A stretch of DNA of 64,000 nucleotides from contig LSRY02000006.1 of the NCBI GenBank assembly GCA_001643675.2, positions 1,178,001-1,242,000 of the forward strand, in the 5' to 3' direction. Under the pieces are notes generated by a model, which saw only the letters and a program-made list of their open reading frames with translations, made no database searches and was not told where the DNA came from. Position numbers and translations under genes: made by a program. This DNA comes from Monocercomonoides exilis PA203 (taxonomy: Eukaryota; Protista; Preaxostyla). Every line of letters starts with the position of its first letter. The first letter of the stretch is position 1. This document shows, one piece after another, positions 1 through 64,000 of the stretch.

Positions 1-557
1 ACAGTTATTGAAAGTGTCCACCATTATTAACACTAACTGCAAAAGACAATTTTATGAACCGAAAATTATGAATGAAATATTATGATTTCAGAAATAATCA
101 CCCAAGTGTTAAAAGTCACTTGTATTAATTATTTGATGATAAATAAAGATTGAAATTATTGACTTTTTCAATGAATTGTTGCAGAGATAACGATCTTTTT
201 GTAAATAATTTGCGTTTTTTGAGTTTTTTTTTTCAATCTTCAAAAGAAGTTTGAAATATGTAATGAGTTCCTGAAAAAGAAAAAAACCATTTGACAAAAA
301 CCACAATTTATCTAAGAAAATAGACATAATTAAATGAGAAAGATTAATTGAGCTGAATAGAAATAATTAAAAAAAATATTTTTTTGCAGTTTCAATTCGA
401 AACTCATTAACAACCATTCAGCTCGATTTTTCCGCTGTATTTTTTTGTTTTTTTAATAGTTTTTCCATAAAATAGAAATAATTTTTGAAATGAAGATCCT
501 TTCTTTTTGATCAAACACGTATATTATTACATTTAGTGAAAAAGATTGAAGTTATTA

Positions 558-2057
558 ATGGATGATGTAGTAGATTTCAGTATTTTCCCTCCGACAGCAG
601 AGATGTATTTTGGTTGGCTTTTGCTTTTCTTTGTTGATTTCTTTTTCAAAAGCTTGGTTTTATCCATTTAGAGATATTTGAAAACATGTTACAAGGACAT
701 ATTTACCTCAAAGATAACAGCATGCTGCAACTTCGAAAGATGTTTGAGACGATACCGTTTGAAGATCTTTCAGAATACTTATGCTCATTAGGGCTTTTGC
801 TATTTGAAGCGTTATCAAGTGAAAATCTTGACATCAAAGAAAAGCTCATTTTGCTTGGAGTGTTAGAAGATATAGCCCTTAGAGGCTTATTGATTGGTGG
901 CTTTGATGGGTCAAACCTTGCCTTTATCCCATTTGAAAAAGCGAATATTGTGCAATTTTTAAAGAATATTGTTGAACGCACCGAAAATCAAAATGATGAA
1001 ATTTCAAAACAAATGCGTTTGCGGTGCTTGGCCGTACATTCAATCTTAACGATACATACCGGGCATTCTCTTCAGACTTATGAAGAATTAATTCCAATTA
1101 TGTTAGAGCGGATTTCAAGTCAAATAGAAAAAAAGAGTATATGCGGCACTCAAGAAAAAGGATTGGCTGTTCTTTATTGCATTGCAGAGAAAAGAGGTTT
1201 TTGCTTTTCTTATTATGCAATTTTTCAGTATTATTTTTTTAGCGAATAACTTGAAGTTACAAGAAAGTAATTGCTTATCATGCATAATTGATGCACTTGC
1301 TCCAAAACAAGCAGATTCTGAAAATGCATTATCGGAACCTTCTGCCATCGCATTAATGTATGGGTTTAGAGTCTGCTACGTTGCATATGGTTACGATCCG
1401 AAAATAAAGGAAACATTTTTAAAAATGTTAAATTTCGAAGAAAAAATTTTCAAAATTATTGACTCTTTACTAATGAATTCATTTTTCGAAACTGCATATG
1501 CGCGTGAGATGAGCTATTCAACATGCCAAAAATGCTTTGTTACACTTAACAACTTTGCTGGACATCAAAAACAATTACATAACAATATTTATTACTCGAA
1601 CGATATGTTTTATCGAATAAAACTCGCAACTTCGATGCCTGTAAAAGACATTCAGATTGCTTCGCTTGTTTTGTGCGAGACTCTTTCAGAAGGACTGTGC
1701 AATTGTCTGTCAAAAGGAGATTTCGACTATGCTCAATGCGAGCGTTTTTTCGAGCTGGTAGGGGCTGTGTTCTCGGTGGCTATGAATGGTGTATCTCGCA
1801 CAGCGATTAAAAGAAGATTTGAAATTGTGACCAATTTACTTGCGAAATTACATCGCTTATATTTGCAGGAAAAATTGACCGCAATTCAATTACAAGAACA
1901 CAAATTTTCTCTTCTTCGGTTGAATTTGTTGGACAAAATGGAAGAAGAGGGAATCGATGATATTTTAACAGCGTATTATCAAACGTTCATCACTAACATC
2001 CATCTAACTTCTTTCTCAAGAATCTTTGATCAATCATATTTTATGGATGATTATTAA
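558..2057 (+). CDS. Hypothetical alpha-helical (possibly ARM/HEAT-like) protein, ~464 aa, 3 exons (558-612, 672-1196, 1243-2057)
   Basis: ORFs 686..1249 and 1182..2057 join in frame across GT-AG intron 1197-1242. An upstream ATG at 558 joins in frame across intron 613-671. The protein is Leu/Ile/Cys-rich with no recognisable catalytic motif. Confidence 0.7.
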
Positions 2058-3505
2058 CAAGAAAATATCTTTATGGAATAGTCAAGTAATAACCTAATAT
2101 ACATTCATTCATTTTTGTTTGTATTTAAATAAGTATTTTCAACAACCTTACAATTTCTTTTTTTTCACTTCTTTTTTCTTTTCTTTTCTTTTCTTATTTT
2201 TTGATTGTTAAATATGTGTTGTACATGTATGTTTTTTTTATCCACATGATTATAAAAAAAGAATTTTAAAACAACAAACATTGTCTGATATAAAAAAAAA
2301 AGTGTACGTATTGCTATTACTGCGAATGGATGTGATAGAAAAACAAAGCAACAAATTGAGTTAATTTGTGCTGAATAATTGGGAGGAAAAAAAAAAAAAG
2401 ATGAAAAAAACGAAATAAAAAGGAATGAAATGAAATAACTAGAAACACCCTCAAACTAAAGAAATTGCTAAAAAAAAAAAGAAAAGAAAATAAAGAAAAA
2501 ATCATTTTAAATATTTAATGGATATTGACGATTCATCAAAAAAAAGATGAAAAAAAGTACAGATGAAAATAGAACAGAATAAGATTAATGAAAAAAAAAG
2601 AAAAAAAAGTTAAGAAAACAAGAGATAATAAAATAGAAAAACATTTTTTATTTTTGTTGAACAAATTTGAGATATTATTTAATAAAAAATGCTCTAGAAA
2701 AAAGGTAAAGATTAGAAGAAGAAAAGAATTACAGAAGGCTTCAAAGTACACACAAGTTTCAAAAACTTTTCAAATCTGAAAAATATAAAAAAATAAAGTA
2801 AAAAAATACTAAAAAAAAAAAAAAATCAAAAGTAATACAACTGTTAAAACCCTCAATAAATCAATAAATGTTTCATGAAAATTAATAAAGGAGATGAAAG
2901 AAAAATAAAAATAACAAAAAACATCGAAGAAAAAAAATAGCCAAACTTGATTAAGAAAATTAAAAAAAAAAAAAAAAATAGAAAAAAACGATTTCAACAA
3001 AACTAAACATGAAATGAAATAACAATAATAGAATTTTTGAACAGAAAAACGAAAAAAGGGATTATTATCACCTTTCAGCAATAATTTCCCCATTTTCTTT
3101 CTCTTCTTATTTTTATTCACAGCACTTATACTGCAATGAACAAAAATCTATAATCACAAACATATAAAGCATCAACAACTGAGAATAAATCAAAAAATAA
3201 GAAAAAATATGGAAAAAAAAGAAAAATGTACTTAATAAAATTATAAAAGAATAGAAAGTTAAGAACAGTTGGCTTTACATGGAAAAAAAAAGATGATAAA
3301 AGTTCTCAAAGAAGAAAAAGAACATTTTGGAAAGATGTCACGACCAAGAATGAGTTCATACAGCACGCAATAAAACTCAGAAACAGGTGGACATTAAAAG
3401 AATGACTCTCCAAAATTGAATATTTTTCAAGATAAAGCCGTCAAAAGGATAAAAAAAAATAAAAAAATCAAGAAGAGAAACGCCTTTTATACAACATTTT
3501 TTAGC

Positions 3506-4745
3506 TCAGCACCAGACTTCTTCTTCCATCGAACGTACAACAAGCGAAGAAAGACAGCGCATGAAATCCTCTTTAAAATTACGTCGCTCCAAGTAGTGAT
3601 GAAATGGTTCATCTATGACAATTCGTTCAAAGAATAATTCTTTCTTTCTTTTCATCATTTCATCATCATACAGATCGTCCCTTCTCTCACTCTCCGATGA
3701 TTCTGAATCAGAGCCAGAATCTTCATCTGGATCTTCTTCGTCGGTGAAGAACCTCTGCCACGTTTGGAGCATCTCCGGTTGCGATAGAGGATCACCTGTC
3801 GCACCAAAGACAGTCACAGGAACTGCAAGCGGCTTTTCCAATGGAATTGGACAAGAAGGAGTCGAGTCTTCTGAAAGAAGTGGTGTGTATGAGTAGTACA
3901 GCTAACGTAATCAAACATATCAAGAACAATTAAAAGTGATAACATGAAGATAGTTTGCATCTTTAACATTGATAGCTAAACAAACCTTCATGTCTGCTCT
4001 GAGAGGAGGAAGTGAAACTGAAAAAAGGCGTTGGTCAATAAGACCAGGTGATGGTCCAAAACGAGATACGCACAGATCAGCAAATTCTCGATCGGGCAAC
4101 TAAATATAAAAAAAAATTCACTTTATGTGTGACAAAAATAAACACTTCAAACTCCACAATCAATTGGTTTACCAAAAGGATCAGTCGTTCCTGGTGCACC
4201 TCTTCCTGATAGAATAAGCTGTTCCGGCATAGGAAGTTTTCTTCGACGAATTTCGAGTGCAGTCTCATATGCAACAAGTGTTCCCAAGCTGTGAGCAAAA
4301 AACGAATAAGGTTTGTTGCCTTTTTTGATTAATGGAGTAAGAGCATCAGTTATTTGACTCACAAGCTCTTTCATATCAGTAATGAATGGTTCTGACGAAC
4401 GACCTTGCCTACCAGGATATTGAACAGCCACATACTAAAAAAATATCTACAATAAAAATTGAAAAAATAATAAATTTCTAACTTCAATTGATTTTGGAAG
4501 ATCGCTTGACCATTTTGCTGAGTAAGTACTAGCATTGCCTCCTGCAAACGGAAAGCAAAATAAGCGAACACTGGAATAAATTATAAATATATATGAAACA
4601 TTTATTATATTGGAAAAAAAATTTGATCATACACAGCATTCGGACGCTTTTCAGGTACAATTAAATACGAGTTATATTGCTCAATCGTAAAAGGCACAAC
4701 AGCGTTTTGCCTTTTCGGGAAAGAACGTAAACAAAAACGACTCAT
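3506..4745 (-). CDS. Type II thioesterase (GrsT/RifR/OLAH-like alpha/beta hydrolase), ~330 aa, 5 exons (4745-4633, 4570-4483, 4434-4153, 4099-3986, 3901-3506)
   Basis: The spliced product contains RLFCFPFAGGNASTY, AVQYPGRQGR, nucleophile elbow FAHSLG, LILSGRGAP, LRADM, FGATGDP (candidate Asp) and FHHYL (candidate His). All four introns are GT-AG and phase-compatible (993 nt total). Confidence 0.9.
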
Positions 4746-4916
4746 TAACGAAAAACAAGAACTCCGATTGAGTCCAAATGCTATATAATACTGAGTATGG
4801 TTTTGTTCTTGCTCCGAGTTGTATAAAAGGAAAATTTTTAATTACCGCGTATTTATTACTCTTTCAGTAAATTTACAAAAATTTCCCAAAATTTTACTGA
4901 TCATATCAAATGTTTG
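4746..4916. promoter_or_regulatory. Putative bidirectional promoter between the thioesterase and INTS11 genes
   Basis: Divergent ATGs at 4745 (-) and 4917 (+) have only 171 bp between them. TATA-like TATATAA at ~4782 and TATAAAA at ~4822. Confidence 0.5.
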
Positions 4917-7835
4917 ATGGTTCCTTCTTCCGTAAATGAAATTTCCATAACACCTTTGGGAGCAGGATGCGAAGTAGGAAGAAGTTGCATTATTGTGGAA
5001 TTATGCGGAAAACGTATTATGTTTGACTGTGGTATTCACATGGGTTTTTCTGATGATCGGCGCTTTCCACGTTTTGAGAGTTATTATGACTTTAAAAAAC
5101 CTCTTACAGGAATTATAGATTGCTGTATAATTTCTCATTTTCATTTGGATCATATCGGAGCTCTTCCATATTTGACAGAAATGGTTGGATTTGATGGCCC
5201 TGTTTTTATGACTTTTCCCACAAGAGCCATTGCTCAACATACTCTTGAAGATTTGAGAAAAGTATCTACCGACAGAAGGAACAAATCAGCAAAAGAAGAC
5301 GAACAGCAGAAATTTCAATCTTCTCAAATGTTCACAGCGGAAATGATTACCGCATGCCTTAACAAAGTAGTTCCTTTATCCGACAAACAAACATACGTCC
5401 ATCACGGAATTGAGATAACTCCATATCTTTGTGGGCATATCCTTGGAGCAGCATCTTTTCTTGTAAAAGTTGAAGATGCTTCTGTACTTTACATGGGAGA
5501 TTTTAATACATCTTCCGACGGACATCTTCGCGGAGCACACCTTCCGCGATGCCGCCCATCTGTGTTGATCAGTGAATCAACATATTGTACGACTATTCGA
5601 GGATCAAAGTTAAAGAGAGAGCGACTATTTGTCGAAGCAGTAACTTCCACAGTATTGAATGGTGGAAAAGTGCTAATTCCAGCTTTTGCATTAGGTCGAG
5701 TACAGGAGTTGTGCTTATTATTGGAAGATGAATGGAGCAGGAGGGGCATGACAATTCCAGTTTGGTGGACAACAGGAGGATTGGCTGGCAAAGCACTAGC
5801 TTCATACGAGAGATATCGATGGTGGATGAATGAAAGAGTACAAAAAGGTAAAGATGAAGGAACTGCAAAGCGTAGCCGAACAAACCTTATGAAGATGATT
5901 ACTTCAGAAGTTAGAAGGGCCTCAAATGAAATCGAACCTTTTGATTCAATTATGATTCACAAAACACAGAAAAACAAGGAGGAAAAAATTGAATGTGTGG
6001 AATGGAATGAGGAAGATGTTGAAATCTGTGATGAAAACTTAATTGATACAACCACTTCAAAAGAATCTCTGAACGAAGCAAAAACTGAACAACATCAAAA
6101 TTTGGCTCATTCTTCTTCTTTTCCTTTATCGTCATCATCGTCAGCGTTAGAAGCGCTTTCGACTCGAAATAAGTTTAATGATTTGCCTTATACCCTATTT
6201 CCAGTAACATACTCACCAACGCTCTCAATTTCCGCCATTAGCCCGTTTTCCTTTGCCCACATCACATCCTTCCAGCAGCACATGCTATATACGCAAGGCC
6301 CCTGTGTTCTGTTTGCTTCACCAGGAATGCTGAATGGAGGACTTTCACTAGAAGCGCTCCGAGCGTGGGGCGGGGATGCCTCAAATGCTGTTCTTATCCC
6401 GGGCTACTGTGTCGAAGGCACTGTGGGAAATGCGCTGCTCAAAGGGATAAGACACATTAAGACAGAGAATATATCAGCGTTTGATGTGAATTGCCGAGTC
6501 GCATCATTTCCGTTTTCAGCGCATGCGGATGCTGGCGGGATAATAGATGCAATTAACGAAGCGGAGCCAAAGTGTGTGGTTTTGGTGCACGGCGAAAAAG
6601 AAAAAATGATGTTTGCACAACAAATTATGCTTTCTTTATGCGGAGTGAAGTGTTACGTCCCTTCAAATGGAGAAAAGTTAGTGATAAACACAGAAGAAAA
6701 AGAGGATACGAAGCAAAAAGACAAAACAGAAGGAAACGAAGACAGCAAAAAAACGGATATTATGGATAATGATGAACCTTCAGCAAAGAAGGAAAAAGAA
6801 GAAGATAAAGCAAATACCGAGGAGGAGCAAAAAATTGAGGATAAAACCGAAGAAAAAGAAAAAAACGTGATTGTTTTAAATTTAGTTGATGAAAAAGAGG
6901 AAGGCGAAATTGATGTTGAGACGATCGAAGATGAAGAGGAAACAAAAAGCGAAGAAACAGAAGATGGAGCTGTTACAGTTAGCGATGGTGAAGATGACGA
7001 AAGCATCTGGATCAACGATTTGAACACGTGTGAAGAGGATGGAGAAATCAAAGAGATCGATTCAATTCCATCTGATTCGTTTTTGTCTTCGTCGTCGTCG
7101 TCATCTTCGAAGCACGTTTCTCTTTTTTCTGAGTTCCTTGCTCTTTCTCAGGAGTCGACGAGTGAACATTCTGGGAAAGAAGACAAAGGAAGTGCAATAG
7201 ACAACAAAATATCCACGATGGAGAGTGGCGAAGCGAAAGATACAAATAGTTCGAATTCTGGTTCAGTCGCAGCCCGGTTTGCGAGATTTGCAAACGATAA
7301 GCTCAAAGAACGTCCTTTTCGGCCATTCTTTTTTTCGTCTGCAGATCCTACTGAATCGTTTTCGTGTGATAAACTTTGCCCGAATCAACTTCTTTCTTCA
7401 TTTGACTCATTCTGTGCATCGCACAAGCACACGCCTTTGTCGCTTTCCTCGTGCAACGAGCTTTTGCAAACTTCATTTCAAAATACATTGCGTCAGCTTT
7501 CTGAAGCTTCCAAGCAGCCAGTGAAGCCGCATTCATCAACGTTTCCTCCGACGTTATATTCGCAATCTCCATCTCCATCTCCATCGTCTTTCTCTTCATC
7601 CATTGCTAGTCGTCGATCCGCTTCAGCAGCATCTTATTCAATCAAAAGGCGTGCAATGCGAACGGCTCATGGCTTTCTTGGATCTCCCTCGCAATTTCTG
7701 GCACGAAGATCTCAGCTGTCTATGTCCTACTCCAATCTCGGAAGAGCTGCGGAGAAAAAGAATAACAGAAGGAGAAATAGAAGCAGCGCGAAAAGGAACG
7801 GAACAGAGAGAAAAAAGAAGTCAGTACCAGATTGA
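4917..7835 (+). CDS. INTS11: Integrator complex subunit 11 (CPSF3L / CPSF73-II), metallo-beta-lactamase/beta-CASP endonuclease, intronless
   Basis: Motifs LGAGCEVGRSC, DCGIHMGFSDDRRFP (INTS11-type rather than CPSF73-type), SHFHLDH, GHILGA, GDFN, SESTY, PAFALGR, FASPGML, FSAHAD and LVHGE. Confidence 0.88.
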   Translation: MVPSSVNEISITPLGAGCEVGRSCIIVELCGKRIMFDCGIHMGFSDDRRFPRFESYYDFKKPLTGIIDCCIISHFHLDHIGALPYLTEMVGFDGPVFMTFPTRAIAQHTLEDLRKVSTDRRNKSAKEDEQQKFQSSQMFTAEMITACLNKVVPLSDKQTYVHHGIEITPYLCGHILGAASFLVKVEDASVLYMGDFNTSSDGHLRGAHLPRCRPSVLISESTYCTTIRGSKLKRERLFVEAVTSTVLNGGKVLIPAFALGRVQELCLLLEDEWSRRGMTIPVWWTTGGLAGKALASYERYRWWMNERVQKGKDEGTAKRSRTNLMKMITSEVRRASNEIEPFDSIMIHKTQKNKEEKIECVEWNEEDVEICDENLIDTTTSKESLNEAKTEQHQNLAHSSSFPLSSSSSALEALSTRNKFNDLPYTLFPVTYSPTLSISAISPFSFAHITSFQQHMLYTQGPCVLFASPGMLNGGLSLEALRAWGGDASNAVLIPGYCVEGTVGNALLKGIRHIKTENISAFDVNCRVASFPFSAHADAGGIIDAINEAEPKCVVLVHGEKEKMMFAQQIMLSLCGVKCYVPSNGEKLVINTEEKEDTKQKDKTEGNEDSKKTDIMDNDEPSAKKEKEEDKANTEEEQKIEDKTEEKEKNVIVLNLVDEKEEGEIDVETIEDEEETKSEETEDGAVTVSDGEDDESIWINDLNTCEEDGEIKEIDSIPSDSFLSSSSSSSSKHVSLFSEFLALSQESTSEHSGKEDKGSAIDNKISTMESGEAKDTNSSNSGSVAARFARFANDKLKERPFRPFFFSSADPTESFSCDKLCPNQLLSSFDSFCASHKHTPLSLSSCNELLQTSFQNTLRQLSEASKQPVKPHSSTFPPTLYSQSPSPSPSSFSSSIASRRSASAASYSIKRRAMRTAHGFLGSPSQFLARRSQLSMSYSNLGRAAEKKNNRRRNRSSAKRNGTERKKKSVPD

Positions 7836-8447
7836 GAGATTTGAAGATTACTGTAATGCATAATAGTTTTGAAATATGCTTGATTGACAGAGTATTTCTT
7901 TTCAACCAACTTCATCAAAAGCATCAAAAGATGTGCAAAAAAGTCTATGGATTGTGAAATGATAAGCAATCTTCGGCAATTTATTCTGGTTGTTTCAGAG
8001 AACTTTTGCAAGATTTCCAAGAAATAAAGTTTGCTGCAACTAAAATGGAATTGTCTCATTGAAAATGTGATTGCGTCTTTTTAATGTCTCATGTAAACTA
8101 TTAATTAATATCCAAATGTTTTTTGTTTCATCATATTTTCTTCAAATTTTAGAATCTACTAAAGTACATTTTATTGATTGTTTCCAAAACAAAGTTGAAA
8201 AAATGCTCCTTTTTTTAATTCGAAAGGAAAGATTTTTCAGACCAAAATTTTTAGCACTAACAAATTTTTAGAAAAAAAAAAGATTTGCCTTTGAATGACG
8301 AGTCTCTTCCTTTGATGAAGATGTGAGTAAATAGAAACAATTAAAGGAAATTTCATTAAAAAAATAAAGATTACCTTTCCCATTTCACAAATCTCATGCG
8401 AAAAAGAATACAACTGATAAAGATAACATTAAACTTCGTTTTCTCAT

Positions 8448-11400
8448 TCATTCTTCAGGCTGAAGAAATTGTTGAGATAAAGATTTTGCTTCTGAAATTA
8501 TTCCATTTCCACTCACAAACACATTCTGTTGTTCAAACAAATCGTCTTTCTTATCATCAACAGATGTAGATGCTGCAACAGACGTTGAATCTGTAAGATT
8601 AACCTCTGACTGATTATGTGAAGGTTCAACTATGTTCTCAATTTCAATCACTTCTCTCCCTTCATTTTGTACCAATTCATCATTTCTTGACTGAGAATTA
8701 GTTATCTCAATTGCAATTGAATTTGCATTAACAGTTGGAATTGCTTGTTTGACATAGATTAAGCCATCAGCTTCGAATTGATCTTGCTTTTCACTATTTG
8801 CTTCTTCTGGTTTGTAAAACGTTTCAAGTGAAGATGATATTGGAATGTCAGATATCTCACTTTGAGATTTTGCTGATTCTATTTTATCTGATGATTTTTG
8901 CTCGTTTTGAACATTCAAAGCTTCTGCAGTAGCATCTGTGCTGAGTCGCACTACATAGACAGCATATTGCTCTGTCCGTTCTTCACTTTGTTTTGGAGTT
9001 GATGATAATGAATCAATAGGAGGGGATGACATGGAGGTAGTTGATGCAGACACAGAAGAAGAAAGCGAAGAAGATTGATCTGGATGTTCTTCCAGATGAA
9101 CTGGTGAAAAAGAATCACTCGGGATTGCAGATGGAGATGCTGGAAGCTGTGATGGAGACATAGCACAAAGTTCAGTACGCTGAATGATTAAAGAAGGAGA
9201 AGAAGCAGGTAAAGTTGAGATTTTTGAAACGTTTGCAGTATGCTTGTTTATAACCGTTCCTTTTAAAGAACGAATTTGATTCTCTTTGTTTTTGTGCATT
9301 TGCGCAAGAAGTGTTGTAACAGGATGCAGATCAGCAACCGTCTGTTGCTTTGATAAAGAGTTAGCAGGATGATCTGAATCTGCAAGTTCAGAAGTTGAAT
9401 TAACAGACTGATTGAATAACGAAATGGGCTTGCGAAGAGAGGCCGAAGCTGAAGTTTGAGAGATATTTGACTGCATTTGATGATTCTCTTGAACACGTGT
9501 CGAACGAATACAAGGAGCAAGAGAAGACGGTCGCTTTGGCAGAATTGCTTGAACTGGCTCAGAAGTAGAAGCAGTAGTAGAAGAAGAAGACTCAAAGAGC
9601 GGCTGAGAAATGTGAATTTCAACGGATTCTGCTGGCAGGCTCAAGCGGATTGGAGAAGGATGAGGCAATGAAATTGACGATACAGAACGAATTGAGGAGC
9701 TTTTGACTGACGAAAATATGTCTAATTCTTCTGCTTGCATATTTGTTGGATTTGAAACGATACTTGGCTCCGCAGGTTCTTCTTTTGAACAAGCAGGAGT
9801 CATTAATTTAGATGATTCTCCATCCTTCTCCGAGAGTTTGTTCGCGCCGTGCTGCGATTCTTCAACAGTTTGACTCAAAGAGAAATGCTCATTTTCTGTT
9901 GGAGATGACAATCTTAAAGCTGGAGATGAAGGAGTGAAAGTGACGGAAAGCGGACTTAGTGGGCTAATTGGTGGTGAATGAATCTCTGTGTTTGAATAAT
10001 TATTAGCATCGGTTTCTGTTTGAATACCACTGCTTGACACAGAAAATGAATGAGAAGAGAAGATTGATTTTGAAGAAGTTATTAATTCCGTTGCTTTTGC
10101 TTGTGCTAGTTGAGATCTTCCTATCAAATGGATTTCCTGAGGTCTCGTCAGAAATTCTGGGCGCTGAAGACGAGGAGCAAAAACAGATCTTTGAAGCTGA
10201 TTTGTATGCACAGTTGTTGCTGACGAGGATGTGATTTCAGAAGGATGAGACGAGGAAGCAGAAGCAGAAGCAGAAACTGAAGATGACTGAGGATGTGAAA
10301 CTTTATGTTCTTGATGTAATGAAGCAGATGTGGACGAAGAATTCTTTTCTTTCTGCGCATTCTGTGAAATAATACTATCAGAGCATTCCTCTGTTTTAAC
10401 TGGAGTATCAGTTGCACTTTCCTTTTGATCCTTTTTCACTAATTCATTAAATGTGCCCGTCAGGCGTTTAAGTTCAATCAAATATCTTCTAAGCTCATTT
10501 TTTGTCAGCGAAGAATGCTGAAGAAGAAGAATTCTCTCTCCCAGCTCTACAGCTAGCGACTGATTGGAATTATCTGCTTGAGACTGAATTAGCAATGCGC
10601 AGTTGTTATTAAAAGTCAACAATTTTTTGATGAATAATTACAGAATAAAATTGGGGAAAAAAATGAGTTAAAAAGAATTACAAATGAAAGATTCAAACAT
10701 CCACTTTCTTTTTAAGAAGACGCTCTTTGATTTGAAGAGATTTGTCAATGACGCTTCGAGGAAATCCAGCGATTCGAGCAATCTTGAACACATATAAAAT
10801 TATATTCAGATAACGACAAAGAAGAAAAAATTTATAATTGAAGCAACAACATTTAAAAATTCAAATCGTAATCGTCAACACCTTGAACAGTTCATTTGAA
10901 AGCACCAATAAAAATCAAAATTATTCATAAAATTTAAAAATTTCTAAATTATTTCAAACATACATCAATCCCGCAATCTGCAAACTGAGCTGGGCCATAT
11001 TCAAGACGATAAGTAAACTTAAGCTTCATTGGTGTTTGAGTACCGCCAGAATGAGTTTGGATTGCAAAGCCCGATGATCCGTCACTTAAATGAGATTGAT
11101 TCCAACTTGATGTTGATGGATGAGATTCTTCAAGTCTGATTGCTTCCATATGAACATTAACAATGTTCGAATAATACTTTTCTATATTCGTTAATTCTGG
11201 ATAATGAGTCGTGAATAGCACAATGGGGTTAATAGATGCCGATGAGAAACAAGACTGGGGTGTTGACCCAACAGATAAATCAGACGAGTCAGGAATATCT
11301 CTAACACTTTTGCCAAATTGACTAAAGCTGCTCATTCTATCGTTTTCTTCACGTACCTCTTTTTCGTCTTTTGTTGCAAATTCTTCTAACACAGCCCAAG

Positions 11401-14400
11401 CAATCCCAAACCCTTCTCTGTCGTTTGTTGCTCTCCCAAGCTCATCAATAACTATCAACGAACGGGATGTATATGATGATAGAATAAATGCAATATCACG
11501 CATTTCTGAGAGAAAAGAACTTGGACTTGAAGGATTAGGAAGGTAGGAAGAGATGCTTCCAGACGAACGATAAGACGAATTTGCAGAAGAAGAACGATAA
11601 GAATTTGAAGAAGCAGAAGCAGAAGAAGGGATTGAAGAAGAAGCTAGCAGATTTCGAGCCACTGCACCATAACTTGATCTTGTGATGCTTTCTATTCCTT
11701 CTTTTTCTCCAAGATGAGCAAAAATGTGATCAAATACGCGAAGAGAAGCAAAATCAGCTGGAATAAAAGAGCCAACCTGTGCAAGAATAGAAAGTGAACA
11801 AATGAGATGAAGAATAGAAGTTTTCCCACTCTAATTCGTTTGCAATGGAAATCATGATATTATCAATTTATATCCATTTGATCAAAACATGAATAGAGAA
11901 TAAATATTGGAAAAAAATTGAACTAGTCCAAAGAGAAACTTTGAATATAAAATTCAAACCATGTTCGCTCCACTAAGCAAGAGAATACTGCGCGTGTCTG
12001 TAATGAAGATGTTGTTTGGCACATACTCTGATTGAAGCATGATATCTCGCAAAGGATGACGTCCTTGCTTAACAGCTATCGGGCCATCGTATGTTAAATC
12101 AGGACGAACTGTAATATTTGAGAAAAGTTAAAGTGAATAGAAAAAAATGAAAATTTATACAGAAAAGATTGATAAACTTCAAATAACATTATGAACAAAA
12201 TACCATATCCTTGATAACTTGATGCAACAATGGCAAAGGAAACAATCATATCCAATAATGCAATGGACTCTGTCAGTCGATACAAAACACCAACATTAGC
12301 TCTAACATCATCCTCTAATGTCCTAACAATTCTATACATTAAAGCAATAGCGAAAACATTTTCAGAAAAAAACAGATATTTAAAATTAATAACAATAAGC
12401 TTTTTATTCAAATGAATGTAAATCAAACTTGTAACTATGAATTATGATATCATTCAGGCTCCTTCTGCATCTTTCGCCCAAGCTCGCCACTTCTTCTGTC
12501 GTACAGGATGTTCTCTTTGCACCAATTTTCACTCTTTGCTCGAAAATTGCGGGAAGATTTTTCACATCTTCGTTGCTGACTGACAGATAAACCCCTCTCT
12601 TAGCACCATAATGCATTCTGAGAGATGGAAGAGAATAAACCGATTGATACGAAAGCAGCAAAGAACGCAAGTCTTCCATTGTCTCTTCATTTACTTGACG
12701 CGAAACGTCAATGACAGAAGACACTTGTGGGCGAATCAAAGCAGCAAGTTGTGTAATTCCATTCCATGCACCACGGGTTGGGAATGCTGAGCTAACAAAT
12801 ATTCTTTTGTTAACGATAAAAAGGAAAACGTTTCGAAATATGAAGCAAAAGGGTTATGAATATTTGAATGTTTGAGTTGTGTTTTAAAAATTTTTGAATC
12901 AACATTGTTCTTCACAATGAAATATTATTTGATCAAACTGTTGAATTTTCTCTTTCATTTCCTGAAAGAAAGGTGCAGAGAGATTTGCGCGAATGCTGCA
13001 TATCAAAGAAGATTCAAAAGGTTTTAGCAACTCACACAAAGAAGGAAGCAATGTAAGTATTGTATCCAAATGCATCTGTTAATTATGCATTTCAATAAAT
13101 CAAAAAAGTCAAGAGATAAAAGTCATAATTAAGAGTATTTTGCAAATGATTGCATAAATAGAAGCAAATCAATTAACAGATTGAATATTAAATGAATTGA
13201 TAATTAAATATAAATTGCACACGAATGCACGTATTCCTCTCTGAAACAATGTCATATTCTCCTTTTTGTGTTGATACACAAAATGTGAGACAATCCGATC
13301 AAGATCTGGAATTTTTGAAAGAATAGCAGAGATTGAAGGAAGTAATGTATCAAAAGAAAAGCAGCTTGAAAACGTGGACGAAGATTTTGAACTCTCAGAG
13401 ATAGGCGTTGAAGATGGAGTTTCTGAAGGAGAAGTTGTCATCCTTTGCGGAAACTGCAACAACTCACCAACAGCGTCTAGTCGAGAATTTATTGTGTCGA
13501 GATCTGTTTAAAAGCAATCATTCATTAATTAAGTTTTCTATTTTCAAATTCCAAGCAAAAGCAAATTTAATTACCTGTTAAAGGCTGGATTAAAGATGAC
13601 CTTAACAATCGAGATCCCATTGCAGTTCCAGTGTGATTTAAAAAAGAAAAAAGAGATAATCCTTCAGAAGGAACCAGCTTTCTTATTTTTCCTAATCGTT
13701 TTTGTCCTGGAAAACTACCCTTATTTGTTGCAGCTTCTTTTGGTCTATCTCCTTGGATGTGCCCTGACCAATAACTACCACAATCCATTCTACGATTCCC
13801 ACAGTTCCCATTACCTTGACTCCTTACGACTTCAAGAACATCAATTGTCCTTCCATCCATAAGCATATGACTAGCCGGAGCAATGAAATGTATTTTTATG
13901 GATTTTGGAAAAAACACAATTGACGTTCTTATCTCAATGTATTTTAAAATGGCAGCAGCAGCTCCAAAAGAAAGATAATGAGAAGCTGAATACGCTTCTA
14001 ATGTTTTGGCATCATCTACAGTAAATTGACTTAACATGTGCATTCCTAGATATTTATATAAATCAAATCAAAAGAATTATCTAAGCAAACCAACAACATC
14101 ATTAAAAAATTTTCGAGACATCGGAGAAACAATTGCTTCTGGAAACATCCTTTGGAGAAGAAGTGAAAGAGGAAGATTTATTGCATTTGCTGGTAAAATG
14201 ATCTGTCAATTGTAATTCATGAAAAAATGAAAAAAAAAAAGAAAGACAAACTGCCGAAGGCTCAATTTGGGAAAGATGTAAAACAGTATAAGAATATGTT
14301 TGACTGTCAGGATATTCCAAGATTGATAGGTGAGCAAAATCTGATTTGAAACAAGCAAGTCCAATCTGAAAAAACTTTAAAAATTTTTATTTGTAAAGCT

Positions 14401-14610
14401 GTGTCATACCTCACGAGTCCGATTTTCAAGGATTGCAACAAATTTCTTGTTATCAGTTTGCTGATCCTGGCTTGTTGCTTTTTTGGTGAATTCATTTAAA
14501 AAAGAATAATCATCGGACTGAGTCTGAGATTTGTTTTCGTTATTTTCTGTTGTTGTACTTAAATAATCTTGCTCAATGTAAGAATTAAATGCCTGTGAAT
14601 TTTTCTTCAT
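8448..14610 (-). CDS. MSH4: Meiosis-specific MutS homolog 4, multi-exon (>10 introns), with a long low-complexity C-terminal extension
   Basis: No MutS domain I. N-terminal ENRTRE|IGLA...DSQTY; SLFSFLNHTGTAMGSRLLRSSLIQP; IALLDMIVSFA; GRHP; P-loop GANM|SGKT split by intron 11831-11959; AQVGSFIPA; SSFLSEM; IDELGRAT..EGFGIAWAVLE; FTTHY; ARIAGFP; MSH4-type C-terminal helix LGERILLLQHSSL...LRRYLIELK. Some internal exon borders are approximate. Confidence 0.9.
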
Positions 14611-14722
14611 ATTAAATATTAGCCCTTATAAGCTAATAAATACAACACTTAACGTTCTATTTTCATTCCTGCAATAATATTTTATATTGGGTTTGAAATG
14701 CCATTTTTATTTTTTTCATTTG
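14611..14722. promoter_or_regulatory. Very short putative bidirectional promoter (MSH4 / TmcB-like gene)
   Basis: Divergent ATGs at 14610 (-) and 14723 (+) have 112 bp between them. Confidence 0.5.
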
Positions 14723-17700
14723 ATGTTTGATGAAAAAAACAATTATTCTCTTCGAAATATGAATTTATTAAGTACTGAAAAAGAAACAAAAGTTACCTCA
14801 TTTGAGGAATTTATTTTCTCTCTCTTTTATCCTTTATACGATCAGGTATTAACAATTTCATAAAAAATTATTTTTTGCAAATAATTTACAAATTTTATTT
14901 TCAAAATATAAAGAAAAAGAAGCAGAGATCTATATGGCCCTTTGTTATGTGGTTGCTGGTGACATTACAACTTGTTGGATTATCATTTTATCAAGTTGAT
15001 GCTTCAACAGATAATATTACACTTGGAACTTATTATTCAGGCTTTTTTGATGGAAGCGTGTATCCTGTATTACTTGGACAAAATTTTCCTTATCTTATAT
15101 TCTCTGCAATATTCATATTAGTCTTTCTTATCATCTTGCTGGCAATTTGTTCAATTTTTTACAAGAACTTCTTTGGAGCACAACCGTGGGTTCTTGCATT
15201 TCTTCGTGCATCTTTCTTCGGAATATGTAATTTTATGTACATTCCATTTTTAGAGTTTTCCATTTCAACATTTGATTGCTACTCAAATAATGGAGGCTAC
15301 ATAACCCGTGCGGGTCATATTGACTGCTTCAAATCAAACGCACTTCAGATATCTTCTTTTATTTGTGCAGTAATTACACTCATTATGCTCGTGATGATGG
15401 TGCTTGCATATCATATATTTATTTTCAAACACAATCCCAAGAATGGTGGACTATTTTCATGTTCTTCAGGCTCATTCAGTGGGTTAGAAGTAATTCTTCA
15501 ATGCGTTTTAGTATTTGTGATGCGAATGCTACATGGATGGTATTTCTGGAGAGGATTTATAACCGTCGCGATTTCTATCTACTTGATATTATGTGCTTTG
15601 GACGACCAACCTTTTTACTCATATATGAGCAATGCTTTAATTGTCGTTAGATATTCAATGTTTGGCGGTATGCGTCTCTGGAACGAACTTGCACATCTTC
15701 TCGAGCGCATAATGAAAGAACAGAATGCAATCAATCCTGGCTACGTGTTTCCATTTGTCTTCTTTGCCGGCATTGTGATCAGTATTGGCACAACTATCTT
15801 TCTATGCTGGCTTTTGCGGTTCAAAAAAAAGAAGATGTGGCTTCTCAGCAAAGACGGGCATCCACTGGTGGATGTGAGCCAGATTGACCCTCCTCTGAAG
15901 AGTAACCTATCGTCGCCCCGCGCAATCGTACTGCCGCAGTATGGCCAATCAGCAGGCCCATCGCCTTCTTTCTCTCCTGTTAATTTGAATTCTTCTTCGT
16001 CGTCTTCCTTATCATCATCTTTGTCTTCCTCTTCTCTTTTGCCTCAAACACTTCCCAAGCTGAAACACGCACACCAAGTCGAGCCATCTCTGCGCTTCCT
16101 TCAGGAACGTTCATTTCGAACGCCACAGATGATGCTGTATGCAGACTATGTGTACCAGCAAGGCTTGCACAGACACCGCAGCTCGCCCCGCCTCCACTTC
16201 GACTATGCCTGTTTCCTCTTCTACTTCATGAAGAACCCGATGAAGTCCAGCGTCACGTTCCGCCAGCTGCGCCTGCTGTCGCCTCCGTTTGCGATGAAGT
16301 TTATTCTCACCTGCAAAGAGAAAGAGGCCGGGCGAGGAAACAATGAAGGCGGCTCCAGCGGAAGCGGAACAGAGCTGACGTCCATCATCTTCAAGAGCAT
16401 CCTGACGCACTCAGAGGAGCTACATGAGGAAGCAAAAGTTACACTGAGAGAGTTCTGGGAGAACATGACACTGCAGCACCCAAACTTCTCAGTCATTCCA
16501 TCGCAGCTCACTCGCATTGTTGACTCTGAGGAACAAGCAAGACAGGGTTTTGAAGAGCTGCTGAGGGCGCAACCGCATAATGTGCAGATTCTTCGGATGT
16601 ACGGGCAGCTGCTGCTGGATATCTATCACGAGGAAGATACCGCCGAAATTATATTTGCGCAGGCAGACCAGCTGGAAGAAGATTCAGCGACTTCGACTCA
16701 GATCGGGATGATGACAGCATCAATGACACTTCCTTTATTGGTGGATTCTTCCTTAGCTCAGTCCACAACACCATTTCAAATCACACAGGCAGGCACACAA
16801 GGAGGAATGCATGTGAATGCGGGCGCCATCCAGCCAGGAAGTGAAGGCAGACACCCAGAACTTGTGTCTTCGCCTTCGATGCCAGTGAACCAAATGGCAG
16901 CAATGATTTCTGGGGGTGTTGCACAGAAGGAAGGAGAGAGGAAAGAAAGAGAGAGAAGAAGGGGGATGAAGAAAAAAGCAAAGAAAAAGAAGAAAAACAC
17001 ACTGTCTTCGCAGTTTTCTGACTTTGTTGTATCTGGGAAAGCACTTAACAGAACACACGATATCTTCATCACTGCGATGATTGCAATAGTGTACTTGGTG
17101 TATGTGATTGTGCTGGTGACGTTTCTCTCCGTCTTTGTGCACGACACCGACAAATACATCGTTTCATTGCACAACCTCCGCTCGATGTGCACAATCTGCT
17201 CTTCGACAGCGCTCTTTGCCGTCGACTCGATGCAGATGCTTGTGCACGACAGAGACTACGACTGGCAGCGGAACGAAGACCCCACACTCACAATCGACAC
17301 TCTCTCAGAGCTGCAGCGCAGCATGCGCTCAAAGGCAGAGGACACAGCACTGAAGATACAGAGCACGTATTCAAACACAAAGAACACAGACGTGTGGGAG
17401 GAAGTCAGCATCCCCTTTTACATCATCTCGTTCAATGAGACCACCAACAAGATCATCAAAATGATTGAGCAGTCGCAGTCGCTGCTTTCGTCGATTGCGT
17501 ATCTGACGCAGAATGTCAGGCTGCTCGGCACTGTTGCAGAGCCGAAGAGCGAAGTGAGGCAGTTTGGCGAGCACCTCATCACAATCATCTTCAACTCGCT
17601 TGTTCCTGTGATCGATGCAGAAAAACTGGCGATGAAGAAATACGCTGACGACACGAACAAGATCTTCAACACTGCACTATCGACTGTGATATGTGCGGTG

Positions 17701-20700
17701 ATGGGAATCTCACTTGTGTGTGCTCTGCTTCTGACGATCCTGTTTGTGAACATGGTGAGGAAAATCACAAAGGCACGCTACATGGCGATGATCCAGCTGG
17801 TGGAGACGCCGAAGATGAAGATGCAGACAATCATCCGGTTTCTCGTGCAGAACGACAGAGAGCTTGACGAAGAATCAGATTCGAAGTCAGGAGGAGATGA
17901 AACAGCACAAATGATGACGCTTGGGTCAGATGGGATGCTGAGCGGTGGAGGCAGCGTTGGCTCTGATTCGGGGACAGGCGGAGGAAATGACTCGACCGAT
18001 GGATCAAAACAACATCACAGTGACTCACTTAGTCACAGCCATGTTCCCTTTTCAGTCTCTTTTTCCGGACAGCAGCAAATGCAAACATTCACTGAGGTGC
18101 AGGGTAGAACAGAGAGCATGCTGTCTGCATCGAACGCAACTCTTCAGGCACAAACAGTTCAGAATCGAATAACCAGCACAAATAGCAAAGAAGAGAGCAG
18201 AAGGAAAAGGCAGGATTCGATGGACGAGGGATCTCTACCTCCGCGTTCGATTCCAAACACCAGAAGGAAAGAAGGACTGAATCAAAGAATAAATGAAGGA
18301 ATGAGAAAGAGAAGTGGTAGTTACACTGACAGTGAATCGGGCAATAGAGTCGAAGGAGAAGGAGAAGATGAAGAAAGCAGCGATGCTTCGAAAATTAAGC
18401 GTCCAAATGCAATTGAATACAAAACGCATTTGAATGATGAACTGACAGCGCCTGCCAACAATCAGAGGCATCGTGCAGACAACTTCAGAGACTCTCATCT
18501 GTTGCACGCATCTTCGGCAATCCACAGGGCACATTCAGAAGACGAAGGGCCTGCTTCTTTTCACAGAGGAGCCGAACACTCGTTGTCGACAAAGGATTTG
18601 CATTCATCTGCACTTTCACACAACCAAGGCCAGTTTCGTCCACTACGAAAGATATTCTCGCTGACGCAAAGCACAGTTCGTTCTGGAGCTGATGGAGGAA
18701 ACAAGGGAGGAGAGGCGATTTATGCGCGTAACACTGGAAGTAATAACATGAAAATAGCACAAGCTGAATCAGAAAATCTCAAGAACTACGAAGCTTTGAA
18801 TAGAAAACGCGAAGCTGAAGAACGAATGCGCATGCAAAATAAAACAGCAGATTTGCGAGAATCAGAACGTCAAAGTGATCGAATTGTTACTTCATCGCTG
18901 TCTCAGTCATCATCAATACAGCAGCAAACGTCTCATTCCTCAAAAGGTTATTTATCACACAGTTCGATTGAAGAATCTGACCAAGATACCCACACGCCAC
19001 ATTCTTCGACAGGAGCAGGGGAGCATTATTCTGAATCAGGAGATGAGGAAGATGAAACAGGGGAAGATCATAATGAAGGAAGAGACAGCAGAGCAAATGA
19101 AAGCAATAACGAGTATGACGAAAGAGGAACAGAAGATGACTACGATGAAGAAGATAAAAATAAACTGGAAAGTTCTTCAGAGCAGCAGCATTCGTTCTCA
19201 GAAGAAGGGAAAGAAGAGAAAGAAACAGAGAACGATGTATATGATTCTTCAGATGCTCAAGATGCAGAATCAGCTAACTACGAATCACAGCAAAATGAAG
19301 AAGAAGAGCCGCAATACATTTCAGTTTCTGATCTTCCAGATTTCTCTGATGACAAACAAAACAAAGGCAAAGGTGCATCTCGCACTGTTACTGAAACAGA
19401 CATTGAAGAAGAAGACGTTGAAAAAGAAGAAGACGGCAACGAAGACTCAGAAGCAGGAAACGCATCTGACTCGAAAAGCGAGCAAGAAAGCGAGAGAAAA
19501 AATGAATACAGCAAAGACAATCATTACGATGGCTCTAAGAATGAAGATATGGATGACTATGAAAGTAACAATGAATGTGGAGATTCTGCAATGCAAAAGT
19601 CGTCAAATACGATTGATTCAGATAGCAATCACGACAACAATCGCAAGCATCCTTTCTATCGCTCTGAGACCACGCCTCAATACGATACAGTTCTGTCTGT
19701 TATTCCCTCTGGCATTTCTGAAGGCGGAAGCGGAATGACCACTGGATCACGTGGCGGGTCTCCTCACAACACGCATCAAACAGACGGAGGAGGAAATACC
19801 GGAAACGAAGCAGGCAGCCACCAGCATCCTCTTTCCAGACTCGACAGCTCTGGTGATGACTCTGTTATGATGGGACCAGGAGCGCTTCCTCACCAGACAC
19901 AGAGGCCGTGGACTGCAGATCCAACAAGCAGCCATTCGCCAGTGCCAAACGAGACATCTGAAGAGTCTAAACATACACAAAAGAGTCAAAAAACAAAGGA
20001 AAAGAAATCTTCTCATAAAGAAGAAAGAAAGAGGAGACAGAAAGTTGACAGCGCTTCGTCACAAGGCAACACTCCAAACACTTCAAAGGCAACTCCCACA
20101 CACCCACACTCAGAATCACTTCACTCTTCTCATGCAGACGCATCTCAGACAGATCGGCTCAGTGCAAAATCGCCCTCCCCCACTCTGACGCTGATCCTCC
20201 AGCAGCAGCAAATCCAGCAGCTCCAACTTCAATTGCAGCAGCAGCAACAGCTGCAGCAGATCCAGCAGTTGCAGATGCAGGAAGCTGCTCTGGGCTTTGG
20301 GATGATTCCTCAAATGAGCCCTCCACTTATGACATCTCCTATCAATCCAGCGCTGGGTGCATCAATGTCTGGATCACCACACTGGAGCCCACCAGCCTCC
20401 AACTTTATGCCTTCTCCAATACCTCCTCTTCAGTCTATCAGTCCAACTCCGAGCAGTATCATTTCCTCGGCTGCTAACTCTTCTTCTTCTCGTCCACTTC
20501 TATCTCCGATCCAACAGAACAACGGGAAAATAGACAAAAGGAGATCAAAGAAAAGATCAAAGCACTACCATTCCGATGTTCATTCGACGGAAAGGCATCA
20601 CATTTCGACTGAAAATTCACCACATTCTTTTGAAGGCTCGCTTCATTCACATCAGAATATGTCAGCATATGTTCCTTCAGCTTCTCCTATGTTTGGCTCG

Positions 20701-22515
20701 CCAGCTACTTCTGGATTTCCAATGATACCTATGCAATATCCAAACACATCGTTTAATCCTCCCCAGGTTCAGGCGCCTCAAATGACAATGCAGACAGTTT
20801 CAGAAAAGATTGAAGAAGAGTCTGCAAAGACATCCACTGCGATGAATGAAAATTTGCACCATCTGTCTTCTGCGAAGTCCACTGATCCGCTTATCAATCC
20901 ATCAGAACCTGTTTATTTAGGCCGCCATGAAGATGAAGACGAAGAAGATGAAGACGCTCATAAGTCAGATCTCATCCGCAATGCTTTTGACGATCACAAG
21001 TGGGAAGAAAAATTGAATGCAGAGATTGAAAAACTGGCAGTATTTTACAAGGAATTTCCTTCTCCGTTCACACGAGCAATGCGAGTGAAGTTCATAATTT
21101 CTGCGCTTCTGTTCATTGTTCTTGGTTCAGTGGTCTTAATAGTTGCACTAGTCATAGCCACATCTCACGATGCTTATCCTGACACCTTGATGATCTCTGG
21201 AATGCGCTCTGCTGTTCTCTCCACAATCCGCTACTTCTTCATTCGCATGGTACACATTTACGCAGCTGACATCTCAGCTATTGAAAATGTCAATTTCACC
21301 CGTTCAACAAATCCAGTGTGGAGGAACGAGACGCACGTCACATCCGACAGAGAGATGCTGAAGCAGCTGATGGCTGATTCGTCAGACTACTTCCAGACGC
21401 TGGTAATGGCGGTGCACTACGGCGAATCTGCAGACTCCAAATCAGGAGACAGTCTCTTCGATACAGTCTCAACACACCACGCATCGACCCAAATGAATGC
21501 TGACACGCTGCTACGCACAGGCTCCTGCTTTCTGGAAGACAGCACACGATGCAGCACAGAACCTGTGAGCGAGAGGATATTTGGCATTGAAGGCGATTAT
21601 TTCGGTGTAGAGTCGCTGCTGGCGAGAATGCGTCTGTATATTGACTATATACAATTCTATGACATGAATGAATTTCCGTTGCCAATTGATGCAAACTGTT
21701 CATATTTCAAGTTTATCAACTCGGCTTTGAAGAATGATCTTACACAAGGAAATGATGTAATCACAGATATTTTGTATGAGCAGGGCGTTGACTTTGTCAA
21801 AAACTTTAATAACACATTGACCATTGTTATAGTCATCTTTGCAGTGTTCTCATTTGGCTGGTTTCTGTTTATTGTTATTCCACTCCGAGGCTCTGCAATG
21901 AAGCTCCATCGAAACACAGATCGACTCAAAGATCTCTTACCAACAACCAACGAAGAGAAAGAGATGAAGCTGATGCCAGCTATGCAAACAGGACTTGTGA
22001 AATGGGATACAAACCACGAGAAAATCATGGAAGCTGCACAGACAGTTGTTCAAAGCATTAAAGAAGGGGAAAGCATTTCAATCATAATGCAAGCACATCA
22101 GTCTCTTCTTCATCTTTGCAAGAATATATTTGACAGCGAAGAAAATGACATGCTTGAAGCAGAGATTTTGAGTGATGACGAACTTGAAGCGCACAAAAGA
22201 GAGCATCTTCTGATCAGGCAAAGATTATCAGTGCTTTACGAGCAAATGCAGTCTTGGAACGATGCGATACTGATGGCATCCAAAAGGTCCCTTGTTCGAA
22301 TATTTGACAAGCATTTCACTGTCGATGATCAAATGTTCACTCGATATCAAAATGTGGCAGAGGATTCAGTCAACGACGAGGAGCATTTTGATGAAAATCT
22401 CTCGTCAATGATTGTGGGGGATATCAGAGGGATGAAGGCGGATAATTCAGAAGTCGAGCAGAGTGCAGAAGGTCGAGCAATGGAAGGAAATAGTGACGAA
22501 TCTGGTAAAGATTGA
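14723..22515 (+). CDS. TmcB/TmcC-like polytopic membrane protein (~2574 aa) with a TPR-like helical region, two TM-flanked extracellular domains and a C-terminal hemerythrin-like domain
   Basis: Exon 1 (14723-14845, ...FEEFIFSLFYPLYDQ) splices across intron 14846-14913 into ORF 14875..22515. There are about 8 N-terminal hydrophobic segments. YADYVYQQGL..H, LREFWENM and FEELL..QPHN.QILRMYGQLL.DI match what I recall of the TmcB/TmcC-family helical region. Further TM pairs lie near 17070-17750 and 21090-21880. C-terminal motifs are TG...WDTNH, F..EE..M, HKREH and HFTVDD. Confidence 0.75.
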
Positions 22516-23179
22516 GATTATCAAGATTAGTTGCGTTGAAAGTTCCTTTCAAACATTTCACGTGCGCTGCATTTCATGAAAAATGCCTTAGTATTTAAGC
22601 ACTTCAATAATATTTAGCCTCTATTCTTCACGAATTCTTGAATTCACATGTGGATTTTGTTCTATAGATAGATGTATATTTTTCGCTTTTTGTTTCATCG
22701 CTTATGAATATTTTCGATAATTCTTTATGTTTCTTGTATGATCGTCTTTGTTTTTTATTGTGCATAGACACAGAATATTTCTTATTTCTGTTCTGTGATT
22801 TCACACATTAGTGAATGTTATGTATTTTCAGAACAAACATTTTCTTTCATTTATCTTTTCAATCACATAACTATTTTCGTTTATGCCTTCAAAGCAATAA
22901 TTTTTCACAACAGCATCGTTCAAAAGCAATTCTTATAATTGTTTTCGTATTGAAGTTTTTGTGTCCAAACCTTTAAGCTAATGCGATCGCAATTTATAAG
23001 TTTTTATTTTTCTATTTTTCATTTTCACTTGTTTTGTCCAAAACAAAAAGATTTCAAACAAATTGTTCAAAGACGTAAAACTTAAGTATAACTGCATAAT
23101 TATTACATTGAAAAAGAAATGAAACATAAATATTTTACGAAAAATATTTAAACTTAACCATTTCACAAAAAAGATAAAT

Positions 23180-26100
23180 TTAATTTTCTTTTGGCGATGC
23201 AGGCTTTTGCTGAACTTTTTTTGAAGATATTGGAGTAAGCCTTGCAGGAGACTGAGGTACATCTTGAGAGCTATGGGCCGATGGCGTTTGAAGAAATGCA
23301 TTTTTAGAATTTTTTAGGGTCACGACTCCAGCTGCAAATGGCTTCGTTGACAATGTTTGTGAAAGTTGTTGAGACATTGTAGATGCTGCAGAAGCGTTGA
23401 GGATTGGATTAAAGGATGGAGGAATGAGAGATGTTATAGCCAGCGACTGTGTTAAGGAAGGCGGAGGGGTTACAAAATGTGACGATAAAGAACTCGTTGA
23501 AGACGTAATGGATCTTACAGCTGATGTTTGCCTGGGCTGAATGCGAGACGGAGAAAATGAATTGTCTGCTCCAGAATACTTTATTCTCTGAAGAAAAGCA
23601 TTCGTTGCATTCTCAAGTGAGCGGCGCGTTGTTGAAGCAGATGAAACTGTTTGTGAAGAAGCATTTGAAGCATTTGAAGCAAGAGAACTCGTGCTTCTTC
23701 GAGTCGACAATGCTGAATGTTGATCTCTGAGTATCGGAAGATGAGACGAAGCAGGAATTTGAGAAGCAGGCTTTGAAATATACTTTGAAGAGCCAGAAGG
23801 CGAAGGCAATTTTGTTGTTCTCATCTTTCTTGTCTCATCCATTTGCTCTCTCATTCTGTCCCCAAAAATCAACCTCGGCATGCCTCTTTTTGTCAAATCA
23901 ACACTTTTTGATCGCAAAGAACCAATGGAAGTTTTCTTGACATCGGTTGGCCTGCTCAGTTTTGGAATACCGTATTCATTCTCCGCTGCTTGCTTTGCTT
24001 TTCTCTCTTCAATTTCAATTGGCATAAATGAAGCATTTTCATTGTTTTCGCTCGTCGGAACAAATGACATTGAAGCCAGTTGATATGGCATTGCGTGCGC
24101 AAGTGCAACAACAGCAAGACTCGGAGGAAGTGGAGTTGATGCAACTTCTTGATGCCACTCGTCTCCAACAACTGCAGAATTAGCATTTGAAGGCGTTGCT
24201 GCTCCACTTTGTAATGAAGATGGTGTGCCTTGTGTTGGTAGCACCCGAAACATGTTTGGAGTATAACCCACTTTCTGTTGCTTAACTGTTGAGAATGTGG
24301 GGCCAGATGAGGATTCAAGTGGAATTGGAGTGTAGAACTCAAGCTCCTTTTGATCACCAGGTGTTGATGGAGGAGTTGTTGCTGAAGAACCTGCATTCGG
24401 TGTTGAAGCATCTCGAGCAGACTGAGATGAAGACTGAGGAATGGTTGCTATGGCTGGCGGTGACAAAGGCCTCCTCTGCAGAATAAGTTGTTGCTGCCTA
24501 TGCTCAACATCATCGTCATACAGAGCATTGAATCCTTTCAACGACTGGAGCGGCACATCACGGAATCGCTTCAACCTGAATCGAAAGTCCGCTGATTCAG
24601 GCTTTGCTGAAGATGGCGTTCCAACAAATGATAAAGCTGTTCCAACTCTCTTTGAATCATTTTGACTTTTCTTTGCTAATGATAATTTTGATCTTGATGA
24701 CTTTAACGAATCCTTCTTCTTTTTCCCTTTCTTTCCAATTACATCTTTCTTGTCATGTCCGGAAACTTGTGCAACATCTCCAAGATCAAAAGCAACAGCT
24801 GCTGCATCAAAGCTCGCATCACTTTCTTCTTCTGCTCCATCGCTCTCTTCATTTCCCTCGGAAGCATCTTCATTTTGCTCTTTTTCATCAGTTTTAGAAT
24901 GGCTCTCATCCTCTGCGGAAAGGGTTTGTGTCTTGTCTATTTCCTCTTTTTTCTTTGCAGCATCTGCTGTTGATATTGATCTATCTCTCACATTATTTGT
25001 CAATTGAGAATTGACTTCATGCTTCTCTTGAGCACTTGCAAGACTCCTTTTTGACTTTCTTTTTTCAAGAATGTTCTTTTGAAGTTCATCTTCTCTTCTC
25101 TTTTTCATTTCTTCAATTTCACTCTTGCGAATTGCTCGATATTTCACGCTGCTTTCAGTCTCTCTCATGAAAGAAGGCTTTCCGACTGATGATGGATAGC
25201 TTCCTTTTCCTATTTGAACAGAGTGGGGACTTTTAATTTGCTCTTTTTCTTTTAAATTTGCAACAGTACTTTCCATCGATATTGTATTCCCTTCACTCTT
25301 TTGCTTTCTTTCGATAGTTTCTTTATTTGCCAAGCTTGAAATATGAGACTTGAGTCCAAATTTGTCTTCGCCTTCTTTGAGAAGCTTATTTCTTTTCTCT
25401 TCAATGTCTTCTAATGTCGGAGGCTTTATAATCTCCACAGGTTCTTCAACAGGTATTTCCTCTTTCTTTATCGAAGACAAGCCAAATGCAGAAATCATGA
25501 GCTTAGCCTTTTCTGGATCTCCTTCATAAGTCAATTGCCCATCTTTTGAGCCTTTCTTAGATCCTCCTTCCTGCTCCTCTTTAAGCTGTCTTTCGTGAAT
25601 CTTGCGCAAATGCTCTTCCTCAAATTGTATCAACATTTGCTGAGATTTTGGCATTACAGTATCCAGAAATCCAGAAGCGCTAAGCCGAAGAGGCGTTTGA
25701 GAAGTTGTTTCTCCGAAATTGAGCGGCACCTGGCTCATAAAAGGAATTGCAGGTGCGTCATGAAGAGACAAAGATGCAGAGCGTTTGTGCTGAGGAGTTG
25801 GAGATTGCGAAGTCCTGTCAGTAATTGAGCGGCTGGTTATGCCAGAAGAGCTTGTAGCTGATGCAATTGAATGACGGCGCATGTGGCTTGAATAAGATGC
25901 CCTATGGGTTTCATACACTGAGTCTGTGTCAGTTTTAATCGCAGATGTTGCAAATGGATCGAACGTTGATTGTAACTCTTTTTCTTCCATTTCTCTCTGC
26001 TTTGCCAAACGTTGCTGCTCCTCCTCTTCTTCAATCTCAGCCTGTGCAATTTCCAGCTGTTTCTTTATTTCTTCTGTGTTGTTGCTTGTAAAGAGAAGTC

Positions 26101-29100
26101 CTTCATCTTCTTTCACGTCATTTGCAAGCATAATGTTAGTGTCATTCGATTTCTTCTCTTCAGTCGTTGTTCCATCAGCAGTCGATTCAGAAGGCGTTGA
26201 ATCTTTATTTGCATTATTCTTATCTTTCAACATCGCTGGCAAGAATTCTTCTGGTACTGGCGTAACTTTGAATTGATCTTTCGATAATGCAGTTGCTGTA
26301 TACGGCTTTTTACGAGTTTTGTTTTCTTTGTTCGGAAGCGATGCTCCTTTGTATGGAACAACCACAGAAGAGAAGCTTCCTTTCAGTGAATCTCTGTCGT
26401 TAAACACCATCGAATTAGAAGGAGAAAGCGGAGTGGGATAACGAATTGATTGTGCAAGATTCTCTTCGCCTTCTGACTGACGGCGATCTTTGCAGCTGCG
26501 GATTGTCTGTTCGTCGAAGTCAATACGAACTGTTCGCCCTGCTGTTGGCGTTGTAGGAGCAAATAACTTCACGTTTGGAGAAGATGCCAATGCACTTGAG
26601 GAACTCAATTTCGACTGAACAAACGGAGCTGGACGATACGTGCCTTCTTCTTCCGTCTCGGCGTGCATTGCAAGTGGAGACTGAGGAATCAAGAGTGATG
26701 ACGAGAGGCGTTTTGAAGGCTCAAACTTTCCTCCTCTGGAAGAGCGTCCCATTTGCGAGGAAGTCTCATTTGCAGCATCGTTATTTCCAAGCTGAGCTTC
26801 GGACAGCAGACTCATATTTCCAGTTGCGATTGCATCAGAAATAAGTTGAGCCTTTTCTTTTGTTCCGTATTCCTTTGGAATCAAAGAAGGCGTTCGGGAC
26901 GAGCGAGGGGTGATGTAAGGAGAAATGCTGCTTTGCCTTCTTGAAAGACTGTTTCGCGGCGAAGCAATAAACGAAGAACGCGAAAGAAGCGCTCTTTTTT
27001 CCTGCAGCTGGTTCATTCGCATCTTCTCTTGCTCTTCTTTCTTCTTTCTCATCTCTTCTTTTTGCTTTGCTTCTCGTTCATCTTCTTCTCTTTGCTGCTC
27101 TTCTTCTCTTGTTGTGAGCAGATTCTCCCATTCCATCATCCTCTGGATACCTGCTGGTATATTCCCAATTCCTTGTCCAACACCTTTTCCTTTTGCAGGC
27201 AATGCTTCCTTTGGCGCAATTCCTTCTTTGAGATACAGCGCTTTAACTGTTCTTCTGAACTCCCTCTCTTCTTGCTTTTCTTTGTACAATTTCAGAATCA
27301 ATTCCTCCTTTTCAATTTCATCGGCTTCCTTTTTCGCTGTTTCTTCCTCCTCCTTCAATTTCTTTTCTTCTTCTTGCTTATCTGATTCGTCTTCAGATTC
27401 TTTTTCTTTCATTTCTTCGTTTTGTGAATGCTCTTCGCTCTTTTCAGATGTTTCGTCTTTATCATCTTTATCACTCGTTGTATCTTCATTCTTCGTGTAA
27501 GCTCCATTTTCCGCATCTTTTCCGTCGCCTTCAGTTGCCGTTGCATTTTCTGCTTCAGACGAAGCTTCAGATATTGGTTCATTGTGCTCTTTTGTATCAC
27601 TTTCATTAGCTTTTGCTTTTTGATTTTTTTCTAACTCTCTTTTCTCCTTCCTTTCTCTTCGTTCCTTTCTCTTCTCTTCCACAACTTTCACCAAAGAATC
27701 CAACATTTTCCATTCCTCATCATCAGAATCTTCCAACAAAAACTTCTCGTCTTCTGAATCAAATAATGGCTCTTCTTGGTGTGTCAGATAGTATTCGTTG
27801 ATATCAAACCTCATTTTTGCTGCTTCTTTCGCTTCTTTTCTCTGATGATGATGCCTCGTGCGCCCAAACGAGTCAATGCTATCATATGATGAACCTTCAG
27901 TTATCAAGTCGCTGTCTTCATCATATTCATCGTTTTCATCAAACTCATCTTCGTCGCTTATATCCATGTTCTCGTTCTCTTCGTTTATTTCATCTGCTAT
28001 CGATGAGAAGCTGATCCCGCCAGGAGTATCTGCAGTCAGCATCTTCTTTCTTGCCGCACGTCGTTCAGATGCTGTCACCTGACCCAACCGCGCAGTCGAA
28101 TCAGACCCACCTGTGTCGATTCCTCCTCCAGAATTCCAGTTAACAGAGATTTCACTTGGACGCTTGCCTCTTTTGCTTGGCGTACCGAGAGGCGAAGTTC
28201 CTGCACCATCTTGATGAAATGGCGAATGAGGTGAACGCTTTCCCCCAGATTGCAACGATGCAACATCGCTCTGACTCTCTTCGTCTTCTGATGTAATTGT
28301 GCCTGTTGGACTTAAAGGCGTTTCCAATCCTCCATTCAACGCTCCTTCACGCCTTCTTCTTTCCTGTCGTTCTTTCCTTCGTTTCTCTCGTAACTCCATT
28401 TTCTTTTTCTTTCTTTCTGCTCTTCTCTTTTCTTTTTGCCTTTTCTTAACCTCTTCAGCAGATAATCCAATCATTTCGTTAAATGCCTCGTCCAACTGCT
28501 CAATTTCTTTCCCCATTTTTTGTGCTTCCTGCTCAACTTTCTTTTTCTTCATCTCTAATTTTGCTTTCAACCCCAGAAATCGATGCATCTTCTCTCTTTT
28601 GCCTTCTTCGCCAAGGAGAAGATCAAGAGCACTTTCATACACGTCTTTGCCTCCTTCATAGTCGTCATCTCTTCTTCTTCTCAGTTTCCTTCTGCCTTCT
28701 TCTCCATCATTTTCTCCACAAGAGTCAATTTGCTCATCAAGCATAAGTAATCCATTCTTAATATCGTCATCAAGAACATTCAGTCTGAGCCTGCTTTGAG
28801 ACAAATCTCCTCTCAAATTCGATCGTGAAGGCTCTTTCCACAACATTGCCTTCTCTTCTTCATTCAGAGATCTTGCACTTTCTGGTTGTTGATCTCTTCT
28901 GTTGTGTCTTTCGCTTTCATCAAATGAGTCACTCAGCGAATCAGATGAATTTTGCCTTGATTTCGGAGTCATCATTGGCTGAAGATTGTCTGAACCCAAA
29001 GAAGCTGTTACAGGCATAGCACCTCTCTTCATCTCAAAGATATCAAGTGATGAAAGTTTCTCTGGTACATGCGAGTGAATATCTGGCTTGTCAGATTCTT

Positions 29101-32100
29101 GAAGGAAATTGATAAATACCCAATCGTTGCCAATATCCAGCATCCGAATCCACGCCAGCATTGGCATGCCTCCAGTTGTCTCGCGATCCAATACCACTGC
29201 CTGCCATTGAAGTTCTTCGTCAAAGAAATGCTCCTCTGCAGGCTTCAGCATTGCATCTCTTACAGACAAACGGGTGTTCCTTGCTTTCATCACAGCACCT
29301 TCCATCCGATCCATTGCATCTGTTAGAAAATCACAGGGTTCTGAGCCTCTTCTTTCAAGTGCCGCTAAAGAAGGATTGCTACCGAGCGTTGCAGTATTCA
29401 GAATAGGAACTTTTGTTTTTGACTCGCTCACATTCATTTGCCTTGGGCTACTATTTTCCAGAAGCGCCAGAGCTTCTTTTATGATTTCGTTTGATTTTCG
29501 CTTCAATTCATTTATATTAACTTTTGGTTTTGTCGATCTTGGTGATTTATCGCTTTGAGTTGCGTTTTTGTCGTTTTGAGAGGATGCTCTCTTATCCGGT
29601 GTTGAGATCTTTCTAAAATCTCTTTTTTTCTCCGGCACTTTTGCTCCTTTGTCTTCATCGCTCTTCTTCCCATTTGCTTGCAAAGTTGAATTACGCTCAT
29701 TTTCATTTGGCAGCTCAACTTCTACCCATCCAGTATTCGGATCTTGTGAGAAAGACTGCCCTTCTCTTAATCCTCGCTTACCTTTCTCTTCTCCGTTGAG
29801 TACAGTCCCAGGACGAACCGGCGACCGGCTTGTTGATTCTCTTCTTGCCATTCTTCCTCTGTCGCCTTTCAGACGTCCAGCACGAGAAGCAGGCTTCATA
29901 TCAGCCTTTGTCAGATCCTTCACCGTAAAGCGCCACGATGGAAGCTCAAAGAGCTCGTATGCAATGCCTGTTTTCACAGAAAGAGGAACCGATTCAAACT
30001 GCTTCAACCACAAATCTTCACTGAGATTTGGTGGGACGACATCTCGAAGGATCATGTTCCGACCGCAAACCACTGACGGCTTTGATTGCAGCTGTTGTGT
30101 GCGGGACATTGCAGTATCCTTTCTCCATGTTTCTGTCATTCTCAAGCTGCCAAATGAATTTGCAAGTCGGGACGCTGTATCAGCTGATGGTGGAGTTTTT
30201 CCCTTTGATGAAACAGAAGGAGATGAAGAGCGCTTGTTTGATGCCAAATCCCAATAGTGTTCAATAATTGACGAGTTATCATCGTCATCGTCATCATCTG
30301 TAATTGCTATCATTTTCGAATCTGCTCCTTGCGAAAGGCCATTTCTTGACGATCTCATTACCCAATCAAATTGTTCTTTTTGTACGTCAAATGGCTGCGT
30401 TTGTAAAAATGAGCGGAAAGGTGTTTTCTGCTTTTGAATAGATTCCGTCCACAAAGGAGGCATGCTGTGAGCTGCCTGCCCTTCAAGAGCAATTGTTGCA
30501 GCAATGACTGGAGCGCTACTCTCAGCGACAGATTTTGCCAATTCCATTTTCTTCTTTTGTCTTGCATCCTCCGCAGTAACCAAAGCTTCTGCAGCAATCA
30601 TTTCATCTGTTTTCTTATCTTTTTGCTGTTGAGAAAGTGGAGACTGACCAGAAGTTGTTGAGCCTTTTCCTTTTTTATCTTGACCAGAAGCAGTCGTTCC
30701 AAGCATCGTTGCTTGAATGGTTGTGTGTGGAAGTGGTTTTCCGTATCCGTCTTTCATTCCACTTCCTCCCTTTGCAGATCCCATTCCCTTCAGCGCATTC
30801 AGCGCGCTGCATCCGCTTTGGTCTCCTCCTTCTTTCTCGCTGCTCACTTTTGGCTTTTGTGGAGCATTCGTTGTTGGCACCAAAGCTTTCGTCACTGGAT
30901 CAGGCTGATACCAGATGTCTGTCTGCTTCGGAAGCACTCCTCTTGTCAGCTGGGCAGAGTTCAAGTATTTCAACGCAGGATCTTCTGCTTCAATGGAAAA
31001 CGCGCCAGAGTCAGTAGCCATCTCCACAGGCTTAATTGAACAGTGCTGCAAAAGCCAAGGTGACGATTTGCGTCTCTTCATCATTGGAACCGAAAATGAC
31101 ACTCGTTTTGGATTCAGATTCTGAAGAAGCATTCGATCCATCCTTTCAATCGCCTTCTCCTTTTCAGTCTTTTTGCGTATGGAACTTGGATGTGCAAGAA
31201 AAGAACTCTTGGAACTTGACTGGTCGTTGTTCTCTTCTTCATCGAGAATTTCTTTGAAGGAGAATGATAATTGCCTTGTCATTGATTCTGACTTTTCTGA
31301 AGTTTGTGAATCTGCTTTGACTGAAGCAAGAGATGTCGAAGAAGAAGATGATGATAAAGGAGAATGTGCTGAATTCTCATCTTTTTTACTTGCTAAAGTT
31401 TCATTATTATTAATCGTTACATTTGAAGGCTGCTTCTCACTATCTGAAGAAGAGTCAGTTGCAATGAGTCCTTGGGAATCAATTGCCAGCGAGGCAGATT
31501 GCGCTCCAGCAGAAGGAAACAGAGCTGTTCCTTCATTGTTTGAAGGAGCATTGTTGTCAGACTGCACCTGAACGGGAAGATTTGAAGAGGAAGGCACTGA
31601 CTGAATTTCTGGTTGCGTTGCATTCTGTGAATTATTCACTGGAATTGTTGAAGTCGAAACTTTTTCAGAAGAAGTGTTTGATTGCTCAACTGTAGGTTGA
31701 GCAGATGAAGAGTCAGACGACGTTTTTTCTTCGGGTGATGGAACAGTGGGGAGAGAAGTTGTAGCTTGTCTGTCGTTGGTAAGATCTGCTTGTGATTGCT
31801 GTTGTTGATTAGAAATTGTCTCATCCAATTTCATTTCTGATTTTTGTTTTGCATCAGTTTTTTCAACAGATTGTAACGATGAACCAAAAATTGAGTTGTC
31901 TCCAGTTGCAAATACATCCTTTTCTTTGCCAATGCCACTTCCAATGCTGCCCAGCACATCGCCAAACATGCCAGAAGAAGGAACAGTTGATTTAGTCATC
32001 ATCAGACTGTCATCTGGAAGTGATCGAATGTTCGAGTATATCACAAACAAAGCTTGCTTGCTGGTCAAAATTTTGCTGATGTTGGTGCCAAAGTACGCTT

Positions 32101-35100
32101 CGGTAGTAGGAGCCTTTTCAGGAGCAAGAAGGAATGAGAATAGAGAGTTTGAAGGTTTCGAAGAAGTCAAGGACATTGAAGAAGAGGAACGTTGTGAAGA
32201 TATTCTCAACATGGCTGCTGCTGAAGATTCCTTCTTTTTGGGTTCAGGGAGCGGAGGTGGAACATGATCTGAAGGTATCTGTATCCCTTCAATTTGGCTC
32301 AGTTCTGCTTTGAGCAGCTTCATTTTCGCGTTCGTCTCTTCTTTCTCTCTCAATTCATCGCTTTCTGCCAAAAACTGGGCAAACTCACCAATTCCGCCAA
32401 TGCCAACGCGGCGCTTTCGCCATCGCAGAGCTTCCAGCTGGGAATAAAACTCTGTAGGAAGAGGATCCTTCTTCTTTAGAAGAGATACTAAAGAATTGCG
32501 AGATTTCTTAGCAAAAAGATCAGAAGAGGAGGAAGATGATGATAAAGATGACTGAGAATTAGGAGCAGTATCTGAATGAAGATTCTTCAAACTGCAGCTC
32601 ACTCCAGGCGCTCTTTTCAATGCTTCATCAACGCATTCAACAAAACTGAGTGTGATAGGCTTGTCTTGTTCTTCGGCCACGGGCTCTGGTTGTTCTCTCT
32701 TCATGATGTACTCACCGCTTGCTTCATCTTCTGCCTCTTGTCTTTTCCTCTCTTCTTCCAGCGCTTTCTTCTTCTTCTCCTCTTCAGCCTTCTTTAGAGA
32801 GATGTCAATAAACGGAAGTTTATGCAATGTTCGATAAGGTGACCACAAATCAACAGCAGACAAAGATCGCTGGTAGAACCGAGGATGAGGAGGACGAGGA
32901 GAAGGGGGTGGACTTTCTTCTTCTTCCTCCATGTCGCCAGCTTTATCTCCTTTTCCTTTCATTCCTTGCTTCGACCTTATCTTCTTTTTGTAAAGGTCGA
33001 ACTCGTCTTCAGCTTCCTCTTCTTCCACAAGCACCTCCAATGGTGCATTAACAGATAGAAGAGAGCTCACAGGCATCACAACTCCCTTTTTCCCCTTTCG
33101 ATGGAATGTTCCTCCTGCTGCTCCTTCCTCTTCGGCCATGCTCTCTTCAAATCGGTTTAGAATCTCTTCGTCTTCTTTGGACATTTCCTCAATTGTAAAC
33201 TTCGGCAGCATTTTCCTCCTTCGTTCTTCTGATGTCTCGTCTTCCTCTGCCAGTGCACCTTCAGCCACTGCTCGCAGCAGCCTTTCTGTGTCTATTGCTT
33301 CTCCACCATCCATCGCAACAAAGTTTGGGTCGCCCACATCTCCCTCTGGTGAAGGCATGGCTGGCTTCCTTCTCTTCCTCTTTCTCGAAGACATGTCTTC
33401 ATCGCGTTGCAGCGAAAAATCTAGAAGGAAGTTTGCTTTCTTCTTTCTCTTCCCTGCAATGTGCGTGGAGGATGGAGACACCGCTGGACCAAATCCCATT
33501 GCACCATCCTCGTCTTCATCTTCATCCTCATCATAGTCGCTATTGTCATCATTTTCATCTTCTTCTTCATATGTAAAAGGATCTTCTTCGCCTCCGTTGA
33601 TATCCAAATCTCCATTTTCCTTCAGCATCTCATCCAGCTTCTTCATTTCTTCATCTTCAGCATCCCAGGTACCCTCGAATATCTCTTCTTCCAAATTGTT
33701 TCCAGGTGTTGGAGGCTTTGAAGAAAGCTTCACTTTCTCAAAATGACTGACATCTTTCCTCTGGTTGATTGTGCCAAGTTTTGCTTCTTCAGAGCCATCC
33801 CATTGTGCCACTTCTTCGGGTTCTCCTTCCAGTTTTGCCAGTTTCCACTTTTTGCCTTCTGTTCTCTTCTTGTTTGCATTCCCATCTGCACTTCCTTCAA
33901 CATCTTCTTCCTCTTCTTCCAAACCTTCTTCTTCTTCCTCCTCGATCGAAATCCCTTCTCCAGACAGTGGAGATGGAGGGCCATGTTCTCCTTTTCCACA
34001 TGCCTGCGCACTCTGCTGCTTTCCTCCTTTCTTTTTAGGCACTTTTCCAGATGCCATCAGAATCTCTTCGCGCTTTCGCTGTGTTGTTGATGGACCTTCA
34101 CTCGCTTTCTTCACTTTCTCCAGATTGAGCTGCATCTGCATAAGAAGAGATGCAACCTCGTCGTCAATATCTTCTACTCCATTCATTTTCAGCTGGTTCG
34201 CTAATTCATTCATTTCTTCCTTAGCTGCTGAGCCATCAGCAGACAAGTTAGGCAGTAAGTTATTTCCTTGAGCATCCACAGAAGCATCGTTGGTTCCTCC
34301 TTTCTCTGTTTCAGAACCATCTTTCTTTCCTGGTTTCATCATAGCTTTCTGCTGAGCTTTCGTCTTTGCTAGTGTTGATGGCATCGAAGGCTTCGTCTTT
34401 GGCTTTGGTTTAACAGGACGTGACGGTCCTGGGTCCTTTCTAACAATCACCTCTCGCTTTGTATCAGGAACATGCACAGCAGAAGGACCCAGCGGAATCG
34501 CGTTGTTGAGTTTGTCGTTCCCTTCAGCTGACCACAGCTCGTTTGAGGATCCGACTTTTCCTCCGACAGTCTGCCATTTCATTCCTCTCTTCGTATTGTT
34601 GGCTTCATCTCCTCTTCTGCCTGTACGGTTTAATTCGTATTCTTCGTCTGGTGATGCAACAGACGAGCTCGACAGCTGCTGTTGATTCATTGCTGAAGGA
34701 GTGTTCTCGAGTGAAGAAGAAGTCAGCTGTGCACCTTTAACTTGGAACAGAACATCCGAGTCGCGTGGTGGACCTGGTGGAGGAGGCTCTGGGATAACGG
34801 TCGGTTGCTTTTTAAGTGGTGTGTGAGATCTGTTTGATCTGACTGAAGAACTGCTTAAGGGCTTTTGTGTTGCCTGTTGAGTGAGTTGCGAGGTGTCGAA
34901 TCCCCTGTCTTTGCTAGCGATAGACTCTTCACCTTGTTCTTGCTCATCTCCATTTCTCATTGAATGACGGGATGCAGCTGTCCTACGAGACTTTGCAGTA
35001 GCAGACCGATTTCCATTTTTATCCGTCTCTTCTTCAGATAACTCGCTTGATCCATTTCTTTCGAAATTATCAGAGTCTGTTTGACGCATCTTTCCGTCTC

Positions 35101-38100
35101 TTGATTTTGTTCTCCAATCCAAAAATGTATCTCCATCTCTTCCGTATTCATCTTCCCAATCCAACAAAGGTGAATGATATTCAGATCCTCTATCGCCTTC
35201 CTCCTCGCCTTCTTCATATTCCGCTCCGTAATCGCTTATTGTGCTTCTTTGGCTTCTTCTGCTTCCAGCGAATGAGATTACTGTACTTCCTCTTGAGTCC
35301 GTTCTCGCAGTTGGATAGAAATCTCTCAGCGCCTTTTGTGCACTCTGTTTGTCCTTCATTGCAAACCCTGTAAATGAAGGCGCCCTCCATGAATTGTTGA
35401 CCCGCTCCCTGAAGAAACTGCTGTCTTTCATCCTCCAATCATCTTCGATAAAGCCCTCTCCATCTCTGTTCCCTCTCTTTCTGCTTTCTCCTTGTGACAT
35501 CATAAATCTTGCCGCAGCGTCCAAATCTTCTCCTGTTTCAGCATCAACATTCCACACGTTCAGAAAGTTCTTCAGCTCCTTTCCTAATGCATGGCCTCCA
35601 TGCTCCACATTCCCCAAGGCGCTTTTTGGTCTGCTTGGCAAGCCATCTGCTGCTCTCCTGCGCATCCGAGGCGAAATTCCCAGTTTTGACGGAAGAGCAT
35701 CACGGTTTCTCATTGACTGTTTTATTCCTCTGGGAAGCAGTGTCTGAATGTGCAAGTAGTTTCCCTGTTCTGCTTGGATCATTTCGATCACTGGAAGCAG
35801 CTGCCAGGCGATGCTTGTGCTCCGCTGCTGCTCCACAGGCAGCGCCATTGACATCCTCGCTCGCTGCTCTGCTCGCACTCTCCTTTTCTCCTCGCGAGCA
35901 TTCGCTTCTTTTCTCATTGCTACAAGTTCTGGCCCTTTTTCCGCTTCCAGCTGCGCCAAGGAACTCTCCACCATCACTCGGAATGTTGGAGGAAGGGTTT
36001 CCAGGAATTCCTTTCTTCTTTGTTCTGGTAAAAGAGCTATTTGTTCAGTCAGGTAAGGATTTGGCGGGCGGATGCGGTTGATTGATCTGATTCCGCCTTC
36101 TCCTTTTTCGAATATAGAAATAATGTGTTCAGTCAACGAATCTTGCCCTATATGCTGTGCGATAAGAGAAGAGGAAGTAGAATTTCCAATCGACGAATTG
36201 ATTGGAGAAAACGAACGACTACGTGAAGCGCCTTGCTGTGGTGACTGCGAAGAGCGGATAGCTTGGTTGAGGAGATCATCACGAGAGTACGAAACATACG
36301 TTCTTCTAACATGGGCAGTACGTGCAAAGGACGGATTCAGCTGTGTCTGATGGAGAAAAGTATCTCCCAGAGCAGGCGAATAGACTGGATAGATTGGGAA
36401 AGGTGGCACATCTGCATATTCCTCTGGCTCGCTTTCAGAAGGCAACTCTTCCGTTCCATTCTGATTATGTTCAGGGTTGAAGTTATTGTTCTCTGAGTTA
36501 GAAGACTCATTGTTTTCGCTATTTCCTGCTTCATCAATCGCTTCTGCAGCATTTGTCTGGTGTTGTATCTGTTGAATAGCATGCGTTATGTTAGCAGACG
36601 AAGCACCTCTGGGACTCCTCATTGAGCGAGAAAGAGCCAAAGACTGCTGAATATTGAGTGGATGAGTAGGCGGCACAAGTCCATTCAAATATGAAACAGG
36701 AGGTCTTGAATGAGGGAAAAAATCAGCTGAAGGAGATCCAGAAGAGCGATGCAAAAGACTGTCTGTATAACTTCCTTCATCCTCGGCTTCTTCTCCGTTT
36801 TTCTCTTCCTCTTCTTCTTGTTCCTTTGGCTTTCTCTGTTTGTATGCCTTATAATTCGCAACGCCAAATGTGGTTGAAGAGCTCAATGTTGCCGATGGAA
36901 TCTCCATCTGAGACACCATCGCCTCCCATGTCTTTTCGCTGTCGTTGAGGTTGCTCCTTCTTCTCATGCTCTCATTCACAATCATCTGATATTCCCTGGT
37001 GAATTTGTTTGACGGCTCTTCCTTTTCTGGAATGATAGACGCATCAAAAACTTTTATACGGGATTTTGTTGAACTTTGCGTTTTGTTCAATTGAGTTTGG
37101 TCTTTTTGGTTGATGTTTCTTCTTGTTGGAGAAGATGAGTGAGAAAGAGTTGACTGCATCGCAGAAGAAGATGAAGAAGATGCGGTATTGTTATTTCCGG
37201 AATTGTTGTTCTGTGAATTTGCACCTCGTGAAACTGATGATTGGTATAAATTGTAAGGCCATTGCAGACTGTTTTCATTGAATTGAAGAGAAGTCGTAGT
37301 TGTTGCAAGTGAAGAAGAAAACTGTGTTCCTTCTGCATTGTTGTTGTTATTGTTGTTGAGTTGAATGGTTGTTGACAAGTCTCCCAAAAGTGAGTATCCT
37401 TTTCCTTTCTTCTTCTTCTTCTTCTTCTCATTGATCTTTTCATTCAGATATGTCATCAACTCATCTTCCTCTGGTTCTTTCCCCTCTGCAGCTTCTGCAG
37501 CGTATCTGTCCACATGTGCAGGGATCTTTGACAAGTTTTCTTTGACTATCTTTTCGGTCGCTTCAACAAGCGCTGAGGAAAAAGCTGATCCACGCTGTGA
37601 AAAGTTCATAATTGGCTTTGGAGATGTTGATCTTAATGTTGCCGATGTTGCTTGCATTTCTGTTTTCTCCTTTTTGTTTTTCTGATCTTCTGCTTCGTCT
37701 TCTTTCCCGTTATCTATCTTGTTCTGAACGGTATCTGTTCCAACAGTCTGAGTTGTTGATGAAGACTCATCTTCAGCCAATGTAGCAACCTTTGAAGGAG
37801 CCACCATTCCTCTTTTAATCAGAATCGGTGTCTGTTCCAGTGACCTCACTTCGGCCATTTCGAGCTCCCTCTTCTTCTCTCGCTGTCTCATCTCTTCTTT
37901 TGAAGGAGCCGAAATCTGCGGCTGGGATGTTCCATTGAACGTGGTGTGCATCAGTCTGTATGCTCTTTGTTCTCTTCGCGATGAAAGCGGAATGATTTGC
38001 TCAGATTCTCCAGTCTGAGCAGAATCAGCTGGAAATCCTGTTAACGTCTGTGTTGATGATAAGGTTGCATTGAATGCTGAAGGAGATGATGCGCTTGATT

Positions 38101-41100
38101 TTCTCAATGAAGAAATATTCGCACGTGTTCTCGTTGGAGTAGATGGTACCGCACCAACTGAAGCAGATGTGCTGTTCATTGTTCTGCTTGTTGCTGCCAT
38201 TGCAGCATTCCCACTCATCTCAGCAGGCCCCTCAGAAACACCGAGTGACTGCCGCTGAATCCGTTTGAGGCGCTCCAGTTCTTTCTTCTCGATTTGAAGA
38301 TTTGCTTCGTTTCCCTTCAGTCTGTTGTGTGAGATAGGCACAGACACAGGCAAATGCAGAAAACGTGTTTCGCTCAGCTCGTATGTCTCTGCCAAGTCAG
38401 TTGGAAGATCGTCTGCTTCTTCTTGTTGCTCTTCTTGTTTATCTGGAACTTCTTCTGTGGTGAAATTGTTGGCTGTTGAAAGTCGAGCTAATGATCGCTT
38501 TTGAGCAAATTCTTTCATTGTTTTTGCTTTGTTTTCGGTTTCTGTTCTTTTCAGTTCTCTTTTCTTTTCCTTTTCTGCTGTTGTGTTTTTCTCTTCATTT
38601 GCTTCTTTTCCTTCTTCTTCTTCTTCGCCTGTTTTTTCTGCTTCTTCTTCACTTTTCCTTGCCTTCCTTTCTCTCTCTTCTCTTTTCATCTCTCTAAATT
38701 CCTTGATCTGATCAGCATACAAACTTTGTGTGATTGGAAGAAGAGCTGTTGGCTTCATAGAAACAGTTCGTGCTGCATTACTGTCTTCATCTTCATCTTC
38801 TTTTGCCTCGGTAATAAAGAAAAATGTACCTTTTTCTTGTTTGTTTCTTTTCTCCTTTTCTAATGAAGTCTCATCCAGATTGTCTTCTTTGTCATTCTGA
38901 GCACTCAGTTTTTGCTTGTCTTGCAATTGGGAAACAGAAGACGACAAACTTGGTATTAAAGACAGCTCTCTTTTCAAATCTTCAATGTCTCTGTCCATTT
39001 CTTCTTTCAACATCTGCTCTTCCTCTTGTTTTCTCTGCATTTCGTCTTTTTCCTTCACTTCCATATCTTCCAGCAGTGCAGCCATTAGTGTGGCATCTGG
39101 ATTGTGCGCCTGAAGATAATACTGAAAAGTTGGCGTTCTTGTTTCCTGGATAGTGGACAGCAAAGAAACAAGAAGAGGTTTTGCTGCAAGACGCATCTGG
39201 TCGGACGACGGGCCTGTCCGGAATAGAAACGACAAACGATTCTTTTTCTCAATAAGTTTTTCTCTTCTTCTCCTCTCTCTTTCTTCGGCCATCGCTTTCT
39301 TCTTCTCCTTCAACAGCGTGTCCAACCTCTCTGCTTCTGTGCGAAACGATATCTGAGGCAGAAGAGGAGGCGGTGCTTGCTCTCTTTTTTGCTCGTCTTC
39401 GGTTGGAAAGGCTGATAGAGAAGAAAGTGAAGATGAAGCTGAAGCAGAAATTGAGGCAGCTCCTTCTGTTTCCTCTGGCTCAAATTTGATGTCAGATAGT
39501 GTGTGCATCATCGAAGAAGACGCAGAAAGCGATGCAATTTCTGGTGTTTCAGTAATATTGCCTTCACTTTCTTTTATCTTTTCAGTTGTATCTGAATTCA
39601 ATGGAGACTCAGATGCTGCTTTTTGCATTGATCTTTCACGTTCTTCACTTTGCTCTGTTTGTAAAGATGAGCTAAGCGTTTGTGGTTCCTCAATCGGAAT
39701 CTCAATTTTCTCCATCTCAGCCATTCGCTTCAAAAAGCGAGAAGCAGCCGGAAACTGCTGTTCTGATGTCAGCTGCGGCTGCTTCTGCATTTTTTGAATG
39801 TCTTGCTGTGATTGAAGCAGAAAACTGTCATTATTCATGTTGCTGCCCTCATAAGCGCCTTCGGTTTCGTCTTTTTCTCTGATAGTGTGCAAATATGGTG
39901 AAGGCGTGGAAGGTGTTGAATGAACGTTGAGTATTTCTGGAACAAGACTTGATGCATTCAAAGATCTCTCAGGAGTCATTGATCCTGCTTCTTTTGTTAC
40001 AGCTGATGCAGCTGAAGAAGCAGTATGAGCAGCCGAAGGCGAGCGAAGAGAGCTAGATAAATACGGAGACGATGAAGAAGGAAGTGAATCAGCAGGAGGC
40101 AGCAGCGTCTCATCTTCAATAACAAGCTTCTCCAGTCTCTTTGGCGGGATGCTGTCAAGCGGAGAAGGCGCTTGTGCAGGTGCTGGAATGACAGCGCAAA
40201 CAGCCGGCTCTGAACGAGAATGAGGAACACTCAGCACAGATAATAGTGTTGGTGCATAAGTGATGATATCTTCGGCTTCTGGTGGTAGAACAATTCCGTC
40301 TGACTGAAGCAGCGGAGCTAAAGGAGTGAATGGTTCACTGGGTGAAGGAATTATTGCGGATTTTGCTGAATACGGAGAATTAGGAAAAGCGGGGGAAACA
40401 GCAAAAGAAGGTGTTGAAGACGAAGATGACAAAGAAAAGGGAGTTGGAGGAGCGTTGCGAGAAACCGAGCGACTGACACCTTTTGAGTGTGAGTGCTGTA
40501 CTGCAATCTGAGTCAACGGCATTCCACAGCCATTCTGTGCTGCAGCCACTGGGTCAACAGCCTCGTCCAGCTGCGCCAGAAGCAAAAGCGGCTGCGGGTG
40601 TATTTCCTCTTCTTGTTGGGTTCTCTCTTTCTCTAGCTTCGTTGGAGATAAACACACAACTGTTTCTTCAGTGGGGAACTGCTGCTTCTCCTTCTGCAGC
40701 TGCTTCCAGATGTCTGACACAGCCTGCTGCTCCTTCTTCATCTGTGCCCTGCGCAACGTTGCTATTTCCTCCTTCGAAAGAGTCAGCTGTGTCAGAGAAG
40801 GTGTATGTACAGTTGGAGACGAGCCAGCTGAACCAGAATGCTCTGAATGACGCGCTGCAATCGACTTGTTGCGCAGATGCTCTTCTGCCTCAGCAACTGC
40901 CTCTTTCTCATCGGGTGCATCAACTATCGCAGGCACATGAGGAAAGCGGGTGTCTACAGTGATCAGAGGAGAGGCGCCTTCAGCCACAGCAAGAGAAGAC
41001 GTGGCTGACATAACAGAAGTCGAAGAATTATGTCCAATTGGTGAAGACGATGAAAGTGAATAGAAAGTTGGGCGCAAAGTTGCAGGCAGCTCGTTGATCT

Positions 41101-44100
41101 CGTCTTGTGTTAGCTCGTTTGTGTTCTGTTTCTCTGATGCTGCCTCGTGGATAGCCATTGGATGGCCCATCAGAATTTCTGCGGAAGATAGAGAAGAAGT
41201 CGTTGACGACAAGCCATGTGATGAGAGAGCCTGGAGCTTCGAGTCTGGTGACTGAGTTGAATCAGCATAACGTAAGTGGCTCCCAATTGTGGTCATCGTG
41301 GAAGACAGCTGAGAAGACATTCTTGTTCTGTTGAGCTCTTTCGCTCTGTTCTCCTCGTCTTCTCCTTCGCTTGTGATCAGCTTGTGCAGCGTCTCTGCTG
41401 CCAGTCGTTTTGTCGAAGTCACTTCCAATGGGAGTGTAGACGAGGCGTGTGTTCCGAGCACATTGGCCTCTGCAGCCGTCGAAAGCGAAGTCGACGGCCG
41501 GTTTTCACCTCCAATCAAAGGCGCCATCATGAAATCGGGTATTGTCGTGTCTTCTTCCTTGTCGTCGCCTACCATCGTGAACTCGTTCATCCGCTCAATC
41601 AGCTGCTTCCTCTCGCTTTCATTCCGGATCGTCCTTTTCCCACCAAACATGACTTTCCCCATCGAGTCAGGCTTCTTTACTCCACTCTGCAATCTCATCT
41701 CCTCCTCCTTCTGGTTCTTCAGCTCACCAATAATCCTCTCCCTTTCAGCTGCCAGTGCTTTCCAGTCACCAGCTTTTATCGACTCGTTCTTCACTGCCCG
41801 AAAAAGCGACTCCAGCCGGCTCTGCAGCCCAGCCTCTCTTGAGACTGCTGTCCCTCTCTTCGACACTCGCTGCTTCGCCTTCTGTCGCCGCTCAATCTTT
41901 TCGCGCAGACGCTCGGCGGCACTGTCTGTGCTGGACTCGCTCGCTGTGGAGGATTCTGACTCGTATTCTGATGGATTTTCGCCTTCTTGTTCAGTATTGG
42001 TTGCTCCTGGTTTGTTGGGGCTTTTGCTTATTTCCTTTGGAATTTTGTCATCTTTCGTTAAAGTCTGTGGTTTGTTTTTATCTCCTTCTGTATCTTGCTC
42101 ATTCTCTTTTTCCTTCTTCTTCTTCTTGTGTTTCTGGTGTATTCCTTCTTTAACTCTCTTCAATCCTTCTGCCATGTGCAACGCTGCTGCTTTCTCGCGA
42201 TCTTCCTCCTGTTGCAGCTTTGCCAATGCTACAGCAATTTCTGTGTTCGTGCTCGTTTTCCCTGTCTGCAGACGTTCCAACTTCTTTTGCAATCTCAGCT
42301 GGTCAACTGTTAGCGGTGGTGTTTCTTCATCCTCTGATTCTTTATGAGCCCTCTCTCCTTTCTCTTCTCTTCCCCCGGCTTTCTCCTTTGATTTATCTGC
42401 TTCTTCGCTTCCTTCTTTGTCCTTCGTGGAGTGCAATCTCATAATCGTGTCCTGCTCCCTCCATTCATACGGCTCCAGTGGAAACGGGATGCGCACAATA
42501 GAATCTTCAAACCCGACAACCAGAAACTCGTCTGGCTGTATTCTTCCTCCCGTGGTGAAGAACGACGCAGACACGATGGGTGCAACAAGAGGCATCACTG
42601 AAAGAGGAGTCGGGCTGGAAAGGCTGCAGATGGCGAGGGTGCCGTCCAAAGAGGCTGAGATGAAGGTCTCTCGGCGCGTGGCGGGGGCACACAGGGAGGT
42701 GACGCAGAGCTTGTGGTGGGAGAAGACGGTGAGCGGTTGGATGGATGTGGAGAAGAATGATGTGGTGGTGGATGTGGATGGAAGATCAGAAAGATGAGAT
42801 GAGGAGGCAGAGGAAGAGGTGGAATGCTGTTGAAATGAGTTTTGATTGGCAAGCGATGCATATGGAGCTACCAAATTCAGCGACCTCTCTTTCTTTTCCT
42901 TTGAGAGCACGTCTGTTGTGGGGAAAGGGGACTGCAGAAGAGGCCAAGCTTCAATCACTCCATCGTCAAAGCCGAGAAGGATAGTTGCATTGTCCACCAC
43001 AGTCACTTCTGAAAGCGAGCTGTGATGGCCAGAAAAGCACGACAGGAGGGTGAGGGTGTCCAGCGACAGCAGAGTGACTGTGCCGCTGCTGCCGCAGACG
43101 ACAAGAGCGCCGTTGCCTCCCAAGCAAAGAGGGAGTGTTGGTGGTGTGGAGAAGAAGAAAGAGGAATGCAGTCCGTCTGTTTTGGGGAGGTTGAAGCTGG
43201 AATTGGTGAGGGAGGCAGTGCCAGAAGGGAGAGTGGAGGATTTCTTGTGTGAGATGACTGAAGGTGGTGCTGGTGAGATGGATGTCTGTGAGCGATGGTG
43301 CTGAAGTGAGTGAAGTGATGGTGTGGATGCAGGCGAAGGTGAACGAGATGAATGATTAGCTTTTGAAGAGAGTTGAGATGAAAACGGGGTGTGAGATGAA
43401 TCAGGTGAAGTGGCAGAGACTGAAGTGGGTGTCTGAATGAGAGCAGAGAAAGAGAGGGGGAAAGGAGAGCCGCTCAGGCGATGTGAAGGCGGCGGAGGCA
43501 CAATGGGGCTGGACAGGATTCCCATGCGGGGGAAATAGCGAATGCCGCGGAAGGCCGGAAAGGGCACGACGTTGTCGTGGAAAGTGGCAGACGGGTGGAA
43601 GCGGCAGAGGGACGAGGAAGAGTAGGCGCTGAAATGCTGCATGGCTTCCATCATTTCGGAGGAGCATTCGTCGGGCGTGCTGCCAAACAAAGGAGTGTAC
43701 GGCACAGCTGAAAGCGGCGGGTTTCTGTGCTTGTTGATCGAGGCATCGGTGAACAAGTCGGCAGCAAACGAGGCAAGCGACTGGATGTTGCTTGTGTTTG
43801 CATTGGGATTCATGCTGTTGCTGTTGTATAGCGCAATGTTCGAGGCACACGTCATCGATAGCACATCTGCTTCTGCGTCTCTTTGTTGCTGTTTCCCCAA
43901 TTCATTCTCACTGTTTGCATTCCTCTGTTTGGCCTTCTCATACGCAGCTGTCAGCACACTCACAGTAGCGCCTATATCGACCCACTCAATGTGCACTATT
44001 GGATCGTGGCTGAGTGTATGAGTGGCAAAAGGGAAGAAGGGAGCATAGACACGGGGACGCAGACCAACTCTGATCGGACGGCTGAAAAAATACTGAATGG

Positions 44101-47100
44101 TAGAAGAACCTGCAGAGGAAGAGGAAGTGTCAGATGCAGAAGGGGAAGTAGGGATGTTTTGCGTGCTTCTCGGAATGGACGGGATTTCAGCACAGAGCAA
44201 CGCCCAGATGTTCAGTGCGCCTTGAGATGTGCTTGCTGCAAAGCCAGTGATGGTTGTTCTTGTCGGCGGAGTCAGCGAGCGGAAGTTCGGAAAAACTGAA
44301 TGAAGCAGCGACGGGTCGGTCTCAGTGAGTGAAATGTACTGTGGCTGCTTGCGCTTTCTTGTGGCTCGAAACGCACTCGACGAGATAGACACAGAAGAAG
44401 GAGAAGAAGACAAAGAACGCACATCTGATCCATTCTCGCTTTCAGAGTATCTTTCGTCGTATTCGCTCTCTTCTGAGTCGTCCATCTCTTCGTCAAAGCA
44501 CGTGTCGCTGTCTGCACTGCCATCTGCTCTGCCGTTTCTGCCTCTTCTTCGCCTCTTCTTCGCAACAAGCAGCAGATGCGGCGGCGGGACCGGAATGTGC
44601 GCGAGAGACGTGATTGCCCCGCGGTAGCTGCTCTCCACCGCCACCGTTGCGATGTGCCGCTGTGTGAGTGTGGAGTACATCTCAATGTAGTTGTCGTTGC
44701 GGCCGATGAAGACGAGCCCCAGCTGCGGTACACCAAGCATCGCCGTGATGTCTGGCATCGGCGGCGACGGCGCCACAGGCAGCGCTCCACCCGGAAACGA
44801 GTTCCAATTCGGATCTGCGCGTGCAACAACAACAGGAGTGGAGTTGATCTGCCACTGACGATACTTCCGCTGGTCCTCGTTGCTCTGTGCAAGCGCGGCT
44901 TCTTCCACCTGCCGCTGTCTGTGTTCGCGAGAACGCTGTCTTTGCGCTTGGCTGGCAGAGTAAGAGACTGGCTGGCGGAGCTGCGAGTGTGGGCGAGTGT
45001 TTAAGGAAGAAGAAGAGGAAGAAGAGGCAGAAGGCATAGACACAGTTTTGGCTGAGAATGGGCCGGGTGATGTGCTCTGGGGAAGAGAAGAAGGGGAAAG
45101 TGACTTTGAGTGCTTTGGTTCAGTGGTAGATGAAGTGTTTTGCTGTGTGCTTGAAGAAGCAGAAAAAGAAGCAGAAGAAGCACTATGTGAGTTTGTTGTA
45201 TGCTTCTTATTCTGATTTGATTTCAAATTCTTGTTCTTTCCATCTTCATCACCTTCGTCACTTGTCTCAGAAGCATCAGCGCCTTCCACTTTCGACAGCG
45301 CAGACGGCGTTGGCACTTCATTCCGCAGTGGGCTTTCTCCTCTTTCGTCTACTTTTCTCGATGACGGTCTGTTTGGCATCTGCGGCAGACCCCGCGAAAC
45401 AGAAGCAGTTCGGCTGAGCGAAGCTGGAGTTGGTGGCAGGTTCTTCATCGCCTCGTCCAGTGCACCTGCCCCCATCAGCAGCTCCCGCTGCCTCTCTGCG
45501 GCTTCTATCTGCTTCTTCTTCTTCTTCTTTGAATTCCTACCTCCAATGCTTGTTCCATCTGCCAATTCGTTCATTGAAGACTGTGGGAAAAGCTTCGGAA
45601 CAGAATCAGCTTTGTTGGAGTCTCCTTCTATTTTTGAGACGCTGTTAGCATCCATTCCACTTTGTAGCACTTTTGCTGCTCCTCCTCCGATTTTCTCTTC
45701 AAACAGTTCAATTTCATCTGCTCCTCCAATGTCCAAATGCGCAGCTCCTGGCCCGTCAATAATTAAATCTGTGTTCTTCTTCGAGCGTCCGCTTTTCAGT
45801 GCCACAAACTCCCTCACGCCGAGCTTCATTTCACCGTCTGTCACTTGCTCCTGCTCTCTTCTCAATGCTGCACGAAAGCGTCTTCCTTCAATCCTCTCAT
45901 CCATCTTCTCATCCGACAGCGCTTTTGTCCCTTCTCTCCCTCTTCTCAAAGGGAGAGCAAAATGGCCCTCTCCTTGAAGCACAGCATGCATCGCCTTGTC
46001 GTGCTTCGCCTTCTGCAGCTCTTCCAAAGTCGGCTGTGGAGGAAGCGTCTTCCGCATTAAGCCACGCATCTTCAGTTCTTCTCGTTCTCTTGCTTTGCCC
46101 TCGTCTTCTTCTTCTTCTCCTTCCTTCTTTCTGTTCTTTAAATTTCCATCTCTTTCGCGAGATCCCGGGCGCATTGACCCTTTGGAGCCTGGGCGAAAGT
46201 CCGACGCTGTAGTTGAGACAGAAATCAAAGAAGAAGATGTTCCAGGGCGGTGTGCGCCAGTATCTTTACTGTTCTTGCCCTTCCTGCGCTGAGTGCTTGA
46301 AGCAGTGGAAGAGCGGCGCGAGGTCAGCTCCTTCACAACAGCCAGATTAAACTTCGGGTCGGTACCTTTCGTGATTTGCACCTCGCCGTTTTCGAGAACA
46401 CGCTCTTTCTCGACTGCACGAGAGACTGTGTCCAGCATAAACGATGTGGCATTTGCCAGCGATTCTTCGAGAGAAGGGAATGTGGCAAAGGTGGTGCCGT
46501 GGTCAGGGTCTAAGTAAAACACTGGCTGGCGGACTGCAATGTATGTCACTTGGGCGGTGAGAGGGAAATCTGGAAGGTTGACAACACGCACACGCTGCAG
46601 AGCGGTTTCGATAAAGCCTAGATTGAATAATTCATTTGTCCGGAACCCAACAACAGGAAGTGCAGGTTTTTCTTTGTAACTTCGCTCGGCTGGTTTTGAG
46701 GTAAGTGGAAGAGGTGATGAGGTTAAAATGTCTGTGAGAGGTGAAGATTTGGGAAGTGATAATGAGCTTGTCATTGGAGAATATGATGAGTATTTGGCTT
46801 TTTCGAGAACTTCTTCCAAACTGCCTGATGATAAAATTGGTTTGAGAGTGGGATCATCACAATAAGCGAGAACAGCTTGAGAAAGTCCGAGACTCGTTAA
46901 ATATGAGTAAAAATTCAGATAAGGGAAGCAATTTCTTGTCTTTGGTTTGTGGGTTGTGAAAAGAGCTTGTGTTTTGCTAACTCTTGTATGTGAAGCGAGC
47001 AATGGATCTTCTTTTGAATGAACATGATTTATATGACTAAAGAGAATAAAAGCATTTGTGTAAATTGTTGAAAAGTAATAGTTTATCCTTTCAAAAAATA

Positions 47101-47519
47101 TTTGACATACGCCATTAAAAAGTCCTCTCTATCGGTTCTAAAAAGACATCCCGCAACAACGCATTTATACGGAAGTAATTCTGGATGAACAAGATGTATA
47201 TGAGAAAATAATGCTTTTGAAAGAAGAAATTTTATTCTATTTCAAATATGTTAAAAGACATCAAAGAATAATGGAATAAATAATACCCGCAATTTTGCAC
47301 TGGACATCTCAATACTGCGCTTGGATGAGCCTTAAATAAAAAAGTGTTTGTAATTTGTAGTAAGCAGCAAAAATGTGATAAATGAAAATATTTAAATAAT
47401 CGTTAAGTTTCAAATGTACACACATCACTGAAATGATTAAAATAATCTTTCAATGTTGTAAATCGAATTGGAGTGTGATTTAATTGGCAATAGAATCCAG
47501 GTTGTATCACACTAGCCAT
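23180..47519 (-). CDS. Giant (~8040 aa) protein: N-terminal C2H2 zinc fingers, dispersed WD40 repeats and a very long charged coiled-coil/disordered body
   Basis: Exons 47519-47424, 47330-47287, 47236-47111 and 47036-23180 are all GT-AG and phase-compatible (24123 nt). WD40-like segments at ~42480-44760 include VFIGRNDNYIEMY, ASTSQGALNIW, FSGHHSSLSEV...GFDDGVIEAW and FSHHKLCVTSL...FISASLDGTLAI. Confidence 0.85.
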
Positions 47520-47799
47520 ATTCGAAAACGTTATTTGAAGAAATTTAATGGTGGGAATGAAAATATACTTGGGACGAAATCTTTTGCTTTTAAAATTTTG
47601 TTCCACGCAGTTCTTTAGAATATTTTTTTCGACTTTTTTATATTTCTATATTTAATATTGCACTGGAATGTCAGAATGAAAATTATACGATAGCAGAAAT
47701 AGTTTGGAACAAATCATTGATTTTTTCATAAATGCAAGAATACTGTCCCACTTTTCTAATAAAATTATTTTTTTTCTAATTACTCTCAAAAAAAGACAA

Positions 47800-49178
47800 G
47801 GTATAAGGGTATTATATGGGAGTTTTCAAAAGAGTGTAGAACTTCATTAAAACATCTTGTTAACTATTATTATGATAAAAAATATGCAAGACAGTTGTCA
47901 GAAACTCGTTTTCAGATATAACAGGTATTGTTGAAAAAAGGTCGATTTCACATAATTATGGGTAATCAAATATTTATTTTTTTAAATGGCTGAGCACATT
48001 TTTGATATCACCAAAACGAATGAGCTTAACGATCTATTCCACGATAAGGATGTAACATGGAGGTGGTTTTTCATGAACATTTTGGGTGGGAGAATAATGC
48101 AGTGTTATAAGTGCAGAAGATATATGAAAGTTCAAAAGGGGGAGAAGTTCTATAAATATTGGTACTGTTCCAAATGTGGTAAAAAAAATCAGTTTTCGAT
48201 GGAACAGTTTTTTCACAAAATAAAATTGGATTGGGGAAAACAATGAGGATTCTTATGTGGTATTGGGAGGGAATTTCCATAAAGCATATTTCAAGATTTA
48301 TCGGAATTGACAGAAAGACAATTGGATTTTGGGGAAGTGTGGTAAGAGTTGTGTGCATGAGTGTGTGGAATGAGAAACAAGTCCAAATAGGAGGGGATGG
48401 AAAGACAGTCGAGATTGATGAAGCTGTCTGGAGCAGGAGAAAATTCAAGAGAGAAAGGAGAAAAGAACAGATTTGGATTTTTGGAGGGGTTGAGAGATTT
48501 GAAGGTGGAAGTTGGTCCCAGATTCGTGATGATTGTACCCAATCGTCGTAAAGAGACTTTGCTGCCAACCATACTGGAAAGAATTCGCCCGGGAACAACA
48601 ATCATGTCTGATGAGTGGAAGGCCTATTCCACTTTGAATCTTCACAATTACGTACACAAAACGGTGTGTCACAAACGACATTTTGTGGATCCTGAAAGTG
48701 GAGCCTGCACAAATACAATTGAGGGATTGTGAGGAACTCTCAGAAAGTCTTTTCCACCCTATGGAGTAAGGAAATCACTGATTCCTGATCATTTGGCTAT
48801 GCAAATGGTGAAATCGTCGAAGGATTATGAATTTTCCGATATTTTGATGCACATTTCAAATTATAAACCTGTGGAACCCCATGTGCCTAAACCAGAACCT
48901 GACACAGAAGACGAAGAAACTGACATTCCTGGCATTGATGATATTTTTCATGAAGAATCGGGTGCCGAAGAATCGTCAGGATTAGCTTCAGAGGAGGAAA
49001 AATTTTCTGACTATGAACCATAATTTTTTGCAAATTTCTTTTTTTTATTCTTTTTATTATTTTCGAAAAAACATTTCCGACGCTCAACAATGCACAACAC
49101 TATCATAAATAATATCATTGATTCATAAAAAAGTTGTTTAAACCGAAAATGAAAACTCCCATATCATACCCATATACC
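47800..49178 (+). mobile_element. Merlin-superfamily (IS1595/IS1016/ISXO2-like) DNA transposon, 1379 bp
   Basis: Left TIR GGTATAAGGGTATTATATGGGAGTTTTCA (47800-47828) matches the reverse complement of 49150-49178 at 27/29 positions and begins with GG. A perfect 8-bp TSD, AAAGACAA, is at 47792-47799 and 49179-49186. It contains an internal ISXO2-like DDE transposase. Confidence 0.95.
47986..49023 (+). pseudogene. Disrupted ISXO2-like DDE transposase
   Basis: Zn ribbon CYKC...WYCSKC, then VEIDE, WIFGGVER, VPNRRKETL, IMSDEWKAY, VCHKRHFVDPESGACTNTIEGL*. It is broken by a frameshift in an A8 run (48181-48188), a frameshift near 48510, and TGA (48730-48732) at the position of the conserved Trp of IEGxW. 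Confidence 0.9.
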
Positions 49179-49749
49179 AAAGACAATAACAAATAAATGA
49201 AAATTTAATCAGTTCTCTTTTCAACATTTTCCTTATTTAACTGACAAATATTAAAGATTCAAAAAAAAAAAAATCTCATTCAAGAAATCTTATAAATCTA
49301 AATATTTTTTTAAGTATTATTTATATTATATTTATATAGCACTCATTTTTTTTTTATTGAGTTGACATTAATTAAGCTTTTTCCTTTCTTTATAAATTAT
49401 CAAGTGAAATAAATTCAAGCAAATGGTTGAGAATTTTGGGAAATCCTGCTTATAATTATACCAATTTCATATTGCTTTATTGTTCTATGAACTTGTTTGC
49501 AATATGAAATTTTTCTGAATAAGTCATAAGTTAACTTCTTGAATGAAAAAAAAATTTTTTTAGTTATTATTTCGATTCGAAAAAATTATTGTTTTTTTTT
49601 TTCTCCTCAACTCAAAATTCAACCACTCGTATCCAACAATTGCTATCAATTTCAACAATTTCGAAAATTTCGGATCTGTCTGGATCAATTTATGTAATAA
49701 TTATTAAAATCATAATTGGATTGTGTTTTCCACCAGGAAAACAACATTT

Positions 49750-52700
49750 ATGACACGGGTAACAAAAGCAAATGACCCGGTAGGAAGAGAGAAATGTATG
49801 ATGCAAGAATTTATTTTTGTAACTTGAACTTCTTTTCATGAATAATTTAGATCACTTTTACAAAAAAATTGGGCAAGGCGCTTCAGGTAAAGTCTATTTG
49901 GCAAAAAATATTATTACAAATAAGAAGTTTGTTGTGAAGATGATCGAATGCATGAATGAGGAAGAAGCAGATGACGTTGAAAAAGAAATCTCATTCCTTG
50001 CAAAATTTCACACCCCATTTATTGTCAAACTTGAAGAAAGTTTTGTTGAAGGAGAAAAAATATATATTGCAATGGAATATTGCGAAAATGGTGATCTTAA
50101 TAAGCTTATCAAATCAAATAAAGCCAAAAAGACACTAATACCTGAAAAGGTACTATTTCTAAAGATTTGAATGAATTCACCTTCTTTTTATGATTTTTTC
50201 ATTCAGATTGTGCTGGATCTGTTTACTCAAACAACTTTTGCACTTGCTGAGATTCACAAACAGCATGTTCTCCATCGAGATATCAAAGCTGATAACATTC
50301 TTGTGGGAGAAAATGAAATTATAAAGCTAGGTTTTGTTTAATATATTTATATTGCGTAGTTTTTTGAAATTTTTTTCTTTATTTTTCTTTTCTTTTTTTT
50401 TCAAAAGGTGATTTTGGTGTCTCCAGAAGTCTTCGAAATACTGTTGATTTTGCATCGACAATGATTGGCACTCCTTATTACATGTCTCCTGAAATTCTAA
50501 CTGGATATCCGTTTGCTTTTTATTATCCTTTGTCTTTCATTTTTTGACTGATTCAACAAACAAACTTTTTTTTCCCCATTTTAATGTATTGTTTGTTATT
50601 TCAATCATGCTTTGCATGAACTGCAAACAATATTGTTTCTACTCTTCAATTGGTGCAGATATAACTACAAATCGGATATTTGGTCATTGGGCTGTCTGTT
50701 ATATCAGCTATGCACTCTTTCTCTTCCATTTTTGGCTCCAAACGTAACTGCTCTAATACGAAAGATAGAAGCAGCTGAAGTTGATGCGCTGCCTGATGAA
50801 TATTCAGAGGACATGTCTTTGCTTGTTGTTGCATTGTTGAACATCGTGTGAAATTAGAATTTCGTTTATGATTTTCTTTCAAGCAAATTTCTTCTTCTTT
50901 TAATCGATTCTCCATTTTTTGAAACAATTTTGTTTTATTGGTTTTGTATTTTGACGTTTTTTCTTGCTTAACTTTTTGAACAATATCCTTTTCACATAAA
51001 AATATTCTTCCTTTTTCATTCACTATTTATCTTTTATTCAATCTCATTCAACACTCTTTATTCCCTTTCACAGGATTTTGAGCAAAGACCAACAGCAGCT
51101 GACATTCTAAGAAGCCCAATCATCATCAACAGAATGAAAGAATGGCTAGCTGAGCATCAATCTGATCCTGCGATATCGGCTGGGTATAGCTTTTATTACT
51201 CATTTATCCATTTTCATATTTTCATATTTCTTTTTTTTTCAATGTCTTTTCATTTTTATTTATCATCAATATCATTTTCTTTTATAACTGCCCTATCATT
51301 ATGCCCTCATTCATTGCATTCACCTTCTTCCCACAAATCTTCTCCCCTCATTCTTATCATCCTTCTTTTTCCTCCTCCACTAACTCCTCTCAATGAAAGT
51401 GCGCCTTCATCATCACTCGACGAGGTGCGGGCAGTTTACATGGAGCATTTAGCATCAGTCACAACAGTCAACGACCCAGCTGCTCCTCTTTCTACCGCTG
51501 ATGCAAAAGCAAGTGAATCAAAAGAGAAGGAAATGGAGAAGGAGAAAGAGAAGGAGAAAGAAAATGAAAGGAAGAAAGAAGAAGAATTGAAAGAGGAAGA
51601 AGAGAGGAAGAGAAGAGAAGAGTTACAGAGAAAGAAGGAAGAGGAAGAACAAGAGCAAGAAAGGATCCGAAAGATGAAAGAACAGGAAGAACAAGAAAGA
51701 CAGAGAAAAGCCAAACAACAACTACTTCAACAACAAGAAGCAGAAGCTGCCGAAGAAGAAGAGCGGCGCGCGAAGGAGACGCTCAAAGTGAAAGCAGCTG
51801 AGCTGCAGACGATGATATCAGCGCGCGCCTCACTCACTCTGCCTCAGCTGGTGAGTGAGATGGAAAGTTTTGTGTCTTCTCTCTCGTCTTCTTCCTCTCA
51901 AAGACAGCTGCTTTCGATCTTCGTCACGTTCAAAGCAAGAATACAGTCGCCTTTGCCGTCTGACTTGGCTGAGGCGATGCAATCTCCGTCTTCTCTTTCG
52001 TCTTCTCTGACATTCTCAGCCAGCAAATCCCTTTTTTCTGCAAAGAAAAGAGCTTCAATGAACTTATCTTCGTCGTCATCGTCGTCGTCGTCTTCTTCTT
52101 CTTCTTCAGCGTCTTCCTCCTCCTCTTCTTCTTCCAATTATCAATCTTCAGCATCTTATTCGTTGAATACTCTGCACAAAATGCTTCTGATTGACACAAA
52201 CCTTCTCAATGTCATCAATGATATCCTCGTCTTCTACCTCATCTCTTCCACTTCGGATGCTTTTTCTCCACAACTGCCTTTTTCATTCACAGTTGATGCT
52301 TCCTCTTCCTCCTCCTCTTCTTCTTCTTCTTCCATTTCCTCCTCTAAAAGCTCTTCATCATCTTCCTCTTCCTCTTCTTCCTCATTCGTATCTGACACTC
52401 CCGTCTCCTCTCCATCCCTCACCCCTTCCAGCTCTCTTTCCTCTTTCCCTCTTTCTCTCTCTCTTTCCTCTTCTCTCAAGCCTCCTCCTTTGTCTTCCAC
52501 GCCCATTGACCCGTCGCTTGTGCATTCTGCTTTGAAGATCCTTTCCTTGTTCCCCTTTTCGTCGTCGTCTTTCTCGTCGCTTTTGTTTTCTCACCCGCTT
52601 TTCTCCTCTTTGCTGTCTTGCATCATCCTGCTTGGTAGTTGTCTTGATGCAAAAACACTGTTGAAGGAGAAGGAGAAGGAGAAAGAGAAAGAGAAAGAAG

Positions 52701-55700
52701 CTGGATTTAACTCAAAAGAAAGTGTAGTATCAAAGGAATTGAAGGATGAAGAAGAGAAAAGCGGAGTTGAGTTTTATTGGCAGGATAGGAAGATTGTGCC
52801 AACAATGTTTGATGTTCTACACACTCCTTCACTTTCTGCTTGGTTATCTGGATCAAATCCAAATACTTCATCATCATCTTCTTCTTCCTCCTCTTCCTCC
52901 TCTACCTCCTCTCCTTATCCTTCGCCTTCCTCTTCTCCCTCTGCTTCTTCCTCCTCCTCCTCCTCTTCCTCCTCCTCCTCATCATCATCATCATCTTCTT
53001 CTTCTTCCGTTCATCCACTCACCCACGGTGATGTCTGCACCCTCTGCTTGTCTGTTGTGAATGACGTGTGGAACGGCGAGCTCAAACAGAAAGACATGAG
53101 CGAAATGAAAGGAGCAGAAGAGTATGTTGTGCAGGCAGCAGCGTCTGTCTGCTGGGGGTGGATGAATGGAGGGTGGCTGTGGGAGTGTGGAGATGAAGAG
53201 AAGGAGAAGGAGAAAGAGAAAGAGAAAGTGAATGAGAAAGCGAATGAAGTGGCTGGAAATCAAGATTTGTTCAATCAAAGACGATTCTCTGGCGAGAAAG
53301 GAGCAAGAGCTTCAAACGGAATGGCACCTGCGTCATTTTTGTCAGTTGCCTCGCAGCTCTCTCAGAACAGCAGCGACTTTGATCCATTCACACAGAAATC
53401 GCCTCAGTCGATGGAAGCAATGCAAATGCAGATTCAGATGCAGATGCAGAATATGAAGCAGAATCTAAAACAGGTGGCACAGAAGAAGAAGCAGAAGCAG
53501 CTGGTTCCTCTTCTGCCACCTCCCATTGCGCTGTCGCTGCTGGAGTCTGTTGCAACTCAAGGCTCAAAAGTGGCAGATAAGAAGAAGCAGAACTCGTATC
53601 TTGCACTGTTTGAATCGACGGGAGCTGAGGAATTGCTCATCCGCTTGTTCCACCAGCAGCTGAGGCAGTTTCAGGCAGAGATGAATGGGAAAGATGTCTC
53701 TTCTTCTTCTTCTTCTTCATTGCTTTCCCCCTCTTTAATCACTCTTTCAGTCACACTTGCCTTTCTCAACCGCAGTCGCCCTCTCAACACACGCACAGAT
53801 GGCATCTTACTTCCTTTGAAGCATCTGTTTCTGTCAGACAACGCAGAACTGCAGACAAAGGCATCGCTCGCTCTTCTTTCGCTGTCTCCTTGTCCTGGTT
53901 TGTTGATGGTGGTGATGTTTGTGTTTTTATTGGCAATATTTTAAATGGACGTTTTAAAAGTTTTTTTTTTTTTTTTAAATGAAAAAAATATGTTTTATAA
54001 ATCTGGAAATATCATTCTGTGGATCTGTGTTTAATTTATATCATATTTTTTTTATTTTATTTTATCTCTTCTTCTTCAATTTCCTCTCTTTCTATATGTA
54101 TATCAGCCAACCAGCCTCTCATGGACAGTTATGGAGTCCTTTCTTCTCTTGTGGCTACGCTTCAGTCTCATCCCGAGTCGGGATCGAGTGTCAGCGCCGC
54201 ATACATTCTGATGGACATCGCAGCTACCAGCACAAACAGTGCAGGAAAAGAAGAGAAAGAGAAGGAGAAAGAGAAGGAGAAAGAGAAAGAGAAGGATAAA
54301 GAGAAGGAGAGAGAGAAAGAGAAAGGAGCATCCAAAAACCTGAGGCAGACGTTGGTTGACTACGGACTTGTGGATGCGATCATCCGCTCTTTGATGCCTG
54401 TGCCACTTGCCTCACAGCTATCTGAGAAATATGCCTTATATGAGAATGTCTTTGGGAAATCTACTTCTTCTCCCTCCTCCTCTTCTTCTTCTTCACAGAA
54501 ACAATCCAATGCTCATTGCTCTTCCTTCCAATCTGACTCCTTTTCTGACTCTGATACTTTGTCTCAGGTTTCATCGCTCTCTTATCTTGAGCTGGCTGAT
54601 GTATGCGTCTTTATTCTGTCGCATCTTCTTTCTGACGCATCGCTGATATGTCATCATTCATCATCATCATCATCATCTTCTTCTTCTTCTTCTTCTTCTT
54701 CTCATTCTTCTCATTCTTCTCATTCTTCATCAAATTCACTTTCACTTTCACTTTCACTTCCCTCTTATCTTGTCTCCCTGTCATTCATTCCGGTCCTGTT
54801 TGCTCTGTTAGACAAAGAATACGATGCTGCTGACAAAATAATCGAAGAAAGGATTATGAAACATTCTTTTCAAAGCAGCAGTTTTGACGACAAGCAATCT
54901 TCAAAAATGAAAGAGGAGGAAGAAAAAGCCTGGAAAGAATTGTTTATCTCCTCCTCTCCTCTTGTTTCTTCCTCCTTTTCCCCTCACAAAAGACCCGCAG
55001 CTTTGTCCATTGTCGATTCGGAGTCCTTCTATGACAACATTTTAAGCCTCGTCGCGAAAATTGCAAAGAATTGCACAGCCGAGCATTCGCGTGCGATTGT
55101 GGAAGAAGGTGTGATTGGCGTGATGATGAAGATCATCCAGAAGGCGCCAGAGATCAAAAGGAAGGCTGCAGCACAGCAGGTGCTCGAGATCATCGCCATG
55201 AACGGTGCGAAAGACGAGGAGAAAGAGGAGGAAGAAAAAAGGAGGAAAGAAGAGGAAGACAAAGAAAACAAAGAAAACAAACAGAAAAGCACAGATGCTT
55301 CCAGGTTGTCAACATCTTCAGTCTCTTTGAAAGTTCCAGCACCGATCCGGAGCAAAAACTTGTTCTCTGATATTTACAAGGAAAGTGGGGCGACTCAATG
55401 TGCTGCTGATGTGTTTGCGCGCACAACAAACGATGCACTGAAGCAGTCTTCTGCTTCTTCATTCCTATTTCTCCATTGCACAGCCCATCCTTCGTCAACT
55501 GTGTTCTGTTCATCATCTTCTTCTCCTGTTGTTGCTTCATCATCTTCTTCTTCTCCAACTCCCTTTTCCTTTGCCTCTGGTTCTGCTTCCGCTGCCTCTG
55601 CCTCTCACACACATCAGCCCTCATATCGTTCTCAAACAGCACAGCAAATTCTCAATAGCCAAGCTGTTCTTGAACCTTCTCTCAAAAAGACTATCAGTGA

Positions 55701-56044
55701 AATGGCTGCGTATCTTTCATCCAACCTCAACACAACGATTGCGAGGCAGGCTGTGGAGAGAACGAAACATGCGCTGCTTTGTGTGGCTGGATGGTTTGCG
55801 TGCTATTCATTTGACACATTTGGCATAGCTGATTCAGTTTTGGGAGTCAGCGAGAAACAGAAAGAGAAGGAGAAAGAGAAAGAAGAAAGCCAAAAGGATG
55901 ATTCGAGTATGTCCACAGTGAAAAGCCGGATAAATGCATTTGAGAAGAACCAGAGTCCAATCGCACCGTCGGGTTCTTTGCTTCGCTCCAACACATCCAC
56001 CTCTTCTCGCTTGCCTTCTTCTCCTCAGCCGCCTCCTTCTTTTG

Positions 56045-56075
<31 letters not shown>

Positions 56076-57535
56076 CTCTCATCTCATTTCAGGCAGTTCC
56101 CAGTCACTTCTATCTATTTCTCCGCACTCACACGATTTGTCCCGCTTAGCATTCATCACTTTTCCCCAATCTTCTTATTCCCTGTGCTGTTTGGGCAGCA
56201 CATGCGCCTCTTTCACAGAAACCAGAGTGAGTCTGCTGATAAGTGGGATATTCGGCTGCCTCGCTGGCGAAGGAAGCGTCTGGAAAGCGACAGTCAAGTT
56301 CTCAGGAACAAGAGGAAGAAGCAAAAGAGGAAGCGGGAAGTACAAAAGAGCCAAGAGAGATCAGAAAGCGAGTGAGTTTGGATTTTCCGAGAGCGGAGAC
56401 AAGCGAAAGGGCGTTGCAGTTGAAGGCAGCAGCGATGGATCAAGCAGCAATGGATTGAATGTGCAATCAGCAAATGCGTTTTCTCCTTCATCGTCTCCAA
56501 ATGCTTCTTCTCCCTCGTCTTCTGTCTTCAGCAATAGGAGGATGACAATTGCTGCTGATAACCCTTTCCTTCTCGTGCAAGGCAACGTGTCTTCTGCTCA
56601 GCAGTCTCCGCTTGCACCTTCGCTCTTCGGAACTCCCTCTGCAGCTGCTTCTTCCTCTTCTGCTACTTCTCCCTTCTCACCTGCAACTCTGGCACCATCT
56701 CGCCTTCATCAAGGGATGAAAGCACAGGGGATGCTGGAACCAGATAAAATATCACATGTGAGAAGCTATTCGGTTTCATCAGCTGCACCAAAACTGGCAT
56801 CACAAGAAGAAGAATCAACGTTTGGCTTCGGACTTGTCTTCCACACTGCACAGGATCTGCTGGCGATGAAGCCTGATTCTTCAATGCAAACACAGGCTGT
56901 TAGCAATGAAGCTTCAACTGCCTCCTCGTCATCTTCAAAAGGATCTGTTTCTTTTTCTCCTTATTTCCAGCTTGGCTCAACTTCTGCTTCTCTCTGCCTG
57001 CAGAACTGTGGAAGCTGCCTGCTGCGCGGGAGAAGAGTTTCGATGCCGCAGCGGATTGAGGAAGGAGACAAGGTGTCGATTGAAGTGAATGGCAGAAGAA
57101 GAGAACTGTATGTGCAGATTAATAACGCCATCATCCCGTTTGCTGTGTCAAACTTGCCAGATAAGTACTTTTCATTTGCGGTGTGTTTCTAAATTATATT
57201 TTTGTTTATTTTATTTTAATTATTTAATCAAAAAAAAATTTATTTTTATATTTTCTTCTTCTTCTTTTCCAACTTGTTTTTCACTCCAATCGAAATTTCA
57301 TCTTTATAAATTTTTTATTTGTTCTTTCTTTTCATTTTCTTCTTCTTTTTAAACTTTCATGTGAAATTGAAATGATTTGAAATGTTGCTCTGTTTTTTTA
57401 ACATTCTTCACTTTTCAAATATTTCAGATAACAGCTGAATGCAACGGGCTTTCTTGTGAGCTTGTGTCAGTTAAGAAGCTGACAGAAGAAGAATCCACTC
57501 CTCCTGTCCCATCATTTGCACAATATCCATTCTAA
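49750..57535 (+). CDS. NEK (NIMA-related) Ser/Thr kinase with coiled-coil, ARM-like helical region and C-terminal SPRY/B30.2-like domain; multi-exon
   Basis: Spliced kinase domain: EKYHFYKKIGQGASGKV (first exon 49750-49795, intron 49796-49850), VVKMI, MEYCENGDL, HRDIKADN, KL|GDFGVSR, IGTPYYMSPE, YNYKSDIWSLGC, RPTAADIL. It continues through ORFs 51134.. and 54019.. (intron 53898-54106) to a last exon at 57428-57535. SPRY-like segment EEGDKVSIEVNGRRRELYVQIN...NLP...FSFA. Confidence 0.85.
54250..54325 (+). repeat. Coding (GAGAAG/GAGAAA)n repeat encoding an EK dipeptide run; similar runs at ~51530, ~52665, ~53200 and ~55860
   Basis: Visible hexamer repeats translating to EKEKEKEK within the NEK gene. 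Confidence 0.85.
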
Positions 57536-58162
57536 AGCTTTAGGTAATATGCCCTTCTCATCTCCTTTCTTCCTCTCTTTGTTTCTCTTCTTCCTTCTCT
57601 CGTATCCTTTTATTTCTCCTTTCTTCTGCTTATGTAATTTTTGTGAGCGAATTTTTCCTTCATATTTCGAGATACATAAAGAATATGTAAGTCTTTTGTT
57701 TAAATATATTGACTGAATATTTCTTAGGAATGTAATATTATTATCTTTCTTGTTAATATAATCATTGCTTTCATCTACATTATTTTTAGTACATTTTCAT
57801 ATTATAAATTGATATTTCCATTTTTTTATTATTTGTTCATTTTTATTCTTTATCACTTTCGCGCATTCTATCTATTTCTCAAATTTCGTAGCATCTATAA
57901 CTTCAATTTATTTGTTTTTAATTTTAACTTATATACTATATCTAAATTTTTATTTCCGTTTATTCTCTGTCATATCAAGTTTTTATACTCTTAAAAGGTT
58001 TTCAAATTCAGAGTTGATATTTTCACAAGTTTTTAGTGCTTTCTGAATAATGATGATGTGTGTAAAAATAATTTTAATTTTTATAATATTATTTTTTCAA
58101 TAAAGTTTAATGCATAAGGACTGTTATTAATTAACAATAATCTTGTCAAATATATGCAATGA

Positions 58163-60544
58163 ATGAAAAAGGGTGAAGGATCAAATGTCAGAAGAAAAAA
58201 CTGTGTTGCCACGTTTGTAGATTATATTGAGAAATGATATGCTGTGTTTTAATAAACATATTGTGTTTTATAAAAAAGCTGAACAATGGTCTCGTGGAAA
58301 GCGGTACAACAAAGCCAAGCCTCCAACTGAAGTATTTTTGCTTTATTTTTGTGTATTGTATTTTTGAAAAAAATGTTAATGCAAATAAGATAACACAATT
58401 ATATGCATCTGATAGTCTCATTATTCGCTCAACGGAAAATTGGGAAGATTTTCTATTTCCAAGAGCAGTGGAGATCGTTTCACCAAAGGGTCCCCTTTCT
58501 GAGATTCTTGGAGTTCCTTCTTCGAAGTATAGAATCTTTATTAAATTAAATTCCGTATCATGAACTTTAAAATATTTTTTGTTTTTTTTTAGATTTAGTG
58601 ACTTTTTTGAAAGCTTATTTACTTTTATTCAGGAAAAGCAATTAAAAAGGATTATATTTCGTTTTGAATATTATTGGAAATACGTTTGATTTTATCAAAG
58701 CATATTTTCATTTTTTTTAACTGAGTATTTATAACATTTTTCAATGCATTGTTGAAATTATTTCAATAATTCTTGTTTGTCAATAATCAAGAACGACAAA
58801 GGTGAAAGTGAAATGACAAAAGCAAGATGTTTTTTGGTTATGAAAGTTGATGTTTATAATCACCTAATAACGCACTTAGATAAGGCTGTTGTGCGAAAGC
58901 AAGATGATGTTGATCCAATTTTGGGAAATCCATCAGACGAAGAAAAAGACGGTGAAGATGAAACTGTAATTCTTTCTGGAGAACAGTGGGTCCTTCAAAC
59001 GAAAAAATGCAAACAATTTTTGGATGCACATCCGAAAGAACCAGTCCAGAAGTTATCAGATTGTCCAATTGATTTACTTGAAAGTGTGTCTTGATGAATT
59101 TTTTTTTTTGTATTGATTATTTAATGGCTATTATCCATCTAACTATTCCAATTTTGCTTGATGAAAAATTGATTGTTCTTCATATACTGTTGATCAACTT
59201 TTGCGTAGCTATGATGTTTAATGGATTATACCGTTTGGCAATTGACAGAAAGATGCCAGAACTGAATGTTACATGCAATGCAGTGTGTTATCAACTTTTC
59301 CGCATTATAAATAATCTCATGTTTTATTTGTAATTTTTGATATCAAAATAATTGATAATGTTTAAATTTCAAAACATGTCATAAATTTATTGAACAAACT
59401 TGGAAATAATTTGAAATGTTTAGAATGACGTTCCATTTATCATGCGTGTGTATGTTCCAGAAGAGTGGGAAAAGGAGCTGTACTCGCCAATTCAAGAAGA
59501 CAAAACACAGGTTGCTAGTTCGAGCTCTCATTCTTCGTCTTCCTCTTCTTCAACGTCTGCTGTGAGAGGAGAACGAAAAGAAGCTCTTTTGTCCTCTCCG
59601 CCTCTGATGGGAAGAGCCAGAGACGAGAAAGATGAAAAGAAAAGGAAATATGAAATTGACTGGGAGAGAGGGAAGAAATTAGAAGGGAAAAATGACAAGG
59701 ACGAGAAAAAGGATAAAGGACGAGAAAAGAAGAAGAAAGCAAAAACCGCAGATGATGGTATGCTTTTTATTTTTGAAATGAGAAAGTGAGGATTGTATTG
59801 AGTGAGTCAAAGGTCATATTAATTTTTCATTGTTTTTTGTAAACTTGTTTGACTATTGAGAGGATATATTCATCTGCTTTAAATAGTTTTTCAGTGTAAT
59901 TCTTTGCATTGGATACTTTTTTCTTTACAAACATTTTCTTTTTTTATTTATTTGCTTGCTTGCTTGTTTTCAATTATTTGATTATTCCGTTTTTCTGTTT
60001 TCTGTGGAATTTAATAATTCTGTTTACTCTTTCAAAAGACGGTGAATGGAAAGTGGCAAAAACACGCAATGCAAAGAAAGCAGCAGTTGAAGCAGAGGAA
60101 AGGAAAAGAGAGCAGGAGAAAGAGAAAGAAAGAAAAGAGATAAGAGCAGAATATGAAAAGATGAAAAAAGCACGAGAAGAAGAGCGAGCAAGAAGAGAAG
60201 CTCTTGCAAAGGAAGAAAAATTGCGCAGCGGTGAAGCAGAAGAAGGAGAAAAAGAGGGAGAAACCGTTGAAAAAAGCACAGGTGAAAAAGAAGATGAAGA
60301 AAAAGCAGAAATAGCAGATGAAGCTAACAAAGTTGATGATGATAAAAAGAAAGAGGAGCAGGCCAACGAAAAGTCAAATACAGCTTCTCAGCCTGCGCCA
60401 AAAGCTAAATCAAAGTCAAAATCCAAGAAAGGCGAGAAAAAAACAGTTGAATATTCTCAAAAGCAAACAAAAAGTATGGTCAAGAAATTAGAAAAAGAGA
60501 AAAAAAAGGTTAACTCAATGTTTGATCTTCTAATGGATGCGTAA
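58163..60544 (+). CDS. Hypothetical multi-exon protein with a Lys/Glu-rich C-terminal half
   Basis: Coding-like islands (58163-, 58279-, 58416-, 58593-, 58792-, 59249-, 59424-, 60039-60544) are separated by AT-rich GT-AG segments, and the protein ends VNSMFDLLMDA*. The start and several exon borders are uncertain, and I recognise no family. Confidence 0.55.
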
Positions 60545-61519
60545 ATGGAAAATGAAAATGAAGGAGGAACCGGAAGAGAACATATTATTGATTAATAGTT
60601 GTTCTTTTCTCTGTATGTAAACTTATTGTTCGTTTTATCCTTCATTTCAAAAATGTGCAATTCGAAAATAAAAATTTACAAATTTACTGCATCGGAATCG
60701 TGAAGATATTCATTCTTCTATGCTTTTTGATTAGGAAACAAAATTTTTTTCATGCTTTTAGTTGAAAAGTATCTTGAATAGTTTTCAACAACTCAACATC
60801 CCCTTTTAAATTATTCACGGTTGTTTAAGTTATAAATATGCTTTCATTCATCGATAAAACATTATCATCCTTCACAAACAGTCAACTGTATGTTCAGACA
60901 TTACGTTGTTACTTTATCGCATTCAACAAAACTCTTTTTTTATGCAGAAAGTGAAATGTTATTCCTTTGAAGATGTCAACAATAGGAATAAAGTTAAAAA
61001 GCAGAATATAAGAAATAGAAGCATGAAGGTATTTTTTATTAGTAAAAAGAATAGAAAATTTTAATTTGAATAACTTTACTTTTTGGAAGAAGAATGGAAA
61101 TTTTTAGGTTGTAAGAAAAAAGAATGAATCAAATAGTCTTCAAATATGGGAAAAGAAGAAGATTTCCATTTATGGAAAATTTTTAACAAAACAAAAATAA
61201 ATTAAATAAACAAGAATAGACAGCAAAATGTTTACACAAGAACTCGCTCCATCAATTGCACATGATAAAATCGAAGATTTAAAGAGAGTTATTGGTTGGC
61301 GAAAAAATATCAACTTTTCCTGTAACTTCTGTTTTAAAAAGAAACTTCACTAAACTTAAAAAATATAATTATGAGATAAAGATACCTTTTGCAATTTTGA
61401 ACAAAATGATTATTGATAATTATAATTTACGATTTCTCTCAATAACAACTTTAGTCTCTTCTCTCTTCTCCAACTTCCACCCCAATCATCCTGTTCTCTG
61501 CATCTCTATCTATTACAAC

Positions 61520-62459
61520 TCACAGCATCTGCTGCCGTAAAGGAACATCATCCGACATCAGGGCATCTTCATCGCTTTCTGTTGCCTCTGGATCAACAAT
61601 CTTGAAAGGTGCCACTTGAGCTAATTTTCCTTCAATATAAAATCTCACATCATATGTTCCTGGAGGCCATGGTCTGAATAAATCAAAGTTGCAACGTTTC
61701 CAAATCTTTAAAGGAAATCAAGCAGACCTTGGAAGCTCTGCATGAGCATAAATTACATTCATTTGAATTGGATCGACTGGGCACGAAACGATTTCAAAAT
61801 TGTTCGGCTTTTATATAGCAAGTTGAAAAAATAAAAATAATTTGAAAAGATGACATGTTTATGTCTGAAAATAGATGAAATGCATACCACTTTTTATTGA
61901 ATTCAGTGTTTTTTCATAAAAATGGAATTGACTGTGCTTTAAAAACATCAAAAACAAACCTTGACCATAAGAATCTCTACAAATTTGAATGATTATTTTA
62001 AAATTGTTTTATAAATGTTCAAAATATTCATTCAAACCTGCAAATCCATGATATTTTCCCCTTTAATCCAGGCTAAAATATTCAATATTATGCATTTAAA
62101 AATATTATGATAACAAAGCCGTCATGACAATTCACTAAATAATGATTTTCGAACCTCAATTCTATTTAAAACAACTCTGGCATAAATTCGCTCCTCTAAT
62201 GAATTAAATAAAAATAAACATTTAAAAATAACAGAGAAATCTTTAGGTATACCAGTTGAATAAAATAGACCAGGAACAGGATCACCAAGTTCTCCATCTC
62301 CAGTACTCCTGAGAAAAATAAAATTTTTTAATGAAATCATCCTGGAATTATCCATAATGTGCAGAACCTGTGAAGTGTCAGCTCTTCCACTATAATTCCA
62401 TTTGGGTCAGTCAATTGGATTTCATTGGACAGACCACTCTTTCCACAACAACAACCCAT
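61520..62459 (-). CDS. Small multi-exon protein with an N-terminal dual-acylation motif and a probable Ig-like beta-sandwich
   Basis: Starts MGCCCGKS. Short exons encode STGDGELGDPVPGLFYST, ERIYARVVLNRIE and PGLKGKISWIC, and the last exon encodes PWPPGTYDVRFYIEGKLAQVAPFKI...QQML*. Middle exon borders are approximate. Confidence 0.65.
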
Positions 62460-62605
62460 GAAAACAATCAATAAAAATAAACTGATCAAAAATAAAATAT
62501 CTATGGTCTTAAGATCACTAAACAACAAATTTTGTGAATAAGTGAAAAACTTAATAATCTGACAAAGATGGAATATCAATTGTGAATATTGGAATTATAA
62601 TAAAC

Positions 62606-62612
62606 AAAAAAA
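62606..62612 (-). terminator. RNA polymerase III oligo(T) terminator of tRNA-Arg
   Basis: A T7 run lies 2 nt downstream of the tRNA discriminator base on the minus strand. Confidence 0.75.
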
Positions 62613-62614
62613 TA

Positions 62615-62688
62615 CGACCCTGGTGGGATTCGAACCCACGACCTCGGGATTAGAAATCCCACACGCTATCCAGCTACGCTACAGGGCC
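62615..62688 (-). tRNA. tRNA-Arg (anticodon UCU), intronless
   Basis: The reverse complement GGCCCTG TA GCGT AGCTGGATA GCGT G TGGGA TTTCTAA TCCCG AGGTC GTGGG TTCGAAT CCCAC CAGGGTC G folds as a 74-nt cloverleaf. There is no encoded CCA, and an oligo-T follows. Confidence 0.95.
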
Positions 62689-63738
62689 TCGGCAAGATGA
62701 GAATTTTTTGTTTATCATATATTCTTTGATATTATTTTCCAAATTTTGGTAAATTCCTTTTGAATGATTCTTTGTTTACAAAATCATTTGATTCATTTTT
62801 CAGAAATGTGGATATTTTTGTATCTTTTGATGAAGTTTTCCACTTCAGCTTACGTTCTTTTGTATAATTTTCTTTCTTCCATTCACCTTTCAAACGAAGC
62901 ACATTGATTTTCGTTGCTTTGCTAGTTTATTTGACTTTTTGTGAATCTGTTGTAAATTGTAGCTATTAACTTTTCATTTGAATCGAGTCAACAATTTTGA
63001 AAGATAAATGAAGACTTTAATTATCGTTTCTATTTTGTTTGTTCGTTTGACACTTATGAAGTGAATGCAATTTATTATTAATTGAATTTCATCTTCGCTC
63101 AGTAGAAGAAACAATAAAGGAGGCTTTTTTATAGCGATCAACACATATTTATTTTTTTTGTTGTTTTAAAATTAATAAAACTTGATAATACATATTCTCG
63201 TTTTCAAAATATGTCCTTAATTTAAAGATAAAAATCTAATGATTCTCTTTGTGGTAATAATGGTTATTTTGAAGAGATAAAGAAAATTTCTTAGCATTTA
63301 TTCTATAAAGATCATTATTTCTTTTTTAATTGAAAAATATGATATTAATAAATTTATCTCCGAATTCTTTTAAAAAAATATTTATTTTATCAGATTTGTA
63401 TAAAAGCTGAATAAGCTCAAAATTAAAAAATCACAAAATAATAACGCAAAAACTAAAAATTAATAAATGGACTGTGCAGAAAAAATCCACTAAAAGTGTT
63501 TGGGAATTACTCTGATATAAGTATCTAAAAAGAATTTTGAGAATTAAAATGAAAAGGCTCGAAATCGAACCAAAATATCAAAATTTACAAATTTATAAAT
63601 AATTTATTCTGAAAAATAATCCTGAAAAGATAAAAAAAACTCCTCAAAAACAGTAAACATTTTGGCCTTCTTTCTCCATTTTGGCCAAACTTCACAAAAC
63701 TTCAAAAATAAAAATGTAAAAATGAAAATAAAAATAAT

Positions 63739-63830
<92 letters not shown>

Positions 63831-64000
63831 AAAAAAAAAGAAAGAAAGAAAGAAAAAAAGAAAGAAAAGAAAAGAAAAAGAAAAGAAAAGAAAAGAAAAG
63901 AAAAGAAAAGAAAAGAAAAGAAAAGAAAAGAAAAGAAAAGAAAAGAAAAGAAAAGAAAAGAAAAGAAAAGAAAAGAAAAGAAAAGAAAAGAAAAGAAAAG
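63739..64000. repeat. Compound purine microsatellite, (GAAA)n changing to (GAAAA)n, running off the window end
   Basis: Directly visible: tetramer array to ~63830, a mixed junction, then a pentamer array from ~63860 to 64000. Confidence 0.97.

Follow-up and report, generated by a model that had tools for sequence, protein, structure and literature searches.

MONOS_2207 of Monocercomonoides exilis encodes a multipass membrane protein of the TmcB type, the C-terminal domain of which is a true hemerythrin by both fold and homology. The domain has six of the seven metal ligands of classical hemerythrins, lacking the His at position 54, and it belongs to a large family of similar fusions in which the metal site has been altered to different degrees. 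Reversible O2 binding is doubtful for this member; the arrangement is consistent with a receptor-like protein whose cytosolic tail may hold a single metal tightly and report its occupancy or oxidation state.

The C-Terminal Hemerythrin Domain

An earlier note made from the bases alone had placed a hemerythrin-like domain at 21982−22350 of the window (the whole 64,000-nucleotide stretch of DNA analyzed). The motifs it quoted are present and in frame with the long ORF at 14875−22515 (+), and the position is correct, but the domain begins slightly earlier (about 21961−22362, + strand). The family profile, an HMM of non-oxymonad hemerythrins and a modeled four-helix bundle all agree on the identity of the domain. 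A profile of 39 paralogs matches the Methylococcus bacteriohemerythrin (McHr) with an E-value of 3.5e-18 and DcrH with one of 2e-15; the MONOS_2207 tail scores 45.8 bits against an HMM of 88 non-oxymonad hemerythrins, while 1000 shuffles reach 10.2 bits at most. The spacing of the six ligands occurs once in the whole ORF and in 3 of 5000 shuffled tails. TIGR02481 matches the tail with an E-value of 3.4e-9, under its curated cut-off, as is the NF033749 score of the domain; PF01814, the family proposed for a check, does match (E 0.003) but under the Pfam cut-off, and a single-sequence search against solved structures returns no match for the domain, a profile being needed to obtain one.

AlphaFold modeling of the domain gives the anticipated four-helix bundle with a pLDDT of 95.7; the helices span residues 13−34, 39−67, 72−96 and 101−133 and follow an N-terminal loop. 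The best structural match of this model is DcrH-Hr (TM 0.85, Z 17.5, rmsd 1.9 Å, 129 aligned residues), and hemerythrins fill the first 14 rows of the VIA-align ranking, with Z from 15.2 to 17.5, unrelated bundles ranking below; as the input alignment included intact hemerythrins, the model backs the fold and not the metal geometry. Judged by its sequence, the domain descends from bacteriohemerythrins. It is followed by an acidic, unconserved C-terminal tail and the stop codon (22363−22515, +).

Metal Ligands and the O2 Pocket

Ligands are numbered here as in Phascolopsis hemerythrin, and window coordinates are codon starts on the + strand. The six ligands counted in the earlier note are found as His25 (H2409, 22015), Glu58 (E2450, 22138), His73 (H2468, 22192), His77 (H2472, 22204), His101 (H2508, 22312) and Asp106 (D2513, 22327); the His54 position is occupied by Ile2446 (22126), leaving 6/7 of the full set H-HxxxE-HxxxH-HxxxxD. 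In classical hemerythrin three His hold Fe1 and two hold Fe2, Glu and Asp bridge the irons, and Fe2 is the site of O2 binding (PMC9388753). O2 binding by the MONOS_2207 domain is doubtful because the lost His54 serves the O2-binding iron and residues of the O2 pocket are replaced. The hydrophobic pocket of hemerythrin consists of Ile28, Phe55, Trp97, Leu98 and Ile102; MONOS_2207 retains Ile28 and Phe55, has Ile in place of Trp97, and has Phe in place of both Leu98 and Ile102 (codons 22303 and 22315, +).

The suggestion that the HQSLLH motif supplies the missing His fails, the motif being out of register and poorly conserved in the closest paralogs. Its His at −10 from position 54 lies ~21 Å along an ideal helix from Glu58 and occurs in 1/4 of these paralogs; the His at −5 faces the opposite side of the helix and occurs in 0/4. 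Another residue near the site, Cys51, lies on the face of helix B that is turned toward the metals, but an ideal helix would place it a full turn too distant (~10 Å from Glu58), and it takes the place of Thr, Ala or Val; the simplest reading is therefore a small core residue.

Gene Structure and Genomic Context

The public protein XP_067733886.1 (2574 aa), mapped back onto the window, corresponds to MONOS_2207 as a gene of two exons. In the public model exon 1 (14723−14845, +) has 41 codons and a further in-frame ATG at 14759; a 68 nt GT-AG intron follows (14846−14913, +), for which an alternative AG at 14924−14925 would also preserve the frame; exon 2 (14914−22515, +) comprises 2533 codons and the stop, and carries everything from the N-terminal TM bundle through the hemerythrin. 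The open frame at 14875−22515 (+) is a single one of 2546 codons, and the bases flagged as hemerythrin are its end. Four RNA libraries from a single study supply contigs, which indicate presence and neither strand nor level, that tile 16600−22590 almost completely, with small holes in single runs and free of joints and differences; one of them (19998−22474) bridges the last pair of TM helices and the hemerythrin domain without a joint. The contigs of two runs share an end point near 22760, ~250 nt past the MONOS_2207 stop, which is a possible transcript 3′ end. Against the four nearest paralogs synonymous sites are saturated; the dN of the hemerythrin domain is 0.31−0.58, lower than that of the neighboring module, and the domain is under purifying selection.

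Exons of a MutS-family gene (MutS_V, MutS_III; 10949−14043, −) stand head to head with MONOS_2207, and a beta-CASP metallo-beta-lactamase nuclease of the CPSF73/Integrator type lies at 4914−7835 (+). On the other side there is a 7940-codon open frame (23180−47002, −) with only a weak TEP1 beta-propeller match (E 1e-4, far under the Pfam cut-off), as well as two adjacent long ORFs of 936 and 1057 aa (51134−57192, +) that have no Pfam match over cut-off and are possibly exons of one gene.

The Membrane Chassis

MONOS_2207 has 11−12 TM helices predicted by hydropathy, both from the single sequence and averaged over the family, together with a TPR_TmcB domain, two outer domains and the C-terminal hemerythrin. 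The proposed TmcB-type multipass architecture is borne out by these helices and by a match to TPR_TmcB (PF25474; 16351−16689, +) at E 2.3e-21 and 76.5 bits against a cut-off of 27; this domain is predicted to be cytosolic. The Pfam scan of the ORF returns no cyclase (including PF00211), kinase or PAS match, as the earlier note had stated. Hydropathy places an N-terminal bundle of 7−8 predicted TM helices at 14941−15807 (+), which has ESM look-alikes in Preaxostyla, Heterolobosea and Parabasalia. Outer domain 1, with one N-glycan sequon, is flanked by a predicted TM helix on either side (17077−17748, +), and is followed by a linker of ~1040 aa (17851−20970, +) that is low in complexity and rich in Ser, Glu, Asp and Gln. 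The linker is unconserved, with a mean identity of 3−11% to 18 full-length relatives, among which its length varies from 150 to 1750 aa, and it is likely disordered.

Outer domain 2 repeats the TM-domain-TM layout (21103−21870, +; hydropathy and model) as a helical bundle with three sequons, a conserved Cys pair (21526 and 21550, +) and a conserved SGxR motif (21196−21207, +). The sequons and the conserved Cys pair indicate that the outer domains are luminal or extracellular; the TPR, linker and hemerythrin would therefore be cytosolic. A model of the last module has a pLDDT of 90.6 and a pTM of 0.62; it features one continuous helix (model residues 228−306) that belongs to the outer bundle, crosses the membrane as the last TM and reaches into the cytoplasm, ending ~8 residues before the hemerythrin loop.

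The model of outer domain 2 resembles periplasmic sensors of the PilJ, NarX, NarQ and McpN kind (Z 12.2 to the PilJ sensor, 11.0 to McpN, 10.1 to NarQ), and PilJ is the nearest named family by ESM (0.86). These sensors share with outer domain 2 the placement of a helical bundle between two TM helices and a small-Gly-x-Arg motif that opens the first helix; outer domain 2 differs from them in its motif spacing, Cys pair and sequons, and in having no sequence or profile similarity. Outer domain 2 does not show the combination of profile match and P-box motif that marks the PilJ/NarX sensor family (PF13675): Pfam gives no match to the outer domain in 37 family members, and hhalign of outer domain 2 against one PilJ domain gives a probability of 0.3%. 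Homology to PilJ/NarX has no sequence-level support, and Z-scores of this size can be reached by chance for helical bundles; the modeled resemblance may serve as a lead.

The TmcB-Hemerythrin Family

A profile search of the M. exilis genome assembly (82.3 Mb, 101 contigs; PMC8767320) for paralogs, as the earlier note had proposed, returns 69 hemerythrin matches at 64 loci. At 60 of the 64 a TPR_TmcB precedes the hemerythrin by no more than 11 kb on the same strand, and 60 of the 69 TPR_TmcB loci have a hemerythrin at their end, both counts of fused loci being lower bounds; TPR_TmcB is upstream of none of the four cyclase loci. Long TPR_TmcB frames with no hemerythrin downstream are located at G000:C14:903833, C59:212712, C16:1084710, C19:828982, C29:815650, C67:169843 and C16:713100, and broken copies of the family have stops at C25:860543 and C47:219020. 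The fusion is also present in Blattamonas nauphoetae and Streblomastix strix, single Blattamonas members being named 'putative hemerythrin' in databases. One protein of B. nauphoetae (P0002, 3353 aa) contains the unit twice in tandem, with two stretches of TPR_TmcB and two hemerythrins, the internal one having His25/Gln54 and the C-terminal one Arg25/Val54; it may reflect a genuine fusion or the merging of gene models. The best non-oxymonad matches are intact hemerythrins, and those examined show bacterial architecture or context.

Ligands were scored at 41 of the 64 M. exilis loci. Seven have an intact 7/7 site, 27 combine Arg25 with a residue other than His at position 54 (one of these bearing a stop), six keep His25 without His54, and one has lost Fe1 ligands instead. 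This opposite loss is seen in L039 (G000:C30:943763-944092), where His25 and His54 are kept and His73, His77 and Asp106 are replaced. In a set of 43 further oxymonad domains whose site is not intact, the three Fe1 His and Asp106 are present in 43/43, Glu58 in 42/43 and Arg25 in 39, while position 54 varies freely; the five Fe1-side ligands are retained across three oxymonad genera. An RQR motif after His77 (22216−22224, +, in MONOS_2207) is near-invariant in this half-site class and missing from intact hemerythrins. The members with an intact 7/7 site are better O2-sensor candidates than MONOS_2207.

The Origin of His25

MONOS_2207 bears the signatures of the half-site class, namely RQR after His77, Phe98, Phe102, a non-His residue at position 54 and the loss of Trp97 and Tyr50, but it has His25. 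In a tree of 444 columns, from which positions 24, 25, 51 and 54 were removed beforehand, MONOS_2207 groups with four other genes in a clade (96/96) that comprises three His25 and two Arg25 members and lies inside the Arg25 group, and two changes account for the states at position 25. The same nesting is recovered when a tree of the domain is rooted on hemerythrins from outside the oxymonads (100/99, 95/83, 96/89), and forced Arg25 monophyly is rejected with a p-AU of 0.0015, a value that is optimistic as the hypothesis was framed post hoc after the first tree. Given the nesting in two trees and the AU rejection, His25 is most simply explained as regained, and in MONOS_2207 it probably was; several independent His-to-Arg changes at position 25 are the alternative. 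Simple ancestral retention of His25 is disfavored by the two trees and the AU test. In all five members a Trp precedes the His25 position by four residues and a Cys lies three residues ahead of position 54, both being invariant (codons 22003 and 22117 in MONOS_2207, +); the His25 members also have Asn24 and a loop insertion of 3 residues in common. Searches beyond M. exilis recovered no ortholog of this Trp/Cys/His25 clade, though they are weak, one having missed even a known paralog fragment of suitable length.

Comparison with Known Systems

Among the closest known arrangements is DcrH of Desulfovibrio vulgaris (PDB 2AVK/2AWC), which has the same fold including the N-terminal loop and also carries its bacteriohemerythrin at the C-terminus, cytosolic on a membrane receptor. 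All seven ligands are present in DcrH, which binds O2 and uses HAMP/MCP domains for signaling (PMC9388753); MONOS_2207 in contrast lacks His54 and an MCP domain, has a Phe-filled pocket, and is built on a eukaryotic chassis of 11−12 TM helices. That chassis finds a parallel in the transmembrane adenylyl cyclases (TMACs) of Trichomonas (PMC2914791) and in TmcB/TmcC-type proteins (PF25474), which have 6−8 N-terminal TM helices, a conserved cytosolic domain, two TM-flanked extracellular domains and one C-terminal cytosolic domain in the layout of MONOS_2207, and which likewise form a large duplicated family with broken copies. TMACs end in a class III cyclase, whereas MONOS_2207 has a hemerythrin in this place and no PAS; homology between the chassis is suggested by the layout and the ESM look-alike in Parabasalia, rather than by an alignment. 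Eukaryotic hemerythrin folds are known to sense iron or redox state through labile iron in FBXL5 and in plant BTS/BTSL/HRZ (PMC12022348). These are soluble E3 ligases with di-iron centers, and FBXL5 has no significant sequence similarity to classical hemerythrins (PMC4919030), while the MONOS_2207 domain is membrane-anchored and of bacteriohemerythrin descent.

Possible Functions of the Domain

The earlier note had proposed an O2/NO/iron-sensing receptor; the hemerythrin on a TmcB-type membrane protein stands, while O2 binding is brought into doubt by position 54 and the pocket. The reading preferred here, rated about evenly between right and wrong, is that one metal is held tightly in the Fe1 site beside a weak or empty second site, and that the occupancy or oxidation state of the metal is what the domain reports. 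MONOS_2207 would then be a non-enzymatic receptor-like membrane protein with a cytosolic hemerythrin tail. His73, His77, His101, Glu58 and Asp106 would hold the one metal, probably iron; the second site, left with His25 and two carboxylates, would bind weakly or not at all, and reversible O2 binding of the classical kind would be absent. Arg25 of the relatives may stand in for the second cation, with His25 of MONOS_2207 restoring a partial site. Occupancy or oxidation state would most likely alter the N-terminal loop or the stability of the domain, and a change in the loop could be coupled through the long helix and last TM to the outer four-helix bundle, and also to partners at the TPR domain. 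Metal binding, metal identity, sensing and the direction of the signal are all inferred. In DcrH the N-terminal loop, which orders with redox state, is the proposed redox-dependent output (PMC9388753), and sensing of labile iron by hemerythrin-like domains has been shown for plant BTS/BTSL (PMC12022348). Some hemerythrin-like proteins can hold two irons with six ligands, which counts against the preferred single-metal reading.

A domain that is purely structural, carrying a constitutive single metal (Zn, Mn or Fe) or none, and serving interaction or dimerization as output with the outer helical bundle as input, can be entertained only tentatively. It occupies the site of the output domain in the transmembrane cyclases of Trichomonas (PMC2914791), the near-invariance of RQR in the half-site class alone is what a new binding surface would show, and His25 may be tolerated as a basic residue in place of Arg; however, the five ligands kept across three genera make a metal-free domain unlikely, and the intact 7/7 paralogs on the same chassis suggest an ancestral metal chemistry.

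A di-iron sensor of O2, NO or redox state, with the His54 position taken by water, Cys51 or some other residue, is considered unlikely. Six ligands including His25 are present, the closest structure, DcrH-Hr, is C-terminal on a chemoreceptor proposed as an O2 sensor, and non-canonical di-iron ligand sets are known from a P1B-5 ATPase (PMC9388753); a re-gain of His25, if real, would naturally be explained by selection for a second metal, and Cys51 is metal-facing, invariant in the five-member clade and encoded by both Cys codons. Yet position 54 is a non-ligand for which HQSLLH offers no substitute, Cys51 is far from Glu58 on the helix and occurs in the two Arg25 members as well, and the pocket has Phe98 and Phe102 and no Trp97. 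A bolder proposal, and an improbable one, is that in oxymonads the TMAC/TmcB chassis gave rise to ~60 metal or redox receptors by a swap to a bacterial hemerythrin, the second site then being tuned stepwise (intact, His54 lost, Arg25), with His25 re-evolved in the MONOS_2207 clade together with the nearby Cys, as a new His/Cys site that senses labile iron, NO or sulfide at the cell membrane. A decaying duplicate or an artefactual join of separate hemerythrin and membrane protein genes, which the broken family copies and the long unconserved linker might suggest, is very improbable and largely refuted by the single 2546-codon frame, the jointless RNA contig across the TM region and domain, the recurrence of the fusion at 60 loci and in Blattamonas and Streblomastix, and purifying selection.

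Significance

Hemerythrin sensors on bacterial membrane receptors and the TmcB/TMAC chassis of protists are both known already. The literature searched on hemerythrin with TmcB and 'tiny macrocyst', subscription papers aside, describes neither their fusion nor the ligand series, and the earlier note likewise knew of no characterization of the architecture. So far, hemerythrin in M. exilis has appeared only as an oxidative-stress protein acquired by lateral transfer (PMC6759080); in contrast, 60/64 hemerythrin-like loci found in its genome are tails of receptor-like membrane proteins. The sensing of oxygen, iron and redox state in anaerobic protists is largely unknown, and M. exilis is a gut protist without mitochondria. 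The TmcB-hemerythrin family provides a natural ligand series (7/7, 6/7 and 5/7) on one scaffold, in small soluble domains that are easy to express; within it, MONOS_2207 and its two closest relatives offer what looks like the recovery of a metal ligand once lost, which can be tested directly against their Arg25 sisters.
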